IMG/VR virus record: IMGVR_UViG_3300029610_000357
Coordinates: 52,285 to 116,284 of that record
Reading direction: 5' to 3' (one strand)
Source: a virus
Taxonomy: Duplodnaviria > Heunggongvirae > Uroviricota > Caudoviricetes
DNA length: 64,000 nucleotides
Part shown: piece by piece, positions 1-64,000 of the stretch
Layout: each line of letters opens with the position of its first letter
How positions within the stretch are numbered: position 1 is the first letter of the stretch
Notes under the pieces: model-generated
The model's database searches: none
What the model was told of the DNA's origin: nothing
The model's input: the letters and a program-made list of their open reading frames with translations, nothing else
Program-made: the position numbers and the translations under genes

Positions 1-623
1 TTCTTAGTTTCTTCATCCAAAAAGTTAACAAGCTGAGAGTAGAGTAGAGGCATGTCTTTTTCACTTGGGTATTCATCAAATGGATCATACCCAATGATTT
101 TAATGACATCCTTCCTATTTTGTTCATATGCTTCTTTAAGAGCTTCAGCATCGGTATAAATGGATTCTGTTTTCACCTTCGACACATGAGTCATATCTTT
201 AAAAATATCACTATCACGCCAACGCTTGCCATGATACTGATTCAAACCAAGACTTGTTAGATAAACACCCCATATAGTTTTATTTTCTTTCTTTTTACCT
301 CTTTCTGGAGGCTTGTTTGCACTGAATACAGCAGTTTCCCATAAATCTTCATAGAATGGCTTATCTAAATACTCTAAAGCATCTTGAACGCTTTCTCTTG
401 TCTCTCCAAGAAATTCTCCAGCATCAGTTTTTCTACGAGCAACAGCAGTAGAACAATCTTTACAGATTCTTGTAATACCTGTTAAAACTCTAGGATCTGA
501 ACTACTATAGAATTTTGTCTTTGGAAGATCTTTGTTGCAAAAAGGACAGCGAAATGTTTCTTCTTTTTGTGCTTGTACCTTTTTAGCAGAGGATTGTGTA
601 CGGCGCATTGCAGTTTTCGCCAT
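1..623 (-). CDS. partial CDS, zinc-ribbon protein of unknown function (C-terminus lies beyond left edge)
   Basis: Own minus-strand translation from ATG 623-621: MAKTAMRRTQSSAKKVQAQKEETFRCPFCNKDL...RICKDCSTAVARRK. Open to nt 1, with a CxxC..CxxC pair. Missing from the ORF track only because it has no stop in the window. Confidence 0.55.
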   Translation of the reverse strand, partial: MAKTAMRRTQSSAKKVQAQKEETFRCPFCNKDLPKTKFYSSSDPRVLTGITRICKDCSTAVARRKTDAGEFLGETRESVQDALEYLDKPFYEDLWETAVFSANKPPERGKKKENKTIWGVYLTSLGLNQYHGKRWRDSDIFKDMTHVSKVKTESIYTDAEALKEAYEQNRKDVIKIIGYDPFDEYPSEKDMPLLYSQLVNFLDEETK

Positions 624-632
624 ATCTTACTC

Positions 633-1835
633 CTAACTTAAATATATTTTTTCAGAAGCGGTTCTACCCTTACCTTCTTCAAAGATCGTAAAGTAGGCAG
701 CAGAATCGCTTGATTGTAAAATTTTCTCAGCGAATGGATCAACACCCATTACACTTGGAACATTAATAACTTCAGCATGACGACCAACATCAGAGCTTTC
801 TAGATGATGTATGTGACCTGCAACCAAGTAGTCTAACTTTACACCATAGAAGTTCTGAAATTTACCATACGCATCTTTAATGTTCTTTTTATCACCATGA
901 AAAGCCAGAACATTGAAACCACAGATGTTTTCATAGATCAATCCAGTGGGATTCTCAATTACCTCAATGTTCGGGTTATTCTCTAATAATATTTTTAACA
1001 TTGCTCTTACTACGATACCAAGATTTTCATGAGTGAAAGTACCCTTAGGCTGTCCAAGCATTCTCAATTCACTATGGTTGCCATCAGTCATGTGGAATTT
1101 GATTCGTGCGTATTGAGACAATTCATTTAACCAATTTGCAAGAAAATATCCATATCTTACAGAGCTATCAATAACTCCATATCGCAATATGAATAATTGT
1201 CCAACTCTCAGAAGACCATCAATAAAGTCTCCAAGAGAGAAGATGTGTAGCTCTGATAGATTATGTTCATCAATCAGGCCAATTGTGTAGCTTAAAAGTT
1301 TATACATTCGATCTTCAAAGATTTCTGGGTTATATGAATTGATAATCTCACCTGAAAGGCCTTTAATTTCAAATTCAACACCATAGTGTTCATCTCCGAA
1401 GAACAAACAACCAGCTTCTCTATTATGAGTTACCGGCAATAAATCTGGAATTATAAAAGGTTCAAGATCTTTCATTGCCGATCCAATCTTTTCAAAGATC
1501 AGATCATCTCGACCAATCTCACGTTTCCATCTGTTTAATTCAAGTTTTTCTGTTTGAACCTGTGTCTTCAAAAGCTCTAACTCTCTAGTTTTAGCTTTCA
1601 CGGCAATAAGTTCACTGCTCTGAGTCATATCAGAAAATACATTTTCATAATATTTCTGAGCGTTTTGATATTCTTTACGATACTTAGACTCCCCATAGTT
1701 GTAACCAAGTTCTTTATTAAGATGTTTGGCTAATTCTTCCCAACTATTGCCTATAATACCGTTACTCTTCATGTCACACAGTCTCCATATGTACTGTTTT
1801 TCGTTTTCGTTTTCCTGTCTGTTTAAATCTACCAA
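633..1835 (-). CDS. calcineurin-like metallophosphoesterase (Mre11/SbcD-type) with N-terminal coiled-coil region
   Basis: Motifs GDEHYG, GDFIDG, GNHS, FHGD, GHIHH in canonical order. Confidence 0.75.
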   Translation of the reverse strand: MVDLNRQENENEKQYIWRLCDMKSNGIIGNSWEELAKHLNKELGYNYGESKYRKEYQNAQKYYENVFSDMTQSSELIAVKAKTRELELLKTQVQTEKLELNRWKREIGRDDLIFEKIGSAMKDLEPFIIPDLLPVTHNREAGCLFFGDEHYGVEFEIKGLSGEIINSYNPEIFEDRMYKLLSYTIGLIDEHNLSELHIFSLGDFIDGLLRVGQLFILRYGVIDSSVRYGYFLANWLNELSQYARIKFHMTDGNHSELRMLGQPKGTFTHENLGIVVRAMLKILLENNPNIEVIENPTGLIYENICGFNVLAFHGDKKNIKDAYGKFQNFYGVKLDYLVAGHIHHLESSDVGRHAEVINVPSVMGVDPFAEKILQSSDSAAYFTIFEEGKGRTASEKIYLS

Positions 1836-1841
1836 TGTGTC

Positions 1842-2252
1842 TTAACCCTCCCAATCTTCGTTTACCAGTTCCTTAAATCTATCAGTGAATTTACCATATG
1901 GTTGTAGTTTTGCAGGAACTGTAATAGGTTCTCTGTTCCTTGGATCAACCAATTCCTTTTCAGGAATATACCGAGATCCCAGTACAATACCAGAAGCGAG
2001 AGAAATCTCAGTGTCTTCAGCATCATTAGTTTCTTTCATAATCTTCATAACACAATCAGGAATAGCATCTAACACGATTTTACAATCACCCTTAGTGAAA
2101 CCTGTTGCATCAGAGACCATTGAAACAAGATCACGTTGTTTGTGTTTAAAATAATCTCTTTTTTTCTTTTTCAATTTTCCAGCACCATCCTTTTTATCAT
2201 TTCTCCGAGTTACAGTCCGTGCTTGCTGCTCATAATGAGTCAGCGTACACAT
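1842..2252 (-). CDS. HU/IHF-like DNA-binding protein with basic N-terminal extension
   Basis: C-terminal ~90 aa follow the HU pattern (DLVSMVSDATGFTKGDCKIVLDAI ... PRNREPITVPAKLQPYGKF). Confidence 0.55.
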   Translation of the reverse strand: MCTLTHYEQQARTVTRRNDKKDGAGKLKKKKRDYFKHKQRDLVSMVSDATGFTKGDCKIVLDAIPDCVMKIMKETNDAEDTEISLASGIVLGSRYIPEKELVDPRNREPITVPAKLQPYGKFTDRFKELVNEDWEG

Positions 2253-2262
2253 TTGGACATAG

Positions 2263-2335
<73 letters not shown>

Positions 2336-2519
2336 ACAAAAAGAGTACATTGTAACTACCAACAATGTACTCAAACTTAGAAAAGAGGTATAAATTATGA
2401 TTCCTACAAGAAATCTTAATAGCTTTGTAAATCTTTCTGAGGTATGAAACAACAGTAGAAAAGCGCAATAATCAAAACTTCACAAGAAAGGAGATAATAT
2501 GATTCCTCAGAAAGATTAA

Positions 2520-2591
2520 CAGGGATAACTGGATTTGAACCAGTGAATACAGCAGTCAAAGTGCTGTGCCTTACCGCTTGGCGATATCCCT
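2520..2591 (-). tRNA. tRNA-Gln(UUG)
   Basis: Acceptor AGGGATA/TATCCCT, anticodon arm CAGCA-CTTTGAC-TGCTG, T-arm ACTGG-TTCAAAT-CCAGT. Confidence 0.9.
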
Positions 2592-3204
2592 ATATGTATT
2601 TTAATTTTAAAGCAGGTCTTCACCTTACAGTCATTTGTGGAATAGTTTGTTCTGCAACATAGTAGATAAGTCTGAGCTTCGAGGAGCGACCTCTAACTTC
2701 TTACCTAAGTCTAAAAGACCAGTTCTATGACATGATCAATACATGCAATGTCAACCCACCATTCAGAATTAAGTTTTATTGTTATATACTCTATTAGCAT
2801 ATATATTCATTTTGAATTTGAACTTGCCCTTAACTGACTTGAGCGACATACCAGCGACTTTTCTTATACACTGTCTTTTGAACAGCTTCACATCAAACTA
2901 CATTATTTGGCTTTTCCACCTTTTACGTACCTGCCAGAGTACGCATTGAAGTGGATTATTCTCCACAGGAGCGTCTATTGTTGTAGCGAAAAGTTCTGTG
3001 CGTTAACCAGACCAAAATGCTGCACAATATCCATTTGCTTGAGAGTTTCTCTCTTGTCCATATCAGATCACTCCGACATAAAAAGAGACACAAAGAACGT
3101 ATCCGTACAATGTATCTCTCCAATTCGACATATGTGCCTAGAATATCTCTCGGACTCATGGCATTGAGTTTTATAACCGAGTTGCTTATGTTTTAAAATA
3201 CAAA
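2592..3204 (-). other. 613-nt ORF-free spacer inside the tRNA array (possible co-transcribed structured RNA)
   Basis: Flanked directly by tRNA-Gln and tRNA-Trp. Only short overlapping shadow ORFs without RBS, and no tRNA fold found by eye. Confidence 0.3.
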
Positions 3205-3276
3205 CACCCTAAGCTGGATTTGAACCAGCACGAACGGTTTTGGAGACCGTCATTCTACCAACTAAATTATTAGGGC
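3205..3276 (-). tRNA. tRNA-Trp(CCA)
   Basis: Acceptor GCCCTAA/TTAGGGT, anticodon arm ACGGT-CTCCAAA-ACCGT, T-arm GCTGG-TTCAAAT-CCAGC. Confidence 0.85.
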
Positions 3277-3283
3277 GATATTA

Positions 3284-3357
3284 CTGACATGACAGGACTC
3301 GAACCTGCAACACCAACGTCCGTAGCGTTGTGCTCTGTCCAGTTGAGCTACATGTCA
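3284..3357 (-). tRNA. tRNA-Arg(ACG)
   Basis: Acceptor TGACATG/CATGTCA, D-arm GCTC..GAGC, anticodon arm CAACG-CTACGGA-CGTTG, T-loop TTCGAGT. Confidence 0.9.
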
Positions 3358-3570
3358 ATAACGAATATGTATTTACCTCTCATACGTACACACTGGCGAG
3401 ACAATACATATTTCTAAAAAGCAACAGTGTGTAAGTATTGCTTTTCTAGGGCGAACTGAAGTGATGAACTCCATCAGAATATCAGAAGAGGTATACATTC
3501 CAATATCCACCAACCATCAGGGTGTTCGCATATTTTTTGGTTAATCTATCGTATAGTTACTAACCTAATC

Positions 3571-3656
3571 ATCCCTGTTGAGGGAATCGAACCCACTCGT
3601 GACCGAAGCCGCAAAATTTACAGTTTTGCCTGTCTCCTTAGCAGTATAAACAGGGA
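3571..3656 (-). tRNA. tRNA-Tyr(GUA), type II with long variable arm
   Basis: Acceptor TCCCTGT/ACAGGGA, anticodon arm GCAAAA-CTGTAAA-TTTTGC, variable arm GGCTTCGGTCAC, T-loop TTCGATT. Confidence 0.8.
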
Positions 3657-3695
3657 TATTAGCCCACAAGTCCGAAGAACATTGTAGGACAAACA

Positions 3696-3770
3696 TCACA
3701 CCAACGAGAGTCGAACTCGTATTGCATCCGTGAAAGGGATGTGTCCTAAAACCATTTAGACGATGGTGCG
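3696..3770 (-). tRNA. tRNA-Glu(UUC)
   Basis: Acceptor CGCACCA/TGGTGTG, Glu-type D-arm GTCT..AGGAC, anticodon arm CATCC-CTTTCAC-GGATG, T-arm ACGAG-TTCGACT-CTCGT. Confidence 0.85.
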
Positions 3771-3776
3771 ATTTAG

Positions 3777-3868
3777 CGTACGGACTGGGCTACGACCCCA
3801 GGATACACATGTTCGTATGTATACAGGATTAGCAATCCTGCGCATTAAACCAGCTCTGCCACCCGTAC
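3777..3868 (-). tRNA. tRNA-Ser(GCU), type II
   Basis: Acceptor GTACGGG/TCCGTAC, anticodon arm CAGGA-TTGCTAA-TCCTG, 22-nt variable arm, T-arm CTGGG-GTCGTAG-CCCAG (non-canonical T-loop). Confidence 0.8.
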
Positions 3869-4201
3869 ATAATTTTTTGTAGACCACTTTTAATCAAAGA
3901 TTCACTTCCAAACCACATGAGTCAAATTATCGTTAAGCTTCTACACGTCTTGTCTCTTGTACTTCGAAACAAGCATTCTCCGATTTATGGTTTCTTTTGC
4001 TGTTCAGTAGCTAATCTACTGCAAACAATTGACTCACCAACAACTTCCGCAGAAGCATTGGATCTTCTTTTTGTTGGGCACGCAAGGTGCAATGTTTTGC
4101 CTGTTGTCAGCAGACACTACTACATATGTGTCTATGAGTTGCTGACAATATTTAATGACCTATAGGCGATATTTCTTACGTGTGATAACATTAGCTTTTT
4201 G

Positions 4202-4591
4202 TTATTTTACCACATATACTTTACTGTACTTTTTGCCGAATCTCTTGACCTGTGAGTGAGAAGAGAAGTACATGTCGATATGTTTTCCTCTTACTCCGCC
4301 ACCAACGTCTTCCGCTGTATACAGATGTCCATTGATTCTGACCTTAGTACCTAATTTAATTTTTCTCCTATCAACAGAAATGGTTCTGCCTTGTTTTGCT
4401 CTGCGACCTGAAGCAGTTCGGGTTCCCCAACCACCAGAACATGACCGACAACCGCAGTATGCAGTAATCTTGTATGTTCCCAAACATTTAACTTTTTTAT
4501 TTTTCGCAGAGACAGCAGTAGAAGTAGTGAACCCTCCAACTGCCAATAGCATTGCCATTAACAGTGCGATCATTGAAATTTTCTTTTTCAT
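4202..4591 (-). CDS. secreted 3D-domain protein (cell-wall binding/lytic-transglycosylase-like)
   Basis: Signal peptide MKKKISMIALLMAMLLAVGG..AVSA. 3D-domain pattern YKITAYC..G..TASG...ISVD...LGT.V...G..YTAEDVGGGV.G.HIDMYF. Confidence 0.7.
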   Translation of the reverse strand: MKKKISMIALLMAMLLAVGGFTTSTAVSAKNKKVKCLGTYKITAYCGCRSCSGGWGTRTASGRRAKQGRTISVDRRKIKLGTKVRINGHLYTAEDVGGGVRGKHIDMYFSSHSQVKRFGKKYSKVYVVK

Positions 4592-4794
4592 GTTTATCTC
4601 CTTTGGTTGCTTTTACAAGTTTCCTCTGGAGGTCTATATATGTTATGGACAGTTGCAAGTCTCGGATGTCATCTCTGATTTTTGTTTTTAGCATAGACCT
4701 CGGAACCTACGAAGCGAATATTCTTTGTTGAAACAGCGTAGGCGTGAATCTTTGATCCACTGGCATTTTGAGATTTTATCTGTCCGAATAACCA

Positions 4795-4917
4795 ATTATT
4801 TATTCTTGGAATCTTTTTTGATCTGCTGGCGTTTCTTGAATGGAACTGGTTTCAATCCCCATGCAGTTCTTAAATCTTCCAGTGAGTTGTAATGTTCAGT
4901 TACTGTATTCCTTTTCA
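4795..4917 (-). CDS. small ORF (40 aa) directly downstream of structured element copy 1
   Basis: Own translation MKRNTVTEHYNSLEDLRTAWGLKPVPFKKRQQIKKDSKNK*. AGGAAGGA RBS 8 nt upstream. Confidence 0.3.
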
Positions 4918-4920
4918 TTG

Positions 4921-5017
4921 CTTATATCCTTCCTTTCATATATCACTATTTTACCACCCCTTCAAAACACTAGGTTTTACCTAGGTTTCTGAGGGGTATT
5001 TAATGTGGTAATTCTGC
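4921..5017 (-). ncRNA. conserved structured element, copy 1 of 3
   Basis: Minus sense: TTACCAC-ATTAAATA-CCCCTCAGAAAC..hairpin..GTTTTGAAGGGG-TGGTAAAATAGTGATATATG-AAGGAAGGA. Homologous to 5107-5202 and 47683-47772. Confidence 0.45.
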
Positions 5018-5106
5018 TCACCACTCAAAATTTTACCTTGAAATACACTTTTTAGTATATATAATTAACTCTTATTTCCTTTTCGAAAATCTGATCTTTT
5101 GAGCAT

Positions 5107-5202
5107 TTCCTTATCCTTCCTTCCATATATCACTATTTTACCACCCCCTGAAGAACGTAGGCAGAACCTAGCGTTTTCAGGGTCAATTAATGTGGTAATT
5201 CT
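5107..5202 (-). ncRNA. conserved structured element, copy 2 of 3
   Basis: Minus sense: TTACCAC-ATTAATTGA-CCCTGAAAACGCTAGG-TTCTG-CCTACGTTCTTCAGGG-G-GTGGTAAAATAGTGATATATGGAAGGAAGGATAAGG. Confidence 0.45.
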
Positions 5203-5213
5203 TTTTGCTGGCC

Positions 5214-6068
5214 TTATTTTTTGTCAGAATTATAGTATTTGGTATATCTATTTAACTGCATTTCACTCTTACAAGAAGTACAATACTGTCTAAGCCGTCC
5301 TTTACGATGCTTTTTCTTTTTTGAGATGTCTCTAAAAGGTTCTCCACAACAGGAGCATACAGAAATCTCAGGATATCCAATAAAGTGAAGGTATCTGTTC
5401 CCAAGATTCTTGAAGTCTGTAATCTCAAGAGCAACATCTCCTGAATCGACAAGAATATCTACAGAGAAGTTTAAGCTATTAACTTTCTTGCTCATTGTTA
5501 TACAATCGCTTCTGAACAGCCTGCCGATTATTTGGCATCTACGTTCTCTTGTACCTACTGTATTACCCAATGAGAATAAATATTTGTAGTCTGTATTCAC
5601 CCAATTATTGTTTTGAGGATTCAGAGCATTATAATACTTGGCCAAGCAAAGAGCAGTGAAGAGAATCTTTTGATCTCTAAGATTCTCTAACCCATTTATG
5701 GTTTCCATTTCAGACTCATAGATCGGCAGTGAATCAATTTCCACAAGAGGATACTTTTTAGCTTTGTGAATGATCTCATCAATGCATGAATACCATTTAG
5801 CTTCTCTGTAGCTCTCACAGGACTCTTTTAAGAACTCATTGATAGTTTTATATACCTGTGCAGGTTCTAAGCCTTTCTCGTGGATGTAATACTTTGCAAG
5901 CAGGGTAGCAGTATATGGGATACTGCTTTCCAACTCTTTTGTTTCTAAAATTTTTTCTACCAGTGTTTTTTCATTCAGTACGATATTAATAACAATCAGC
6001 CTCCTCAAACATAGATGATTCAATTTGTTTAATAGTTTCAATGACGAAAGAATCTCCGTCATATTCAA
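5214..6068 (-). CDS. hypothetical protein with C-terminal zinc ribbon (CSCCG..CTSC); start uncertain
   Basis: ORF track. The 5' 83 nt overlap the upstream gene, so the true start may be internal. Confidence 0.5.
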   Translation of the reverse strand: MNMTEILSSLKLLNKLNHLCLRRLIVINIVLNEKTLVEKILETKELESSIPYTATLLAKYYIHEKGLEPAQVYKTINEFLKESCESYREAKWYSCIDEIIHKAKKYPLVEIDSLPIYESEMETINGLENLRDQKILFTALCLAKYYNALNPQNNNWVNTDYKYLFSLGNTVGTRERRCQIIGRLFRSDCITMSKKVNSLNFSVDILVDSGDVALEITDFKNLGNRYLHFIGYPEISVCSCCGEPFRDISKKKKHRKGRLRQYCTSCKSEMQLNRYTKYYNSDKK

Positions 6069-7128
6069 AATCTCCTGATTCAGCTCTTACAGGATAAGAG
6101 ATCTGGTGATAGTTTCTCTCTAAGAGTCTTTGGACAAGGATGTCTCCAAACATGTCCCATACAAACTGCTTACTCTTGCCATTGGTATAGCAGAGGTCAA
6201 GAAGAATGTCACAAGCTTTCTCAGGATCAGGAACAGCAGTGGCAACAGCTTCTCTGAACAACATGACTCGGTTATTGATGATGTCTGTTACATTTAGTCC
6301 AAAGACACCCCGGCCATTGATTAGAGCATTCAGGGTTTTCATTTTCTTTGAATACTCGCTGTATAACTTCTTAAGAGCATAATAATCATTCTTGTTGTAC
6401 TCATGATCTCTTTTGAGAATGGAGTAATCAAAATCTGTTTGTGTATTCAACTTCTTTAAGTAGCCATCAAACTCATCCTCAAAGAGCTTACAGATTCGAT
6501 TCATTACACAAGGCCCTGTACCTACAGGTAAGAACTTATAGTAGTGATCTAAGAATTCTGCTTCATCCTCTGTGATAGGTTCTGTATCAGCTTTCTTGAG
6601 CAATTCATCAATCGTGCATCCAAACCAGATAATACATTTATCGTTTGAAGCTTTCACATAATTTGTGTAATCCTTTCTCAGGTGAGAGTAAATGTAGATC
6701 ATGAAGTATGGTTTCTTGTCAGCTACGATTCTCTGATTGAATTCTTTTCGCTTACGATCCTTTGATGAGTCTTCAGGATGGATGTTGTTGTCTTTTCTGT
6801 TATACCAGTAAGATGGGATAGGTTTACACACAATGCCCTTCAATTTGTCAATCGAATTTTGTTGGTATAGCTGACCGCAAATGATTCTGTAATCCAGTTC
6901 TTTAAACTCATCACTGTCAGGAGAGTAATGAGACTGTACTTCAAACTGAGAAGTGATGATGTTTGTTGTGAAGCCAATTTCGTCTCCAAAGGCATCCTTG
7001 TAAGCTTTTAAAATGTCTTTTCGTTTAGGGACAATCTTGTTAGCTTTGCGTTGAGCACAAATGATTGATGGAAGAGGACGATTGTTTTCAACAAGTATTC
7101 TATTGTTAGTTGTGAAGAAGAGGTCTCC
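5986..7128 (-). CDS. YonO-like single-subunit two-barrel RNA polymerase candidate, exon 2
   Basis: Frame stays open upstream of the track start. Own translation from 7128 gives GDLFFTTNNRILVENNRPLPSIICAQRKANKIVPKRKD...LKGIVCKPIPSYWY. Length is 1143 nt (381 codons), joining in frame to exon 1. Confidence 0.6.
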   Translation of the reverse strand, partial: GDLFFTTNNRILVENNRPLPSIICAQRKANKIVPKRKDILKAYKDAFGDEIGFTTNIITSQFEVQSHYSPDSDEFKELDYRIICGQLYQQNSIDKLKGIVCKPIPSYWYNRKDNNIHPEDSSKDRKRKEFNQRIVADKKPYFMIYIYSHLRKDYTNYVKASNDKCIIWFGCTIDELLKKADTEPITEDEAEFLDHYYKFLPVGTGPCVMNRICKLFEDEFDGYLKKLNTQTDFDYSILKRDHEYNKNDYYALKKLYSEYSKKMKTLNALINGRGVFGLNVTDIINNRVMLFREAVATAVPDPEKACDILLDLCYTNGKSKQFVWDMFGDILVQRLLERNYHQISYPVRAESGDFEYDGDSFVIETIKQIESSMFEEADCY

Positions 7129-7464
7129 CGATGTACCCTCGGTTTCCCGATATTTATGGAGAAAGGGGACTAGACTATATCATTACACAGCATAGGTCTT
7201 ACACTGTGATGCTCGGCACTTCCCTTGGGGAGTTTCACCCTTTTGGTACTCTACTTGCTACCGATACCGTATTCCTCGAATATCAGTGCTTTGGATAGTC
7301 GTTTGACTTTCAATTTCTGCTTAGCACAGGATTACCACCGGCATTACCCGCTGAGGCTCCCCTGTTAGCATATGCGTTAACTTCCATTTCCTGAAGCTAC
7401 TGTACGTCACATATACACCTTACATTTGTAAGTTCACCGAGTTTTACTTCGACCAAGTAAACTA
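7129..7464 (-). ncRNA. group I self-splicing intron, ORF-less (336 nt)
   Basis: 5' exon ends UUCGAU. The intron guide GUCGAA (11 nt in) pairs with it, giving a U.G wobble at the splice site. The intron ends ..GGUACAUCG (terminal G). It contains GAUAUAGUCUAGUCC and is homologous to the intron at 56040-56387. Confidence 0.7.
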
Positions 7465-9114
7465 ATCGAAGTCGCAACCGTTAAGTGATTCACATGTATT
7501 ATCCCAATCATTGATCACACAAATGGATGGGAGATACTGGAACCAGTATGAAAGCTGCTCATTGTTCTTCACTTTAAGATTGACGATGTTATAATGGCTT
7601 GTCATTGGAGCTCTGAAGCAAGCTACTTCATCAACCTGTCTATCGATCCAATGCTTGTGATACATTTCTCCTGCTTTAAGCAATCCTGTAACTTCAAGTC
7701 CAAACATGGATTGCATGAGAGCATATGGATCACCAGCAACGATTGAATAATTACCTTTCACTTTGATGCGTCCGATCTTAGCATCTTGGATTCGTTTCTT
7801 GATGAGAGAATGAATCTTAGATCGAATGAAAGGATCTTTGATCATCTCAGGTTCAGCTATGAGTGCCTGAATGTATGTAAAAGCATCTGACTGTAAGATG
7901 TTCTTCTCAGTCATATTCTTACCTCGCAGGAAGAGCAGAGTCTTTCTGTAATCCATCCCAAGAATGTCTTTGATCTCTTTTATGGTTGGCTCACAAAGCT
8001 CTCTTATTTGGTCGTCTGTAAGATAATAGCTCTGTAAGAACTGATAGTTAAGATTCCTTTCAGTATCACATTCTTGTTCGGCTGTTTTGGCAAGAGCAAA
8101 GTGATAATCATACTTCTCAATGTTCTCTAAGTAGTCTTCCATAGAGTCATATGCATCCCATAGCTTAAACATAGATGTTGTAAGTATCACCTGAGCGTCT
8201 CTAACGTCCCTAGGATGGCCCCAAGCATCAATAATGGTATAAGTCTTAGCTACGTCCTCTGCAAAGGCTCTAAAGTCCATACAGTGAAGCATACCTTTAC
8301 AGAATGGCCATCCTCTCATGTTGCCAGATGGAAGAGGAGTATCATAATCTCCATTCAGTTCACCATTCCATTGTCTTGCAAGTTCTGGAAGAACTAATCC
8401 TTCTCCATCAGACCCATTGTGTACAAACTCTTGATCATCAAGAAGAGTTACTTCTGGTTCATCTGAGTTTGTATCATCCACATAAAGAGCTTGTCCCTTA
8501 AAGATCGTCTCACAGTCTTGTACAACAATCACTCCTGATGGTGGAGTAACAACTGTAGAAGAAGAGCAGAAGAGTGCTTTGTACGCTCCGAGCTTGTTTG
8601 GTATGATCGGAACTTCTTTATTCCTCCCGGCATCTACTTTCTCACAGAGAGCATCGTATACATTGTCACTGACAAAGATTACAACACTGTTCTTTAAGCC
8701 TCCTGTGGTTCCTAAGAAGAGATTGTAGTGGAGATCATTTACAATGAATCCATGCTTGCTGCAGTAGTCATAATCTTTCTTTGTGTCGAAGACCACTGTG
8801 AGGTAGTCTGTTTGGAATCGACATTTGTACAGATCATTGTAGAGTAGTGAGATAAGTTCTTTGCTTCCTCTGTTGGCTGAAAGCTCTTTGATCTTCTTTC
8901 GGATTCTTTTTGCTCTTATGTCTGAATCATAGTCATGGATCAATGAGTCAATTGTTCTTAATGCTTCAGAACTTGAAAGAGTAATAATGTCGTCTCCATT
9001 CTCCCTCGCTTCATTGAGTGGTAGAGAAAGTTTCCACTTCGCCTTTCTTAATCGGCTGCTGTGTAGTTTGTAAATATATTTCTGACTCGTTTTTTGCTTA
9101 GAAATAATGATCAC
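7465..9114 (-). CDS. YonO-like single-subunit two-barrel RNA polymerase candidate, exon 1
   Basis: 550 codons ending ...CESLNGCDFD. Splicing to exon 2 restores NGCDFDGD, resembling the NADFDGD/DxDGD metal-binding motif of two-barrel RNAPs. Confidence 0.6.
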
Positions 9115-9228
9115 TCCTTTTTTGATTTTTTATGTGTTGAGTGGAGAGAAGTTTTTGTAATTTTTAGCCTCTCCAAAACTTAACCTCTTAGTATAAAAAT
9201 TTCGGCGTCCATAATTTAAGTAATATTC

Positions 9229-9251
9229 TTAATGTTACTACGTAACATTAA
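9229..9251. promoter_or_regulatory. perfect 10-bp inverted repeat TTAATGTTAC-tac-GTAACATTAA in AT-rich leader of the RNAP gene
   Basis: Read directly. A half-site-like TTAATGTTAAT recurs at ~9281. Confidence 0.35.
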
Positions 9252-9340
9252 AAATATTATTAAATCATTTAATTTCTTTTTAATGTTAATTACTATTTAA
9301 TATTTAATTAATACATATCCTTATATTTATATACGGTTTT

Positions 9341-9374
9341 AAAAAAGACACGCTTTTATGCGGGTTTAAGATCC
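9341..9374 (-). promoter_or_regulatory. conserved 33-nt box, copy 1 (AAAAAAGACACGCTTTTATGCGGGTTTAAGATCC)
   Basis: Near-identical to 11324-11356. Minus sense contains CGCATAAAAG, resembling the ATCATAAA boxes of the right arm. Confidence 0.35.
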
Positions 9375-10502
9375 AATTCGGGGGATAAAACTGGGACCCA
9401 TGATCCAGTGCTTTTTGCCTCCTTGAAAGAGCATATCAACGACTTTTCGAACATCTGTTCCATAGCGAGCATATCTTTTTGACCAAAATTCTGTAGTAGA
9501 TAATTCATATACAGAAGTTAATGAATCGATTACGTCTTGAGGAGTTCCTTCTGGGAATTCTTTTAGACAACTGTAATAAGCTGTAAGATTTTTAATCAAC
9601 TCTTCCTTCTTTGACTGAGCATTTTTTAAAACTTTTGGTTTAAAAATTTGTTGAATTCTTTTCTGATAAGTATAGAATTCGTACTCTCTTAAGTAGCTGT
9701 GCTCATCTGGATAAAGATACTCAGGCTCGATCACATACTTAAAATAAAGTTTGGAAAACTCCTTATGAGATTTAAGTGCCTTTAGGAATTTTGGATAAAC
9801 TTCTGGATATAATCTCACAGTTGTAATGTCAAGATCGTGTTTTGGTATGCGGAGACTATCACATAAAGTATCTTCATAAATCTTACGTTCTTTTTCTGTG
9901 AGATCTCTGAGTGGTTCGAATGGACTGCTGCCACATACGATTCGTTTTTTCTGTCTGATGATTCCTCTATTTTCCATACTTACAAGCAGATTATAAAATC
10001 GTCCATGTGCTAAATTCTGCATACTCTCATAAGCTGTGTCGAAGTATGTACCAGGATATTTATCAAACTTATCAAGGTCGTAATCTTTCTTCTTTGCTGG
10101 AATGAGTCCAAGCACTTCACACCATTTGTTCTTATCCCAATTTTCATTGATGTGGTTGTCTAAGATATGGATGATCATCATTTCCATCATATAGTTGATT
10201 CCCATGAAAGGACTTCTAAGTTCCCAAGAGAATGGGTTCTCAATATATTCACCTTTGATCTTTGTGATTTTAATCTGACCATCTTTCTGCTTCTTTGTAC
10301 ATATGAAGTGATCAAGATTTGCTTTGTGGACTGCATAGTGACTCTTTCTGCCTTCTTTATCGATTCCAACTAATTGAAGAATGTCTGAGTACTTGTTGTA
10401 CTTGTGGCCTTCTTTCAGATTGGATAAATCGAAGAGATGTTGTTTTTCTTTCATGAACCAGAATTGTTCAGCTAAGTAATCGTTTCTTTCTTGTATCGTC
10501 AT
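9366..10502 (-). CDS. hypothetical protein (378 aa)
   Basis: ORF track. AGGAGG RBS (plus-strand CCTCCT at 10510-10515). No motif recognised. Confidence 0.6.
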   Translation of the reverse strand: MTIQERNDYLAEQFWFMKEKQHLFDLSNLKEGHKYNKYSDILQLVGIDKEGRKSHYAVHKANLDHFICTKKQKDGQIKITKIKGEYIENPFSWELRSPFMGINYMMEMMIIHILDNHINENWDKNKWCEVLGLIPAKKKDYDLDKFDKYPGTYFDTAYESMQNLAHGRFYNLLVSMENRGIIRQKKRIVCGSSPFEPLRDLTEKERKIYEDTLCDSLRIPKHDLDITTVRLYPEVYPKFLKALKSHKEFSKLYFKYVIEPEYLYPDEHSYLREYEFYTYQKRIQQIFKPKVLKNAQSKKEELIKNLTAYYSCLKEFPEGTPQDVIDSLTSVYELSTTEFWSKRYARYGTDVRKVVDMLFQGGKKHWIMGPSFIPRIGS

Positions 10503-11060
10503 TTTTGACCTCCTTTTTGCTGTTTCTTTTTGTTAATTCAATGAAAAAATGCATTTGTCTGAGTAATGACACTTTTCTTTCGATAAATTCACATTACCAC
10601 AGATGTAGAGTAAAATCAATAGTTTTCTGAAGAAAAAATAAAATTGTGCGAGCAATGACACTTTTTATTTCATTTAAGTACGTTTAAGGAGGCTTAGACT
10701 GGGATTTTTATGTCAAGTGTTTTTTGGAAATTTCTTAAAATAGTGCTTTCTTTGGCTGTTTTACTTGGTTTGTTCTGGATTTTTCTTTGACTTGTTGTAC
10801 TTAGATGGGTAGAAATATGGCTGTTTTATGCGATTGTACAAAAATAAAATAAATTAATTCTTTATATGCTAAAGTATTGACTTTTGAAAAATCAAGTGTT
10901 TTTTGAAAGAAATTTAAAAAAATTTTTACCGTGTGGAATTCTCAGAGAAGGGGTTTGCATTTATATAAGAAGAGCTTGGTTTTTGAAAAAATTTCAGAGA
11001 GATGGGTTTATAGCAGAACAGGTGTTCTATATTTTAGAGTGTGTTAAGAGGTGCGTTTCT

Positions 11061-11167
11061 GGGGAAAGTTTTTATGAGGGGGAGGGGTGTATGTGGGGGT
11101 GTTTGGAAAGAAATGTTGGGGATGTTTTTAGGGGGTTTTGAGGGGGTTAAATGGCGTAGATGTGGGG
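11061..11167 (+). repeat. cluster of nine G4-G5 tracts (G-quadruplex-prone)
   Basis: GGGG/GGGGG runs at 11061, 11078, 11084, 11095, 11118, 11131, 11142, 11164 and others, within ~107 nt of an otherwise AT-rich genome. Confidence 0.6.
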
Positions 11168-11323
11168 TGGAGAAACGTCTGGCTGAACTTGTGGTATAGA
11201 ATTACCAGCTATACAAATATCAGCAAAACTGCGATTTAAAAATAGTTTTAAGTAGCCCCCTAAACACTTGTAAAAGTCCGTAAATAACTATTTACTTGCG
11301 TTTTTGATCAGAAATAGATAGTC

Positions 11324-11356
11324 AAAAAAGCACGTATTTATGCGGGTTTGAGACCG
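11324..11356 (-). promoter_or_regulatory. conserved 33-nt box, copy 2 (AAAAAAGCACGTATTTATGCGGGTTTGAGACCG)
   Basis: Direct repeat of 9341-9374. Confidence 0.35.
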
Positions 11357-12327
11357 TTTGAAAAGATTTTTAAAAATAATTTTTTTAGGGTATTGCAATA
11401 TTTTCGTGGGCATGGTCTTATACAGTTGTTCAAACGAACAGGGAACTTGATAAAACAACAACCGGCAAGGGTTGTAAAACGTGCTTGCCAATATTTCAAC
11501 ATAAAAAGGGGGTAGCCCTACCCCTGTATAAAAATTGGGCGTGTACCTTGATAACTGAATAAGTCTGAATCCGTTCGGCAAGTCTCCGAACAGGTTCAAA
11601 AAATCAGTTTCTTTGGAAACTGAACGACAGGCTAAAACTCTGCCCTGTTACTCATTCGTGACAGGCAGACAAGTAAACCTTTGACTTATTGCCTGTACCC
11701 AATGTCACACGAACGTGGTACAGGATTTATAAGAAGTCGTTGCAAGTCCAAAGAAGTGTAGCAGATTTTTTGAATCGGTTCGCAAAAATACAGGTAGTGA
11801 CAGCCTGTAGACAAACTACCAAACAGACGAAAGACTTCCTAAACGATATATTTTATATTGCTTAGTATAGTCGATATGACAGGGTGTCAAACATTGACGG
11901 TTGACCCAAAACACGTTCACATACTATAAGTCCCTGTGGTGGTGGGGTCCTGTCTTTCAAGTGTTTGAGAAGCGTTGTTGTTGACACTATAACAGAGTAC
12001 CGCCCACGGTAGAAAGTTCTAACAGGCACGACAACGGCTCTCATTCGAGCTGGGTATATTGTGCATTGAATACTACTACTTATCTAGTTCAACGGTAGGA
12101 GACTAGACTCTGTGAAATAATAGGCTATGACAGGTGCAACCCCTGTATAGTATCGAGTGAGTGCATGAACACTTGCGAGCGGTCAAAAGTCCCTTTAGGG
12201 ATAATATTAGAACTCTGTGAGTTCATTAGAATACACCTAACAGGTGTGGTCTAATGAGTTCATAGGAACTCAATGCAACAAATACATATTTTTTAGGGTA
12301 CGACTGTATCCGGAATAGGAGTTTATC

Positions 12328-13305
12328 ATGAGTAGAAAATCAACAAAAACAACAACAGTAGCAAACATTACACTACCAGTCCGTAAAATGGACTTCACAG
12401 AAGCAACTAAAGAATTCCGTACTCTTTGTCGCAATTTCTACACAGATTTTGAGAAAGTCGCAGAGAACAGGGAAGCTCTACGAGCAGAGAAAACAGAGTG
12501 TGAAGAACACTTTGACACTCGAGTAAACAATGCTTTTGACGTATCCGAACCTGTGGATACAGACAAAGAATTACCAGCGGAGTATGCAGACCTTAGGAAT
12601 ATTCTAGAAAAATATTCTGTAATACAGGCTACAGGTCTGCTTTCTAAGGAAGATAATGACTATCTTTCTGCACTTTGCGATAAGTGGAAAAAAGCTGACG
12701 CAAAGATTAGAAACTTAAAAAATCCAGTGCCTGAGAAGTCTCTAGTTGTAGATGCAATCTATGACCTATACAAGGGATGCTCTACAGATATGAGTGAAAA
12801 CCGTGACGGCTACGCTCGTAAAGTCAAGGGGTTCTTTGAATCTAAAGGCATGACACTAACTTCTTATGGTTGGGATGTGTTCAATGCTTCCATTGGGTTC
12901 AATGTGAATAATGACAAAAACTTCTTAGAGACAGGTAAGTTCTTCAACCCTATCAAAAAGAGCAAGTTTGTAGAAAGATTCTATATGTTCTTCTGTGAGG
13001 GGTTTGTAAGTGCAGATTGCTTCCCTAAGACTAAGAAAGCACGTCATGTAGATGCAGAAGAACAGGCACCAGTGGCACCTCAGAAAGTTGAAACACCTGA
13101 GGAAGTACATGAAAAGTGTGCAGACGCTCGTGCTGAAATCTCAGCTCAGAAACTGGGTACAACTGAGTCCAAACCAATGGACAAAATGACAGTGGCAGAG
13201 TTACGTACTTTCATTAAGAAACATGATACAACTGCCAAAGTATCTAAGTTGAAAAAAGCTGACTTAGTAGCTATGGCTACAAAGTTCACAAATGTAGCAG
13301 CTTAA
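12328..13305 (+). CDS. hypothetical protein with C-terminal SAP/HeH (Rho-N-like) motif
   Basis: First gene of the rightward arm. GGAG RBS. C-terminus MTVAELRTFIKKHDTTAKVSKLKKADLVAMATKF. Confidence 0.6.
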   Translation: MSRKSTKTTTVANITLPVRKMDFTEATKEFRTLCRNFYTDFEKVAENREALRAEKTECEEHFDTRVNNAFDVSEPVDTDKELPAEYADLRNILEKYSVIQATGLLSKEDNDYLSALCDKWKKADAKIRNLKNPVPEKSLVVDAIYDLYKGCSTDMSENRDGYARKVKGFFESKGMTLTSYGWDVFNASIGFNVNNDKNFLETGKFFNPIKKSKFVERFYMFFCEGFVSADCFPKTKKARHVDAEEQAPVAPQKVETPEEVHEKCADARAEISAQKLGTTESKPMDKMTVAELRTFIKKHDTTAKVSKLKKADLVAMATKFTNVAA

Positions 13306-13317
13306 TCTTACACAAAT

Positions 13318-13338
13318 AAATACCCATAGTGGGTATTT
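13318..13338 (+). terminator. palindromic hairpin AAATACCCA-tag-TGGGTATTT after the gene end (weak U-tract)
   Basis: Read directly, 13 nt after the stop. Confidence 0.35.
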
Positions 13339-13344
13339 GTATAA

Positions 13345-13415
13345 GCCTGAGTGGGTACTCACTTCCAACACCTCCGAAGTGAGTACGTCACAGGGTTCGA
13401 CTCCCTGTACAGGTT
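13345..13415 (+). ncRNA. tRNA-like element: long hairpin plus canonical T-arm and acceptor-like stem
   Basis: GCCTGAG..GTACTCACTTC-caacacctcc-GAAGTGAGTAC..CAGGG-TTCGACT-CCCTG-TACAGGT. No D-arm or 7-nt anticodon loop. Confidence 0.35.
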
Positions 13416-13466
13416 ATAACTATCAATTTTGAATTGGGTACGATTGTGCCCAGAAAGGGGTATACC

Positions 13467-13763
13467 ATGATGTATACAAACAATTCAACAAATGACACGA
13501 TGCACGAAAACTACGTCAACAGCTTACAGGCAGATATTGACAAGCTCAAAGCAACTCTGCCAACAATTACAGACACCTATAAAAAAGACCAATGTATTAA
13601 ATACATTAAGGCTTTACAGGAAGAGAAACAGGAATGTAAATACGAAACCTGTGCACTCTGTGGTGGAATCTGTGACCGTTGTTACTACACAGAAGCCTGT
13701 GAACGCTACAATGGAACAGGAACGGAAACACCAGTAGTCCGCAATGGGTTTGTAATTGGATAA
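13467..13763 (+). CDS. small Cys-rich protein
   Basis: ATG 13467 follows a GGGG RBS. CALCGGICDRCYYTEAC. Confidence 0.5.
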   Translation: MMYTNNSTNDTMHENYVNSLQADIDKLKATLPTITDTYKKDQCIKYIKALQEEKQECKYETCALCGGICDRCYYTEACERYNGTGTETPVVRNGFVIG

Positions 13764-13775
13764 GGGGGTATAACC

Positions 13776-14078
13776 ATGAGTAAGAAAGTTAAAGTAGCTG
13801 TCTGTAAAGGCAGACACGAAATCCCACAGGCAATAGATGGGGCAATCTTTGAACAGACAATAACGGAAATGGATCCATTTAGTCTGTTATTAGAAGCATC
13901 AAAGAGATTGTTCTCTGACTTTGCTTTACGTAGTGGAGATAGAGTAGACCTGTATGTAACAGGTCTAACAATGGCGACTCTAGCCATAGTAAATGCTTGT
14001 CTTTCGACAGGCATAAGGATTGTATGCTATCACTATGATAGAGAAACAGGGAAATATATCCCACAGCCTATGCTGTAA
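13776..14078 (+). CDS. hypothetical protein (100 aa)
   Basis: ORF track; RBS GGGGG. Confidence 0.55.
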   Translation: MSKKVKVAVCKGRHEIPQAIDGAIFEQTITEMDPFSLLLEASKRLFSDFALRSGDRVDLYVTGLTMATLAIVNACLSTGIRIVCYHYDRETGKYIPQPML

Positions 14079-14103
14079 GACAAACTAAAACAGAAACCAA
14101 AAA

Positions 14104-14136
14104 AGCACGGAAGATAAAATAATTCCGTGCTTTTTC
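14104..14136 (+). terminator. rho-independent terminator
   Basis: AGCACGGA-loop-TCCGTGCT followed by TTTTT. Confidence 0.85.
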
Positions 14137-14160
14137 TATGCTTAAAGAAAGGAAATCAAA

Positions 14161-14448
14161 ATGAAAAAAATCAAAGCATTTTTAAAAGACAGAACAATAG
14201 AAATCATTGGATGCTCTCTAATGATTGTAGCAGTAGTTGGTTGTTATTTAATTGGGCCAAACACTCGCACAATCACAGGCACATACAACAACGGAACCAT
14301 CACGACCAAAGATGGAAACGTATGGAAAGTGTCTAATCACAACGGAATCAGCACAAACAAATCTGTTAAAGTATCTGTCAAGTTTGATACAAAAGGAACT
14401 GACAGCGTACTTGATGACGAAATTGTAGAAATCACAGAAATCAGATAG
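14161..14448 (+). CDS. membrane-anchored small protein
   Basis: One N-terminal TM helix (IEIIGCSLMIVAVVGCYLIG). Confidence 0.6.
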   Translation: MKKIKAFLKDRTIEIIGCSLMIVAVVGCYLIGPNTRTITGTYNNGTITTKDGNVWKVSNHNGISTNKSVKVSVKFDTKGTDSVLDDEIVEITEIR

Positions 14449-14468
14449 AAAAGAAAGGAAAAACAATC

Positions 14469-14948
14469 ATGAAAAAATATACAGCAACATCACAGGCAAT
14501 TAACTATGCAACAAAACACTTGTTAGACAGACCAGGGACATGGGCATCTGCGGAAACTGGAAAGATGGTAACTCGTTGGGATGATGAGCTTAAGTTTGAA
14601 TGTGAGTCAGATAAAGGAGTATTCTACACCGACAATATCATGGAAGCTGTAGGTTGGCTGTACGCAGAGCAAGACCCATATAAAGAAGAAAGCAAACCAG
14701 AATCAGAAGTAAAATTCACAACAGAAGCGAGTGTACAGGTTACAGATGAGTACATTGAGAAAGCGAAAAGGGAAGCCAAAAGAGAAATCTTGGAACATTT
14801 ACAGGCTCATTTAGATGTAATGGCACAGCAGTCTTGGGAACTTTACATAGACGAAGGTGTAGAACAAGGGAATGATATGCACTTAGGAGAGCAGAGAGCC
14901 TTTGCAATGACGCTCGCACAGGTAAACACAATTCTTAAAAACTTATAG
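14469..14948 (+). CDS. hypothetical protein
   Basis: ORF track. Shares the motif E.IE.AKREA..E.L with the next gene. Confidence 0.6.
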   Translation: MKKYTATSQAINYATKHLLDRPGTWASAETGKMVTRWDDELKFECESDKGVFYTDNIMEAVGWLYAEQDPYKEESKPESEVKFTTEASVQVTDEYIEKAKREAKREILEHLQAHLDVMAQQSWELYIDEGVEQGNDMHLGEQRAFAMTLAQVNTILKNL

Positions 14949-14965
14949 GAAAGGAAACTAAGACC

Positions 14966-15517
14966 ATGAGAACAAAAAGAGAATTAATGACAGAAATTTT
15001 AGAAACAGCTGTAATCGAATCTGTAAAATCAGATTGTGAAGTTGTCCATTACGATGTAGAAGTACACGGGGAGATGCACAGATTACAAGTAATTACAGGT
15101 CAATTTTTTGTTGAGTTTCATCATCTGGAAGATGGAGAGTATAACTACAATTGTCCACACTTAGTCTATACTTTCGATCCATGGGAAATCGAAGAAGCGT
15201 TGGATACTTTCTTTATGATGGATGGAGAAACAGGAGAACTTCATGTTGACGAAAGCAAAATCGAACTTGGTATTGACTCTGATTTTACACCAGAAGCGAA
15301 ACCAGAAATCACACGAGAAGATATCGAGGAAGCGAAAAGAGAAGCACAAATTGAGATGCTTCATCGTATTAAAACCTATAGCCTTTCTGTAAGTTTTGAA
15401 AACGCAAAGAACCTCAACAAAACAGGGAACTGCTTTTATGATGGTAAAATAGAAGCATATAAAGACATTAATGAAATGTGTGAAGCTTTGCTATACCGAT
15501 TAGGAGAAGAAGATTAA
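14966..15517 (+). CDS. hypothetical protein (distant paralog of 14469..14948)
   Basis: EDIEEAKREAQIEMLHRI versus EYIEKAKREAKREILEHL. Confidence 0.6.
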   Translation: MRTKRELMTEILETAVIESVKSDCEVVHYDVEVHGEMHRLQVITGQFFVEFHHLEDGEYNYNCPHLVYTFDPWEIEEALDTFFMMDGETGELHVDESKIELGIDSDFTPEAKPEITREDIEEAKREAQIEMLHRIKTYSLSVSFENAKNLNKTGNCFYDGKIEAYKDINEMCEALLYRLGEED

Positions 15518-15594
15518 AGCAAATCAATACATAGAGGGGTAGTGATTTGATATATATCTAGTACAAATTATATATATTTGTAGCTAGAAAATCA

Positions 15595-15633
15595 GCCTTA
15601 GATAGCCAGTAAAGGAAATCTAAGGCTTTTTTT
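15595..15633 (+). terminator. rho-independent terminator
   Basis: AGCCTTAGAT-loop-ATCTAAGGCT followed by TTTTTTT. Confidence 0.85.
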
Positions 15634-15685
15634 GTATCTATAAATATATTAATTCTTGTGGATGCACAAGAGAAAGGAAGAGCCT

Positions 15686-15958
15686 ATGGGATTAACAAAA
15701 AAAGAAATCTGTGAACGCTCAGAAACCATTGCATATTACAGTGGTTTATGTGGCGTAGAAGTGAAACAAATTACTTATGGAATTGAAGACTACATGTACT
15801 GTGAGTCTGGAGCTTGGGGTGGTGGTAAGAGCTATCACAAACTGAAAATCCAGACAGACATCAAAGGAAATATGTTCGTTAAATTACACGGGTATAGACT
15901 ATTCTTAGATGAATTCATTCGTACAGGAAAGGAACAGACAAAGCTATGGGAACAATAA
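15686..15958 (+). CDS. hypothetical protein
   Basis: ATG 15686 after a GGAAG RBS. The track start at 15656 is less likely. Confidence 0.5.
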   Translation: MGLTKKEICERSETIAYYSGLCGVEVKQITYGIEDYMYCESGAWGGGKSYHKLKIQTDIKGNMFVKLHGYRLFLDEFIRTGKEQTKLWEQ

Positions 15959-16233
15959 CATCTTTAACATTGTTTGAACAACAATGTATGGAACAAAAGA
16001 TATTCAAACTGAAAACACTAAAAGATTTTGGTCATGCAACTTACAAAGGATTTACACTTCGCAATGGTTATAGATACGGAATCACAGAGGAAGACGGAAT
16101 CCATGTTGCGACTTCAAACTGGCAGCAAGGGAATTTCATTTACATGTACTTCTACAATGAATTAACAAACCAGTGGGAAGGATTGTGGATTGACTTAGAA
16201 GACGTAGAAATTGTGGAAGAGAAAGGAAATTAA
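15946..16233 (+). CDS. hypothetical protein
   Basis: ORF track; overlapping (coupled) start. Confidence 0.5.
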   Translation: MGTITSLTLFEQQCMEQKIFKLKTLKDFGHATYKGFTLRNGYRYGITEEDGIHVATSNWQQGNFIYMYFYNELTNQWEGLWIDLEDVEIVEEKGN

Positions 16234-16234
16234 G

Positions 16235-16675
16235 ATGGAAATTATAATTATTGCAAGTGCACTTTTTGGGATTATGACCGGATGGGTGTTAGGATACTCA
16301 ATTAAAGAAGCTGAGGTAAAAGATACAAAGAACTTAGTCGATAATCTGAACAAGTTAACCAGCAAAATAACCGAAGTCGAAAAGGAACTGGCAGAAACCA
16401 AAAAGGAAAGAGATTACGAAAAAAGCATGAACATTCATTGGTTCAATGAATATGAAAGAATACGAGAAAAACATTATAGAGAAATGTCAAAACTCCGCCA
16501 GCAAACGGACTTTTTCGCAGCTGATGGAATAGACAAGTTTGTGGAAATGCGAAAACTAAAAAGCAAATGTTCAGAAGCTGTCAAGTATGCTATGAAAATG
16601 TCTCATCCAGACAACAATGGAAACGCCGAAGACTTTATGAAGTTCAGAAAGCTTTATAAAGAAATAACAGAATAG
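16235..16675 (+). CDS. membrane-anchored coiled-coil protein with C-terminal J-domain-like HPD segment
   Basis: TM helix, then VKYAMKMSHPDNNGNAEDFMKFRKLYKEI. Paralog of 40360..40794. Confidence 0.55.
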   Translation: MEIIIIASALFGIMTGWVLGYSIKEAEVKDTKNLVDNLNKLTSKITEVEKELAETKKERDYEKSMNIHWFNEYERIREKHYREMSKLRQQTDFFAADGIDKFVEMRKLKSKCSEAVKYAMKMSHPDNNGNAEDFMKFRKLYKEITE

Positions 16676-16687
16676 GAAGTGAAACAT

Positions 16688-16984
16688 ATGTGGGAAATTG
16701 GAGATAGAGTGGTTGTTACTAAAGCCCCAGGTAGAACAATTGTAGCTAAGCTAGGCTACAAGGGAACAGTTATTGATGTAGTAGATACAAGCGTACTTGT
16801 TGAATTTGATAAATACATTGGTGGACATAGTGGAAGTTGGAGTTCTCGTAACGGAAAGTTCGGACATTGTTATTGGCTACATCAGCTTGACGATGCAGAC
16901 ACAATTGGGGCTTATGTAGACTTTGCTTTAAGAGAAGAAGACTGTGTGTGTAAGAAAATCAAAAGAAAAAACAACTTCTACTAA
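16688..16984 (+). CDS. KNNYY-tail family member 1 (group A)
   Basis: MWEIGDRVVV...VEFDKYIGGHSG...; ends KRKNNFY*. ATG 16688 preferred over GTG 16679. Confidence 0.8.
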   Translation: MWEIGDRVVVTKAPGRTIVAKLGYKGTVIDVVDTSVLVEFDKYIGGHSGSWSSRNGKFGHCYWLHQLDDADTIGAYVDFALREEDCVCKKIKRKNNFY

Positions 16985-17002
16985 AAGAAAGGCAAGGTAA
17001 AC

Positions 17003-17302
17003 ATGAGAGAACTTAAACTTGAAGATTGTAAAGTTGGGATGACTCTTAAGCTAAAGGAAGATTGTCCTTTTAGAAAGTATTGGGAAATAGATCCTAAGGA
17101 ACCGGTAAAGTGCATTGTCGTAGCAATGAACAGGAGTCGAAAAGATAACATTTTTGTAGATATCTACTATGAACATGAGCGAAAATGTACCCCAAAGAAT
17201 TGGTATTTCTATACAGAGGATTCATTAATAGACACTAACGATGATGAACTAATCTCAAAAAACTTAGAGTATCCGAACAAGCGAAAGAACAATTATTACT
17301 AA
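17003..17302 (+). CDS. KNNYY-tail family member 2 (group B)
   Basis: LKLEDCKVGMTLKLKEDCPF; ends KRKNNYY*. Confidence 0.8.
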   Translation: MRELKLEDCKVGMTLKLKEDCPFRKYWEIDPKEPVKCIVVAMNRSRKDNIFVDIYYEHERKCTPKNWYFYTEDSLIDTNDDELISKNLEYPNKRKNNYY

Positions 17303-17312
17303 GAGGTGTAAT

Positions 17313-17639
17313 ATGCAGAAAGAAAGAGAAATTCAATTTGAAGATTGTCATATTGGCGATGTTTTTAAGTTAGATAGACGCTCGCCATGGGTTATGGAAT
17401 GGATAATGGAATCAAATGGATACATCCCTAGAGAAGAAATCACAGCAGAGATTGTACATATGATAAATAATGGTGACATCAAAGAAGTTGGAATAAATGT
17501 TTATATAGGTAAAGCTTCATATGATCATTATGATACTTCTTATCTCCGAGAGGGAAGTAGGTATAAGGAAGACAATCTTGAAATGAATCTTAAAATGAAA
17601 AATCGTATCAAAGCAGGAAGAAAGAACAATTATTATTAG
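17313..17639 (+). CDS. KNNYY-tail family member 3 (group B)
   Basis: IQFEDCHIGDVFKLDRRSPW; ends GRKNNYY*. Confidence 0.8.
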   Translation: MQKEREIQFEDCHIGDVFKLDRRSPWVMEWIMESNGYIPREEITAEIVHMINNGDIKEVGINVYIGKASYDHYDTSYLREGSRYKEDNLEMNLKMKNRIKAGRKNNYY

Positions 17640-17649
17640 GAGTGGTTAT

Positions 17650-17958
17650 ATGAAGACAAAAGAAAGGGGAATTCGATTCGAAGATTGCCATGTTGGAGAT
17701 GTACTTAGGTTAAAAACAAGATGTCCTTTTGTGGACTTTTACCTTACATCTGAAGGAATTCCTGTGGCAAAAGAAGATAAGGTCACCGCAACAGTAGTTC
17801 ATAAAGGAAAAAATATTCTTGATGTAATAGTACATGTAAATGGAAAAAGATGTGCACTATATTGGGATTGTTGGCTTGCAAGTCCTACGGCTTATCGTGA
17901 ACATAATCTTCACATTAATGTCGATTCAAAGATTAATCGAAAGAACAACTATTATTAG
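17650..17958 (+). CDS. KNNYY-tail family member 4 (group B)
   Basis: IRFEDCHVGDVLRLKTRCPF; ends NRKNNYY*. Confidence 0.8.
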   Translation: MKTKERGIRFEDCHVGDVLRLKTRCPFVDFYLTSEGIPVAKEDKVTATVVHKGKNILDVIVHVNGKRCALYWDCWLASPTAYREHNLHINVDSKINRKNNYY

Positions 17959-17983
17959 ATATAAGAGAAAGGAAAATAAGGCT

Positions 17984-18277
17984 ATGGGATATTTTAAAGT
18001 AGGAGATAGAGTAGAAGTTATTAAAAGCCATACCGAGGATTCATGTATTGATCACTATGCTCCTGTAGGGCTTAAAGGAACTGTAGTTTATACAGAACCG
18101 AGACATTTGACAAAGCAAATAGCTGTTGAGTTTGATAAGTCTTTTAAAGAAGGACACGGTTGTGATGGAAAAGTAAGAGGTAAGCGAGGGCAGTGGTATG
18201 AATATGATCCACATTCCAATATATATTGGAAAAATTGCTTAAAAATCTTATCCAAAAAGAAAAACAACTATTACTAA
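17984..18277 (+). CDS. KNNYY-tail family member 5 (group A)
   Basis: MGYFKVGDRVEVIK...VEFDKSFKEGHG; ends KKKNNYY*. ATG 17984 after an AGGAAA RBS; the track start at 17840 overlaps the previous gene. Confidence 0.75.
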   Translation: MGYFKVGDRVEVIKSHTEDSCIDHYAPVGLKGTVVYTEPRHLTKQIAVEFDKSFKEGHGCDGKVRGKRGQWYEYDPHSNIYWKNCLKILSKKKNNYY

Positions 18278-18324
18278 AGGTATTTCAAAATCAGTGGAGT
18301 GATTTTTGTTAATACATGAAGAAA

Positions 18325-18349
18325 GGCGGGATTTATTCCCGTCTTTTTT
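18325..18349 (+). terminator. rho-independent terminator splitting the array
   Basis: GGCGGGA-tttat-TCCCGTC followed by TTTTTT. Confidence 0.75.
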
Positions 18350-18370
18350 CAAAACAGAAAGGAAATTAAG

Positions 18371-18766
18371 ATGAGCAAATTTAGATATTTAAATGAAGAA
18401 GAAACAAAAGTGTTATTACAGGTAACAGAATGGTTAGATAATCATTTCTTTAGTCCAGAAAATAAATTCGATGAAGAATATTTTGAGAAATACATGAGAG
18501 CAATCATTGACAACACAAGAGAAATGTACGAAGCGGTATACATTTGTGTGAACACAAAACCTGTAACTGTAATGATTTATGACTATGTGCTTGACATTAT
18601 TATTGCTGATGCACGAGTTGACAAAGAAGATAGAGAGATTGTAGAGATTGCCTTTACAACTTGGTTAATAAACATGACAGATAAACCATTTGAAAAGATT
18701 TTTGAATGGATGATTGAAGAAAGTTACAGGGGAAGAAAAGGAAGAGAGGATGAAGATAATGAATAG
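18371..18766 (+). CDS. hypothetical protein (no KNNYY tail)
   Basis: ORF track. Confidence 0.55.
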   Translation: MSKFRYLNEEETKVLLQVTEWLDNHFFSPENKFDEEYFEKYMRAIIDNTREMYEAVYICVNTKPVTVMIYDYVLDIIIADARVDKEDREIVEIAFTTWLINMTDKPFEKIFEWMIEESYRGRKGREDEDNE

Positions 18767-18902
18767 ATTTGAAACAGTAATGAAGTTAATTTGTTGGATT
18801 GCAGCAGTGACATTGGCATGGATGCACGTTTCAATTGTTGCAGTGATTGCACTTGCATTGGTTGGAACTTTTGGAAGCGAGGTTGATTTGAGTGCAAAGT
18901 AG
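18759..18902 (+). CDS. small membrane protein (47 aa)
   Basis: MNRFETVMKLICWIAAVTLAWMHVSIVAVIALALVGTF; two hydrophobic helices. Confidence 0.4.
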   Translation: MNRFETVMKLICWIAAVTLAWMHVSIVAVIALALVGTFGSEVDLSAK

Positions 18903-19212
18903 AGAAACGAGAAGAAAAGTACACTTTGGAGATTGTCATGTAGGCGATATTTTTAAGATAAGTTTGGATAGTCCTTGGTATGAGAAAGTAGGTCAATACC
19001 AATTTGAATTTAGTAGCGTTACTCTGTTCACCACACTAACAGTCAAAGTAGAAAAAATAAAACCAAGAGATGGAACCGTTTTAACACGCTTTTATATTGG
19101 TAATACACCAACAGAGTATAAATGGTGGTTTTTTAGAACTCCAGGGTCTGATATAGAAGCACTATCAGATAATCTTGAGTTTCTACCAAAGAGAAAGAAT
19201 AACTACTGGTAA
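18892..19212 (+). CDS. KNNYY-tail family member 6 (group B)
   Basis: GTG start. VHFGDCHVGDIFKISLDSPW; ends KRKNNYW*. Confidence 0.7.
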   Translation: MQSRETRRKVHFGDCHVGDIFKISLDSPWYEKVGQYQFEFSSVTLFTTLTVKVEKIKPRDGTVLTRFYIGNTPTEYKWWFFRTPGSDIEALSDNLEFLPKRKNNYW

Positions 19213-19226
19213 AGAGAGGTGTGAGG

Positions 19227-19544
19227 ATGGAAGAGAAAAGAGAAGTATGCTTCGATGATTGCGAAGTTGGCATGTTTTTTAGGATTGATAAAGACTGTCC
19301 ATGGATGTATGACAATGAGTGGATGGATGGTTTTGATACATTGACAAACGCAGATGAGTTAAAAGTTAAAATTATCGATAAAGATGCTGATGATAGCAGT
19401 GTTGAGATAGAATTTTGGGCAGATGGTCAAAAGACAGATATAACAGATTGGCTCTATCAGTTTGAAGACGATCCAGAAGACAGAATTGGAAATAACCTTG
19501 AGTTTATATTAAAGAGGAAAAATAGAAAAAATAACTATTGGTGA
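19227..19544 (+). CDS. KNNYY-tail family member 7 (group B)
   Basis: MEEKREVCFDDCEVGMFFRIDKDCPW; ends NRKNNYW*. Confidence 0.8.
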   Translation: MEEKREVCFDDCEVGMFFRIDKDCPWMYDNEWMDGFDTLTNADELKVKIIDKDADDSSVEIEFWADGQKTDITDWLYQFEDDPEDRIGNNLEFILKRKNRKNNYW

Positions 19545-19554
19545 GGTGGTGTAA

Positions 19555-19815
19555 ATGGATAATGAATTAAAAATTGGAATGAAGTTCTTAGAAGTAAAAA
19601 CCGGAATTGTCTGGAAGCTTACAGATATGAATTTTATACAAGAAGGGTTTTATATAATAGACAAATCATTGTGTTTTCAAGCTGTACGTATAAATACAGA
19701 CGAGGATGATGTATGGAGAAGTACATCGTCAATGATACCTAAGACAATGCTCGAAAGAAGATTGAAAAAAGGCGAATGGAAACAAATAAACAATAGAAAA
19801 AACAATTACTATTGA
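19555..19815 (+). CDS. KNNYY-tail family member 8 (group C)
   Basis: Ends NRKNNYY*. Confidence 0.8.
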   Translation: MDNELKIGMKFLEVKTGIVWKLTDMNFIQEGFYIIDKSLCFQAVRINTDEDDVWRSTSSMIPKTMLERRLKKGEWKQINNRKNNYY

Positions 19816-19837
19816 TTAATAGTAGAAAGGACATATT

Positions 19838-20977
19838 ATGGAGGATTTAAGATTAGTAACAACAGAAGAATTTAATGGAGTTGATTGCAACTTTTACAAG
19901 GCAGATAGTAACATGTGGATGACCAGAGGGCAGATTGGTAAAGCTTTAGGATATCACAACCCAAGGATTGCAATCGGGAAAATACATACTGCACATAGAG
20001 ATAGACTTGATCCACTTTCAGTTGATACCAATTTAGGGTCTACTGATGGAAAAGAATATTCTACTTATATATATAATGAAAGAGGCATCTTTGAAATCTG
20101 TAGATGGTCGAGACAGCCAAAAGCAAATGAATTTATGGATTGGGTATGGGACATTATAGAAGCTTACAGACATGGAGAATTCCAGAGAAAGCCTAGGGAA
20201 ACAGCCATTACACCTGTTGAGAAATTCTTAGATGGAATGCAGAATATGTTCTTAGAAATGAGAGAAGAGAACAAAATATTCAAAGATACTGTGTTGAAGA
20301 TTTTAGAATCTCAGCAAGGACAGGAAGTACAAAAACCTGTTGAAAAACTTGAAGCTCAAGAGAAAACTGTTAATCAAGTAAAAACAAAAGCAGCTGTTAA
20401 GCCAGTTGTTAAGATTGAAAACCCTAGATTAGACACTTGGAAGTTCGAAATTGGTACTAAAGCAGCTTATATTGTTTTTAATGGAAATGAATATAAAACA
20501 AAAGGAAAAGTATTCTCAGCATGTTATTCAAAAATGAAGAATGTGTATGGAATTTGTTGGTCACAGGAAAATAAAGAATACAGAAGAGCTTTCGGATTAG
20601 AATCTCAGAGAGGTAGATTAAGTACTTTAGATGTTGTATTCAATGATGAAAATTTGAAAGACCTGTTTGACAGTATTCTTGATGGAATATATGAAAACAC
20701 AAAAAGAAAAGCTATAAAGAAAAATACGGGAACCAATCCAGAAAAAGATTGGCAATATTATAAAGAAAAGATTCAAAAACTTTGTGAGCAAACAGGCAAC
20801 AAAAGTTTAGGCGGAAGCTCTATTTACTCAGGAATCATTAGAAAGATGGATGTAGACTGGAGCAAGTATGAAACAAACAAAAAGAAAACTGAATTAGTTA
20901 GAAAGTATCCAGAGTTATTTGCAGAGTTCTCTAAGACAGCGGATAAATATTTAGAGGAGAAGTTAAATGAGTATTAA
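19838..20977 (+). CDS. Bro-N-like DNA-binding domain protein interrupting the array
   Basis: N-terminus FNGVDCNFYKADSNMWMTRGQIGKALGYHNPRIAIGKIH resembles the Bro-N/antirepressor pattern. Confidence 0.5.
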   Translation: MEDLRLVTTEEFNGVDCNFYKADSNMWMTRGQIGKALGYHNPRIAIGKIHTAHRDRLDPLSVDTNLGSTDGKEYSTYIYNERGIFEICRWSRQPKANEFMDWVWDIIEAYRHGEFQRKPRETAITPVEKFLDGMQNMFLEMREENKIFKDTVLKILESQQGQEVQKPVEKLEAQEKTVNQVKTKAAVKPVVKIENPRLDTWKFEIGTKAAYIVFNGNEYKTKGKVFSACYSKMKNVYGICWSQENKEYRRAFGLESQRGRLSTLDVVFNDENLKDLFDSILDGIYENTKRKAIKKNTGTNPEKDWQYYKEKIQKLCEQTGNKSLGGSSIYSGIIRKMDVDWSKYETNKKKTELVRKYPELFAEFSKTADKYLEEKLNEY

Positions 20978-21086
20978 AATTTTAGGGCTTCGTCAAGATT
21001 GCTACAAAGTAATCATTGATGGAGTCCTTTTTAAATTCCCAACAGAACAAGAGTTTTTGGAATTCTTAGAGGAGATTGAGATATGA
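20967..21086 (+). CDS. small ORF (39 aa), coupled at both ends
   Basis: Own translation MSIKILGLRQDCYKVIIDGVLFKFPTEQEFLEFLEEIEI*. ATGA overlap with the next gene. Confidence 0.35.
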   Translation: MSIKILGLRQDCYKVIIDGVLFKFPTEQEFLEFLEEIEI

Positions 21087-21361
21087 GTTTTAGATTTGAA
21101 GTAGGTCAAGAGTTGGAATTACACAATAACTTGACGGATATGAAAGTTTACATGAGATCGGGAACGGTTGTTCGTATCTTAAGTAGAAAAACAAGAATGG
21201 ATCATACACAAGAGGTTGAGAGAAATCGTTACAAGATTGCATATGAATTTCATACAAATTTTTTGAAAATTGGAGATGGTTGTTGCCACTCTGGAAAAGA
21301 CTTTGTCTGGGAAGAAGATTTAATTAGAGCTGTCGGTCAACGGAAAAATAATTATTATTGA
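21083..21361 (+). CDS. KNNYY-tail family member 9 (group E singleton)
   Basis: Ends QRKNNYY*. Confidence 0.8.
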   Translation: MSFRFEVGQELELHNNLTDMKVYMRSGTVVRILSRKTRMDHTQEVERNRYKIAYEFHTNFLKIGDGCCHSGKDFVWEEDLIRAVGQRKNNYY

Positions 21362-21373
21362 GAGGTGATTAAA

Positions 21374-21643
21374 ATGTGGAAAGTTGGAGATAGAGTCGTA
21401 ATTATTCAAGATACTAGGAGACCTTTAAAATCCTTTGTAGGCTTTAAAGGAACTGTTAACTTTGTAGAAGAGGATGGGATAGGTGTAGCTTTTGACAAAT
21501 ATGTAAACGGTCATATGTTAGGAGGGAGTTGCCAAGACGGTCATGGATGGTATTTGTCCACAGACGGAGAGAACGAAAACGAAGCCGAAGCAAATGGAGT
21601 AAGAGTCAAGAAAATTAACAACAGAAAAAATAATTATTGGTAG
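21374..21643 (+). CDS. KNNYY-tail family member 10 (group A)
   Basis: MWKVGDRVVII...VAFDKYVNGH; ends NRKNNYW*. Confidence 0.8.
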   Translation: MWKVGDRVVIIQDTRRPLKSFVGFKGTVNFVEEDGIGVAFDKYVNGHMLGGSCQDGHGWYLSTDGENENEAEANGVRVKKINNRKNNYW

Positions 21644-21652
21644 GTGATAGGA

Positions 21653-21925
21653 ATGTGGGAAAAAGGTACAAGGGTTAGAATTATAAAATCAAATAGATCT
21701 ACAACACCAGTTGGTATCATAGGTACTGTGGTTTACATACGTAAGGATAAAAACGATCGTTTTATAGTAGAGTTTGACGAACCCATGGATGGGAATACCT
21801 TAACTGTTCTTTGTGATTGCAAACCGAACTGCTGGTGGTGGTTTGATAATGTTCCGGGGAGAGTTGTTGAAACAGATGGTATAACAATTGAAAAAATAGG
21901 AAAAAGAAAAAACAATTATTACTAA
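21653..21925 (+). CDS. KNNYY-tail family member 11 (group A)
   Basis: MWEKGTRVRII...VEFDEPMDG; ends KRKNNYY*. Confidence 0.8.
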   Translation: MWEKGTRVRIIKSNRSTTPVGIIGTVVYIRKDKNDRFIVEFDEPMDGNTLTVLCDCKPNCWWWFDNVPGRVVETDGITIEKIGKRKNNYY

Positions 21926-21937
21926 GGTGGTGAGAAT

Positions 21938-22249
21938 ATGTGGGAGATTGGAGATAGAGTGGCTGTTACAGACTTGGGCAAAGCCTCACAAGAGGATTTT
22001 GGAGTTGAAATAAAGGTTGGATACAAAGGAACTATTATCAACTTTTTAAAGGTTGCTGCCCCATGAAGTCCTGATGAGATAATTAAATTCTTAGTAGAGT
22101 TTGACGAATCCATGGGTGGACATAGTGGAAATGGAGCTTATGAAGGAAAGCGGGGACATTGTTGGTGGTTTGATTATTGTTTAGAAAAGGTTACTATCAC
22201 AGATGGCATAAGCATTGAGCAAGTCAAAAGGAAAAATAATTTTTACTAA
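21938..22249 (+). pseudogene. KNNYY-tail family member 12 (group A) with one in-frame TGA at 22064-22066
   Basis: Own translation MWEIGDRVAVTDLGK...KVAAP*SPDEIIKFLVEFDESMGGHSGNG...VKRKNNFY*. Family features are intact on both sides of the stop. Confidence 0.55.
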
Positions 22250-22261
22250 GGGGTGATTAAA

Positions 22262-22495
22262 ATGTGGGAAGTAGGTGACAGAGTAGTAGTTACTCGTGGA
22301 ATTAAAGCTAGTAGCGTATTTGAGACTAAAGCGAAAGGGACAGTCATTGCTATAGATGCGGAATTTACAATACCCGTATTGGTTGAAATAGATGGAACAG
22401 GAACAAGTATGTGGTTCTATGAAAATGGTGATGATTTAATCTGGGGCGGCATTACTTGCACACGAGCAAAAAAGAGAAAAAACAATTATTATTGA
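22262..22495 (+). CDS. KNNYY-tail family member 13 (group A)
   Basis: MWEVGDRVVVTRG; ends KRKNNYY*. Confidence 0.8.
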   Translation: MWEVGDRVVVTRGIKASSVFETKAKGTVIAIDAEFTIPVLVEIDGTGTSMWFYENGDDLIWGGITCTRAKKRKNNYY

Positions 22496-22511
22496 GAAAG
22501 GATGATGACAG

Positions 22512-22799
22512 GTGTTTAAGGTTGGAGATAGGATCGTATTAACAGAAGAAAGCCGCCAACATTGCAATATATTTGATGAACATCCGGGAGATATCGCAAC
22601 GGTTATTAGAGTTTCGCAAGTAACGAATGAACATGGTTATGAATGTGTTTTAGAATTTGATAAACATATTGGTGGACATGATGGATTAATCGATGCTAGA
22701 GGCAAGAACGGTCATTGTGTTATCTATTATTTTTGTTCAACACAGTGGGATAAGTATTTTAGGAAAATCCAAACCAAACGTAAGAATAACTATTATTGA
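22512..22799 (+). CDS. KNNYY-tail family member 14 (group A)
   Basis: GTG start. FKVGDRIVL...LEFDKHIGGHDG; ends KRKNNYY*. Confidence 0.75.
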   Translation: MFKVGDRIVLTEESRQHCNIFDEHPGDIATVIRVSQVTNEHGYECVLEFDKHIGGHDGLIDARGKNGHCVIYYFCSTQWDKYFRKIQTKRKNNYY

Positions 22800-22814
22800 G
22801 AAAGAGGTGATCGT

Positions 22815-23132
22815 ATGCCAGAGGATGTAAAGTACCGTCCAGTTCCTAAAGGATATAAAGGTGTTTTTAGACTAAGAAAAGATATAATATCCTTAAACAA
22901 TGAATTTTATGGGGCATGGGGCATTATAGACGACAAATTTTTAATCGATGAAGATTATTATAATGAAGAAAATGAATTTAAGGGAGATCCTAGTCATGTA
23001 ATTCGAGCAAGTTTTTACCCTAGCCTTTTAGATCTGCAAAGAGGTGAAAATCTTATTAGAGAAGTAGGAAGAGTGTCTGGGACAGAAAAGTGTTGTTATA
23101 TTCCTTTTAAAAGAAAAAATAATTACTATTAA
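22815..23132 (+). CDS. KNNYY-tail family member 15 (group D)
   Basis: KYRPVPKGYKGVFRLRKD; ends KRKNNYY*. Confidence 0.8.
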   Translation: MPEDVKYRPVPKGYKGVFRLRKDIISLNNEFYGAWGIIDDKFLIDEDYYNEENEFKGDPSHVIRASFYPSLLDLQRGENLIREVGRVSGTEKCCYIPFKRKNNYY

Positions 23133-23147
23133 GAAAGAGGTGATCAA

Positions 23148-23462
23148 ATGGAGAATGATGGTAAATATCCTCCAGTACCTAAAGGATACAAGGGTATTTT
23201 TAGAGTTAGACCTGATATGATAGAGTCAAATAATGTGTTCTATGGAGCATATGGTATTACAGGAAAAGGTATTATAGAAGACAGTGATTATTTAGAAGAC
23301 CAAGGAGAATTTACAGGAAATCCACATCATATAATTAAAGCCATTTTTTATCAAACCTATGAAGACTTAAAGAGCAGAGAATGTATGATACAGGGAAGGC
23401 CTGTTAAAATAAGAGAATGCTTGCTTTATCCAGTATCCAACAAGAAGAACAATTACTGGTAG
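23148..23462 (+). CDS. KNNYY-tail family member 16 (group D)
   Basis: KYPPVPKGYKGIFRVRPD; ends NKKNNYW*. Confidence 0.8.
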   Translation: MENDGKYPPVPKGYKGIFRVRPDMIESNNVFYGAYGITGKGIIEDSDYLEDQGEFTGNPHHIIKAIFYQTYEDLKSRECMIQGRPVKIRECLLYPVSNKKNNYW

Positions 23463-23472
23463 GTGGTTTAAG

Positions 23473-23742
23473 ATGATAGAAGCAAAAGATATTAAAGAGG
23501 GTATGAAAATTAAGTATGAAGGCTGGGAATGGACTATAACAAAAGTGTTTGCAAAATATAATAATGTCTTGGATCTTCGGAATGGTTATACTAAAAAAAT
23601 CATTGATCAAGATAGTTCATTGATTTGGATTGAAGCATCGAAGAGACGCTTTGTGCCTGAATCAATGACTATGGAATGGTTCTTTAAAGAACTGAAATAT
23701 GGAACAATAAAGATTTTAAATCGTAAAAATAATTATTATTGA
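23473..23742 (+). CDS. KNNYY-tail family member 17 (group C)
   Basis: IKEGMKIKYEGWEWTITKV; ends NRKNNYY*. Confidence 0.8.
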   Translation: MIEAKDIKEGMKIKYEGWEWTITKVFAKYNNVLDLRNGYTKKIIDQDSSLIWIEASKRRFVPESMTMEWFFKELKYGTIKILNRKNNYY

Positions 23743-23748
23743 GGTGAT

Positions 23749-24039
23749 ATGATGTATTTAGAAGACATTAAAGTTGGTCAGAGAGTGAATTATCGAGGTC
23801 ATTCCTATACAATAACTAAAAATGTTGTAAAGCGATGGAAAACAATAAGCCCCCATTCCTTATATTCATACATTAAGATAAGTACAAATTATTATAGATC
23901 ACGAATGTATTTCCAAAGAGTGGAAGACAAAAGTGAATCAGTTGACGGATTTTGGTTATTATATGACGAGATTGAAGAAAAAATGGATCGAGGGCTTATT
24001 AAATTTTTGAACATGTCAAAGAAAAATAATTATTATTAA
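23749..24039 (+). CDS. KNNYY-tail family member 18 (group C)
   Basis: IKVGQRVNYRGHSYTITKN; ends SKKNNYY*. Confidence 0.8.
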   Translation: MMYLEDIKVGQRVNYRGHSYTITKNVVKRWKTISPHSLYSYIKISTNYYRSRMYFQRVEDKSESVDGFWLLYDEIEEKMDRGLIKFLNMSKKNNYY

Positions 24040-24054
24040 AGAGGGTGTTACAAA

Positions 24055-25347
24055 GTGAACGAGATCAATAAAAGGAAATTAGAACTGTTCATGGATGATC
24101 AGCTATGGAGACAAAATATCACACATCAGCAAAGCAAAGGTGTACATAGAGATGTATTAAGAATTGTATGTGATCCAGAATACAAAGCACGGCTTTTAGG
24201 AATGATCTGGGATGGTAATTACAAAATTGCACCTCCGTATGTAGTAGAAATTCCTAAAGACAATGGAAAAGTAAGAGAAGTGTATGTTAATCAGCCAATT
24301 GACAGATTTGTTATGACACAAATCAATTATGTTTATATGCAATTATATGGTCATATGATTCATCCAAGATGTGTGTCTTATCAGAAAGGAATTGGAGTTA
24401 AAAATATCGTAGATGATATTTGTATGGAGCTTAAGAAACATCAAGGAGCTGTTGGGTATAAGGTAGACATTAGTAAGTATTTTGACAGTGTAAGCCGTGA
24501 GGTACTTAATGAAATGATTGATAAAATTGATACAGGAAGTCCTATTGATCAGATTGTAAGAGATTATTATATGGATGATTGTATCATTGATCAGAAAAGA
24601 AATGTTATTGAGAAATACAAAAGTATGACTCAAGGTTGTGCAGTGTCTACATTCTTTGCCAATTGTGTTTTAAGAGATGTAGACGAAGAGTTAAGCAAGA
24701 TGGATATTATTTATTACAGATATTCAGATGATATCTTGATGGTTGGTAAGGATGCAGATAAGGCTTTGAAGATGTTAGGAGAGATGTTAGAAACAAAAGG
24801 ACTTACATTAAATCCCAAAAAGGTAGAAACAGTCAGTACAGATCAATGGTTTACATTCTTAGGAGTGCGAATTAATGGACAGAAGAGAAGTTTTTCTGAA
24901 AAGAGCTTAAAGGAATTTCAGAAACACATTAGAGAATATGTAAATAAGAAAGCAGGAATTGGTAGCGTAAAAGTTGCAATCAGACAAATTAATAAATATC
25001 TGTATTTGAATTTCTTAAGGAATCCGAATGAGTTTGGTTGGGCTGAGTATTTCTTTAGTATTGTGAATGTCGAAGATGATATTAAGACATTAGATATGTG
25101 GATTAAAGATACACTCAGAGGTTTGTATACTGGTAAGAGAAAGGTTGGTGGTCTTGGTGTAAATAAAGTAACTGATGAATGTGGAGTATTAAGAGGGAAA
25201 GGAAAAAACGTAAGTGCAAATCTTGGTAAAACAAGAAGCGATAAAGACATTTTAGAAGAAGCAGGATATATCAGCATGAATGAAATGTATCATCAGTTTA
25301 GATACAGTAAAGAATTGTACAGGGCTTCATTGACGGCTTTATCTTAA
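24055..25347 (+). CDS. reverse transcriptase (stand-alone, class unassigned)
   Basis: RT motifs IPKDNGKVREVY, YKVDISKYFDSV, QGCAVSTFFANCVL, YYRYSDDILMVG (YxDD), LTLNPKKVE, FTFLGVRI, plus a ~140-aa C-terminal extension. GTG start 15 nt after the last KNNYY gene. Confidence 0.9.
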   Translation: MNEINKRKLELFMDDQLWRQNITHQQSKGVHRDVLRIVCDPEYKARLLGMIWDGNYKIAPPYVVEIPKDNGKVREVYVNQPIDRFVMTQINYVYMQLYGHMIHPRCVSYQKGIGVKNIVDDICMELKKHQGAVGYKVDISKYFDSVSREVLNEMIDKIDTGSPIDQIVRDYYMDDCIIDQKRNVIEKYKSMTQGCAVSTFFANCVLRDVDEELSKMDIIYYRYSDDILMVGKDADKALKMLGEMLETKGLTLNPKKVETVSTDQWFTFLGVRINGQKRSFSEKSLKEFQKHIREYVNKKAGIGSVKVAIRQINKYLYLNFLRNPNEFGWAEYFFSIVNVEDDIKTLDMWIKDTLRGLYTGKRKVGGLGVNKVTDECGVLRGKGKNVSANLGKTRSDKDILEEAGYISMNEMYHQFRYSKELYRASLTALS

Positions 25348-25403
25348 GTCAAACCTAACACGAGGTACTTATGTGAGATGTTATAAGTCAAATTAGATCA
25401 CTA

Positions 25404-25480
25404 GGAAGCTCTGGTGATTCCATGCATGGTTGATAACCAGCATTCCATCACCACTTCTTCCCAGATCTTATCATCATAAA
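25404..25480 (+). other. hairpin-box module A1: ~58-nt imperfect hairpin followed by ATCATAAA
   Basis: GGAAG-ctc-TGGTGA..ATGC-a-TGGTT-gat-AACCA-GCAT..TCACCA-ctt-CTTCC, then ATCATAAA at 25473-25480. Confidence 0.5.
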
Positions 25481-25563
25481 GGGAATTTAGAAACGTGTTA
25501 TTAACATGAACATAAGAAAGTTACTATGGACGTTGTATGTGAGACAATGGAATTACATATAAG

Positions 25564-25640
25564 GCGCGTTGAAGCTGCAGGATGACTGGCAATACATTGA
25601 CCAAGTCATCCCTGCAGCTCAACCGCTTTATAATCATAAA
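25564..25640 (+). other. hairpin-box module A2
   Basis: GCGCGTTGAAGCTGCAGGATGACTGG-loop-CCAAGTCATCCCTGCAGCTCAACCGC, then ATCATAAA at 25633-25640. Confidence 0.55.
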
Positions 25641-25721
25641 AGAATAAAGGAACATAGCATTATTGTGAGCATACAAACAAGCTAACATGGGCTAAACATA
25701 CGAGACGTTGAATCATACATA

Positions 25722-25815
25722 ATAAGGGCACAGCTGCCTTATGCAGCGGGAAATTAGTCTCCTCGACAATAATTTCACCGCTGCCACAGGCGTGCGTGCC
25801 CTTATTAATCATAAA
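25722..25815 (+). other. hairpin-box module A3
   Basis: ATAAGGGCAC...GCAGCGGGAAATT-loop-AATTTCACCGCTGC...GTGCCCTTAT, then ATCATAAACCAATAGAGAAA at 25808. Confidence 0.55.
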
Positions 25816-25864
25816 CCAATAGAGAAAACATGTCGCCAATGTAGAGTATGTAGAAAGGAAAATC

Positions 25865-26401
25865 ATGAAAAGTTTATTTAAAGTATTGTATGAGCTGTCA
25901 CAAGGAAATACCTTAATGATTAATAGTTGCATGTCTTTTAGAATGACAACTGATCTATACAAAAGACAAGTGAGATTTAAGAAGTATAAGGTTGTTGATC
26001 AAGGAAGCGTAGTAAGTGATGTGACATTGTGTAGTGGAGAAGTTATTGAGTATGATGACTTAATAAAGGAAGGAGATTTAGATTTTATATTGCCAACTGA
26101 ATTAAATGAAAAAGAAAATCCATATGAGGTTATTGAATACCTGTATGGATTATTTTATTGCTCAGTTCCTGATAGATCTGCTGTTCAAAAGAAACAAAAT
26201 TTTATAGCAAAAGGATTAAATGATTTTGGGGCAAATGATTTTACAGGAATGAGAAGAAGTGAAATTCAGCCATTGTTAGAGCTCTATGTGTTACTCGCTG
26301 GAATGAAAGGATGGATCACTTGGAAAGATGATAAGTTGTTCTTTTGGAAAGGTGGACATAAGAGTTTGTATATATATAGAAAATGGATTTTAGGTTATTA
26401 G
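25865..26401 (+). CDS. hypothetical protein
   Basis: ORF track; AGGAAA RBS. Confidence 0.5.
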   Translation: MKSLFKVLYELSQGNTLMINSCMSFRMTTDLYKRQVRFKKYKVVDQGSVVSDVTLCSGEVIEYDDLIKEGDLDFILPTELNEKENPYEVIEYLYGLFYCSVPDRSAVQKKQNFIAKGLNDFGANDFTGMRRSEIQPLLELYVLLAGMKGWITWKDDKLFFWKGGHKSLYIYRKWILGY

Positions 26402-26418
26402 GAAAGGAAGAATGTAAA

Positions 26419-27180
26419 ATGAATGTAGAAAAGAGTTTAGAAAAAGCAGGAGTAGACACAAAGAAATATCCTTCATTAGCTATGCAGAATATTTTAGGAT
26501 ATCAAGGGAAAGCGTTTGCAGAAAATTCATACCTGTATAAAAAGATTATGGAAGATGGACATGTGTTTAATCCTTATATACACAGAAGATGGCTTCCATA
26601 TCAGTTTATGAATGCTGTCCATTGGACAAGACGGTATTATGTAGAGACTATTGGTTATGTAAAGATGCTTGAAAAAGAATTGATGCGTGGCAATAATGTA
26701 GATAATTGGAAATATATGTACGATAAATTTGGAAAAGAGCTTAATGCTTTATATACACTCTCAAAAAGAGATAAAAAAGCGTATAAAGAAAGATGGGCTG
26801 CTTTTGGAAGGTTAGAAATTTTGAATTATTTTTCTCAAGGGTTTGATTGTATAGGGATAAATCAGAATACATTCTTGGAAATGAAAAATTTATTAGCGGA
26901 TGAAAGATTTGAAGCTGAACGATATTGGCGATATACTAATTGTTTATTGTATAAACAGTCACAATTTAGAAAAGATTTGGTAACAACAACTTTCCATTCA
27001 GGAATTTATTTTACATTAAAACACATTATGATGTTTGATTATGACAAATTACATATGTCTTCATCCCAAAAAGAAAGCCTAAAACGAATTAGAGAAGACT
27101 TAATTAATGGAGATTTCAATTATGAGCAGGCTTTTACAATTATTGAAGATTACGTAGCAAGATATTACAATCCAAGATAG
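26419..27180 (+). CDS. hypothetical protein
   Basis: ATG 26419 after a GGAAAGGAAG RBS. Confidence 0.55.
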   Translation: MNVEKSLEKAGVDTKKYPSLAMQNILGYQGKAFAENSYLYKKIMEDGHVFNPYIHRRWLPYQFMNAVHWTRRYYVETIGYVKMLEKELMRGNNVDNWKYMYDKFGKELNALYTLSKRDKKAYKERWAAFGRLEILNYFSQGFDCIGINQNTFLEMKNLLADERFEAERYWRYTNCLLYKQSQFRKDLVTTTFHSGIYFTLKHIMMFDYDKLHMSSSQKESLKRIREDLINGDFNYEQAFTIIEDYVARYYNPR

Positions 27181-27193
27181 AGAGGGGAATTAT

Positions 27194-27691
27194 ATGCCAG
27201 AAGAAGTAAAGAAATTAACTATTAAAGAAGCAGATGAGTTTATTAAAAAGAAAGTAATCGGAGTTCTCATAAAAGCAGATGTAACAATAATAGTAAATGA
27301 ATTAGAAGCTATTTATGGAGATTCGTTAGCAAATGGAACGGTTGGAGATTCGTTTTATATTTATAACTGTCCAGAAAATTATGATGAATCAGATTATGAA
27401 GAGCTTGAGTATATTGACTATGATGATATGTGTGAAGATGATATTCGTGAAGAGAGAGCTGAAGCAGGAGATTTCAATCTTAAAGTATATAAGTGGTTCA
27501 TTGTTGATCCAAGATTTACAGAATTATTAAAAGATTTAGGAGAGATAGTTGCTCCAGATATTAACCTTTGGGGATGTTGTGAAGACATTGAAGACGCAAG
27601 CGAAGCAACTGTAATTGAAGAATTTTTTGAGAGAATGCAGATTCTGTATGGACAAAAGAATGCAATTATTACAGAAAAATTGAGTGCCTAA
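27194..27691 (+). CDS. acidic hypothetical protein
   Basis: ORF track; D/E-rich. Confidence 0.55.
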   Translation: MPEEVKKLTIKEADEFIKKKVIGVLIKADVTIIVNELEAIYGDSLANGTVGDSFYIYNCPENYDESDYEELEYIDYDDMCEDDIREERAEAGDFNLKVYKWFIVDPRFTELLKDLGEIVAPDINLWGCCEDIEDASEATVIEEFFERMQILYGQKNAIITEKLSA

Positions 27692-27743
27692 ACCAACAAA
27701 AGGGAGATGTACCCTTTGTAGAAATACTTATCATCAACCATCA

Positions 27744-27859
27744 AAGAAGGAGGATCTTCAGAACCCTCCGCATTGATTACGCTAAACATCACTTCGTAAT
27801 GATTTAGCAGCATCAACTGCGAGAGGAGTTCATGAAGATCCTCCTTCTTGAATCATAAA
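27744..27859 (+). other. hairpin-box module B1
   Basis: 17-bp perfect outer stem AAGAAGGAGGATCTTCA/TGAAGATCCTCCTTCTT enclosing further pairing, then ATCATAAATACATAGAGG at 27852. Confidence 0.55.
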
Positions 27860-27955
27860 TACATAGAGGAATACATCGAAGATAAGTTGTTCTACATTTT
27901 TTTTGCAAGAGATATACTTGCTGATTTAATGAATTGTGTTTGAATCACTCACATA

Positions 27956-28076
27956 ATCAGGAGAAAGGAGGCATAATCTCATCTCCTTCACTGGCAAGCC
28001 AGGAAGGACTTGATGAGATTACACTCCGCTGCGGCGTCATTGTGCCTCCATACTCCTGATCATGTTTGATCATAAA
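27956..28076 (+). other. hairpin-box module B2
   Basis: ATCAGGAG..GGAGGCA-TAATCTCATC..GATGAGATTA..TGCCTCC..CTCCTGAT, then ATCATAAACCAATAGAGAAA at 28069. The box plus 12 nt are identical to A3. Confidence 0.55.
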
Positions 28077-28149
28077 CCAATAGAGAAATATATCACCTCA
28101 CAATGAGTTAAATCTGTAACTATTAATTTACATAGAAAAGGAGAAACAG

Positions 28150-28722
28150 ATGAAAGCGATTTTTAAAGGAGAAACGGTTGTAAGAACTAAATTAACATTA
28201 GATACTGGGCTTGAGAAATTAGATGGATCTGATGTTAGGTATTTTGTAAGAGAGCCTAAACTGATACATGAGTGTACGAATGAAGATTGGGGGATTGTGT
28301 TAGAAAAAGATCTTTCATTCAATAAGATTATGCTTATTAATTCTTATATCGATGAAGTAGTTTTAGATGGAATTACACTTGAGTTTCCAGATATTGTATA
28401 TCTTAATCTTGAAGAAGATAAAGTAATTTTTGAAGTTGGTGGTTCTTATACAATTAAAGATAAAGACGAGGAAGAGAAAATTGAAACATACCACAAGCTT
28501 ATGGAAGCTTACAATAAGCAAGTAAGAACTAGAGAAGAGAACGAAGATGATTGCTGTGGTTGTGGATTCTGCTCAAAAGAGGGTGACTTCTCTGGAGAGG
28601 AATATGATGAAATAAAAGGGTTCAATGAAGAGGACATTGAAAAGAAAGCAATGGATGATCTAGATGATCTAAATGAAATTCTTACAGCATTCTTTGGGGA
28701 TGTTCCGGGATTCAAGTGTTAG
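28150..28722 (+). CDS. acidic hypothetical protein
   Basis: ORF track; GGAGAAA RBS. Confidence 0.55.
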   Translation: MKAIFKGETVVRTKLTLDTGLEKLDGSDVRYFVREPKLIHECTNEDWGIVLEKDLSFNKIMLINSYIDEVVLDGITLEFPDIVYLNLEEDKVIFEVGGSYTIKDKDEEEKIETYHKLMEAYNKQVRTREENEDDCCGCGFCSKEGDFSGEEYDEIKGFNEEDIEKKAMDDLDDLNEILTAFFGDVPGFKC

Positions 28723-28740
28723 TTAAAGATTGATATTGAG

Positions 28741-28769
28741 AGAGACACTTCGTATGAGGTGTCTCTTTT
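28741..28769 (+). terminator. rho-independent terminator
   Basis: AGAGACAC-loop-GTGTCTCT followed by TTT. Confidence 0.7.
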
Positions 28770-28807
28770 AGTATATAAATTTTTTAGAAAGGAGATGAAA
28801 AAGGAAG

Positions 28808-29596
28808 ATGGCAACAGAGTTTGACAAACGAATGAAAGCTTATGAATGTGTCTCAAGACAGTACTTAACAAGAAGAGTACCAGTTGCGATCAGAGTAGAT
28901 GGAAAGGCATTTCATACATTCACTAGAGGGTTTCAGAAACCGTTCGATGAAGTGCTTAGCAATGCAATGCAGGCCACAATGATGAAAATGTGTAGACAGA
29001 TTCAAGGTTGTGTGTTTGCTTACACACAGAGTGATGAAATTACATTTATTCTTATCGATTATCAGAAGCTAAATTCTGATGGCTGGTTTAACTACCGTAC
29101 TGATAAGATGTGTAGCATTGCAGCGAGTATGGCTACTATGGAGTTCAATAAGGTATTTAGTGCTTTTGTTTATGGATTTAAGGTAAACAAGGGAGAAGAC
29201 ATATCAAGTGAAGATATGGAAGTGCTTAAAGCCTATGAGAAATCTAAAGAACGTGGAGCTATGTTTGATGCTAGAGCATTTTCAATTCCAAAAGAAGAAG
29301 TTACGAATCTAATTTATTGGAGACAGCAAGACGCTATGAGGAATGCAGTTCAGATGGTTGGACAAGCATTTTATTCCCACAAAGAGCTTCAGGGTGTTAA
29401 TTGTGAGATGCTTAAAGAAATGTTACTGGCTGATAAGGGAATTGATTGGGATAAGATTCCTGTGAAATATCAGAGAGGTAGCTGTTGTGTCAAGGTTGAT
29501 GGTGAATGGACTATTGACAATAACATTTCTATCTTCAGAGGTAGTGACAGAGAGCAAATTGATAAGCTTGTGTTTGTTGAGAGTGAAGAGAACTGA
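28808..29596 (+). CDS. Thg1-like protein (tRNA-His guanylyltransferase family, 3'-5' polymerase)
   Basis: FDKRMKAYE...PVAIRVDGKAFHTFTRGFQKPFD...AYTQSDEITFIL matches the Thg1 catalytic pattern (RxDG..F, SDE). Confidence 0.75.
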   Translation: MATEFDKRMKAYECVSRQYLTRRVPVAIRVDGKAFHTFTRGFQKPFDEVLSNAMQATMMKMCRQIQGCVFAYTQSDEITFILIDYQKLNSDGWFNYRTDKMCSIAASMATMEFNKVFSAFVYGFKVNKGEDISSEDMEVLKAYEKSKERGAMFDARAFSIPKEEVTNLIYWRQQDAMRNAVQMVGQAFYSHKELQGVNCEMLKEMLLADKGIDWDKIPVKYQRGSCCVKVDGEWTIDNNISIFRGSDREQIDKLVFVESEEN

Positions 29597-29665
29597 GCGT
29601 CTGATTAGACGTGCAGATATAGAAATGAACTGTCGCAGAGTTGCGACGGTTGGAAAGGAGAAGGG

Positions 29666-29827
29666 ATGGAAATAAAAGGTGACACTATAAAAACCGTAAA
29701 AGAAGTAAATCCAAGTAAGTTTGAAGAAGAAGTTTCTAATTTGATTAATAAAGGATACAAATTAGAAGCTTCTTCTTGTAATAGTACTTATTGGAAAGCT
29801 ATTTTAGTTTTAGAGAGAAAGGAGTAG
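29666..29827 (+). CDS. small ORF (53 aa)
   Basis: Own translation MEIKGDTIKTVKEVNPSKFEEEVSNLINKGYKLEASSCNSTYWKAILVLERKE*; strong GGAAAGGAGAAGGG RBS. Confidence 0.45.
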   Translation: MEIKGDTIKTVKEVNPSKFEEEVSNLINKGYKLEASSCNSTYWKAILVLERKE

Positions 29828-29829
29828 AG

Positions 29830-30573
29830 ATGAATGAAGTAGAAACAAAAGAGATCCCGTTTTATGGAGATACGCTTTTAGGTGTAAAAGATGAGGATGG
29901 AGAAGTTTGGTTGGCAATCAGAAGCACATGTATACAGCTAGGGTTTAATGAAAGACGAGCAAGGGCACAAAGAGAGAAAATTCAAGCTGACAAAGTCTTA
30001 TCCAAAGGTGGCCGAAATTTTGGCCTCCTTACAGCAGGGGGTAAACAAGAAACATTTTGCTTACATGAAACATATGTGCCACTTTGGTTAGCTAAAATTA
30101 CATTAACCAAAAAGATGGAAGAGGATATTCCCAATGTTGTTGAAAAGCTAGAAAGATATCAACTTGAAGCAAGAGATGTTTTACATAGGGAAATGTATGG
30201 CACAGAAGAACAGAAAGAAAAGCTTCACAATAACCTAGGTTTGCAAGGAGAGATTATACAACTAAAAGATGCTGTAGATTCTGTAACTGAACAGCTTAAA
30301 GATCAAACAGAGAGATTAGATTTAGTAATGAACAATATGACTATTGATACTAAAAAGCAGAGTCGTATTCAAAAGGCCGCAAAGGAAAGAGTAAGTGAAT
30401 TACTTGGTGGAGCTCATTCAGGACTGTATAAAGCTAAAGGTGCTTTGTATTTTGCAAATCTGTGGCATCAATTGAGATTAGAATTTGAATGTGGAACTTA
30501 TAAAGATCTTAGTCCAAACGATTTTGATGATGCTATGAGCTTTATTCAGAGTTGGACATATGTAGAAAGGTAG
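29830..30573 (+). CDS. antirepressor-like protein (P22 AR N-terminal-like plus ORF6C-like C-terminal domain)
   Basis: IPFYGDTLLGVKDEDGEVWLAIRSTCIQLGF. The C-terminus RVSELLGGAHSGLYKAKGALYFANLWHQLRLEFECG is paralogous to 36072..36815. Confidence 0.55.
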   Translation: MNEVETKEIPFYGDTLLGVKDEDGEVWLAIRSTCIQLGFNERRARAQREKIQADKVLSKGGRNFGLLTAGGKQETFCLHETYVPLWLAKITLTKKMEEDIPNVVEKLERYQLEARDVLHREMYGTEEQKEKLHNNLGLQGEIIQLKDAVDSVTEQLKDQTERLDLVMNNMTIDTKKQSRIQKAAKERVSELLGGAHSGLYKAKGALYFANLWHQLRLEFECGTYKDLSPNDFDDAMSFIQSWTYVER

Positions 30574-30584
30574 AGGGAAGAAAG

Positions 30585-31553
30585 ATGAGAACAATTACAA
30601 ATACACATACAGGAAAAATTATTTCTGATACAGATTTAACATTGGAATATCTTTATGTTGGAGATTATGGAAAAGAAAATAACATTAAAGCAGATTTTCT
30701 TGGATATAACAAACGTATTGAGAAAGTAGAACATAAACCTGTTAATGTAAAAGAAAAATTAGTTGTTACTGTTTCTTCCCAGAAAGGTTGTCCAATGCAT
30801 TGTAATTTCTGTGATTGTCCTAAGCTTGGATTTAAAGGAAATGCATCTTTAGCTGAGCTCATGGCTGAAATCACATCTGGAATCGCTTTATCTGGAGTAA
30901 AAGATGGAGAACGACTAAATGCGCATTATGCCAGAATGGGTGAACCTACATTTAATCCAAATGTAATTGTTTCTGCAAGACAGGTTGCTCTAATGTTGGC
31001 TGATCCTGATGGAGATATTCATTTTGATACATATCACCCTGTTGTTTCTACAATGATGCCAAAAGCAAATCAGAACTTGAAAGCGTTTTTATTCAAATGG
31101 ATAGCAACAGGTTTCCAATACGGTGGAGAAGATGGTTTCGGTCTTCAGTTTTCTATCAATACATTAGATGAAGAACAGCGAAATGAAATGTTTAGAGAAT
31201 GTTCTTTGTCGTTAGAAGAAATTGGAGCTATTATTGACGATCTTCCAATGCCAAAGAAACGCAAATATACATTAAATTTTGCAGTTACATCTGAAAGCAA
31301 CTTGGATGTTGATTTAATGAACAAGTATTTTGACAAAGAAAAGTGCATTGTTAAGATTACTCCAATTCATGAAACAGTTGAAGCTGTCGATGAAGGTTAT
31401 GAGATTGTTACAGATTTTGATGTTTATGAAAAATTTGAACAGCCTTTAGTAGAAGACGGTTGGGATGTAATTGTATTTGTTCCATCAAAAGAAGAAGATG
31501 CAGACAGAATTACATGTGGAAATTCATTGATTGCATTGAACAAAGATGAATAG
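30585..31553 (+). CDS. radical SAM enzyme, RlmN/Cfr-like RNA methyltransferase
   Basis: VSSQKGCPMHCNFCDCPKLGFKGNASLAEL (CxxxCxxC in RlmN-like context), MGEPTFNPN, C-terminal ITCGNSL (compare aaCGQL). Confidence 0.55.
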   Translation: MRTITNTHTGKIISDTDLTLEYLYVGDYGKENNIKADFLGYNKRIEKVEHKPVNVKEKLVVTVSSQKGCPMHCNFCDCPKLGFKGNASLAELMAEITSGIALSGVKDGERLNAHYARMGEPTFNPNVIVSARQVALMLADPDGDIHFDTYHPVVSTMMPKANQNLKAFLFKWIATGFQYGGEDGFGLQFSINTLDEEQRNEMFRECSLSLEEIGAIIDDLPMPKKRKYTLNFAVTSESNLDVDLMNKYFDKEKCIVKITPIHETVEAVDEGYEIVTDFDVYEKFEQPLVEDGWDVIVFVPSKEEDADRITCGNSLIALNKDE

Positions 31554-31574
31554 AAAGGTAGAGGAAGTTTAGAA

Positions 31575-32450
31575 ATGTTAATGTTTTTTAGAGTGTTGTT
31601 AATTGTTGCAACCATTGTGTTAATTGTTGTTGGGTGTTTTGATTCCAATAAAGAGGAATCAAAGGAATCCAAGAAAGGTGCTTTATGGGCTTTAGTTCCT
31701 ATTGTGATTTTTGTACTTACATTGTGTGTTGTATATGTACCATCTAATAATGTAGGAATCCGTTGGTCAGCGTTCAGTGGAACTAGCAGCAAGACATTAA
31801 ACGAAGGAATTACATTCAAAAGTCCAATTGATAAGGTATTTCTTATTCCAACCACTGTAGAAGAGAGAACAATCAAAAACGTAAATGTGCAGACTAAAGA
31901 TGCACAGTTTGTCAGAGCTGAAGTGAATGTCAAGTTCCGTGTTAATCAGAAAGACGCCTTTAAGGTATACAAGAGATACACAACACTTGACAACCTAAAG
32001 CAGAATATCATTAGCAACTATGCACAGAAGAGTATTGAAACAGTTGTAACTCAGTACAATGTGATTGACACTCTTGGAGCTAAGAAAAATGAAATCTACG
32101 CCTTAGCTACAAAAGATTTACAGAACATGCTTAAAGATGAGGGTGTTGAGCTTGTGCAGCTGACTATCAAAGACATGAACGCAGGTAGTGAGATTGAAAA
32201 AGCGATCGCTGATGAGGCAGTTGCCAAGAAACGTGTAGAAACAGCAGAGCAGAATCGTCTTAAAGCTAAGAAAGATGCTGAGACTAAGGTAGTTAATGCT
32301 AAAGCAGAGGCAGATGCAAACAAAATCTTAGAGAAACAGTTGACAAATAAAATCTTAATTCAGCAGTGGATTGAGAAATGGAACGGAGAAGTTCCTAAAG
32401 TATCCGGAGATAGTAAATCTATGATTAATATTCAGGATCTCTTGAATTAG
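31575..32450 (+). CDS. SPFH/band-7 (prohibitin/HflK-like) membrane protein
   Basis: N-terminal TM helices, then VGIRWSAFSG..LNEGITFKSPIDKV..V.TKD.Q.V...V.V.FRV and a coiled-coil tail. Confidence 0.7.
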   Translation: MLMFFRVLLIVATIVLIVVGCFDSNKEESKESKKGALWALVPIVIFVLTLCVVYVPSNNVGIRWSAFSGTSSKTLNEGITFKSPIDKVFLIPTTVEERTIKNVNVQTKDAQFVRAEVNVKFRVNQKDAFKVYKRYTTLDNLKQNIISNYAQKSIETVVTQYNVIDTLGAKKNEIYALATKDLQNMLKDEGVELVQLTIKDMNAGSEIEKAIADEAVAKKRVETAEQNRLKAKKDAETKVVNAKAEADANKILEKQLTNKILIQQWIEKWNGEVPKVSGDSKSMINIQDLLN

Positions 32451-32481
32451 TATTAAGCCGGCTCGTAAGAGCTGGCATCTT

Positions 32482-32631
32482 GGGGACATAGCTTAATAGG
32501 TAAAGCAAAACTATATTTTTCCATAAAGAACTTAAAACTAAAATTTTCATATTAAATATAAACATTTTGTACCTCCCTATTGTAATAAAATAACACTTAT
32601 ATTTATGTGGGTTCGAGTCCCACTGTCCCCA
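32482..32631 (+). tRNA. tRNA-like gene interrupted by a ~75-nt AT-rich insertion; anticodon unresolved
   Basis: GGGGACA-TA-GCTT-AATAGGTA-AAGC ... GTGGG-TTCGAGT-CCCAC-TGTCCCC-A. Acceptor, D- and T-arms are perfect, but no 5-7-5 anticodon arm can be drawn. Confidence 0.45.
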
Positions 32632-32672
32632 TTGTAGTTTTAAATAAGGAAGTAAAGAAAGGAAGTAGAAGT

Positions 32673-32912
32673 ATGTTAATTGTAAACCAGAAGAAATCTG
32701 AAGTCTATAATATACAGATGATGAAATGCTTGTATGTATCTCATTCTGGAGATTGGTTTTTTATCAACATGGATCTTTTAGGAGAAGAAAATGTAACCTT
32801 AGGGGATTTTAGTTCATATGAAAAAGCGAATGAGGTGTTACTTAAATTTGTAGATGAATATAAGAACCGTATTCCAGATCAGAATACGGTTTTTTACATA
32901 CCAGAAAAGTAA
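32673..32912 (+). CDS. hypothetical protein
   Basis: ATG 32673 after an AGGAAG RBS. The track start at 32607 lies inside the tRNA-like element. Confidence 0.5.
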   Translation: MLIVNQKKSEVYNIQMMKCLYVSHSGDWFFINMDLLGEENVTLGDFSSYEKANEVLLKFVDEYKNRIPDQNTVFYIPEK

Positions 32913-32922
32913 AGGTGAGGTT

Positions 32923-33390
32923 ATGAAGAAATTAGAATATAAAAAATATTATCATTTGATTTATAAAAGACGAAATGGAGACTTAACCTTGCAGCCATCA
33001 ACAATAGATTATGATGACTCAATGTGTCATGCAGAGGATATGTGCGAGTGTATGATATTCTGTGGGTTTTATGATAGTTGTCTAAATGTTGAAAAAGCAT
33101 GGAATACCATAAAGGAATTTGAAGGACAGAAGTTTACATGGAAAGATGTGGTAGAAATCAATGGAAAACACTATGCGGAGGAATTTCCAATTTCAGGGCT
33201 AATGGATAGTGAGGATGTTTATCAGATTGATGATTTCTTAGAGTCTGTTGGAAGGAAATATAATGTATATCCGGGAAACATTAAGACGTATATGATGGAC
33301 GGAATTGCTTTCGATCCTAAAGAAGTAGAGTTTGGTGCTGAAAGTTGCGGATGCTATATCAATGGAATTCCTGAAGAATGTTATGAGTAA
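32923..33390 (+). CDS. hypothetical protein
   Basis: ATG 32923 after an AGGTGAGG RBS. Confidence 0.55.
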   Translation: MKKLEYKKYYHLIYKRRNGDLTLQPSTIDYDDSMCHAEDMCECMIFCGFYDSCLNVEKAWNTIKEFEGQKFTWKDVVEINGKHYAEEFPISGLMDSEDVYQIDDFLESVGRKYNVYPGNIKTYMMDGIAFDPKEVEFGAESCGCYINGIPEECYE

Positions 33391-33403
33391 AGGAGTGAAA
33401 GCA

Positions 33404-33460
33404 ATGGAAATGATTGAAATTGAGATTAAGCCAGAGACAAGAGAACAGTGCAATAATTAG
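33404..33460 (+). CDS. micro-ORF, 18 aa, MEMIEIEIKPETREQCNN
   Basis: AGGAG RBS 8 nt upstream. Paralog at 33777-33821 differs by synonymous changes plus an in-frame 6-nt indel. Confidence 0.45.
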   Translation: MEMIEIEIKPETREQCNN

Positions 33461-33472
33461 AGAGGAGAATTT

Positions 33473-33772
33473 ATGAGCGTAAGGGAGCTTTTAGATAAAG
33501 TAATTGAGTTAAATGTAAAATTTTTAGAGAAACAGATAAAAGGGGAAATTGATCATAGCTTTAGAGATCCTGATACTATTTTAGCAGATCTTATGGATGA
33601 TCAAGACTTTGAAGTAAATGGAACAGCAATTGAATTGTTTTCAATTTACAGAGATCAAGAGAATGGACATGAGACTTTTAATGACATGTTCAGATTCTTT
33701 ACAGGAAAGGAATTCGAAGATTATTTGAAAGAGTGTAAAGAAGTTTTAGAGCATGAGATTGATCAAAACTAG
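33473..33772 (+). CDS. acidic helical hypothetical protein (99 aa)
   Basis: ORF track; GAGAGGAG RBS. Confidence 0.55.
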   Translation: MSVRELLDKVIELNVKFLEKQIKGEIDHSFRDPDTILADLMDDQDFEVNGTAIELFSIYRDQENGHETFNDMFRFFTGKEFEDYLKECKEVLEHEIDQN

Positions 33773-33776
33773 AAGA

Positions 33777-33821
33777 GTGATCGAAATTAAATCAGAGATA
33801 AGAGAACAGTGTAATAATTAG
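33777..33821 (+). CDS. micro-ORF, 14 aa, (V/M)IEIKSEIREQCNN
   Basis: GTG start with a weak RBS. 3' 40 nt nearly identical to 33421-33470. Confidence 0.35.
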   Translation: MIEIKSEIREQCNN

Positions 33822-33834
33822 AGAGGAGGACACT

Positions 33835-34746
33835 ATGGATAGAACAGACCAAACAGCAATTATGGAATCCGATGCAGTAGATTTGAATCAGCTAAAACAC
33901 AAAATTTATCAAGAAGCAATTAGAGATATCGGCCAATCAGGATATGAAGCCCATATGCGTGATTTATTTGGTCGTCCAGTACTTGATTTTGCAAAAACAC
34001 TTGTTATAAATCTTCCGGGTTCCTGTTATGCAAATTGTCCTTATTGTATTGATAAAGGCTTACGCAAAAATGTTATGGACTATGATGATTTTCTCGAAAC
34101 ATGTGAGATTGTATTGAAAGAAAAACATGATTTTAATGAAGTTTCTATTACGGGAGGGAGTTTACCTTCTGACAAATTTAATGAGTTGATAGACATTATA
34201 CAGAAGTATTGTCCAGATGTAAAAATCACATGGAATACAAATGGGGCAAACATAAATAGTTCATACAACATATCGCACATTAAGTATATTAACCTACATA
34301 GAAATTCAGCAGATGATAAGACCAATAAAGAACTATTTTATACTGACACAGAAATCATATCCATTGAAGATTTTAAGCAGTTTGCTGAGAATAAGCTTTG
34401 TATAAGAGTAACTGTTGATAAGGATTTTGATATAGATGAGTATGTAAAATATAAAACCCCAATGTATCTTAATCGTTTGTTGCCAGGTAATACTGAGACA
34501 GAAAAGGTATTTAATAAGGTAAAAACAGCTATTAACATTACTGAAGATACCGATGTGCGTCGAAGAAATCATTACATAAATGGAATATATAAAGATATTC
34601 CTGTTAGATTATGTGTTGGAGATCATCTTGCAAAGCATGTACCCAATAAATATCCCGCATGGCTTAATGTAGTTATTATCCATCGTAGTGGAGTGGTTGC
34701 AGGGTCTTGGTATGAAGATGATAAGTTTTTATATAAAAGGAAGTAG
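33835..34746 (+). CDS. radical SAM domain protein (family unassigned, no SPASM-type Cys clusters)
   Basis: LPGSCYANCPYCIDK (CxxxCxxC), VSITGGS (GGE-like). Confidence 0.65.
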   Translation: MDRTDQTAIMESDAVDLNQLKHKIYQEAIRDIGQSGYEAHMRDLFGRPVLDFAKTLVINLPGSCYANCPYCIDKGLRKNVMDYDDFLETCEIVLKEKHDFNEVSITGGSLPSDKFNELIDIIQKYCPDVKITWNTNGANINSSYNISHIKYINLHRNSADDKTNKELFYTDTEIISIEDFKQFAENKLCIRVTVDKDFDIDEYVKYKTPMYLNRLLPGNTETEKVFNKVKTAINITEDTDVRRRNHYINGIYKDIPVRLCVGDHLAKHVPNKYPAWLNVVIIHRSGVVAGSWYEDDKFLYKRK

Positions 34747-34751
34747 TCAAA

Positions 34752-34988
34752 ATGAATAAATTACATGAACGTGCCTATTGTCAAGAATGTGGAAAGTTTG
34801 TTGAGTATGACATTCGTGATGAAATAGTAGAAGAGAACTTCCATGGAACTATAGTTCATTTCCCTTTTAAGGTTGGTCGCTGTAGAGAATGTGGAGCAGA
34901 GATTGCAACAGACAATGGATACAACTTTAGAAGAGGAGATGCAGTGTGGGAAGCTTATAAGAAACTGAAAGGAGAATTCATAAGATGA
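34752..34988 (+). CDS. YgiT/MqsA-type zinc-ribbon protein
   Basis: CQECG...FHGTIVHFPFKVGRCRECGAEI. Paralogous architecture to 39146..39373. Confidence 0.5.
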   Translation: MNKLHERAYCQECGKFVEYDIRDEIVEENFHGTIVHFPFKVGRCRECGAEIATDNGYNFRRGDAVWEAYKKLKGEFIR

Positions 34989-35016
34989 GGTATCAGATGC
35001 GTACCTCATCTTTTTT
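34986..35016 (+). terminator. rho-independent terminator
   Basis: TGAGGTA-loop-TACCTCA followed by TCTTTTTT. Confidence 0.8.
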
Positions 35017-35065
35017 CTAACGTCGCAATTTGCGACTTTAGGCTATCAGAAAGGAAAATTTACAT

Positions 35066-35656
35066 ATGAGTAGAGTAAAAGAAATCAAAAAGCAGACAGA
35101 TAACAAGTTTTTGAATCTGTATGACTATACTGTGGTCGATAAGAATGGAAATGAGCATCCATATTATGTAGCTAGCAGACATAATGAAGAAGAGTTGGTA
35201 GCTAAAGTAGGAGAGCCTAAAGCAGACGCAGTGCTAATGTATGCTTATTATGGTGAGGAAAGAGATAAGTTGGTATTGATCAGACAGTTTAGATATCCAG
35301 TAAATGATTACATATATGAACTTCCTGCGGGTCTTGTAGATGAGGGAGAGACAGTTGTAGAAGCTGCAATTAGAGAAATGAAAGAAGAAACCGGTTTAGA
35401 CTTTAAGCCATGTGATGATATGTCTGGATTAAATAGACCGTGTTTTTCAAGTGCTGGTATGACAGATGAATGTGTTAGTACTGTGTATGGGATTGCAACT
35501 GGTGAGATTGATTTAAGTAAGTTAGAAGCGAATGAAGATTTGACAGTACAGATCGTAGATGTGGATGAAGCAGTGAGGATATTAGCAGAAGAGAAGTTGG
35601 GAATCAGGACTTATTATCTTCTATTGTTGTTTATTGCTGGGTCTAAGAATAGATAG
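35066..35656 (+). CDS. Nudix hydrolase (ADP-ribose pyrophosphatase-like)
   Basis: Nudix box GLVDEGETVVEAAIREMKEETGL. Confidence 0.85.
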   Translation: MSRVKEIKKQTDNKFLNLYDYTVVDKNGNEHPYYVASRHNEEELVAKVGEPKADAVLMYAYYGEERDKLVLIRQFRYPVNDYIYELPAGLVDEGETVVEAAIREMKEETGLDFKPCDDMSGLNRPCFSSAGMTDECVSTVYGIATGEIDLSKLEANEDLTVQIVDVDEAVRILAEEKLGIRTYYLLLLFIAGSKNR

Positions 35657-35669
35657 GAGCGAGTATATT

Positions 35670-36056
35670 ATGAGATGTTATGTAACAGGAAAAGCAAAAA
35701 CAACTGCAAATATGATAGCTATAGACTTTATTGAAGCTAGAAGAGGCGAGGAATTATTTGTCTTAGATTGGGATGAAACAGAATTAGGATTTGATACTGA
35801 TTGTGATGAACACGGATTTAAAAAGTTTTCAGGCAGACTAAAGGGAATTAAATTTAATGACCAGTATGCGAATGGTAAAATTGATGAAATTCGAGGAGCA
35901 CAATTATCTGATGTTCAGTTTTATATTCCAGATTGTACAAATACAGTAAAAGACATTAGCTTCGATAGTGTGCAGCTAGATGATGAAGGCGACTTATATG
36001 ATTTCTGCGTTGATAATCCGTATGAGAATATAATTTATACAATATGCCACGAATAG
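35670..36056 (+). CDS. hypothetical protein
   Basis: ATG 35670 after a GGAGCGAG RBS. Confidence 0.5.
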   Translation: MRCYVTGKAKTTANMIAIDFIEARRGEELFVLDWDETELGFDTDCDEHGFKKFSGRLKGIKFNDQYANGKIDEIRGAQLSDVQFYIPDCTNTVKDISFDSVQLDDEGDLYDFCVDNPYENIIYTICHE

Positions 36057-36071
36057 GAAGGAGATTTACAT

Positions 36072-36815
36072 ATGGCAGAGTTAGTTAAAGTAGAACAGAA
36101 ATCAGAATCAGATCAGTTACAACAGATGGTATTTGATAATGCTGATTTTGGAGAAGTGAGAACGGTTGTTATTGATGGTGATCCGTGGTTTGTTGGGAAA
36201 GATGTGGCCGAGTGTTTGGGTTATACGAATCCAAGTAAAGCATTGGCAGATCATGTTGATGACGATGATAAACTCAATAACAAAACGTTATCGAGTTTAG
36301 GACAACGTGGTGGCTGGCTTATCAACGAGTCAGGTATGTATGCATTGATCTTTGGAAGCAAGTTAGAGAAAGCGAGAGAATTCAAGAGATGGGTAACTTC
36401 AGAAGTGCTTCCAACATTAAGGAAAACAGGACATTATGAAGTTGCGGCGGATCAGAGTGTTAACCAACTTTTAGCAGAGTTTGGAGATTTTAAGGTTACA
36501 TATGTTCAGCAGATGGTCGAATTTAAAGACGCTTTAGAAAAGCAAACAAAGGCATTTGACAAGAGTATTTCAAACATGACTCTTTCAACAACTCAGCAAA
36601 ATAAAGTACATAGAGCAGTTAAAGATAGAGTGGGTTCACTGTTAGGTGGTGCCCACTCTGATTTATATAAAGAGAAAAGCAGAATGTATTTTGCTAATCT
36701 CTGGAATGATCTTAAGGCTGAGTTTGAGTGCGGTAGTAGATGGCAGGATCTGAATCCAGCTTATATGGAAGAAGCTATGAGTTGGATTAGATATTGGAAC
36801 TATGAAGGGAGATAA
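36072..36815 (+). CDS. Bro-N domain antirepressor-like protein with ORF6C-like C-terminus
   Basis: FGEVRTVVIDGDPWFVGKDVAECLGYTNPSKALADHV is the classic Bro-N pattern. Confidence 0.75.
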   Translation: MAELVKVEQKSESDQLQQMVFDNADFGEVRTVVIDGDPWFVGKDVAECLGYTNPSKALADHVDDDDKLNNKTLSSLGQRGGWLINESGMYALIFGSKLEKAREFKRWVTSEVLPTLRKTGHYEVAADQSVNQLLAEFGDFKVTYVQQMVEFKDALEKQTKAFDKSISNMTLSTTQQNKVHRAVKDRVGSLLGGAHSDLYKEKSRMYFANLWNDLKAEFECGSRWQDLNPAYMEEAMSWIRYWNYEGR

Positions 36816-36818
36816 GTT

Positions 36819-37097
36819 ATGACCAATGAAATGAAAGAAATGAAAATCTGGATTTCACAGCGAGATAAGAAGTATAGATATATGTTGTTAGATCGTATGA
36901 GATCAGATTGTGAGTACTACTTAAACGGTCATAAATGTGTTAATCATTTGTGGAGCAAGACGGAAGAAGAACAGATTGATTATATGCTGTTCATTTGGGA
37001 TTTGTTCACAGAAAACGAAAAGCCTGAATGGTTAAGTAGAGAGCAGATCATTGAGTTTGGAAAAAGAATGGGAGTAGAGGTGAAAGAAAATGAGTGA
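36819..37097 (+). CDS. hypothetical protein
   Basis: ORF track. Confidence 0.55.
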   Translation: MTNEMKEMKIWISQRDKKYRYMLLDRMRSDCEYYLNGHKCVNHLWSKTEEEQIDYMLFIWDLFTENEKPEWLSREQIIEFGKRMGVEVKENE

Positions 37098-37605
37098 GAA
37101 TATTACGATTAATCTTGAGGGGTTGAGTAAAGAAGAGAGAGAGCAATTGTTAGGACTGGTTGAGAAAGCTAAGAGGCCTAAAAAGATTTGGAAACCTGAA
37201 TACGGAGACTGGTATTGGTATATAAGTAGTGATGGACAAGTTTATAACTGTGAATGGGAAAATGATCGTATAGACCAGGGAAGATATTCTATGGGGAATT
37301 GCTTCAGAACTAAAGAAGAAGCAGAATTTGCAGGAGAAAAACAGAAAGTTAAGACCGAGCTTCAGAGATATGCTGACGAACACAATGATCCAAATCTTGA
37401 AGAATGGAATGTGAAAAATTGGCACTATTGTATTGAATATCTCCCAAAATGCGACGCACTAGAAATTGTGAGTATGTGTTCCAGAAGAATGGAATCCGTC
37501 ACATATTTCACATCTGAAAACATAGCAGAAGATGCAATGAAGGAAATTGGGAAAAAACGCATCATGAAATATCTATTTGATGTTGATTGTGAGGTGGATG
37601 AATGA
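37090..37605 (+). CDS. hypothetical protein
   Basis: ORF track; overlapping starts. Confidence 0.55.
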   Translation: MSENITINLEGLSKEEREQLLGLVEKAKRPKKIWKPEYGDWYWYISSDGQVYNCEWENDRIDQGRYSMGNCFRTKEEAEFAGEKQKVKTELQRYADEHNDPNLEEWNVKNWHYCIEYLPKCDALEIVSMCSRRMESVTYFTSENIAEDAMKEIGKKRIMKYLFDVDCEVDE

Positions 37606-37925
37606 GTACATATAAAATCGGAGAAATATTAGTATCACAAAGAGAAACAGAAGTTGAAACAATTTTTGGACGAAAAGAGGTAATCCCTAAAGGAAACAAA
37701 ATTATTATTACAGCTCATAAGCTTGGGCATCATATTAGGAACGGCATGAAACAGCCTTTGCAAAAGGATGCTGTTGTAAAAGGTTATGACACAGAAGGGC
37801 TTGCAGAGTATTTGTTTACGTGTATGAAAAGTCATCTTCCGATGGATGATATGATGTATGATTATGACTTAACAGAAGAGGATATCAAAGAAGTTATTGA
37901 AGAAGCATTGGATGAGATTTTTTAG
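37602..37925 (+). CDS. hypothetical protein
   Basis: ORF track. Confidence 0.55.
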   Translation: MSTYKIGEILVSQRETEVETIFGRKEVIPKGNKIIITAHKLGHHIRNGMKQPLQKDAVVKGYDTEGLAEYLFTCMKSHLPMDDMMYDYDLTEEDIKEVIEEALDEIF

Positions 37926-37941
37926 AAGAGGTGGTTAGGAA

Positions 37942-38337
37942 ATGATAACTGTATTGATCATGTTTTCGATTGTGATAGTGTATGTAATTATTTATAAAAC
38001 AAATCATTATTTACTAACACATAAAGAATCACCATGGACATATCCAAGATTACATAAATGCAGATGTGGTGGAAAGCCACAAGTTAAATGGTCTTATAGT
38101 CCAGATTTTAATTATGAAACACATAAATTATGTGGGTTGAGAGGAATATATGAAGTTAAAATCAATTGCCCAAAATGTGGCTTTTCTGTAACAGTAAATA
38201 GGCATTACGATTTATCAACTAAGGGGAACAATTTTAAAACAATTCCCGATCCAGGAAGTATTAATAGGGCAAATATGAAAGCGATAAGAGCATGGAATGA
38301 AACAAGTCCAGAAAAATGTGAGGAGTGTGACCGATGA
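37942..38337 (+). CDS. Lar-like restriction-alleviation zinc-ribbon protein with N-terminal TM helix
   Basis: CRCGGKPQVKW...CPKCGFSV...AIRAWNE resembles the Lar family pattern (C..CG...C..CG...A...WN). Confidence 0.5.
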   Translation: MITVLIMFSIVIVYVIIYKTNHYLLTHKESPWTYPRLHKCRCGGKPQVKWSYSPDFNYETHKLCGLRGIYEVKINCPKCGFSVTVNRHYDLSTKGNNFKTIPDPGSINRANMKAIRAWNETSPEKCEECDR

Positions 38338-38612
38338 AAAAGAAATTGTTAGTTTGTTGTATGGCGACAATTATGGGATGTATGTTAGCAGGGTGTGACG
38401 ATGGCTCATCGTATTATGACGAAAATGGAATCAATAAGACATTTACAATGGAAGACATTAATGGAGAGTTAAAATATGATACTCAAACAAAGATTGTTTA
38501 CTACAGGTATGTAGGAGGGCATGTAGGTTATATGTGTCCATATATCAGTAAAGATGGCCAATATTGTAAGTATGAAGATGGTAAAGTTATTCCTTTAGAG
38601 AAAGGAGAGTAA
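38334..38612 (+). CDS. lipoprotein
   Basis: Signal peptide with lipobox MLAGC. Confidence 0.7.
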   Translation: MKKKLLVCCMATIMGCMLAGCDDGSSYYDENGINKTFTMEDINGELKYDTQTKIVYYRYVGGHVGYMCPYISKDGQYCKYEDGKVIPLEKGE

Positions 38613-38614
38613 TT

Positions 38615-38968
38615 GTGGAAAATAAGAAATTAGATAAGTTCAATATGAAATATCCAGTGATTGTATTTCACGATAAGACACCTAAAGAAATTCCATACAT
38701 AGCCTATATTCCGTATTTCCTATGTAATACACAGGGGAAAACTGAAAAAGAATTGGAGCTTATGGTAGATGATCTTATTAAGATGTGTTTAGAAGAAGAT
38801 CACTGGCAGTTACCAAATTATGCAGATCCTGATATTAGCGATTGGGAATTAAAACAAATTGCAGACAATTCCCTTAAGGATCAGGGAGTGACTGAGGAAG
38901 AAAGAAAACAAATTGAAGTATCTGTTTGGTGGTATGAAGTGAAAACAGAGCTTAGAAAGGAACGATGA
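38615..38968 (+). CDS. hypothetical protein
   Basis: ORF track (GTG start). Confidence 0.5.
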   Translation: MENKKLDKFNMKYPVIVFHDKTPKEIPYIAYIPYFLCNTQGKTEKELELMVDDLIKMCLEEDHWQLPNYADPDISDWELKQIADNSLKDQGVTEEERKQIEVSVWWYEVKTELRKER

Positions 38969-38969
38969 G

Positions 38970-39146
38970 ATGGAAGTGATGTTTTACATATTATGGGTTT
39001 TTGGATTGATCGCAGCTTTGTGTGTGATTATTGGAATCCCATACATGTTAATTTACAACTATAAGAGAATCAGAGCTATTGACAAGAAACTTGATGGGAT
39101 GCTTAGGGGATTAAGCATTATGTTTGGTGAAGGAGATGATGAATAA
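38970..39146 (+). CDS. small membrane protein (58 aa)
   Basis: Own translation MEVMFYILWVFGLIAALCVIIGIPYMLIYNYKRIRAIDKKL...; its stop overlaps the next ATG. Confidence 0.45.
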   Translation: MEVMFYILWVFGLIAALCVIIGIPYMLIYNYKRIRAIDKKLDGMLRGLSIMFGEGDDE

Positions 39147-39373
39147 TGGAAGAAAAATTATTATGTTCTCATTGTCGTGAAAGAGTGCCTTATGAGACTT
39201 TTTCCAAAGAAACAACTGAAGTAATAAAGGGAATAGAAGTTACTTACACAGAAAACTATGGTGTTTGTAAAATTTGTGGACATCGAATCTTTGTTCCAGA
39301 GTTTGAGGATGACAACATGGAAAGATTAGATGAAGCTTATTGGAGAGAAGCAAAAAAGAAAAGGAGTGAATAA
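39146..39373 (+). CDS. YgiT/MqsA-type zinc-ribbon protein
   Basis: CSHCRERV...GIEVTYTENYGVCKICGHRI. Confidence 0.5.
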   Translation: MEEKLLCSHCRERVPYETFSKETTEVIKGIEVTYTENYGVCKICGHRIFVPEFEDDNMERLDEAYWREAKKKRSE

Positions 39374-39375
39374 TA

Positions 39376-39942
39376 ATGAAACCATATGATACAGGACTTG
39401 TTTGCGGAAGATTCCAGACATTTCATAAAGGACATGAGAGACTGGTTGATACCGGTCTTTTATTATGTGACCGTTTATTAATTTTAATTGGATCAGCACA
39501 AGAGTGTGGGACAGAAAGGAATCCATTCAACATTAACACAAGAACAAAAATTCTAAAGGAGATCTATGGAGACCGACCAGAAGTAATGATCTATGGATTA
39601 GCTGATATGACAGATGAAAATGATATCTGTCCTGAGTGGGGTAAATATTTATTAAACAATGTAGATCGTTATATCCACAAGAACCCCGAGATTATGATTT
39701 ATGGGAACGATGAAAGTCGAAGTGGTTGGTTTGACAAGAAAGACTTAGCTAATACGGCAGAGCTGATCGTAAATAGACAGGACTTGCCAATCAGTGCAAC
39801 TATGGTAAGAGAAGCTATGGCAAAAGATGATCGCAAGAAATGGATGAGTTTAGTGAATCCAAGATTACATAAAATGTATGATGAGCTGCGAGCAGAACTT
39901 ATGAGTGTGCCATTTTATCAGGAGTTGAATAAAGGAGAGTGA
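39376..39942 (+). CDS. nicotinamide-nucleotide adenylyltransferase (NadM/archaeal-type NMNAT)
   Basis: GRFQTFHKGH ((H/T)xGH nucleotidyltransferase motif) and ISATMVRE (ISxTxxR). Confidence 0.8.
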   Translation: MKPYDTGLVCGRFQTFHKGHERLVDTGLLLCDRLLILIGSAQECGTERNPFNINTRTKILKEIYGDRPEVMIYGLADMTDENDICPEWGKYLLNNVDRYIHKNPEIMIYGNDESRSGWFDKKDLANTAELIVNRQDLPISATMVREAMAKDDRKKWMSLVNPRLHKMYDELRAELMSVPFYQELNKGE

Positions 39943-39946
39943 TATA

Positions 39947-40354
39947 ATGAATGATTTTAGAATAGGAGATAAGGTATATTTTCATCCATACTGTTATGAT
40001 GATTATAGCATTAAATATGGCACGATTTCTAGATTTGAACAATCGTTAGACCCAGAAAGGCAATATGCAATTATATCATGTAAAAGAGGAGAGGGCCAGG
40101 ATAAGTATCATATGTTTCCTGAGGATTTATATCGTACAAAGGGAAAAGTAGAAGAAATTCTAAAACAGGAGTTTCGCACCAGAGTAGATGAAGTTAAAAA
40201 AGATATTCACACATTAGAGGATCTTTTGAATTTTTTATATGACAATGATGTTGCTATTGACATAGATGAGGACGATGATTATACAGATTGGGTAGATCGT
40301 GTTGCTGTTCAAGAATTAGCAAAAGAAATCTGTGGGATTGAATTAGGAGAGTAG
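39947..40354 (+). CDS. hypothetical protein
   Basis: ORF track. Confidence 0.55.
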   Translation: MNDFRIGDKVYFHPYCYDDYSIKYGTISRFEQSLDPERQYAIISCKRGEGQDKYHMFPEDLYRTKGKVEEILKQEFRTRVDEVKKDIHTLEDLLNFLYDNDVAIDIDEDDDYTDWVDRVAVQELAKEICGIELGE

Positions 40355-40359
40355 TACTT

Positions 40360-40794
40360 ATGAGCTCATTAGATGTTATTTATTTCCTAGTACTGCTCGG
40401 TACGGGATTTGTCTTAGGTTGGGGTTTTCATCTTATTAAAACAGAAAATGAGATGGAAGCAGATATAGGAGATATAGAAGATATAGAAGAACAATACGAA
40501 AGAAAACTTGAATATGCAGAGTATGAAATATCCACATTAAGACGAGAAAATCATAAATTACAAATTCGTGTAAGTGTTTTAAGGGATGATATCATAGCGC
40601 TTAAAACAGAAAGACTCGCAGATATCCAACGACATAAAACATTTGTGGAGGAAACAAAGAAATGGAAGTCTAAACAAATGTCGCCAGAAGTTAAAGAAGT
40701 GGTTAAATATGCTATGAAATCAGCGCATCCTGACAATGGTGGAGATGTAAAAGATTTTATGAAGTTTAGAGAGCTGTATAACAAGATTAAGTAA
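40360..40794 (+). CDS. membrane-anchored coiled-coil protein with J-domain-like HPD segment (paralog of 16235..16675)
   Basis: VKYAMKSAHPDNGGDVKDFMKFRELYNKI. Confidence 0.55.
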   Translation: MSSLDVIYFLVLLGTGFVLGWGFHLIKTENEMEADIGDIEDIEEQYERKLEYAEYEISTLRRENHKLQIRVSVLRDDIIALKTERLADIQRHKTFVEETKKWKSKQMSPEVKEVVKYAMKSAHPDNGGDVKDFMKFRELYNKIK

Positions 40795-40856
40795 ATACAT
40801 AAAGAAACTAATCGAGTATCAGATTTAGGATACAAGGCAGTATTAATCACATAGAG

Positions 40857-40936
40857 ATACGAAGACCCCGGCGACTGGAATCTACCACAGGAAACATTCC
40901 AAGTCGCCAGTCTTCGTATGGCTCTAAGATCATAAA
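40857..40936 (+). other. hairpin-box module C
   Basis: ATACGAAGAC..GCGACT-TGGAAT-loop-ATTCCA-AGTCGCC-GTCTTCGTAT, then ATCATAAA at 40929-40936. Confidence 0.55.
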
Positions 40937-40997
40937 TGAAATAAAGCAAGATACTATACTGATGAGTATTCTATTTAAAAGAAAAGGAGATTACATA

Positions 40998-42167
40998 ATG
41001 AGAGTAGTAGAATCAGGAAGAAAATACAAATTTTACAATAACGCAATTACAACATATGAGCAGTTGCCAGCAAAAACATATAGGGTAGCTTTTAATGATC
41101 AGGAAGGTTTTTCATTGGTTGAAACACATGACTTAGAAATGACAGAAACAAAAGTTTATGGTCAACATTTAGAAAAAGTAGATAAGGTTCTAAATGCATT
41201 AGATAAGATGAAACGTAATTTAGGAGTGATCTTAAGTGGTGACAAAGGAATTGGTAAGTCATTGTTCTCTAAGATGTTAGGAATCAAAGCGAAAGAAAGT
41301 GGAGTGCCAGTTATCTTAGTAGACGAGTATATTCCAGGAATTGCAAATTTCTTAGACGATATTGAACAGACTGTAATGGTATTGTTTGATGAATACGACA
41401 AGACTTTTGATGAAAACAAATATAATTGTCAGGCAGAAATGCTGTCATTGTTTGATGGGATGAGTGCAGGCAAAAAGCTATTTGTTATTACTTGTAATAA
41501 GATTGATGAGCTAAGTTCCTTCTTATTAAATAGACCAGGAAGATTTCATTATCATTTTAGATTTGCTTACCCTACAGTAGATGAGATTCAAGCATATATG
41601 GAAGACAAACTTGAAGAACAGTACTATGGAGAAATTGAAAATGTAATTGCCTTTAGTCTACGAATGAAATTGAATTATGATTGTCTTAGAGCAATTGCAT
41701 TTGAGCTAAATACTGGGTCAAGCTTTAAAGAGGCGATTGAGGATCTTAATATTTTAAGAATGTATAGTACCGAATATATAGATATCGTTGTTGAATTTGA
41801 AAATGGGAAAATATTAGAAGGAAGTGTACCAGAAAATGAACTATATGACGGTTCAGGATATGATATGGATTTGCATATTCCTTTGACTATTTCTAAATTA
41901 TACAATGATAGAGACATTGGAGAAATGAGATTAAATTTCACAGACAATTACGTAGATCCTGAGGAAAAATTAATTATGTTTAATTTTGAAGGTAATGAAG
42001 TCAAATTTTATGATACTTATACACCACATAAAATGCCAGATGAGGCCAAGTCTGAGGTTGCTAGAGAAATTACTAAAATTATTGAGGAAAATTATTCAGA
42101 ACAGCAGGTTAAACGTATTTTTATGGCACCAAAAGAAAACAAAGATGAATATAGATTTTTTGGTTAG
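40998..42167 (+). CDS. AAA+ ATPase
   Basis: Walker A GDKGIGKS, Walker B VMVLFDEYD. ATG 40998 after an AAAGGAG RBS. Confidence 0.7.
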   Translation: MRVVESGRKYKFYNNAITTYEQLPAKTYRVAFNDQEGFSLVETHDLEMTETKVYGQHLEKVDKVLNALDKMKRNLGVILSGDKGIGKSLFSKMLGIKAKESGVPVILVDEYIPGIANFLDDIEQTVMVLFDEYDKTFDENKYNCQAEMLSLFDGMSAGKKLFVITCNKIDELSSFLLNRPGRFHYHFRFAYPTVDEIQAYMEDKLEEQYYGEIENVIAFSLRMKLNYDCLRAIAFELNTGSSFKEAIEDLNILRMYSTEYIDIVVEFENGKILEGSVPENELYDGSGYDMDLHIPLTISKLYNDRDIGEMRLNFTDNYVDPEEKLIMFNFEGNEVKFYDTYTPHKMPDEAKSEVAREITKIIEENYSEQQVKRIFMAPKENKDEYRFFG

Positions 42168-42181
42168 AGAGGAGTGATTGA

Positions 42182-43096
42182 ATGAAGTGTTTTTATCATT
42201 TAGATTTAGATGGGAAGTGTGCGGGCTATTTAGTATGGCATTATGCTTGTTTAGGAGAGGAAGATGAAAACCCAGAGAATTTTATTAAGATTAATTATGG
42301 CATGGAGTTTCCATTAGACAAAATTAAAAGAGATGAAAGAGTGTTTATTGTTGATTTTAGCATTGAACCGGAAGATATGAAAGAACTCTTAAAAATTACA
42401 AAAAATGTAGTTTGGATTGATCATCATAAAACGACTATTGAAAAATATAAGGATTTTGAAAGCTATATTCCAGGGATAAGAATGACAGGGCCTGGAATAT
42501 CAGGGGCTTCATTGACATGGTGGTATTTCAATAATAATGCTCTCTTCGATGGAATGGAAAGGGTACAAGGGTTACAGCCAAAAGAAGATGAAGATTGGGA
42601 TGAAGATATGCCCCTTGCTCTTTTATTAGTAGCTGACTGGGATACATGGACATTCAATTATAGAGAGGAAACTAAATACTTTCATACAGCATTTGAAATG
42701 TTGGAATATGAGCCTTGGCAATTTGGCGAATGGTTCGAGCTTATAAAAGATCCTTATGTTCTTATTGAGCAAGGACGACTTCTTTATAAGTACAAACAGA
42801 AACAGGCAGAAGAATATATCAGTTCAAAGGGATTCGCTGTAGAGTTTGAGGGATATAAGTGTTTCGCTGTGAATCATGGATTGATTAATTCAGATTTCTT
42901 CGAGTCAGTTGATGATAAGTATGATATCTATATTGGATTTGCTTATAATGGTGGAAGCAAGAGATGGAGCTATAGCTTGAGAGCTGCGAATGATGATGTG
43001 GACGTAAGTGAGATCGCTATTAAGTACGGTGGTGGCGGACACAAAGGAGCTGCAGGATTCGCAAGTGATAAGTATGTTTTAGGAGAGATGAGCTAA
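42182..43096 (+). CDS. DHH/DHHA1 phosphoesterase (NrnA/RecJ-like)
   Basis: HLDLDG, VWIDHHKT (DHH), GGGGHKGAAG (DHHA1). Confidence 0.8.
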   Translation: MKCFYHLDLDGKCAGYLVWHYACLGEEDENPENFIKINYGMEFPLDKIKRDERVFIVDFSIEPEDMKELLKITKNVVWIDHHKTTIEKYKDFESYIPGIRMTGPGISGASLTWWYFNNNALFDGMERVQGLQPKEDEDWDEDMPLALLLVADWDTWTFNYREETKYFHTAFEMLEYEPWQFGEWFELIKDPYVLIEQGRLLYKYKQKQAEEYISSKGFAVEFEGYKCFAVNHGLINSDFFESVDDKYDIYIGFAYNGGSKRWSYSLRAANDDVDVSEIAIKYGGGGHKGAAGFASDKYVLGEMS

Positions 43097-43626
43097 TGAA
43101 AAAGTTAAATGATGAACAGAGGAAGTTGATTGAAGATAACTACAAGTTGATTAGGTTCCTATATAGAAGAAGTTATACTAGAGTGTGCTCTTGGGAGGTC
43201 TTTCAAGGGTTAGGACATGAAGCAATATGTAAAGCTGCTTTAGGATATGATCCTTCAAAAGGCAAGTTTACTACATATTTTACTTGGAAAATTAAACAAG
43301 CAATTGAACATTATTTTCGCTGTAACAACTATGATGTTCGAAAAGCCAATGATGGAGCAATGTCACTATATACACCACTTGAAGATTGTAAGAAGAAGGA
43401 AATAACCATATTAGATACATTACAAGCAAGCGATAATATCGCAGATACGGTAACAGAAGAAATTTATTGGAAAGAAAAGATAAGTAAATTACCCGATAAA
43501 ATTAAAAAGATGATCCAATTGACTTATGAAGGATACGGGCGAGAAGAGGTTGCCAAGAAGTTAAATGTCAGTAGATCTCTTGTTAGTGTGCGTATCATTG
43601 AATTTAAAAAGTCCATGGGGTATTAG
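43096..43626 (+). CDS. sigma-70 family RNA polymerase sigma factor
   Basis: Region 2-like FTTYFTWKIKQAIEHYFR and region 4 HTH REEVAKKLNVSRSLVSVRI. Confidence 0.65.
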   Translation: MKKLNDEQRKLIEDNYKLIRFLYRRSYTRVCSWEVFQGLGHEAICKAALGYDPSKGKFTTYFTWKIKQAIEHYFRCNNYDVRKANDGAMSLYTPLEDCKKKEITILDTLQASDNIADTVTEEIYWKEKISKLPDKIKKMIQLTYEGYGREEVAKKLNVSRSLVSVRIIEFKKSMGY

Positions 43627-43644
43627 AAAGGGGAGATGTGAAGA

Positions 43645-44109
43645 ATGGGTTTTTATCAGTATGGTCGTTATTGGGAGAACACGGAAGATGCTCACAATAG
43701 TGACTATTGGAAACACGAGGCAGCAAAAGATTTAAGAAGAAAGGGGATTGAGTGTATCTGGTTTGGTGTAGACAATAGAACACCTGAGATGTGGGCAGAA
43801 ATACAGGAAGACATTGCCAGAGAAGAAAGAGAAAAAGAAGAAGACCGCAAATATATGGAAGAGCATATTGGAGAATATATATGGGCTTTTATTAAAGGAA
43901 TTGTTATAGTCTGTACGTTCCCTTGTTTGTGCTGGCTATACTTAGGTGTTAGGTATGGCCATATGAACTACCAACAAAAAAATGCGTATAAGCTGGCTTG
44001 GGTGTTTAGTTTATTAGCATTAATATTTGGCCCTGTAGGATTTATGATGGTGTTTACACTGTTTGGATTGTATATCATCTTTGATGCAGGGCATGGGATG
44101 ATGCCATAG
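43645..44109 (+). CDS. membrane protein
   Basis: Two C-terminal TM helices. Confidence 0.55.
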   Translation: MGFYQYGRYWENTEDAHNSDYWKHEAAKDLRRKGIECIWFGVDNRTPEMWAEIQEDIAREEREKEEDRKYMEEHIGEYIWAFIKGIVIVCTFPCLCWLYLGVRYGHMNYQQKNAYKLAWVFSLLALIFGPVGFMMVFTLFGLYIIFDAGHGMMP

Positions 44110-44124
44110 AAAGGAGACGATTAA

Positions 44125-45114
44125 GTGAGCAATAGGGAAGGACACGAACAAGAAATTGAAGCAAAGACCAGAGAAAAACTTAAGGATTTGCCAGACTATT
44201 TGAACCAGTTCTATTATAGAATGACAGCAAATGGAATGCAGGCAACTACGAAAAGAAGTTACATTGGTTATTGTGTAAATTTCTTAAAGTATTTTTCTCC
44301 TGATTTGAGCATAGATCCAAACGATATAACAGATAGTGATATTGACAAATATATGGATTCAATCACTTATATAAATGGTAAGAAAGCTTCGGTGTCTAGT
44401 AGGGCAACGAAGCTTTCTGCTTTAAAAACATTCTTTGGATTTATGAAAGAAAGGGGAATTATAGAAAGAGATCCAACTAAAAGTATTAGGCCACCTAAGA
44501 ATAAAGGACTTAATCCTGTTGTATACTTAACAGAAACAGAAATTAAGATGGTTGAGCACACAATTCGTACTGGAGCAGGATCTCATAAAGCAAAAGCCAA
44601 ACAAAAGAAATGGCGGAATAGAGATTTAGCCATTTACTTTTTATTCTTATCAACCGGGATAAGGGTAGAAGCCTTGTCTGAGATTGATGTCGAAGACATT
44701 GACTTTCACGATAAAAAACTAATTGTTATAGACAAAGGTGAGAAAGAAATAATACATTTTTTGTCTGACCAGTTGATAGAATATATACAGATTTGGCTCG
44801 AAGATAGAGAAAAGTTTTTAACAGAAAAAGATAAAGAAGAAAAAGCGTTATTTCTTAACACTTCTTTAAACAGGTTGGGAGCAACAGGTATAAGAAGAAT
44901 GATAAAGAAATATACAGCAAATTTAGATAAAAAAATCACTCCACATAAATTGAGAAGTACATTTGCAACTATGATTTATCAAAAGACAGGGGACATTTAT
45001 TTAGCTTCTCAGATGATAGCTCATGAAAATATTAACACAACAAAGCGATATGCGGCTTGTGTCGAAGAGAGCAAGAGAGAAGCATCAGATATGATAGGAG
45101 ATGTCCTTTTTTAA
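44125..45114 (+). CDS. tyrosine recombinase/integrase (XerC/D-like)
   Basis: N-terminal SAM-like domain; TGIRVEAL, HKLRSTFAT, AHENINTTKRY (R..H.R..Y). Confidence 0.9.
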   Translation: MSNREGHEQEIEAKTREKLKDLPDYLNQFYYRMTANGMQATTKRSYIGYCVNFLKYFSPDLSIDPNDITDSDIDKYMDSITYINGKKASVSSRATKLSALKTFFGFMKERGIIERDPTKSIRPPKNKGLNPVVYLTETEIKMVEHTIRTGAGSHKAKAKQKKWRNRDLAIYFLFLSTGIRVEALSEIDVEDIDFHDKKLIVIDKGEKEIIHFLSDQLIEYIQIWLEDREKFLTEKDKEEKALFLNTSLNRLGATGIRRMIKKYTANLDKKITPHKLRSTFATMIYQKTGDIYLASQMIAHENINTTKRYAACVEESKREASDMIGDVLF

Positions 45115-45130
45115 TAAGGAGGAGTGCTTT

Positions 45131-45472
45131 ATGTGCATGAGGGGAGATATTTATTGTGTTGAATTAAAGAGTTATGAAAAACACGTACAAAAAGGAAAGC
45201 GACCAGTATTGGTCATAAGTAATAACAAAAACAACTTTAATAGTCCAGTAGTTACCGTGGTGCCTTTTACATCTGTAACAAAGAAAATGGATTTGGATAC
45301 ACATGTAGTTATTTATAAGAGCTTTGGATTACGATTGGATTCTATGGCTCTTGGTGAACAGATTATGCCTATCGATAAAAGCAGGCTTACAGAAGATAAT
45401 TTGATAGGTCACATAGACGACAAAAGGCTTTTAGAGAAAATAAAAGAAGCATGTATTTGCCAGATTTCATAG
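45131..45472 (+). CDS. mazF: PemK/MazF-family toxin (endoribonuclease)
   Basis: RGDIYCVEL...KRPVLVISNN..N....VVTVVPFTS. Confidence 0.8.
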   Translation: MCMRGDIYCVELKSYEKHVQKGKRPVLVISNNKNNFNSPVVTVVPFTSVTKKMDLDTHVVIYKSFGLRLDSMALGEQIMPIDKSRLTEDNLIGHIDDKRLLEKIKEACICQIS

Positions 45473-45528
45473 AATCATTATAAATTATATGGTAAGATAA
45501 GAAAAGATATATAGAAAGTTGGTGGAAC

Positions 45529-46323
45529 ATGATTATTACAGAGACCAATAATGAAACAATTGTAGAAAATTTGAAAAAGCTTCTTGAATACAGGGTTGGG
45601 TTGACAAAGTATTTAAGAAAAATAGTTAGTAATTTTGATATAGACTTGGTTAGATTGTCACAAATTGTATCAGGTCAGGTTAAGCTAAATGAAATAACAT
45701 TATATGAATATTATGCAATTTGTTGGGGATTCATAGCTTTTAATAAAGAAAGACATAACTTTTTTAAGACTATTGATCTAAAAGAAGCGACTATTGATTT
45801 AAGTTCAAAAACAATAAAGATTTCTCACCATGTAGAAAAGAATAGAATATTAGAGGTTGTGCCTCAAAAGTATTACACAATCAGATCTTCTATTAAAGAA
45901 TTAAATATGTTGACTCATAATGGACTGATAAAAGAAACAGATGTTATAAAACAAACATTGATATCTCATGATGGTAGATCAGGGTCTTTAGGTTATGGAA
46001 GCAAACGTAGCATAGATGAAATCAGGAATATGATACTAAAGGGAACATATTGGAGTGTTCCAATCACCATAGGCACAATTAAGAATGACATCAAAATAGA
46101 AAATGGTGATTTGGTAATTGCCGGAACCTATGAAATAATAGATGGATACCATACTTTCATGGCATTTAAGGGAATCAGCGAAGAAAAGGATTTTCCAGTA
46201 ATATTAAATGTAGTAAAGCTAGAAGATCAGAATGAAATGGAAAGCATCATTCTTCAAATGGATCATAAAAATACTGTTTGGAAAAATAGTTATGCAAAGA
46301 AAGGGGATTCCTATGGAGAATAA
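45529..46323 (+). CDS. ParB/DGQHR-like domain protein with N-terminal HTH-like region
   Basis: YEIIDGYHTFMAF resembles the DGxHR core. Weak call. Confidence 0.35.
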   Translation: MIITETNNETIVENLKKLLEYRVGLTKYLRKIVSNFDIDLVRLSQIVSGQVKLNEITLYEYYAICWGFIAFNKERHNFFKTIDLKEATIDLSSKTIKISHHVEKNRILEVVPQKYYTIRSSIKELNMLTHNGLIKETDVIKQTLISHDGRSGSLGYGSKRSIDEIRNMILKGTYWSVPITIGTIKNDIKIENGDLVIAGTYEIIDGYHTFMAFKGISEEKDFPVILNVVKLEDQNEMESIILQMDHKNTVWKNSYAKKGDSYGE

Positions 46324-47179
46324 GACTTTTATTGATCAGATGGGAGAGAATGGATACACAATTAATGATGTAACATTCTTTTTAGATATGGTTAAATTAT
46401 ACGAAGAACATTACCAGATGTCTATTGCAGAGTTTGATATAAATAAAATCAACAGTATGCTTAATATTTTAAGTCCTAAAAATTCATTAGAAATCAATGG
46501 TCTAAAAGGCTTGTTGGAGTGCTATTTTAAATATCTAAACGCAAGTATGAAATTCAATCCAAAGGATATAAAGATTCAAATTCCTTACTATCTTATGTGT
46601 GAAGATAAAATACAAAGCGAAGAAGAGATTTTAAGCCAGATTCGCAAGTTGGATAATCCAATAGATAAAGTTATCTTGGCATGTCCTTATTATGGGATAG
46701 GTGGGACAGGTATGAGTGAGCTTTTAGGAATAATGAGCTATGATATGGACTATGAAAATAATCAGGTTGCTGTGTATAAACAAAAAATTGATCCAAACAA
46801 AAGAGTGGTTATTGATTTACCAAAGGAAACAATTTTATGGATGAAAGAGGCTATAGAATGTGTTGAATGTAATGGAGAAATGTTTATACAAGATGATCAT
46901 CTCATTAAGAAAAGAGCTACAAGCAAAGGAGATGATCGAAAAAAATGGGTTGATCAAAGAATGAAGCGAATCAATGAAGAGTTAGGCACTCAGTATTCAT
47001 TTGCGTTATTGAGGAGAACAGGATTGATCAATTCTTTTAGAGCTGCGGCAGAACAATATCATATCAACTTGGATGCGATACTTAATTCAGAAATTGGTGT
47101 GAAGATTATGACACAATACTCGTATCAGACTCGAAGAAAGGCAGTGTTGTTAAATAAATACAAAGAATATGTTGATTAA
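46313..47179 (+). CDS. hypothetical protein
   Basis: ATG 46313 preferred over the track start. Confidence 0.5.
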   Translation: MENKTFIDQMGENGYTINDVTFFLDMVKLYEEHYQMSIAEFDINKINSMLNILSPKNSLEINGLKGLLECYFKYLNASMKFNPKDIKIQIPYYLMCEDKIQSEEEILSQIRKLDNPIDKVILACPYYGIGGTGMSELLGIMSYDMDYENNQVAVYKQKIDPNKRVVIDLPKETILWMKEAIECVECNGEMFIQDDHLIKKRATSKGDDRKKWVDQRMKRINEELGTQYSFALLRRTGLINSFRAAAEQYHINLDAILNSEIGVKIMTQYSYQTRRKAVLLNKYKEYVD

Positions 47180-47182
47180 CTT

Positions 47183-47214
47183 GGAAGTGGTAAATATTAC
47201 CACTTCCTTTTTTT
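47183..47214 (+). terminator. rho-independent terminator
   Basis: GGAAGTGGTAA-at-TTACCACTTCC followed by TTTTTTT. Confidence 0.9.
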
Positions 47215-47291
47215 ATGCAAAATGCTTCACAATATGAATGGAACATGGTAATATATAAAAAGAACATACGTTCGATAGGAGGTGCTACGAT

Positions 47292-47672
47292 ATGAAAGAA
47301 GCAAAAATAAACATCAGAGTGGTAACAGAAGAGGGGGACTACATTGTCGCTGGAAATGTTAGCACAGATTTTAAATTAGCTGCACAAATAAAACGATTAT
47401 ATAATGAAGTTTTATCTGAAAGCGAATTGGTCAAAGTTAAATATAAAAGTGAGGATGATAGTGTTCTAGTTGAACAGGATTATTATTATCCAACTATTAA
47501 TATAGAAGAGAACATTGTAAGTATATTTGATTCAAGAGGCGGAAAAGATATGTCAATCCAATTGCCCGCAATAACAGATATGATTTTTAAAGAAGGAAAT
47601 GGGCGTTTTGATTATACTATAACATTAAAATTACATAGTGGTAAGATTATTTTTAGTGGAATTTTAGAATAG
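47292..47672 (+). CDS. hypothetical protein
   Basis: ORF track; GGAGG RBS. Confidence 0.6.
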   Translation: MKEAKINIRVVTEEGDYIVAGNVSTDFKLAAQIKRLYNEVLSESELVKVKYKSEDDSVLVEQDYYYPTINIEENIVSIFDSRGGKDMSIQLPAITDMIFKEGNGRFDYTITLKLHSGKIIFSGILE

Positions 47673-47682
47673 TCGAGCAGAC

Positions 47683-47772
47683 TTCCCACATTAATTGAAG
47701 CTGAATATCGTAGGCACAGCCTAGTGTTTTATGGGGGTAGTAAAATACTCATATATGCATAGAAGGATAAGG
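47683..47772 (+). ncRNA. conserved structured element, copy 3 of 3
   Basis: CCCACATTAATTGAAGCTGAATATCGTAGG-cacag-CCTAGTGTTTTATGGGGGTAGTAAAATACTCATATATGCATAGAAGGATAAGG. Followed by hairpin AGCAGTCATGAA-ttgt-TCATGGCTGCT plus T-run (47781-47812). Confidence 0.45.
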
Positions 47773-47938
47773 CAACAACAAGCAGTCATGAATTGTTCAT
47801 GGCTGCTTTTGTTATATAAAAATTTATTTTAAAGAAAGGAGACAAAAGAAATGAAAAGGAACAAAGCAAGAGGTTCAGTCCCAATTGGAGACTAAGCAGA
47901 AGGAAATTCTTAATGGTAACCAATCGGGGATTGGAACA

Positions 47939-48136
47939 ATGATGGATAGCACAAGAGTAATTAAACCAAGTGTAAATTATCGATACAAAAAGAAATGGCA
48001 GTGCAAAAAATGTGGTCATATCTTTAGAGCTGGAGAAGCTCATAAAAAGTATCGTAATTATGCAGGTATTCAATTATTTGATATGTGCTGCCCAGAGTGC
48101 GAATCAAATAATTTGTACTCAATGATTCATAACTAA
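47939..48136 (+). CDS. zinc-ribbon protein
   Basis: CKKCGHIF...CCPECES. Confidence 0.5.
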   Translation: MMDSTRVIKPSVNYRYKKKWQCKKCGHIFRAGEAHKKYRNYAGIQLFDMCCPECESNNLYSMIHN

Positions 48137-48167
48137 AAACTATTTAAGAAACAAGGAGAAAAAATTA

Positions 48168-49079
48168 ATGGAACAAACAACAATCTTTTTAAGTCAGGCA
48201 ACAGCAAAAGCTTACACAGAAGGAATTCTATCTGAAATCAAACTTGAAATTGTGAAAGATGAGAAAGATGGAGGAAATAAAGTAGAAGGATACATCACAA
48301 TTAAGACAGATGATATCAATTATACTACTTACAATATTACTGCAAAAGCTACAACAAAAGCAGGTAAGCCAAGTAAATCTTATGAAAATCTGGTTGCATT
48401 TATGGAAAGAGCTCACTCTATCGCTGAAGTTGGAGAAGAGGAAGCTACAAAAGTAAGAGTTAATGGACAGGTAAATCCATGGACATCTTTTAACCAGATG
48501 GGTGCAAAAACTCATAAAGTAGGATACAAAACGGGATTTGTTTCAATTATCTCAGAACTAAAAGATCCACGTAGCACATTTGAAGTTGAGTGTTTCGTTC
48601 AGAGTGTTGATGATGAGTTTGATAAAGAAACTCAGGTTCCAACAGGAAGAGCAATTTTACATACGTTATTACCTATTTACAACAATGGAATTGAGCCATT
48701 AGATATTGTGGTACCTCAGGAATATGCAATGGCTTGTAAGCAGCTGTTTACTCAGCCAGGATGTCAGAGTGCCCATATTATGGGGAATATTGGCAATACA
48801 AAAGAAGAAAAGAAAACTACAGTTGAATATCAGATTGGAGGAGCTGTAACAAAAACTCAGACAAAAAATGTTAATGAGCTTATCTTAACACATGCGGGAA
48901 CAATGGAACAGCAGTATGAGTTGGAAACAATCCAGAGAGCAATTGCTGAATATGATCTTGTCCTTGAATCCAAAAAGAAACGTGCAATGGAAAGCAATAA
49001 AGCAGGTGGCAATAAGACTGTTGGTGGAACAACAATTGGTGCTAGTGCAGCCGCTGGACATAGAAACTTTGGATTTTAG
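48168..49079 (+). CDS. hypothetical protein, possibly ssDNA-binding partner of the downstream ATPase
   Basis: Position only, upstream of the Sak4-like ATPase. No motif recognised. Confidence 0.5.
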   Translation: MEQTTIFLSQATAKAYTEGILSEIKLEIVKDEKDGGNKVEGYITIKTDDINYTTYNITAKATTKAGKPSKSYENLVAFMERAHSIAEVGEEEATKVRVNGQVNPWTSFNQMGAKTHKVGYKTGFVSIISELKDPRSTFEVECFVQSVDDEFDKETQVPTGRAILHTLLPIYNNGIEPLDIVVPQEYAMACKQLFTQPGCQSAHIMGNIGNTKEEKKTTVEYQIGGAVTKTQTKNVNELILTHAGTMEQQYELETIQRAIAEYDLVLESKKKRAMESNKAGGNKTVGGTTIGASAAAGHRNFGF

Positions 49080-49098
49080 TCAGTAGGAGGATAAGTGA

Positions 49099-50091
49099 AT
49101 GCAGATTTTAGATATTTTTAACCCACAGGTAAGTCAGGTAGCTCATGGTTTAGAAGGAAAAATTATTATGCTTTATGGTGGTAACTCAACTGGTAAAACA
49201 TATCAGTCAGTTAGGATGGACAAACCATTTGTACTGGCGTGTGAATCTGGATTGAATGCTCAGAATGGAGTACCCTATGCAAACATTCATACATGGGCAG
49301 ATTTCTTGAATGTTATCAATCAGCTGACAAACCCAACAACAATTGATAAAGCAAAAGAATTATACTCAACCATTATTATAGATGAAGTTTATGCATCAGC
49401 TCAGTTCTGTCAGACTTACATCTGTAATAAACACAACTCTCCAAGCATTGGAGAAGGAAATGGTGGGTATGGGCTTTGGCAGTACTATGAAACTGAGTAC
49501 TGGAAAGCAGTAAACTCAATTGTATCTTCTGGTTACACAGTAGTATTCATTGCTCATGCATCTGAAAATAAAGATGGAAAGATTATTCCTAAAGGAGATA
49601 AGAGATCTATCACACCAATCATGGATAACTGTGATATTATCGCTTTCTTAAACTCCAATGGAGTAGATGAACATGGTAAAGTTGTTCATTCTTCTGCTTA
49701 CTTTGCAGAGACAGATGCTTACTTTGCAAGAAGCAGATTTGATTACATTGTGCCTTACATTGAAGATTTTACAGCTGAAAATCTAAGCAAAGCTATTCAA
49801 GATGCGATTGAAGCTCAGGAAGAAGCTGAAGGATTCGAAAGTGTATCATATGAAGTTCAGACACAGAATAAAACAATTGATAAGATTCCTTTTGATAAAT
49901 TAAAAGAAGATGTAGTTGCTTTAGGAATGAATTTCTGTGAGGCGGGTCATCAAGAACGTCTACAGGAATTAATTGCTGATTGTCTAGGTGAAGGAAATTC
50001 AGTACAGGAAGCGACAGAGAGACAGTATGAATCATTAGAAATCTTACTGGCTAAATTAGAAGAACAGAAACAGAAGTTAGGTGTAGCTTAG
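49099..50091 (+). CDS. RecA-like NTPase (Sak4/AAA_24-type recombination ATPase)
   Basis: Walker A YGGNSTGKT, Walker B TIIIDEVY. Confidence 0.65.
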   Translation: MQILDIFNPQVSQVAHGLEGKIIMLYGGNSTGKTYQSVRMDKPFVLACESGLNAQNGVPYANIHTWADFLNVINQLTNPTTIDKAKELYSTIIIDEVYASAQFCQTYICNKHNSPSIGEGNGGYGLWQYYETEYWKAVNSIVSSGYTVVFIAHASENKDGKIIPKGDKRSITPIMDNCDIIAFLNSNGVDEHGKVVHSSAYFAETDAYFARSRFDYIVPYIEDFTAENLSKAIQDAIEAQEEAEGFESVSYEVQTQNKTIDKIPFDKLKEDVVALGMNFCEAGHQERLQELIADCLGEGNSVQEATERQYESLEILLAKLEEQKQKLGVA

Positions 50092-50107
50092 GCTACGCTT
50101 TTTTAGT

Positions 50108-50710
50108 TTGGAGGCAAATAGCTTGAGTAAAAGGAAATGTGTTATTTGCTCTAACTGGATAGAAAAAGGAGATGAGACGGTTCCTTATAAGAATCGTCTC
50201 GCCCATGTCCAGTGCTTTAATTCGATGATGAAAATGGCTGTAAAAAGCAATTCTGAGAAGAAAGCAGCTAAGAGTAAAAAGACTAAGAAAATTAATCCTA
50301 AGTCTACGGTCTTGGGAGATTGTTTGACAGAAGAAGAAAGCAAGCAAAAAAGATCCTTGATCAGTTATATTGAAGAGCTGTTTGGTGAAAAAGCAAACGC
50401 TAAGACATATACACAGATCAAAAATCTTATGAGAGATTATCCCTATTTTACTTATGTGGGATTGGAACAATCGATAAGGTTTTTCTATGAGATTAAAGAG
50501 AATCCGATCACTAATCAAGGTTTGGGAATAGTTCCCTATGTCTATGATCAGGCTCAGGAATACTTTAAGAATCTCGGCGAAGTACAGTCCCACAATGCTT
50601 CCATATCAAATGTAAATGAGTTATACACTCATAAAAAAGTGAGAATAGCACCACCTAAGATAGTGGAAGAAGAAAGTATAGAAAGAACTGGAGGTGGTTA
50701 CGATTGGTAG
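50108..50710 (+). CDS. hypothetical zinc-ribbon protein (possible helicase loader); start uncertain
   Basis: CVICSNW..HVQC; position upstream of the helicase. Confidence 0.45.
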   Translation: MEANSLSKRKCVICSNWIEKGDETVPYKNRLAHVQCFNSMMKMAVKSNSEKKAAKSKKTKKINPKSTVLGDCLTEEESKQKRSLISYIEELFGEKANAKTYTQIKNLMRDYPYFTYVGLEQSIRFFYEIKENPITNQGLGIVPYVYDQAQEYFKNLGEVQSHNASISNVNELYTHKKVRIAPPKIVEEESIERTGGGYDW

Positions 50711-52302
50711 GATTAATTAATAAGCGAGCCATTGTACAGGTGTTAGGCTGCTTATTAAATAAACCAGACCTGTTAGATACCTATTATATAGAAGAAATAG
50801 ATGTTGACGAAGACTTTTATGTGTATATTTTGAATACAATTAAAGTTTTACATAAGCAAAATGTACCAGTGATTGATGCATTTGCAATTGATTCTTATCT
50901 ATCGTCTTATGATGCTCAGTATAAGATCTTTTCGATGAATAATGGTGTGGATTACATAGAGAACGCTAAGAAAATAGCTGTTCTTGAGAACTTTGAGTAC
51001 AACTACAAGACTCTTAAGAAGTTCACATTATTGAGATATTACGACTATAAGGGAACTGATATTAAATTCATTTATGATCCAACAAAGTTGAATCCTGAGG
51101 ATCAGGAGAGAGAGACAAGGAAATTAGATGAATATACAGTAGATGAGATTATCGAGCTTGTTGAGCTGGAAATGGTTACAAAGCCTAAGTTACATTTTAA
51201 TACAGTTCAATCAGAACAGGGACAGTTAGCTGGATCTGGACTGAAAGAATTAAAAGAGAAATGGAAACAAGAGCCAGAGTTCGGTATTTCATTACAAAGT
51301 CCAACAATGAACACAATTGCCAGAGGAGCTCGATTGAAAAAGTTTTATTTGAGATCAGGTGGAACAGCCTCAGGTAAAACAAGAATGGCTGTTGGAGATG
51401 TTTGTACGTATTCTGTACCATGGTTTTATGATACTTTCGAGTGCGAATGGAAATTTACAGGTTTCTCAGAGCCAGCTTTGTTTATCTCAACAGAATTAGA
51501 GGCAGATGAGATTCAGAGTATGATCATAGCTTTTGTAAGTGGTGTAAACGAATCTAAAATCTTGGATGGTAAATATTCAGGAGATGAAGAAGAACGTGTA
51601 GATAAAGCTATTCAGTTTATTGAGAGCGCCCCTTTATATATTGAACACATTGATGATTTTGATATTAATGATATTGAGAATCTAATCAAGAGATATAAAA
51701 AAGAAAAGGGTGTGCTGTATGTAAGCTTTGACTACATTCATACATCAGTAAAGTTGATCATGCAAATTGCCAGTATGTCAAAGGGAATGAAATTACAAGA
51801 ACATCAGATCTTATATATGTTTGCTATAAAACTAAAAGAACTCTGCAATAAGTTAGGAGTACATATTGATTCAAGTACACAGCTTAATGGAGAGTATAAA
51901 AATGCAAGAGATAAGGATGAGACTCTCTTGCGAGGCGCAAAAAGTATAGCAGATAAGATAGATATAGGTATTATATCAATGCCTCCGACAAGAGAGGAAC
52001 TCAAAGCAGTAGAACCGATCTTAGAAGACAGAGGCGTAACGATGAATCCAAACTTAATTTACCATATATATAAGGTAAGAAGAGGAAAGATTTCACGAGT
52101 TCGATTGTGGCTTCATGCAGATCTAGGTACATGTAGATCATATGATCTGTTTGTAACAAACAATGACAATGAGCTTATACCAGTCGAACAAATAACAATT
52201 GAAAATGTAGAACAGATTCTTGAAGATAACTCAGTAGAGCATGACGACATTCCATTAAATGAAGAAGAACACGATGAAGCTATTAAGCAGTTTTTCTTTT
52301 AG
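50704..52302 (+). CDS. dnaB: DnaB-like replicative helicase
   Basis: Walker A GGTASGKT, RecA-like core, DnaB-type N-terminal domain. TTG start after GGAGGTGG. Confidence 0.75.
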   Translation: MVGLINKRAIVQVLGCLLNKPDLLDTYYIEEIDVDEDFYVYILNTIKVLHKQNVPVIDAFAIDSYLSSYDAQYKIFSMNNGVDYIENAKKIAVLENFEYNYKTLKKFTLLRYYDYKGTDIKFIYDPTKLNPEDQERETRKLDEYTVDEIIELVELEMVTKPKLHFNTVQSEQGQLAGSGLKELKEKWKQEPEFGISLQSPTMNTIARGARLKKFYLRSGGTASGKTRMAVGDVCTYSVPWFYDTFECEWKFTGFSEPALFISTELEADEIQSMIIAFVSGVNESKILDGKYSGDEEERVDKAIQFIESAPLYIEHIDDFDINDIENLIKRYKKEKGVLYVSFDYIHTSVKLIMQIASMSKGMKLQEHQILYMFAIKLKELCNKLGVHIDSSTQLNGEYKNARDKDETLLRGAKSIADKIDIGIISMPPTREELKAVEPILEDRGVTMNPNLIYHIYKVRRGKISRVRLWLHADLGTCRSYDLFVTNNDNELIPVEQITIENVEQILEDNSVEHDDIPLNEEEHDEAIKQFFF

Positions 52303-52314
52303 GAGGTGTTTAAA

Positions 52315-53421
52315 ATGCAGAGTTTAGATAAGGATTTGATCAAGGAGAGCTTAACTCTTGATGATATTAGAGTAATCCTAAGGGATTTAGGATCGGAAGA
52401 ACCGATCTTAGATGATAAAGGGAATTTAATTGCTCAGACAATATGTCATCATGGAAGCAAATTTAAGCTGTATTATTATCCAGATTCTCGAATGTTTCAT
52501 TGCTACACAGATTGTGGTGACTCATTTGACATTTATGAACTGGTAATTAGAAGCAAAAGAAGTGTAGGTATTACAATATCTTTTCCTCAAGCAGTGAGAT
52601 ACGTAGCAAATATATCTAATTTATTATTGTTTGAGAATGATGAGTTGGAACAATTCAAGGAACAGAAAATAGATGATTGGGGCTGGTTATCTAAGTTTAC
52701 TCAGAAAGAAAAGAAATTTAGAAATCCAGGAGCAATCAGTGAGAATATACTTGAAATGTTTTGTTACAGACCTCATGAATTATGGATTAAAGACAATATT
52801 AGTCCAGAATCCATGAAGAAATTTGAAATTAGCTATTGGGGCAAAGAGAATAAAATAATCATTCCTCATAGAGATATTTGTGGAAATCTAATAGGTATCA
52901 GAGGAAGAAACTTAAATGAAGAAGAATTAGCAGCTGGACGAAAATATATGCCAATTACAGTGGAAGGAAAGACTTTGAAGCATAATTTGGGAGATACATT
53001 ATATGGATTGTATCAAAACAAAGATGCGATTGTTCGGTCTGGAAGATTGTTTTTGGTTGAAAGTGAAAAGTCTGTGTTGCAAATTGAAACAATGTATCCA
53101 GATTATAATTATGCATTGGCGGTATGTGGATCAAATCTGACAGATCATCAATGTGAGATTATAAAAAGCTTAGGTGTTGATCGATGTTATATTGCTTTTG
53201 ATAAGGAATATATCGATCACAAAAGCAAAAGAGCATTGCTGTACTATGAAAAATTGTGCAAGCTTGCTGAGAAACTAAATCCATATATGTCAGTTTACCT
53301 GATTATGGATCGACAGAATTTACTTCAAGAAAAAGATAGTCCTTCTGATAGAGGGAAAGAAATCTTTGAAAAGCTCTTAGATGATAAGATTGAAGTAAAG
53401 CCAAAAGAGAGAAAGGAGTAA
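52315..53421 (+). CDS. dnaG: DNA primase (CHC2 zinc finger plus TOPRIM)
   Basis: CHHGSKFKLYYYPDSRMFHCYTDCG; TOPRIM LVESEKSVL..VCGSN..FDKE. Confidence 0.85.
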   Translation: MQSLDKDLIKESLTLDDIRVILRDLGSEEPILDDKGNLIAQTICHHGSKFKLYYYPDSRMFHCYTDCGDSFDIYELVIRSKRSVGITISFPQAVRYVANISNLLLFENDELEQFKEQKIDDWGWLSKFTQKEKKFRNPGAISENILEMFCYRPHELWIKDNISPESMKKFEISYWGKENKIIIPHRDICGNLIGIRGRNLNEEELAAGRKYMPITVEGKTLKHNLGDTLYGLYQNKDAIVRSGRLFLVESEKSVLQIETMYPDYNYALAVCGSNLTDHQCEIIKSLGVDRCYIAFDKEYIDHKSKRALLYYEKLCKLAEKLNPYMSVYLIMDRQNLLQEKDSPSDRGKEIFEKLLDDKIEVKPKERKE

Positions 53422-53423
53422 CC

Positions 53424-53639
53424 ATGAGAAGATTAGCATTTCTTGATTATGGTACAAAGGTAGTAGATACAGTTACTGGTTATTGCGGTATTGTGACTGC
53501 TGCTGCGCATTATTACGACAAGTGCCCGAATCGGTATTACATTGAAGGTATCGACAGTACAGGGAGACCTTGTGGAGATTGGTTTGATGCAGAAAGATTA
53601 GAAGTAGAAGAGGAAGTAAACAATGATAGTCCAAAATGA
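53424..53639 (+). CDS. hypothetical protein (71 aa)
   Basis: ORF track. Confidence 0.5.
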   Translation: MRRLAFLDYGTKVVDTVTGYCGIVTAAAHYYDKCPNRYYIEGIDSTGRPCGDWFDAERLEVEEEVNNDSPK

Positions 53640-54621
53640 TTTAATTGAATTGATCAAAGACTCTGTAGTGAATATGACCAAAGATGAGGCAAAAGAGTCT
53701 GGGCTACCGCAGTTCAGTTATTCCAAACTTGATGTATTACACCAATGTAACAGAAGATATAAACTGAAATACGTAGACAAAAACTATTCAAAAAGTTCAA
53801 CAATTCCTTTGGAATTTGGTAGTTTATTACATAGAGTTTTAGAAGAAAAAGGAAATATGATTCTCTCTGGGGAAGAAGTTGATTATGGAAAGCTTAGAGA
53901 GATGCTTAATGATGGGGTTCCAGATGAAGAACTCCTTGGAGTTAAGGGTCTTGCAGGTAAATATTTAATGGACTTCTATGAGGGAGATAATGCAACTGGA
54001 AGGAACTATCCTGAAAAGGCATACTTGTTTGAGACACAGGTATTGCTAAGTAGAATGGAATCAGAAGAATGGCATCCGATTTGTACGGAACAGCCATTCT
54101 TTTTTAGTTTCGATGGGAAAATCGTTTTACATGGATTCATTGATAGAGTGGATCAGGATGCAGACGGGAATCTAAAAGTTATTGATTATAAGACATCCAA
54201 GAAGGTGTTTTCAGAAGACAAATTGAAGACTCCATTACAGATGTTTATATATGATCTGGCCTGTTATGCATTGTTTGGTAAGATTCCAGTTGCTCACGAG
54301 TATGACTTTATTTGTATTGATCAACAGGTAACAGAAGAAGATGGTGTGTGTACAAAAGGCTATTTCAAGAGAGGACTTAAGAAATTGAGAAACCTTCTTG
54401 AACATGAGGAACAGATTACAAAAGATAATGATTTTGCTCCAAATGCAACTCCATTATGTTACTGGTGTGATTTTGCAGGTCATACACCGAACGCTGATCC
54501 GACATTGAAAGGTATGTGTCCTTATTATTCTTTATGGACACCCACCCAGAAGACGTTTAAGGTTAATGCTCGGTATGAAGAGAAGCAAGATATTAGTTCA
54601 AATAGAAAGTTTATTTTCTAG
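53623..54621 (+). CDS. PD-(D/E)xK nuclease, Cas4/RecB-like with C-terminal Cys cluster
   Basis: GFIDRVD...VIDYKTSK; CYWCDF...CPYY. Confidence 0.8.
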   Translation: MIVQNDLIELIKDSVVNMTKDEAKESGLPQFSYSKLDVLHQCNRRYKLKYVDKNYSKSSTIPLEFGSLLHRVLEEKGNMILSGEEVDYGKLREMLNDGVPDEELLGVKGLAGKYLMDFYEGDNATGRNYPEKAYLFETQVLLSRMESEEWHPICTEQPFFFSFDGKIVLHGFIDRVDQDADGNLKVIDYKTSKKVFSEDKLKTPLQMFIYDLACYALFGKIPVAHEYDFICIDQQVTEEDGVCTKGYFKRGLKKLRNLLEHEEQITKDNDFAPNATPLCYWCDFAGHTPNADPTLKGMCPYYSLWTPTQKTFKVNARYEEKQDISSNRKFIF

Positions 54622-54629
54622 GAGATAGC

Positions 54630-56039
54630 ATGACAGATTTAGAATTTTATTCATTACACAATCATACTGAATATTCAAATATAAGGTTAATTGATTGTAT
54701 CAATAAGATTCCTATGTTAATCAAAAGAGCGGTTAAATTGGGCATGAAAGGAATTGCGATCACTGATCATGAAACATTAAGTGGTCATATTCAGGCAATG
54801 ATTTATGTCCGTGATGAGAAAAAGAAAGGTAACATTCCCAAGGATTTTAAATTGATTCTTGGGAATGAAATCTATCTAGTCAATGGAACCGCAGATTACA
54901 TAAAGGAAAATTTTAAAGCTGGAGATGGGAAGTTGTTTTATCATTACATTCTTTTAGCAAAGGATGAAATTGGTCATAGACAGCTTAGAGAATTGAGTTC
55001 AAATGCATGGGACAGATCTTTTCAAACAGGAAAAATGACAAGAGTTCCAACTGAGAAATCAGACCTTGAGAAGATCATAAGAAAAGAACCGGGTCATTTG
55101 ATTGCATCGACAGCTTGCTTAGGCGGAGAGCTTCCTACTTTGATTATGCAGATGGAAGAAGCTCAAAGTGAACTGGAAGTATATGAAGCCAAATGTAAAA
55201 TTGATGATTTCGTTCGATGGAACATTGATTTGTTTGGTGAAGATTTCTTTTTTGAAATGCAACCGGGAGCATCTGAAGAACAAGAAAAGGTTAATAAATG
55301 GTTACTTAAATTGTCAAAAGTTTATGGTGTTAAGTGTATCATAACAACCGATTCACATTATTTATCTAAGAATTCTCAGATGATTCATAAAGCGTATTTG
55401 CAAAGTAAAGAGGAAGAAAGAGAAGTAGATGATTTCTATCAGACTACATATTTAATGGAAATTCCAGAAATGTACGATTACATGAAGTACTTTGACGAAG
55501 AAACTATAGCAGAAGCTATCAACAATACAGCGATCATTGGAAACAAGATTAAAGAGTATTCATTAAGTTGTTCTACGATCGTCCCTGAAGCAGAAGTACC
55601 AAAATTTGAAGTAGAAAATTATTTTGAAAAATATTATCAGAGATTTACAACACTGCAGGAATACGCAAATAGCAGCAACATCTATGACAGATATCTGTTG
55701 TACTTAATTGAAAAGGGATATCAGAAGAAAGAAATTCATGCAAAAGTTCGCAGGAATGACTTTACCGAAGAGCAAAAAGTGGAACGAATAGCTATTGAAT
55801 TACAAGAGATGGCATTGGTTACAGAGAAGATTAAGTCAAGTATTTCTTCCTATTATATATCAACCTTAGAACTAATCAATATCATGTGGAAAGAGGGAGA
55901 TAGCTTGGTAGGGGTAGCCAGAGGATCAGTTACTGGTATGTATACAATGTATTTAATTGATTTAATACAAATGAATCCTTTAGATTGGGGATTGCCTCAT
56001 TGGAGACATATTTCCCATGAGAAAGCAGAGTTATCGGAT
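54630..56039 (+). CDS. dnaE: DNA polymerase III alpha (DnaE-like), exon 1 (PHP domain)
   Basis: FYSLHNHTEYS..., ITDHETLSG. The exon ends ...HEKAELSD; the track ORF continues into the intron and stops. Confidence 0.85.
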
Positions 56040-56387
56040 TTGAAAAAGTCCGCTTATATAGTGATATATATGACAAAATGTGGTGAACCCATAAATATGG
56101 GGTGTGCGTAAGTGCTAACGGTATCAGTTAAATAAGGCAAGGCTCGAATACGCTGACTAAGAGAACCTACGGTCTTGAAAGAGATAGCAGGCAATACCGT
56201 GCTAAGTAAAGAAGTGTAACGACTAAATTGGACAAACTTATAAAACTGTCCTAAGAGGAATAAGGTGAAAGTCCTTATCTGTAGTGCCACACACGAGAAA
56301 TCCTTGTATAAGCAAGCCAATGGATTAACATTGGGTGATGAGATAGTCTAGTCCGTACAGAAATATCACGAAAGTGACGGTAGATCG
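56040..56387 (+). ncRNA. group I self-splicing intron, ORF-less (348 nt)
   Basis: 5' exon CGGAU pairs with the intron guide GUCCG (10 nt in), giving a U.G wobble at the splice site. The intron ends GGUAGAUCG and contains GAGAUAGUCUAGUCC. Joining 56039/56388 restores ELSD-VDIDS (the PDIDID region) in frame with 56559..58961. Confidence 0.75.
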
Positions 56388-58961
56388 GTTGATATTGATT
56401 CACAAAAGAATCGTAGAGAACAAATTATCTCTGCTGTAAAAGATCGAAAAGGAGAAAGAAGAGTATTAAATTGTTGTACATTCAAAACAGAAGGTAGCAA
56501 ATCGGCTATTTTAACTTCATGTAGAGCTTTAGGAATTGATCCAGATACTTCTAGTTATTTGGCTGGAATGGTACCAGTAACAAGAGGTGCTACATGGAGT
56601 TTACATGATTGTATATACGGAAACGAAGAAAAAGAACGAGAAGCAGTGCCGGGGTTTGAGAATGAAATGAGAAGTCATGATCAATTACTTGACATTGCAA
56701 TGGGAATTGAAGGACTAATTTGTGGAAGATCTATTCATGCTTCTGCAGTGTATGTCTTTAATGAAGATTTTATTGCTCATAATGCTCGAATGAAAGCCCC
56801 AAATGGAGTGTTAACAACTCAGTTTAATATGGCTGATTCAGATGAATGTGGTGGGTTAAAGATGGATTTCTTAACGATTGAAGCGCTTGACAAGATCCGC
56901 CTGACAATGGAACAGCTCATTGATGCAGGGTATATGGAATGGCAAGGATCATTAAGAGAAACATATGATAAATATCTTCATCCAGATGTTCTTGATTATG
57001 AAACTAGAGAAATGTGGGATTGGGTAGCAGAAAACAAAGTTGTGGATCTGTTTCAGTTTAATACACAGACAGGATTACAGGCAGCAAGACGTATCCAACC
57101 TCATAGCTTGGAAGAATTGGCTGCAGCAAACTCTATTATGAGACTTATGGTAACAGAAGAGGGAGCTGAACAGCCGATTGATACTTATATTAGATTTAAA
57201 AATGATATTGGCCAATGGTATGACTTGATGAGAACGAAGTATCATTTGACTGATCATGAAATTGAAATTTTAGAGAAATACCTTAAATCCAATTATGGTG
57301 TAGGTGATACTCAGGAAATTGTAATGGAAATCAGTATGGATAAAGAGATTGCTGATTTTAGTGTTGCTGATAGCAATAAGCTGAGGAAAAGTATTGCAAA
57401 GAAGAAACCAGCTTTACAGCAAGCAATGAAAGAGCAATTTTTTGAGAGGGGAAAAGAAAACCATGCTTCAGATAATCTGTTGAACTACGTTTGGAAAGAA
57501 GTTGTAGGGAAACAGCTTGGGTATTCCTTTTCTAAGAATCATACCTATCCATACAGTGCTATAGGATTGCAGGAGTTAAATCTTGCATATCATTATCCGA
57601 TTATTTATTGGAATACAGCTTGCTTAACCGTAAATGCAGGAGCTGATGAAGAATCTAAAGGATCTAAGCAGTCTACAGATTACGGAAAAGTAGCAACGTC
57701 TATAGCACAAATGCAGAAGAGAGGTATTAAAATTCAAGCTCCACTGATTAACAAAGCGGAATTAGGATTTAAAGCCGATGAAGAGAACAATGCAATCTTA
57801 TTTGCATTAAAGAGTATTTCAGGAATCGGTGATGATGTAGTAGAAATTATAAGACAAGCAAGGCCATTCGCTTCATTTGAAGATTTTTATGAAAGAATGG
57901 TTGCCACAAAGCTAGTCAAAACAGGTCAGGTAATTCAGTTGATTAAAGCAGGTTGCTTTGATGAATTTGATGAAAACAGAGTAGATTTGCTTTATACGAT
58001 CGTAAGATTATGTAAATGTAATCTAATCTCAAGTCTGACTAAATCACAATTGAATCGTATGCAGGAATTACAATTTATGTATCCAGAGCTTAATCTTATT
58101 CCAGATGAAGTTTTAGATGGAATTCAAGTATACAATTTCTCACAGTATGTAAAAGAATTGAAAGTTGTAAAGAAATATATTGATCCGTCAAGAAAAATGT
58201 TGAAGTGTGGCTATCATGATGAAATCATTGAACTAGATGATAGAGCAATGCAATTTTTCATAAATCACTACACAGAAGATTCCATCTATGACGTTAAAGA
58301 TGAATATTACTTGATTTACAAAAAGAAATTCAATAAAGAAACTGAAAAGAAATTAGAGTCTCTTAGAGAATATCTGGCTAACCCGAATACATTACTTAAG
58401 TATAATAAAGCTCTCGTGAAAGATGAGGCCAAGAAAGTGGTTACAGGAACCACATCTCATATGGAAATGGAATCACTGTGTGTTTATGTACATGAACATG
58501 AATTGGCAGACCTTAACAAAGATGAATTCAATATCGTCAATTTCTTTAATCTTTCAGAAGAACCAGTAGTTGCATCTACGTATAAAAGAAAGGTTAAGAG
58601 GGTTGAGAATGGACAAGAGATTCAAGAAGTCAAAGAGTTCCCTAAGTATTTTATTAGTAAGATCTGGGGAACTGTCTTAGACAAGAATAAGGATCGACAT
58701 ACGGTTACATTATTGACCCCTGAGGGAGTTGTAAATGTGAAATATACCAAAGGAGCTTTCTTACATTATAACAAGAAGACCTCAATAGAAGAGTCTTGGT
58801 TCAAGAGAGGCCAAATAATAATGGTTACTGGGTATCGCAATGGCGATATGTTCAGATGCTATAACTATGGAGACACAATCTTCAAACATACTACATCATT
58901 GATTACAAACATCGGAGAGAAAGGAGTAGAGGTAATGACAGAAAGGATGAGAGAAGCATGA
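56388..58961 (+). CDS. dnaE: DNA polymerase III alpha (DnaE-like), exon 2
   Basis: Own translation from 56388: VDIDSQKNRREQIISAVKDRKGERRVLNCCTFKTEGSKSAIL..., 57 codons upstream of and in frame with the track ORF. Confidence 0.85.
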   Translation, partial: VDIDSQKNRREQIISAVKDRKGERRVLNCCTFKTEGSKSAILTSCRALGIDPDTSSYLAGMVPVTRGATWSLHDCIYGNEEKEREAVPGFENEMRSHDQLLDIAMGIEGLICGRSIHASAVYVFNEDFIAHNARMKAPNGVLTTQFNMADSDECGGLKMDFLTIEALDKIRLTMEQLIDAGYMEWQGSLRETYDKYLHPDVLDYETREMWDWVAENKVVDLFQFNTQTGLQAARRIQPHSLEELAAANSIMRLMVTEEGAEQPIDTYIRFKNDIGQWYDLMRTKYHLTDHEIEILEKYLKSNYGVGDTQEIVMEISMDKEIADFSVADSNKLRKSIAKKKPALQQAMKEQFFERGKENHASDNLLNYVWKEVVGKQLGYSFSKNHTYPYSAIGLQELNLAYHYPIIYWNTACLTVNAGADEESKGSKQSTDYGKVATSIAQMQKRGIKIQAPLINKAELGFKADEENNAILFALKSISGIGDDVVEIIRQARPFASFEDFYERMVATKLVKTGQVIQLIKAGCFDEFDENRVDLLYTIVRLCKCNLISSLTKSQLNRMQELQFMYPELNLIPDEVLDGIQVYNFSQYVKELKVVKKYIDPSRKMLKCGYHDEIIELDDRAMQFFINHYTEDSIYDVKDEYYLIYKKKFNKETEKKLESLREYLANPNTLLKYNKALVKDEAKKVVTGTTSHMEMESLCVYVHEHELADLNKDEFNIVNFFNLSEEPVVASTYKRKVKRVENGQEIQEVKEFPKYFISKIWGTVLDKNKDRHTVTLLTPEGVVNVKYTKGAFLHYNKKTSIEESWFKRGQIIMVTGYRNGDMFRCYNYGDTIFKHTTSLITNIGEKGVEVMTERMREA

Positions 58962-61258
58962 GATGTATAGGAAAAGCAGTTAAAACTATACATAGAAACA
59001 ATGATTCTTATTTTACAATTGCTTCCTTTGATCTTGTAAAAGAGATCGATGGCGAGGTTGAAATTCATCCAATATATAAAACATTTACAGTAGTCGGTAT
59101 CATGCCATATTTAATGGAAGATGCCGACTATGAAATTTCAGCTACTGAAGTAGAAAATAAGAAATATGGAAAGCAGTATCAAGTTAATTCGATCAATTTA
59201 TATTTGCCAAATGGAATTGAAAGTAAAGAAGGTCAAAAAGAATTTTTAGATATTATCTTTACAAAACTTCAGGTAAAAGAAATGTATGAGGCATTAGATG
59301 ATCCATACATGACATTGAAAGATGGTGATATATCTTCATTGGTCAAAGTTAAAAATTGTGGTATGAAGACAGCAGTTGCTTGGATTGATAAGTTCAAAAC
59401 ATATATGCCATTGTCAAACGCAATGAAAGAGCTTAGTGAGTATGGTTTGACAGAAGCGTTATTAAGAAGAATTGTAAATCATTATAAATCATCTGATATT
59501 GCAGTTGAGATCATTCAGAATAAACCATATAAGCTTATTGAAGTCAATGGTGTTGGATGGCACAAGTGCGATGAGATTGCTATGAAAGGTGGCTTAAAGC
59601 CTGATTCACCAGAAAGAATTGGTACTTACATATTATATTATCTTCAAGAGAGAGCGAATGAGGGATATTCATATATTCCTGCGGATGCTAATACAGAGAT
59701 AGAGAATGGTATTGTCTCAAAAACTCAAAAGCCAATCAATTTTATTGATACAATGATAGAGTTTTTTGGAGATGATATTTCAGATGAGGCGCTAAAAGGT
59801 GGTTTAGATTATGTAAATGATCAACTATGGTTTAGTGACGATCGTAAGTTTGTAGGACTAAAAAGGATCTACGATCTAGAAATGAGCGTTGCTGAGAACT
59901 TAATTAGGATAAGAGATGGAGAAAACGATTTCAAGTATTCTAATTGGAAAAACATCATTAAGCAAAAGGAAATTGATCAAGGTTGGGAGTACAATGAACA
60001 ACAGATTGAAGGCATTAAAGCAGTCTTAGAGAATCAAGTAGTTGTTATCACAGGTAAAGCTGGTACTGGTAAATCATCAATTGTAGATGCTATGATCGCT
60101 GTTTTACAAGGTTATTCATATGCACAAACGGCCTTAAGTGGACGAGCTGCAGCAAGAATGGCTGAAATTACACATGAAGAAGGATATACAATCCACCGTT
60201 TGTTAGGATTTCCTAAAGGAGATCGTGATCACGGTGGTTTTGTTTTTCATGAAGATAATAAATTACCAAGAGATATTATCATTCTTGATGAAGTGTCAAT
60301 GGTAGACGGAGAATTGTTTAACAGACTTGTAAAAGCAATTAAAACAGGATCAAAGTTAATCATGTTAGGAGACACAGGACAGCTTGAATGTATTGGTTGC
60401 ATGAATATAGCGGCTGATTTAATTGCATCAAAGGAAATTGTTTCTATTGAATTAAGCCAGATCCATAGGCAGGCTGCTAATTCAGGAATTATTACAGAGA
60501 GCATAAAAGCCAGAGAGGGTATTCAACTTATTGAAAAAGATTGGATTGGAACTGAGGTTAGAGGTAAACTTAATGACTTGGTTTTAGATTGCTTCTCAGA
60601 TAAAAGTAATACGTTTTATAAGGTAATGCAACATGCTTCATCCGAACTTGAAGATGGAACAGACATTATGGATCTTATGGTAATTGCCCCATCTTATAAA
60701 AATGAGTCGGGTGTAGACAATTTAAACGCAGCTTTACAATCGCTTTACAATCCAGATAGTTCTGAAAAGAAGGAAGTGTTTGTACAAAAAAGTTCTAAAG
60801 CTTGGATACTTCGTGAGGGAGATAAGATAATCAATGTGCAGAATGATTATTATGCAAAGAATAAATTTACTGCAGGAATCTTTAATGGAAACATAGGAGT
60901 TGTTAAAAACATTGATATAGATGCTAATACAATTGCTGTTGATTTTCAGGATATTCCGGGAATTATGATTCTTCCAAAGAAAAACTGGAAAGATTTAGAA
61001 CTAGGATATGCAATCACTTGTCATAAAGCACAGGGATCTCAGTGTAAGAAAGTAATTGTTGGGCTAGATTTTGGATCATTCATACAACTTTCAAGAGAAT
61101 GGGTATACACAGCAATGACAAGAGCTATTGATAAATGTTATATGGTTGCACAAAACAATGCCCTTAGGTATGCAGTAAGCAAGAATAGTATTTCTGTAAA
61201 GAGAACTCATTTAGTAAAGCTGTTGGCCTATAAAGCCGCTAATAAATTTTCATTTTAG
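58958..61258 (+). CDS. recD: RecD/TraA-family SF1 helicase
   Basis: Walker A GKAGTGKSS, IIILDEVSMVD, QLECIG, TCHKAQGSQ. Confidence 0.85.
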   Translation: MRCIGKAVKTIHRNNDSYFTIASFDLVKEIDGEVEIHPIYKTFTVVGIMPYLMEDADYEISATEVENKKYGKQYQVNSINLYLPNGIESKEGQKEFLDIIFTKLQVKEMYEALDDPYMTLKDGDISSLVKVKNCGMKTAVAWIDKFKTYMPLSNAMKELSEYGLTEALLRRIVNHYKSSDIAVEIIQNKPYKLIEVNGVGWHKCDEIAMKGGLKPDSPERIGTYILYYLQERANEGYSYIPADANTEIENGIVSKTQKPINFIDTMIEFFGDDISDEALKGGLDYVNDQLWFSDDRKFVGLKRIYDLEMSVAENLIRIRDGENDFKYSNWKNIIKQKEIDQGWEYNEQQIEGIKAVLENQVVVITGKAGTGKSSIVDAMIAVLQGYSYAQTALSGRAAARMAEITHEEGYTIHRLLGFPKGDRDHGGFVFHEDNKLPRDIIILDEVSMVDGELFNRLVKAIKTGSKLIMLGDTGQLECIGCMNIAADLIASKEIVSIELSQIHRQAANSGIITESIKAREGIQLIEKDWIGTEVRGKLNDLVLDCFSDKSNTFYKVMQHASSELEDGTDIMDLMVIAPSYKNESGVDNLNAALQSLYNPDSSEKKEVFVQKSSKAWILREGDKIINVQNDYYAKNKFTAGIFNGNIGVVKNIDIDANTIAVDFQDIPGIMILPKKNWKDLELGYAITCHKAQGSQCKKVIVGLDFGSFIQLSREWVYTAMTRAIDKCYMVAQNNALRYAVSKNSISVKRTHLVKLLAYKAANKFSF

Positions 61259-61270
61259 AGAGGTGATTGT

Positions 61271-61460
61271 ATGAATTATCCCTGAAGAAGTTCTTATATA
61301 TGATCCATTTTGTATTGCTCTAGTATATGATGTCTCATATAAAGAAGTACAAAAAACATTTAATAACTATATTAAAAAATATGGAAATATGCTTTCTCGT
61401 AGAGAAATATATGATCTTGTTTACTCATATGTAAATCTACACAAGGAAGATATGAAATAA
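61271..61460 (+). CDS. small protein needing a +1 shift at CCC-TGA (or non-ATG start)
   Basis: ATG AAT TAT CCC TGA at 61271-61285. The +1 frame is open from 61284 for 58 codons (EEVLIYDPFCIALVYDVSYKEVQKTFNNYIKKYG...). Confidence 0.3.
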
Positions 61461-61485
61461 TTAAATATTTAAGCAAATTAGAGCT

Positions 61486-61511
61486 CGATGTAAATACATC
61501 GGGTTCTTTTT
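61486..61511 (+). terminator. rho-independent terminator
   Basis: CGATGT-aaat-ACATCG followed by GGTTCTTTTTT. Confidence 0.65.
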
Positions 61512-61538
61512 TAATTTACAAAGAAAAGGAGAAGAAAC

Positions 61539-61673
61539 ATGACAACAGAAACAAAAATCACATTATTAAAAAGCAGAGTGGAACTTTTAAAGAGTAGAGG
61601 TACTCAGTGTAGTAGAATCATTGCTAAACTTCAGAGAAAAATTAGAAATCTGGAGGGTTGCGTAAATGATTAA
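61539..61673 (+). CDS. small coiled-coil ORF (44 aa)
   Basis: Own translation MTTETKITLLKSRVELLKSRGTQCSRIIAKLQRKIRNLEGCVND*; AAAGGAGAAG RBS. Confidence 0.45.
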   Translation: MTTETKITLLKSRVELLKSRGTQCSRIIAKLQRKIRNLEGCVND

Positions 61674-62943
61674 GATTGAACATCCAGTATTTCCAAGTCC
61701 AGAGCAAATGGATTTTATTATAGAAGGTATGCGTAACCCTATGGACAGTCATAAATTAAGCGATAGTTTTAAATGTACAGACACTAATGCGTGTCAAGGC
61801 TGCCCCTCAAATGGCGGAGATAGATGCAGATCTTTCAGTCCTATTGGGGGGATGACTTTAGGAGACAAAGATTTTGCTTTAATGGGGAAATTAGCAAAGG
61901 CAGGTAGCGATCATAGAAAGTATCTCCGAATGATGCAGGTGGGAGTAAGAATTACAGCACCCTTGTATTTTTATAAAGAACTAGATACATACAAGGTTGG
62001 TACAGTATGTAATTCATGTAGCACAATGCATAAAATCCAAGCGAAAGAATTTACATTAGATGAATTTAGTTGTGAGCATTTATATTTCAATCCAATTTTG
62101 TGTAATATAGAACATACTATTAAATTGTTAAACGAATGGCGAGTTTTATTTAATTATACGGACGAGCAGCGTAAAGATTACTTTGAACAGAATGGACATC
62201 CAAGAGTATTAACCAAAAAAGAATGTTGGTGGCAGATGATTCAGTTGCTTCCATCAAGTTATAATCAAACACGAAATTATACATTTACATACGAAAATTT
62301 AATCAACATGTACTTCGCAAGGAGAAATCATAAATTGGACGAGTGGAGAATCTTCTGTCAGTGGATGTTAGACAATGTGCCATATTTCAAAGAATTAGTA
62401 GATTACATAGAAAAAGGAGACAACAAAGTGAGCAAAGGAATTAAGTTTAGTTACGTAGGAAAAGATGAAAAAGTTAAATCATTAAAAGAGTTCTTCTCAG
62501 CAGAAGGCTTTGAAATGTCAGATGAGGAATTGGCTGCAATGACTGTAGAACTTCCTAAGAGAGCTACAAAAGGATCTGCAGGATATGATTGCTATAGTCC
62601 AATTGGTTTTTGCTTAGAACCTGGACAGGAAATTAAATTACCTACATTGCTTAAGGCATATATGCCTCAGGATATTTTCTTAGGAGCTTATCCAAGAAGT
62701 GGATTAGGATTTAAGTATTATGCAAGATTAGCTAACACAGTTGGTATCGTTGACAGCGACTATGCTGATAATGAAGGCAATGAGGGTCATATCTTTGTAA
62801 AGATCAGAAATGAAGGAGACAAGCCTATGAGTATTAATCCGGGAGATGGTATTTGTCAGTTTATTTTCCAGAAGTATTTCACGACAGAAGATGATGAATC
62901 TGAAGGAACTAGAGAAGGTGGTTTTGGTAGCACAGATAAATAG
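61666..62943 (+). CDS. dut: fusion: ThyX-like (Thy1-fold) N-terminal domain plus trimeric dUTPase C-terminal domain
   Basis: dUTPase motifs KGSAGYD, PRSGLG, GIVDSDY, GDGICQ, REGGFGST. The N-terminal 260 aa resemble ThyX topology but lack a clear RHRxxS motif. Confidence 0.7.
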   Translation: MIKIEHPVFPSPEQMDFIIEGMRNPMDSHKLSDSFKCTDTNACQGCPSNGGDRCRSFSPIGGMTLGDKDFALMGKLAKAGSDHRKYLRMMQVGVRITAPLYFYKELDTYKVGTVCNSCSTMHKIQAKEFTLDEFSCEHLYFNPILCNIEHTIKLLNEWRVLFNYTDEQRKDYFEQNGHPRVLTKKECWWQMIQLLPSSYNQTRNYTFTYENLINMYFARRNHKLDEWRIFCQWMLDNVPYFKELVDYIEKGDNKVSKGIKFSYVGKDEKVKSLKEFFSAEGFEMSDEELAAMTVELPKRATKGSAGYDCYSPIGFCLEPGQEIKLPTLLKAYMPQDIFLGAYPRSGLGFKYYARLANTVGIVDSDYADNEGNEGHIFVKIRNEGDKPMSINPGDGICQFIFQKYFTTEDDESEGTREGGFGSTDK

Positions 62944-62955
62944 GAGGTATTTTCA

Positions 62956-63498
62956 ATGATAATGAAAAAATTAATTATTGCAGGAGTTATTACTATTACA
63001 TTAACGTGTGCAGCATCTTTTTATGCTTTCGCATCACCAGAGACAAAGAAAGTGGGTAAATCAACTGAAACCTCTGCCAAGGTTACAGCGGTTGCCACAA
63101 CAGAAGCAACAACTGAGCAAAAGAAAAAATCAAAAACAGTTGACGAAGTAAAATTTCAGAATGAAACAAAAGAAGAATCATTAAATAATACGCCTAAAGA
63201 ATCAACTGAGGGAATCGATAGAGATGAATTTGAGAATCCTGATGAATATGAAGATGATTCTTTAGAAAGATGTGATCATGACTGGGATACCAGTATTGCA
63301 TACGATTCTGAAAAAGGATACGTATGGGAAAAAACTTGTAATAAGTGCCATAGTGTTGTAACTGAGCCAGCAACACAGGAAGAGTATGAGAAATATGAAC
63401 CTAAATATGACGATTCTGACAGTGAATATGTTGATGACGAGTCTACAGAAGCAGTAAAAGAATCTACAGAAGAGGTATCAAATGAAGAACTTAAATAG
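62956..63498 (+). CDS. secreted/anchored acidic protein
   Basis: N-terminal signal/TM; T/E-rich linker; CDHDW..CNKCH. Confidence 0.55.
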   Translation: MIMKKLIIAGVITITLTCAASFYAFASPETKKVGKSTETSAKVTAVATTEATTEQKKKSKTVDEVKFQNETKEESLNNTPKESTEGIDRDEFENPDEYEDDSLERCDHDWDTSIAYDSEKGYVWEKTCNKCHSVVTEPATQEEYEKYEPKYDDSDSEYVDDESTEAVKESTEEVSNEELK

Positions 63499-63694
63499 AA
63501 ATGATATCCATATAGGCTGTGCTATGGCTCTAGTTTTAGGAATCATTTGGATATTAATCTGGTTTGCAATCTATTCTATATTAGCAGCAGGAATGTTGTG
63601 GGTACTTACATTGATTGCACCAACTGTTACATTTTCAATTAAATTTGTACTTATAGTCGGAGTGTTGTTAGCAATCCTTCGATTTATTTTGTAA
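63482..63694 (+). CDS. small membrane protein (2 TM)
   Basis: ORF track; hydrophobic. Confidence 0.55.
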   Translation: MKNLNRNDIHIGCAMALVLGIIWILIWFAIYSILAAGMLWVLTLIAPTVTFSIKFVLIVGVLLAILRFIL

Positions 63695-63709
63695 GAAAGA
63701 AGTGATCAA

Positions 63710-63982
63710 GTGCTCAAGATCAAAAAGGCACATAAAGACAAAGATGAATGGATTTTATACAATCCAGACAACTTTGCATTACATACACATTGTAGAAGTT
63801 TCAGGGTCGCTTTGAGCATTAAAAAGAATGTAGAGAAGAAGCGATTACCAAGAAGCAGGAATTTAAGGACATTAGAGAGTCACAGGAGAGTAACAGGTAA
63901 TCGCAAATACATTCGTCAATTGGATGCACTAATAGAAGAAGTTAAAAGTGAGAAAGGAGAAAAAAAGAATGATAATTGCTAG
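63710..63982 (+). CDS. basic hypothetical protein
   Basis: ORF track (GTG start). Confidence 0.5.
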   Translation: MLKIKKAHKDKDEWILYNPDNFALHTHCRSFRVALSIKKNVEKKRLPRSRNLRTLESHRRVTGNRKYIRQLDALIEEVKSEKGEKKNDNC

Positions 63983-64000
63983 CGTAATTAATATTATCGC

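Follow-up and report, generated by a model that had tools for sequence, protein, structure and literature searches.

The window, i.e. the 64,000-nt stretch of phage DNA analysed here, contains three copies of an intergenic repeat with two conserved sequence boxes (Box A and Box C) at a nearly constant distance, and a fourth copy lies outside it; the repeat is a four-copy, clade-specific element. Its best explanation, to which we give an even chance, is that of a cassette consisting of a predicted extended -10 promoter, a putative operator and a leader, repeated at the heads of gene blocks. The cassette is not a new class of structured RNA; it is most likely a new version, unrelated in sequence, of a phage regulatory repeat of a known type.

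The phage that includes the window (approximately 131 kb) was found in metagenomes only, with a human-gut label on one matching contig. By its gene content it is an SPbeta-like temperate phage, because it encodes a split YonO-type RNA polymerase and a YorF-family protein and shares the gene order yorF-yorG-yorI-yorJ-yorK-yorL with SPbeta. The polymerase is represented by three minus-strand ORFs with homology to YonO (7462-9114, 5986-6843 and 5214-6068), the last of which is the C-terminal gene of the split enzyme; the polymerase of phage c-st is split alike and annotated as YonO N-terminal and C-terminal parts. YonO is the two-barrel single-subunit RNA polymerase of SPbeta. Two copies of the cassette, c2 and c1, are located directly 3' of these polymerase genes and 5' of HU-like and YonJ-like genes; the genes behind them comprise a 40-aa gene, a 3D-domain gene and then a tRNA/ROOL cluster. 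The third copy, c3, heads a replication operon on the opposite arm, which comprises a uORF, a zinc-ribbon protein, the YorF-family protein (PF27337; 48168-49079) and then Sak4-like, helicase, primase, exonuclease and polymerase genes, in an order that matches SPbeta yorF-yorL. Among the genes upstream of c3 are those for an integrase and a MazF-like protein, together with an MrpR-like ORF.

Copy c3 (47675-47775, plus strand; alignments A1 and A4, and pattern scans) begins 3 nt past the stop codon (47670-47672) of a 126-aa ORF. On the minus strand, c1 (4919-5019; aligned with c2 and c3) carries a long hairpin, and c2 (5107-5206) lies 187 nt upstream of c1, right behind the stop codon of the polymerase C-terminal gene. 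An earlier note on this DNA had proposed that c3 is homologous to the two copies at 4.9-5.2 kb and keeps their orientation relative to local transcription; both points hold, since the three copies align over about 105 columns with a mean identity of 70%, and each of them, c3 on the plus and c1 and c2 on the minus strand, points into its downstream genes. A 24-nt degenerate core (GGGGTRGTAAAATANTNATATATG) occurs at these three sites only within the window (up to 3 mismatches; 0.00 expected from shuffles), and no copy beyond the three was found by an nhmmer profile of the 64 kb. The notion of a reusable unit is borne out in that the element stands at several places of the genome, but its copies number four, not three. 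Early IMG/VR pattern scans had returned close relatives with three copies only, and it was the Box A/Box C pattern that exposed the fourth paralogue (c4), approximately 21 kb beyond the window start in the same genomes. Copy c4 shares the strand of c1 and c2, lies some 26 kb farther out on their arm with tape-measure-like genes upstream and a Rha-type regulator gene downstream, and is present in every complete relative, such that each complete genome has four cassette copies. Every copy, c4 included, is intergenic, starts 3-25 nt past the upstream stop codon or after non-coding DNA, and is oriented towards the genes that follow it; no conserved ORF extends across the element in the sense or the antisense direction. 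Antisense ORFs seen in c1 and c2 were dismissed as a mere reflection of the repeat, and c3 has none.

The pattern of Box A, 58 unspecified nucleotides and Box C matched 41 stretches in all of IMG/VR, all of them in this clade and with zero chance hits, and c3 was present in every relative found by pattern scans of IMG/VR and metagenomes. Matches of the Box A/Box C pattern in metagenomes and genomes were mostly chance, and one candidate (L028) was discarded as a chance match inside a coding sequence; a scan of GTDB genomes gave seven matches, all chance singletons, so that no host was identified there. A covariance model of the element (R1) and two nhmmer profiles detected no homologue in SPbeta, c-st and Enterocloster phage PMBT24, or in 60 loci of the 32-41% YorF clade; a further motif, TTACTTCCATGTTCC, was set aside as it occurred in just 3 loci of the 38% clade. 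The Rfam 15 covariance models gave no match to the element up to E 10 at both loci, with gathering or permissive thresholds, and the sole nearby match, caiA, which covered the terminator and ribosome-binding site, scored 28.9 bits against a gathering score of 55.5. A T-box identity for GGGUGGUA was rejected (no model match; motif missing in c2', L050 and L051), and an intron-like appearance of the DNA upstream of c4 was without Rfam support.

The copies have a single fixed arrangement in at least 12 genomes. Two rearrangements were observed, a fusion of c2 and c1 (L016) and a c3 body joined to a c4 flank (L163, a 1-kb contig and possible assembly chimera), and the repeats appear to drive deletions, perhaps inversions, in natural populations. 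These recombination events, together with the tyrosine-recombinase-type genes that adjoin c3, could suggest that the element is a recombination site, or a relic of small mobile or duplicated DNA, without a regulatory role. This is highly improbable in view of the strong purifying selection on Box A and Box C, the retention of the same gene junction where flanking proteins are 29-32% identical, the lack of terminal repeats or target duplications, the one arrangement shared by the genomes, and the doubtful status of the L163 contig.

Diverged relatives were located by protein-anchored look-ups. In L043 and L044, whose polymerase C-terminal part is 76% identical, a tandem of two copies (c2' and c1') and the 40-aa gene are kept; c2' is without a small ORF and has a hairpin behind Box C instead, and the block GATATATG is lost in c1'. 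Two more distant relatives, L050 (YorF, 60% identity) and L051 (YorF, 55%), contain a c3-type element at the same gene junction, with the order MrpR-like gene, homologue of the 126-aa ORF, element, terminator, uORF, zinc-ribbon ORF and YorF, and with flanking proteins 29-60% identical to those of the window. Their spacer is unrecognisable; retained are Box A, Box C, the 72/73-nt distance, a TGn plus NAnnnT hexamer, and the terminator. In L047 (YorF, 86%) and L049 (YorF, 73%), another upstream gene abuts the uORF directly, and both the element and the terminator are missing.

The set of features kept in diverged orthologues thus consists of Box A (TTmCCACAwTwA), the spacing of 72-73 nt, a TGn/-10-like hexamer, Box C (ATRTGCATArAAG) and a terminator. 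Box A of c3 (47680-47697, plus strand; GACTTCCCACATTAATTG; family consensus, aNTTmCCACAwTwA) is a putative regulator-binding box, and its core, TTCCCACATTAATT, is located at 47683-47696. The similarity among the copies starts at this core, about 70 nt 5' of the -10/RBS part, and includes the hairpin at 47711-47723; it is not limited to the promoter-like part, because the likeness begins well upstream at Box A. Box A is near-invariant in each of the 22 distinct versions, including those of L050 and L051 despite their diverged spacer, and we infer that it is a binding site. By folding, a residual short hairpin, TAGGC-aca-GCCTA, followed by GTGTTTT, is predicted at 47711-47723 (plus strand) of c3; c1, c2 and c4 have a long stem of A-tract, hairpin and U-tract here, of which c3 has kept nothing else. 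Population variants cluster in the hairpin (all three c3 variants are in or beside its loop), and Box A and the block from GGTAAAAT to Box C are invariant.

The -10-like hexamer of c3 (47741-47746, plus strand) is part of TAG-TAAAAT (47738-47746; alignment A4, columns 64-74) within the stretch GGGGTAGTAAAAT (47734-47746). The same columns read TGGTAAAAT in c1 (4956-4948, minus strand) and c2, TAGTAAATT in c4, TGTGATTTT in L050 and TGTCAAATT in L051. The hexamers (columns 68-74) are TAAAAT (c1, c2, c3, c1', c2'), TAAATT (c4), GATTTT (L050) and CAAATT (L051), in all of which the second base is A and the sixth is T, and the place in the cassette is the same. A TG one base 5' of the hexamer is found in c1, c2, c1', L050 and L051, with TAG instead in c3 and c4, and GGG in c2'. 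No -35 hexamer is conserved at a distance of 16-18 nt (columns 45-50 read ACCTAG, GCCTAC or GCCTAG), and the cassette sites were not called by a consensus promoter scan. Extended -10 promoters can dispense with a -35 element. The putative promoter role of the hexamer is consistent with its conserved place and pattern; the lack of a conserved -35, the copies without TG (c3, c4, c2') and the absence of a promoter-scan call count against it. Box C follows (47750-47773, plus strand; CATATATGCATAGAAGGATAAGG), and would comprise the transcript start at about position 47753 and a conserved purine-rich leader. Box C is conserved in all versions, and in c1 it is the ribosome-binding site; in c3, c4 and c2' the Shine-Dalgarno-like (SD-like) purine tract has no start codon behind it. 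Seven versions have 72 nt from the CCAC of Box A to the RTG, and L050 has 73 nt; the centre of Box A lies approximately 63 nt upstream of the predicted start.

The earlier note had described c3 as a structured element, and this did not hold for c3: both outer helices of c1 and c2 are lost, and its minimum free energy is that of shuffled sequence (z +0.22). Significant structure is predicted for c1 (z -3.5), c2 (-2.6), c2' (-3.0) and c4 (-2.3), as a long irregular hairpin in which a short G+C stem is set between an A-tract and a U-tract, and is lacking in c3 (+0.2), c1' (-0.6) and the likewise unfolded orthologues of L050 (-0.7) and L051 (+0.3). The register of the outer helix differs in each paralogue. 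The bases of the inner 5-bp stem are paired in 82% of cells, and in the 76%-identity relative this stem has changed on both sides twice, from TAGG/CCTA to CAGG/CCTG and from G:C to A:T; its covariation is not above that of shuffles (the observed values were attained in 331-467 of 500), and the hairpin loops are the most variable part of the cassette. The A-tract/hairpin/U-tract was flagged as terminator-like in two copies and looks like a weak terminator. Selection acts on the two sequence boxes and their spacing, and the fold is optional, because L050 and L051 keep boxes and spacing around an unrecognisable, unfolded spacer. Pairing of Box A with Box C, sequestration of the SD-like tract, and an antiterminator pairing of Box C were each considered and rejected as inconsistent among the copies.

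A role at the RNA level is nevertheless suggested by the conservation for more than 20 nt past the predicted start and by the stable hairpins of c1, c2, c2' and c4. The cassette might be a cis-acting RNA transcribed from upstream promoters, as a nut/put-like antitermination signal or a protein-binding leader in the nascent transcript, through which polymerase would pass the terminator behind c3 and those further down the other arm. We regard this as unlikely. It would account for the sense orientation of copies on both divergent arms, the long stable hairpins, the two hairpin pairs changed on both sides, and a conservation that reaches past any promoter core; several copies also have -10-like hexamers 25-45 nt upstream of Box A (by eye), and the c3 order of ORF, element, terminator and replication genes resembles lambda cro-nutR-tR1-O/P. 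It is at odds with the lack of a significant fold in c3, L050, L051 and c1', the differing outer-helix registers, an inner-stem covariation within that of shuffles, the variable loops and the absence of an Rfam match, and a strict spacing around a freely varying spacer is rather characteristic of a DNA-protein geometry. Lambda nutL/nutR and HK022 putL/putR are antitermination RNA sites. The cassette resembles these in its paralogous sense copies on two divergent arms, its linear layout of box and hairpin, and the position of c3 between a small upstream ORF and a terminator preceding replication genes. It differs in having no conserved two-hairpin fold, unstructured c3-type copies and free loops, no boxA (NusB/E) consensus or identified N-like protein, and four copies of which one pair is in tandem.

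Behind c3, a strong intrinsic terminator is predicted at 47780-47813 (plus strand; 13-bp stem with 5 G-C pairs and a 3-nt loop). Its hairpin, AAGCAGTCATGAA-ttg-TTCATGGCTGCTT, spans 47780-47808 and is followed directly by the U-rich tract CTTTTGTT; the terminator-like hairpin and T-run recognised in the earlier note are therefore real features of the DNA, with an end one or two bases beyond the 47812 given there. The fold from the predicted start to the T-run has -21 kcal/mol (z -4.4), and the equivalent terminators have z -6.3 in L050 (U-rich tract TTTTTTG) and z -4.9 in L051 (TTTTTTT), such that all three c3-type clades have a terminator behind the element. The c3 terminator lies 27 nt past the predicted transcript start, and its gap to the uORF (about 40 nt) is too small for a separate promoter, for which reason the replication operon would need read-through. 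Three clades keep the terminator directly behind the element, which makes regulated read-through likely and a conditional terminator plausible.

According to the preferred reading as promoter, operator and leader, host RNA polymerase with sigma-A would use the TGn/TAAAAT extended -10 without a -35, and transcription would start about 7 nt downstream of the hexamer, where Box C begins. Box A at its fixed distance of 72 nt (centre, about -63), possibly with Box C, would represent the site or sites of a phage regulator, plausibly the MrpR-like protein encoded beside c3. The A-tract/hairpin/U-tract of c1, c2 and c4 would act as a weak terminator or insulator against upstream transcription, and would have decayed in c3. 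The c3 transcript would run into the strong terminator, so that the replication operon would be expressed only when termination is overcome, and the locus would otherwise yield an RNA of about 60 nt; read-through would have to be regulated, since transcription leads straight into a conserved terminator. Two aspects of this arrangement count against the preferred reading: a promoter placed 27 nt before a terminator needs an antitermination step, and -63 is an activator-like rather than a repressor-like position for Box A.

A comparable arrangement is the lambdoid late promoter module pR'-qut-tR', which is subject to Q antitermination. The likeness lies in the short distance, tens of nucleotides, between the promoter, which is a predicted one in the cassette, and a strong terminator that has to be overcome, and in a second -10-like, TG-containing motif (TGCATAgAA) in the initially transcribed region; the difference is that the cassette heads replication and regulator genes, not late genes, and that c1, c2 and c4 are without such a terminator. 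No Q homologue was found.

A short transcript could also be the functional product, i.e. c3 could be a gene for a small RNA of about 60 nt (about 115 nt in L050), with the conserved 5' end AUAUGCAUAGAAGGAUAAG as the functional part, possibly as a decoy that titrates a factor for which the identical mRNA leaders of c1, c2 and c4 are binding sites as well. This idea would explain why three clades keep a layout with a conserved 5' segment, then a variable part and finally a strong terminator, and why the SD-like purine tract lacks a start codon in c3, c4 and c2'. It is very unlikely, as it depends on the predicted start site and no target or partner is identifiable; moreover, with no room for a promoter before the uORF, read-through is needed, which makes a leader or attenuator the simpler explanation.

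The closest known counterpart of the cassette is SPBRE of Bacillus phage SPbeta, a repeated element found in early promoters to which MrpR (YopR) binds (Lazarevic 1999; Kohm et al. 2023, PMC10516654). SPBRE marks the promoters of yorE (just upstream of yorF), yorM (3D-domain), yonP and others, i.e. yorE, yorM and eight further promoters (PMC10516654), and the copies that we extracted from SPbeta are conserved -35/TG/-10 promoters. Both are intergenic repeats that precede early or lytic operons in an SPbeta-type phage, with a promoter (a predicted one in the cassette) inside the element and an MrpR-type gene present; c3 is at a yorE-like position (before YorF) and c1/c2 at a yorM-like position (3D-domain gene). 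They differ in that SPBRE is a promoter of about 35 bp (TAGACA-17-TGTATATAAT) in about 10 copies, whereas the cassette has about 100 nt, four copies, no -35, a distal Box A at 72 nt, a hairpin and a conserved leader. The SPBRE motif (15-bp MrpR motif in TAGACAAA...ATATGTATATAAT) is absent from the cassette, and nhmmer and covariance-model searches of SPbeta with the element were empty. On balance the chances seem about equal that the cassette is, or is not, a functional counterpart of SPBRE, in the former case a non-homologous one.

The candidate regulator is an MrpR-like ORF (tyrosine-recombinase fold; 46232-47179, plus strand), which is located two genes 5' of c3 in the window and in L050 alike. 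It is 32% identical (E 4e-48) to its L050 orthologue, which passes the cut-off of 27 for Pfam MrpR_N_CB with 33.1 bits, whereas the window ORF fails it with 16.5 bits; BLASTP of the window ORF against SPbeta YopR gave no similarity. By its type and position this protein is a plausible regulator of the cassette; its score under the Pfam cut-off, its dissimilarity to YopR and the dissimilarity of the cassette to SPBRE weigh against the preferred reading. If that reading is correct, the cassette would be the regulatory 'address label' of an uncultured gut phage of SPbeta type: its four compact copies would mark the blocks of lytic genes that are regulated together, and a conserved promoter-proximal terminator would gate DNA replication. 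The SPBRE/MrpR principle would then extend to distant SPbeta relatives via an unrelated sequence, and concrete sites would be available for testing the roles of a tyrosine-recombinase-like repressor versus a YonO-type polymerase in the transcription programme.

We know of no promoter or regulatory signal for any polymerase of the YonO-type family. A quite unlikely alternative is that the split, single-subunit YonO-type RNA polymerase of this phage starts transcription at the copies, which would then be its promoters or initiation signals. In SPbeta, the P_YonO start is located downstream of yonO/yonN and upstream of yonK/yonJ (PMC5467207), a position equal to that of c2/c1 relative to the polymerase and YonJ-like genes; a promoter with a long conserved sequence and a short hairpin but no -35 would be unusual for sigma-A, and the element is restricted to phages that carry a YonO-type polymerase. 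However, the SPbeta replication operon is outside the 37 YonO-dependent late genes (PMC5467207) and bears an MrpR-bound SPBRE promoter (PMC10516654), and c3 and c4 (Rha regulator) head gene blocks that are not YonO-dependent in SPbeta. There is also no similarity of the cassette to the primer-bounded SPbeta P_YonO region, c-st or PMBT24, and a -10-like hexamer that is conserved in function, not in sequence, argues for sigma-A. A 15/16-nt match in the SPbeta yonN-yonK gap, GTAAAATAAGTGATAT, was rejected (score 24 against 21.3 +/- 2.5 for shuffled sequence; downstream of the published primer-extension window). In its wider form, there is a small probability that Box A, the 72-nt spacer, often with a hairpin, and the AT-rich start region together form the recognition signal of the split YonO-type polymerase, as a promoter or as a signal that lets the YonO-type or the host enzyme pass the terminator.

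Hairpin promoters with a 5-7-bp stem and a 3-nt loop at a fixed position are used by the T7-like virion RNA polymerase of phage N4. Similarities are the few copies per genome, the 5-6-bp, 3-nt-loop hairpin of c1 and c3, and a non-canonical RNA polymerase encoded by the phage. In contrast to N4, a 3-nt loop is present only in c1, c1' and c3 (c2 has 5 nt, L050 has 6 nt and L051 about 13 nt), L050 and L051 have their hairpin at a shifted position, no loop bases are conserved, and the polymerase is of the two-barrel YonO type, not T7-like.

The small ORFs behind the copies had been taken, from a shared MKRN start, as downstream partners of the element in one module; this part of the earlier note is contradicted by the relatives. 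L047 and L049 keep the 14-aa ORF (MKRNKTRGSIPIGD and MKKERRGFNPVGD, respectively) without element or terminator, and L022 has element and terminator and no 14-aa ORF. The shared MKRN start is, as judged from the peptides, a lysine/arginine-rich coincidence, because the first four residues differ in relatives: the two peptides start with MKNN, MKKE, MTKK or MKKK in diverged relatives, and the c1-type 40-aa ORF starts with MKNN in L044. The 14-aa ORF (47851-47895) belongs to the zinc-ribbon gene, probably through translational coupling, because it is conserved with or without the element and, in every relative, extends over the TTG (47885) at which the zinc-ribbon ORF starts. BLASTP of the zinc-ribbon ORF against SPbeta YorE gave no similarity. 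A type I toxin was considered and rejected, the c1 peptide being hydrophilic and the terminator-overlapping peptides (14-25 aa) a product of terminator homology. The 13-aa ORF of c2 lacks conservation, as it has a frameshift in L013 and is missing from L044; the 40-aa ORF that follows c1 (4918-4796, minus strand), which takes its ribosome-binding site from c1 Box C, is under purifying selection, with many synonymous changes in L044.

The replication operon behind c3, the plus-strand copy of the repeated cassette, includes a zinc-ribbon ORF that starts at a TTG codon (47885-48136, +), and this start is overlapped by a 14-aa upstream ORF (47851-47895, +) that ends 8 nt past the TTG. The overlap (TTGGAnnnTAA) is kept in L047, L050 and L051, three loci whose YorF proteins are 86%, 60% and 55% identical to that of the window, and occurs as the variant TTGGTnnnTAA in L049 (73%). 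This conservation at the sequence level suggests that the 14-aa ORF is translationally coupled to the non-ATG start of the zinc-ribbon ORF. Upstream of c3, a lysogeny-type block (44125-47179, +) comprises a tyrosine integrase, a MazF-like toxin, a 264-aa ORF and an MrpR-like ORF; the block is co-directional with the replication operon, and only a 126-aa ORF, c3 and its terminator lie between the two.

A fourth paralogue of the cassette, c4, is located outside the window at about 29.3 kb of IMGVR_UViG_3300045988_109075 (L139, 1430-1520, -). It retains the long hairpin. Downstream of it come a second hairpin (GCACCA...TGGTGC) and then a Phage_pRha gene; upstream, some 430 nt of non-coding sequence separate it from tape-measure-like ORFs. 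This non-coding stretch appeared intron-like when judged by eye; a search of it against Rfam gave no match.

Recombinant copies of the cassette were also found. In the IMG/VR locus L016, the two minus-strand copies c2 and c1 are replaced by a single c2/c1 fusion, meaning deletion of a 187-nt unit. In a metagenome contig (OHJT01024524.1, 1086 nt; L163), the body of c3 is fused to the downstream flank of c4; this would be either an assembly chimera or the junction of an inversion spanning roughly 75 kb.

The YonO-type two-barrel single-subunit RNA polymerase of the window is split into three ORFs (7462-9114, 5986-6843 and 5214-6068, all -), as in Clostridium phage c-st; the enzyme consists of 930 aa + 275 aa in a 76%-identity relative, and of 831 aa + 240 aa in PMBT24. 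The split polymerase genes, together with HU-like and YonJ-like genes, flank a tRNA cluster (2262-3868, -) in which seven tRNA genes surround a full-length ROOL RNA (2594-3205, -; 306 bits). The equivalent position in SPbeta is a 1.7-kb unannotated yonN-yonK gap, which contains the P_YonO start site (PMC5467207). The gap also contains an 'unannotated ncRNA'; a search of the gap for RNA families gave no match to ROOL, the sole match being a DUF3800-VIII RNA (L042, 2410-2475).

The top sigma-70-like match within the first 20 kb of the window (5038-5065, +; TTGAAA-16-TATAAT, 11/12) lies between c1 and c2, antisense toward c2 and the polymerase gene. The sequence TTCACA-17-TAAAAT (10588-10616), whose spacer includes TTACCACA, resembling the conserved Box A of the cassette, is found in the 1.8-kb non-coding region that separates the two divergent arms (10503-12327); this region also holds a repetitive, G-rich segment at about 11050-11170, as well as several hairpins that resemble terminators.

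Elsewhere in the window, an Rfam tRNA model matched 150 nt (32482-32631, +; 42.5 bits), for which ARAGORN called no tRNA; the match may be spurious, or it may mark a tRNA that is interrupted or degenerate. A 430-aa ORF (24055-25347, +) is similar to reverse-transcriptase families of phages (phrog_1423, E 9e-30).

Follow-up and report, generated by a model that had tools for sequence, protein, structure and literature searches.

The window analysed here, a 64,000-nt stretch of viral DNA, raises the question of why a DnaE/YorL-type DNA polymerase gene appears in its list of open reading frames as two separate ORFs of 493 aa and 800 aa. The preliminary description attributed the break to an ORF-less group I intron at 56040–56387, related to a second one in the RNA polymerase gene, and the sequence, the intron-less alleles and a profile match agree on this assignment. 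The two elements are referred to below as intron D and intron R, respectively, and their features are collected in Table 1. Judging from the sequence, intron D is very probably a functional, self-splicing phage group I intron of IA type in dnaE, the ORF-less form of a homing element.

Table 1. Positions of introns D and R, their host genes and the structural elements of intron D in the window.
Feature	Position	Strand	Description
YonO-like single-subunit RNA polymerase	5986–9114	−	exon 1 9114–7465, exon 2 7128–5986
Intron R	7129–7464	−	336 nt, same class as D; P1 = CUUCGAU/GUCGAAG
DnaE/YorL-type DNA polymerase exon 1	54630–56039	+	470 codons; from ORF list and translation
Intron D	56040–56387	+	348 nt, group I, subgroup IA-like, without endonuclease ORF
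DnaE exon 2	56388–58961	+	857 codons + stop; begins GTT GAT ATT GAT (VDID)
P1	56035–56052	+	CGGAU (56035–39)/guide GUCCG (56048–52); U56039·G56048 = 5′ splice site
P2 hairpin	56055–56070	+	UAUAUA-GUGA-UAUAUA; 3 of 6 pairs altered on both sides in D-lineage alignment
P3 5′ strand	56079–56083	+	UGUGG, then invariant UGAAC; partner 56287–56291
P3.1	56088–92/56097–101	+	CCCAU/AUGGG; covariation in D lineage
P3.2	56104–07/56112–15	+	GUGC-GUAA-GUGC; covariation in D lineage
J3/4	56116–18	+	UAA, after P3.1/P3.2 (the two hairpins span 56088–56115)
P4 with inner helices	56119–56199	+	P4 = CGGUAU/AUACCG; encloses P4a, P5, P5a
P6	56201–56215	+	GCU/AGU, minimal loop; site of GIY-YIG ORF in sibling copies
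P7 5′ strand	56221–56225	+	GACUA within R element AACGACUA; pairs with UAGUC 56344–48
P7.1	56230–34/56247–51	+	GGACA/UGUCC; between P7 and P3′
P7.2	56260–65/56273–78	+	AUAAGG-UGAAAGU-CCUUAU, T-loop-like; between P7 and P3′ (P7.1 + P7.2 = 56230–56278)
P3 3′ strand	56287–56291	+	CCACA; class anchor GUAGUG just before (GAAG[CU]G in most members)
Extra hairpin Pd	56303–56316	+	CUUG/CAAG
P8	56317–56334	+	CCAAUG/CAUUGG; A-U to U-A in L096 and L183
J8/7 + P7 3′ strand (S element)	56335–56348	+	GUGAUGAGA-UAGUC
P9 to intron end	56353–56387	+	P9 CCG/CGG, P9a UCAC-GAAA-GUGA, tail UAGAUC, omega G56387

Exon 1 of dnaE encodes the PHP domain and the first part of the Pol III alpha palm and ends (...GTTATCGGAT) with GAT, the codon of the first catalytic Asp, while the second catalytic Asp is carried by the VDID start of exon 2. 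In the spliced protein ELSDVDIDS aligns on SMPDIDTDF of Pol III alpha (3e0d/2hpi), and the Asp residues of SDVDID and PDIDTD are those which we take to be the catalytic pair. Intron D lies exactly between the codons of these two neighbouring aspartates. The gene had been described as split at a PDIDID motif; the catalytic Asp motif of DnaE is indeed the one interrupted, but it reads SDVDID. Translation bears out the proposed ligation product, since the exons, ligated at 56039/56388, read ...HEKAELSD-VDIDSQKN... in a frame that stays open to the stop at 58961 (858 codons including the stop), with ...AELSDVDIDSQK... as the predicted junction-spanning peptide. In the resulting protein of 1327 aa Pfam recognises PHP, DNA_pol3_alpha, finger and HHH domains (E = 1.7e-40, 5.8e-23, 1.5e-21 and 1e-17, respectively). 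Exon 1 has 48% identity to SPbeta YorL, and the spliced product is colinear with YorL over residues 10–1180 (tblastn). The neighbours of dnaE, a DnaB-like helicase, a PD-(D/E)XK nuclease and a RecD2-like helicase, make up a replication module, and because of this location the polymerase should be needed by the phage. The whole gene found no match among isolated phages by megablast, and a scan of genome contigs returned one locus only, in a Clostridiales MAG. Based on this locus and on the Enterocloster phage relatives of the RNA polymerase (see below), the source appears to be an SPbeta-like phage of gut Clostridia.

Evidence for the boundaries comes from related phages. The survey for intron-less alleles that had been proposed earlier found them in the near-identical contigs L082, L083, L094 and L095, where dnaE reads GAGTTATCGGAC followed directly by GTTGATAT (...TCGGAC/GTTGAT..., the slash marking the insertion site). 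Compared with them the window contains exactly 348 extra bases, and the protein flanking the site differs in one residue (K55E of the 358-aa query). Since such alleles exist, the boundaries of intron D are fixed independently, and they place the terminal G of the intron, as claimed before, at G56387. The splice-site codon is GAU in intron-containing and GAC in intron-less alleles, a split predicted by the U·G requirement. The same ORF-less 348-nt form is present in L084 and L087–L091, and at least six independent contigs retain the 348 nt nearly unaltered. A 1030-nt version with a GIY-YIG ORF (YIYSITNKVTGYIYVGS...) inserted in P6 occurs in L085 and L092, the insertion point in L085 being located after GTGCTAAG, and at this dnaE site of L096 the element has diverged and measures 407 nt. 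Among close relatives the element is therefore polymorphic for presence and absence at one precise site, as is typical of mobile introns, while the homing endonuclease that such introns encode is absent from the D copy. The GIY-YIG ORF in the siblings L085 and L092, together with its absence from D, points to a mobile family of which the D copy itself is not autonomous.

The reading frames inside the insertion also bear on its nature. The longest open stretch on the sense strand is at most 35 codons; the exon-1 frame continues for 24 codons into the intron, from P1 to P3.1, and stops at 56109–56111. Ribosomes running into P1–P3.1 could disturb the folding of the intron. An antisense ORF of 88 codons (56054–56320) was also noted. 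That the insertion is some other intervening element, such as an intein, a group II intron or an IStron, is extremely improbable. The catalytic motif of a replicative polymerase is a favoured site of inteins too; nevertheless, stop codons in all sense frames, with the exon-1 frame ending 24 codons in, mean that the insertion cannot be an intein, and this candidate was rejected as there is no in-frame translated insertion. No group II or transposase signature was seen in the Rfam scan or among the ORFs, and with the group I core demonstrated below the sequence refutes this reading.

The fold of intron D begins with the pairing of CGGAU and GUCCG, which is present with the U·G at the splice site as first described. 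In all 19 helices of the proposed fold the window sequence is completely paired. In the alignment of the D lineage, which comprises six sequences from about three independent lineages, the helices are paired in 97.3% of cells, and double-sided changes affect 24 pairs, compared with 0–7 in slid registers; none of 500 shuffles reached the observed value. P4 and P7 are invariant in this alignment and hence contribute no covariation. The structure has the hallmarks of group I introns, namely P1 with U·G, omega G, a P3–P9 core in which P7 forms a pseudoknot with P3, and P/Q/R/S elements, read here as CUAACGGUA (P-like), AAUACCGUGC (Q), AACGACUA (R) and GAGAUAGUC (S). Absence of conserved P3–P8 core pairings, named beforehand as evidence against the intron, was not observed: the helices are paired, and P3, which is represented by 32 different 5-mers, is fully paired in 48 of the 49 class members parsed, a cross-sequence control giving 7%. 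Within the P4 domain, P4a is CAGU/GCUG with a small distal hairpin (56136–44), P5 is CCU/AGG and P5a is GUCUU-GAAA-GAGAU; the internal loop of P5, CCUACG/UAGCAGG, looks like a tetraloop receptor. GGUGAAC/AAUACC was considered as P4 and failed on intron R, and CGGUAU/AUACCG was adopted instead. P10 is weak, with at most two A-U pairs by inspection. The single-sequence minimum-free-energy fold of intron D was no better than those of shuffles (z = −1.05) and did not recover the core.

With regard to the subgroup, P7.1 and P7.2 occupy the place between P7 and P3′, which Michel and Westhof reportedly assigned to such hairpins in subgroup IA, and both show covariation as expected for an IA2-like intron. 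On the other hand, P3 and P4 are not linked by a short J3/4 only, as P3.1 and P3.2 intervene. P3.1 is given among the optional group I pairings (PMC3873408). Another feature of the region is that the loop of Pd, UAUAAG (56307–12), can pair with the loop of P7.1, CUUAUA (56237–42), in a 6-bp contact. In L096 the corresponding loops are CUCAUA/UAUGAG and the stems are compensated as well, so that two independent lineages tentatively suggest an L7.1–Ld kissing interaction.

The same region could be taken for a cobalamin-riboswitch-like domain (56237–56312), which would make intron D a ligand-regulated allosteric ribozyme. The AdoCbl-II family does match weakly (20.2 bits, E = 0.06 in a 601-nt search), and in our reading GAGGAA...GGUGAAAGUCC...GCCAC resembles the B12 aptamer core. 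However, the gathering score of 36.5 is not reached, the GGUGAAANUCC hairpin is an ordinary P7.2, a type that 13 of 41 class members possess with covariation in its stems, GCCAC belongs to P3′ with its partner at 56079–83, and the supposed outer stem is better read as the loop-loop contact of two covarying hairpins. An AdoCbl-II riboswitch was rejected on account of the sub-threshold score and because the matched parts are P7.2 and P3′; we consider such regulation highly improbable and retain the plain group I intron.

Independent support for class membership was obtained with an nhmmer profile based on 35 introns that came from other phage contigs, from which both lineages of the window were excluded. 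In the 64 kb it gave only two matches, 56075–56387 (+) with E = 1.7e-28 and 7447–7132 (−) with E = 1.7e-29; the first alignment stops at 56387, the terminal G. The signal of intron D is far beyond chance. The Rfam scan at the gathering threshold reported no intron. Under permissive settings Intron_gpI (RF00028) gave 18.1 bits for D and 22.2 bits for R against a gathering score of 50, the sub-threshold match agreeing with intron D in strand and span. We read the low score as poor coverage of this phage class by the model and not as a missing fold. Distant blastn with intron D returned only blocks of 15–18% coverage.

Introns D and R are members of an abundant phage class in which two additional hairpins follow P3 and precede J3/4. 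The class pattern is present in more than 120 IMG/VR stretches, and the class was also seen in isolated Lactococcus, Staphylococcus, Enterococcus and Fusobacterium phages. The S-element pattern ATGAKATAGTCTAGTCC occurs twice in the window, in D and R, and in 78 IMG/VR stretches. Near-invariant strings frame the class (P3-UGAAC, GGUGU and GCUAAC-P4), and a T-loop P7.2 is often present; AACGACTA was found in 48, GGTGAAC in 24 and GTGCTAAG in 20 of the 49 parsed members. Class-wide, P3.1 is represented by 30 distinct helices (90% paired) and P3.2 by 16 (95% paired), both with covariation. Intron D is an ordinary member of a very common mobile phage intron family. It is conceivable, though doubtful at present, that D and R form an uncatalogued phage IA subclass with P3.1/P3.2 inserted into J3/4. 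In that case, gut phage genomes would contain many mis-annotated genes for polymerase, RNAP, nrdD and terminase that now appear 'split', and the D lineage would contribute its lineage-specific L7.1–Ld kissing contact. No relevant publication on introns of yonO or of phage dnaE, or on 'P3.2', turned up in the literature searched.

Intron R splits the YonO-like RNA polymerase within DFD/GD, a catalytic Asp motif. The spliced polymerase of 930 aa matches Enterocloster phage PMBT24 at 44% in one contiguous piece and SPbeta yonO, annotated as DNA-directed RNA polymerase, at 26.5% over 91% of the query (tblastn); no match was found in a PDB sequence search, nor in Pfam with each exon. An intron-less allele, L221, reads GACTTCGAT followed directly by GGGGACCTC. 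In R, P9 is CCC/GGG and P9a is UCGG/CCGA. R is ORF-less in the window, with ORF-containing siblings elsewhere. It resembles D in P3.1/P3.2, the P7.2 T-loop hairpin, the P9 tail, the lack of an ORF and the splitting of a catalytic Asp motif. It differs in that R is without P2 and the P7.1/Pd hairpins and has a short P5 and a long P3.2, whereas in D a P2 is present, P4a/P5 forms a long extension, P3.2 is short and L7.1 and Ld would form the kissing pair.

The preliminary description correctly recognised D as related to the RNAP intron: both are of one class and are matched by the one independent profile, and the blocks cited as common are found in both. Its further proposal, that one lineage had colonised two polymerase genes, reads too much into these blocks: they are the P3/J3-3.1, P4′/P6, J6/7-P7, J8/7-P7′ and P9-tail elements of the core, common to the class as a whole, and support it only loosely. 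A recent transposition between the two polymerase genes within the phage lineage would be in line with the shared structural class and core blocks, the similar P7.2 and P9 tail, and an identical 26-nt stretch (GGTGAACTTACAAATGTAAGGTGT) common to D and R in five sibling contigs, which could reflect exchange between co-resident introns. Nevertheless, both introns have nearer relatives in other genes and phages. In an all-against-all comparison, the list for D has R in 29th place of 46 and the list for R has D in 19th place of 44; higher-ranking introns sit in other genes, e.g., L183 (nrdD-like, a reading made without domain search) and L107 (beside an ATPase-like gene). Moreover, peripheries and guide sequences are unlike, the sibling endonucleases differ (GIY-YIG for D, HNH_3/NUMOD4 for R), and the presence or absence of D and R among sibling phages is independent of each other. 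A single recent lineage is therefore unlikely, and what can be shown for D and R is membership in one class, not a recent colonisation by one intron.

Another possibility is that the insertion is a decayed, non-splicing remnant, leaving dnaE a pseudogene or the polymerase made as two polypeptides. This could explain the missing endonuclease ORF, the sub-threshold Rfam score and the separate 493-aa and 800-aa ORFs; yet the core helices are all intact with compensatory changes, the 348 nt are maintained nearly unaltered in the independent contigs counted above, and both exons are under protein-level conservation. The first start codon of the downstream ORF lies 57 codons beyond the junction, so that a separately translated product would lack the second catalytic Asp, and in a two-polypeptide arrangement the first Asp would sit 24 residues before the end of an intron-encoded tail. 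Taken together, decay is very unlikely, and splicing remains the preferred explanation. The dnaE transcript would fold into P1–P9, an external guanosine bound at P7 would attack the phosphate after U56039, marked by the U·G wobble in P1, and the freed 3′-OH of exon 1 would then attack the phosphate after G56387. Ligation of ...TCG GAT to GTT GAT... would restore the single 1327-aa polymerase. The intron most likely spreads, or formerly spread, by endonuclease-driven homing between co-infecting phages, because the siblings are polymorphic (absent, ORF-less and ORF-containing) with a GIY-YIG gene in the P6 loop; it may now persist because splicing makes it harmless.

In terms of annotation, the DNA polymerase and the YonO-like RNAP are each one gene and not two fragments. 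Standard tools miss both introns because Rfam gives 18–22 bits against the threshold of 50; a profile built from independent introns could find many more class members. The dnaE locus offers a clean natural homing series of empty site, intron with endonuclease and ORF-less intron, and other catalytic motifs of dnaE are occupied by other introns. With respect to RNA structure, intron D is one more well-supported case of a group I class whose P3 is followed by two hairpins before J3/4; the knowledge of the group I mechanism is left unchanged.

Among known systems, the introns of T4 td and Twort are phage group I introns of subgroup IA (IA2-like). The intron in the terminase large-subunit gene of Staphylococcus Kayvirus phiIPLA-RODI, annotated as 'group I intron VSR homing endonuclease', has a P1–P9 core like that of D. 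The Kayvirus terminase introns share with D the P7.1/P7.2 hairpins between P7 and P3′, a P9 hairpin with a GAAA loop, the R and S elements AACGACUA and AUAGUC, and the location at a conserved site of an essential phage gene; the 3′ module GATAGTCTAGTCCGTA.AGAAATATCACGAAAGTGACGGTAG of D is 87–89% identical to them. In contrast to D with its two extra hairpins, the Kayvirus intron proceeds from P3 directly to J3/4 (AAAACUCUGUUAAACGG); moreover, D is without an ORF and resides in a different host gene. Phage introns as a rule target polymerases, ribonucleotide reductases and terminases (PMC3984707). That source cites Goodrich-Blair 1990 and Landthaler & Shub 2003 on the DNA polymerase introns of SPO1 and Bastille. 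By description, these introns differ from D in residing in family A polymerases and carrying HNH nicking endonucleases; phiAGATE 'DNA polymerase A.1' is the only match to the class consensus among such polymerases. The DnaE intron of Enterococcus phage EF1 (MF001358; 'HNH homing endonuclease # Phage intron') interrupts the catalytic motif of the same gene family, and similar introns were found at the IMG/VR loci L151 and L176. As in D, it has the class signature TGAAC-hairpin-GGTGT-hairpin-GCTAACGG and the P4a/P5 extension. It differs from D in its site one codon upstream (P/DVDID vs. D/VDID), in its guide GGGCA pairing with UGCCU, in the HNH ORF in P6 and in the P7.1–P8 region.

The polymerase gene of the DnaE/YorL type lies on the plus strand of the window in an SPbeta-like replication module, together with genes for a DnaB-like helicase, a PD-(D/E)XK nuclease and a RecD2-like helicase. 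The polymerase ORF starting at 54630 is ended by a stop at 56109-56111, and a second open frame runs from 56388 for 857 codons to 58961. Joining 56039 to 56388 yields a protein of 1327 aa, with the ligation AELSD|VDIDSQK proposed in the preliminary description, and Pfam finds the domains PHP (E = 1.7e-40), DNA_pol3_alpha (5.8e-23), finger (1.5e-21) and HHH (1e-17) in it. Its top isolated-phage matches are YorL of SPbeta-type Bacillus phages, with 48% identity contiguous across the junction. The junction residues are the two neighbouring aspartates that are catalytic in Pol III alpha structures, and the 348-nt intron (D, 56040-56387) is therefore placed between their codons. A search against solved structures set ...AELSD|VDIDSQK opposite ...VSMPDIDTDFSD in Thermus Pol III alpha (3e0d, 2hpi). 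Thus the split at the catalytic Asp motif stands, but not the wording PDIDID given to it earlier, as the D site reads SDVDID. The terminal G56387 and the ORF-less state were also borne out, D having no sense ORF above 35 codons. The exon-1 frame enters D for 24 codons, through P1, P2, the P3 5' strand and P3.1, and translation into 56040-56111 could compete with folding of the 5' part of the ribozyme.

Other RNA elements were noted in the window. The stretch 32482-32631 (plus strand) gives an Rfam tRNA match of 42.5 bits, in which the acceptor, D and T arms are perfect but 93 nt of AT-rich sequence stand in place of the 15-nt anticodon arm; ARAGORN calls no tRNA in it, and either a tRNA-like element or a tRNA that has been interrupted is possible. 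A ROOL RNA (2594-3205, 306 bits) is located within a minus-strand cluster of seven tRNA genes (2262-3868; Thr, Gln, Trp, Arg, Tyr, Glu, Ser).

The strongest test of the D boundaries is provided by natural intron-less alleles, found in related phages when IMG/VR was scanned with the protein around the junction (358-aa query), a survey proposed in the preliminary description. Near-identical contigs, with one amino-acid difference in the query, exist in three states: L082, L083, L094 and L095 are intron-less and read ...GAGTTATCGGAC|GTTGATAT... with no bases between, the 348 nt of the window recur in L084 and L087-L091, and the version in L085 and L092 is 1030 nt long. A diverged 407-nt version occupies the same site in L096 (70% protein identity), while the more distant L086, L093 and L098 (62-75%) are without intron. 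Comparison of intron-less and intron-bearing alleles defines the element as exactly 56040-56387. The last exon-1 codon (56037-56039, the first catalytic Asp) is GAT in all intron-containing alleles and GAC in all close intron-less ones (compared in L082, L083, L086, L093, L094, L095 and L098), as the P1 U·G requirement predicts. Its third base is the U of that pair and may have been co-converted with the intron.

The Rfam Intron_gpI model scores only 18.1 bits for D and 22.2 bits for R, the 336-nt intron of the RNA polymerase (RNAP) gene, against a gathering score of 50, and the single-sequence MFE fold of D was uninformative; the fold was therefore derived by comparison. An S-element scan gave 78 IMG/VR stretches and the class pattern TGAAC-N8-24-GGTGT-N6-36-GCTAACRG more than 120, from which 49 distinct compact introns were parsed. 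In this class two extra hairpins, P3.1 and P3.2, framed by near-invariant UGAAC, GGUGU and GCUAAC, lie between P3 and J3/4.

Elements of D from the comparative fold (window coordinates), and two insertions in the dnaE gene of contig L083
Feature	Coordinates	Strand	Remarks
P1	56035-39/56048-52	+	CGGAU/GUCCG, U56039·G56048 at splice site, as first proposed
P2	56055-60/56065-70	+	
P3	56079-83/56287-91	+	
P3.1	56088-92/56097-101	+	
P3.2	56104-07/56112-15	+	
J3/4	56116-18	+	UAA
P4	56119-24/56194-99	+	
P4a	56125-28/56152-55	+	
P5	56166-68/56189-91	+	
P5a	56172-76/56181-85	+	GAAA loop
P6	56201-03/56213-15	+	
P7	56221-25/56344-48	+	
P7.1	56230-34/56247-51	+	
P7.2	56260-65/56273-78	+	loop UGAAAGU
Pd	56303-06/56313-16	+	extra hairpin
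P8	56317-22/56329-34	+	
P9	56353-55/56378-80	+	
P9a	56366-69/56374-77	+	GAAA loop
omega G	56387	+	
L083 insertion, 329 nt	3796-4125		at GGLKMD|FLT, third catalytic Asp motif; P1-like AUGGAU/GUCCAU, classical P3-J3/4
L083 insertion, about 313 nt	4658-4972		at SIAK|KKPAL

The P3-P8 core pairings, whose lack would have spoken against an intron, are conserved. Six D-lineage sequences were aligned: the window, three variants from siblings, L096, and L183, which lies in a different gene. Standard pairs occupy 97.3% of cells, and 24 of the 88 pairs differ on both sides, with few independent lineages for the D-specific helices. Registers slid by 1-3 columns gave 0-7 both-side changes and 31-44% pairing, and none of 500 shuffles reached the observed values. 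For P3, the 5 nt 5' of UGAAC were compared with the 5 nt 3' of the anchor GAAG[CU]G: the helix is fully paired in 48 of the 49 class members over 32 different 5-mers, against 7% with strands swapped between sequences. Class-wide, P3.1 pairs in 90% over 30 distinct helices and P3.2 in 95% over 16; P4 and P7 are invariant and hence uninformative on covariation, and P10 of D is weak. A profile HMM trained on 35 class introns from other contigs, all D- and R-lineage sequences being excluded, matches the window exactly twice, at 56075-56387 (plus strand, E = 1.7e-28) and 7447-7132 (minus strand, E = 1.7e-29). A 6-bp contact between the P7.1 loop CUUAUA (CUCAUA in L096) and the Pd loop UAUAAG (UAUGAG) is plausible from the complementarity in two lineages, D and L096; both hairpins are absent from R.

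A weak AdoCbl-II match at 56237-56312 (20.2 bits against 36.5, E = 0.06) raised the question of a B12-regulated ribozyme. The match is accounted for by the T-loop-like P7.2 hairpin GG-UGAAAGU-CC; of 41 class members, 13 have a hairpin of the form GG-UGAAANU-CC with covarying stems, and the 'GCCA' in the match corresponds to the 3' strand of P3. The evidence contradicts this reading, which we regard as extremely improbable, as well as a dead remnant or split gene, for which we leave slightly more room, and an intein or other element, for which we leave the least. Taken together, D is very probably an active self-splicing group I intron that is non-autonomous for mobility. Its boundaries, fold, class membership, restored protein and polymorphism are seen in the sequences. 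By analogy with established family behaviour, it would splice by guanosine-initiated transesterification and would have spread by endonuclease-driven homing.

P7.1/P7.2 separate P7 from P3', and the 3' module is 87-89% identical to annotated group I introns of Kayvirus terminase genes; these two features place D among the IA (IA2-like) phage introns. In those classical introns P3 leads straight into J3/4, whereas D has two local hairpins before the J3/4 UAA. PMC3873408 counts P3.1 among the optional pairings of group I introns; no description of the two-hairpin class was found in the literature searchable here, which is limited in extent. Besides IMG/VR, the class consensus matches Lactococcus 949-group, Staphylococcus, Enterococcus and Bacillus phages, and direct inspection showed members in Enterococcus phage EF1 and in Staphylococcus phage PG-2021_4. 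In nrdD of Fusobacterium phage Fnu1 (L237, annotated) a class variant has AAAAC replacing UGAAC; this related intron has a GIY-YIG ORF at the P3.2 position. The closest structurally distinct relative of D is the intron of L183 (IMGVR_UViG_3300045988_158107), in a gene that, by reading without domain search, is putatively nrdD-like (anaerobic ribonucleotide reductase).

The 1030-nt sibling allele contains an ORF in the P6 loop, the upstream part of which, YIYSITNKVTGYIYVGS...EH, reads as a putative GIY-YIG endonuclease signature; Pfam gave no score for its ATG-delimited 172-aa part. In D of the window, P6 is shrunk to GCU-AAGUAAAGA-AGU. R shows the same pattern of absent, ORF-less and ORF-containing states: it is absent from L221-L223 (...GACTTCGAT|GGGGACCTC...), the copies of the window and of several contigs are ORF-less, and those of L026 and L062 have an HNH_3/NUMOD4 ORF. 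The two introns assort independently among sibling contigs: 099687 and 123968 lack both, 144639 has R only, with ORF, 121340 combines ORF-less D with an ORF-containing R, the reverse holds for 117466 and 109075, where the ORF is in D, and in 185495, 120075 and the window both introns are present without ORF. L083 (IMGVR_UViG_3300045988_136265) lacks D, but its dnaE carries two other insertions (see table), which makes dnaE an intron hot spot in the sibling phage population. The dnaE class introns of EF1 (L003 1905-2738, annotated 'Phage intron', with HNH ORF), L151 and L176 lie one codon upstream of the D site, at P|D[IV]DxD, and their guide, with GGGCA paired to UGCCU, is different from that of D. 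Evidently, the same catalytic motif was colonised at least twice, 3 nt apart. An intron hot spot of the kind seen in dnaE is usual for homing introns aimed at invariant catalytic motifs, and phage polymerases, reductases and terminases are the general targets (PMC3984707).

R (7129-7464, minus strand) interrupts, inside DFD|GD, a gene for a YonO-type single-subunit RNA polymerase (5986-9114, minus strand; 930 aa spliced). Once spliced, the protein matches that of Enterocloster phage PMBT24 without a break at 44% identity; the match to SPbeta yonO, whose annotation is DNA-directed RNA polymerase, covers 91% of the query at 26.5%. In Bacillus phages phi3T, SPR and SPbetaL4, tblastn matches to YonO break off near query residue 349, and in SPBc2 they reach residue 428; an intron-3'-end-like block adjoins yonO in the phi3T/SPR/SPbetaL4 group (e.g., PP526178 50736-52246), so that some SPbeta-like Bacillus phages may have an interrupted yonO as well.

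It was proposed in the preliminary description that one intron lineage had colonised both polymerase genes. D and R are homologous as members of one class, and the sequence blocks on which the proposal rested are present in both, but these are class-wide core elements. When the 49 class members were all compared with one another, R came 29th of 46 for D, behind, e.g., L107, L183, L161, L151 and L176, and D came 19th of 44 for R. Since each has closer relatives elsewhere, and their peripheries and associated endonucleases differ, the one-lineage claim is not upheld and a recent jump of one intron between the two genes is unlikely. In five siblings (L018, L041, L055, L067, L075), D P3.1 (CUUAC/GUAAG) with its flanks is identical to R over 26 nt (7428-7453, minus strand), while D of the window has a fully compensated P3.1 replacement, CCCAU/AUGGG (56084-56103), in otherwise near-identical copies. 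This suggests that co-resident introns exchanged sequence, or that the patch came from another donor.

Of modest wider interest are the clean three-state D polymorphism in gut phages, the splitting of both polymerases of one phage in Asp motifs, and a P3.1/P3.2 class that is abundant yet missed by the standard model. Since SPO1 and T4 it has been textbook knowledge that group I introns can split phage polymerase genes in their catalytic motifs, and phage dnaE introns are already annotated, as in EF1; D adds another.
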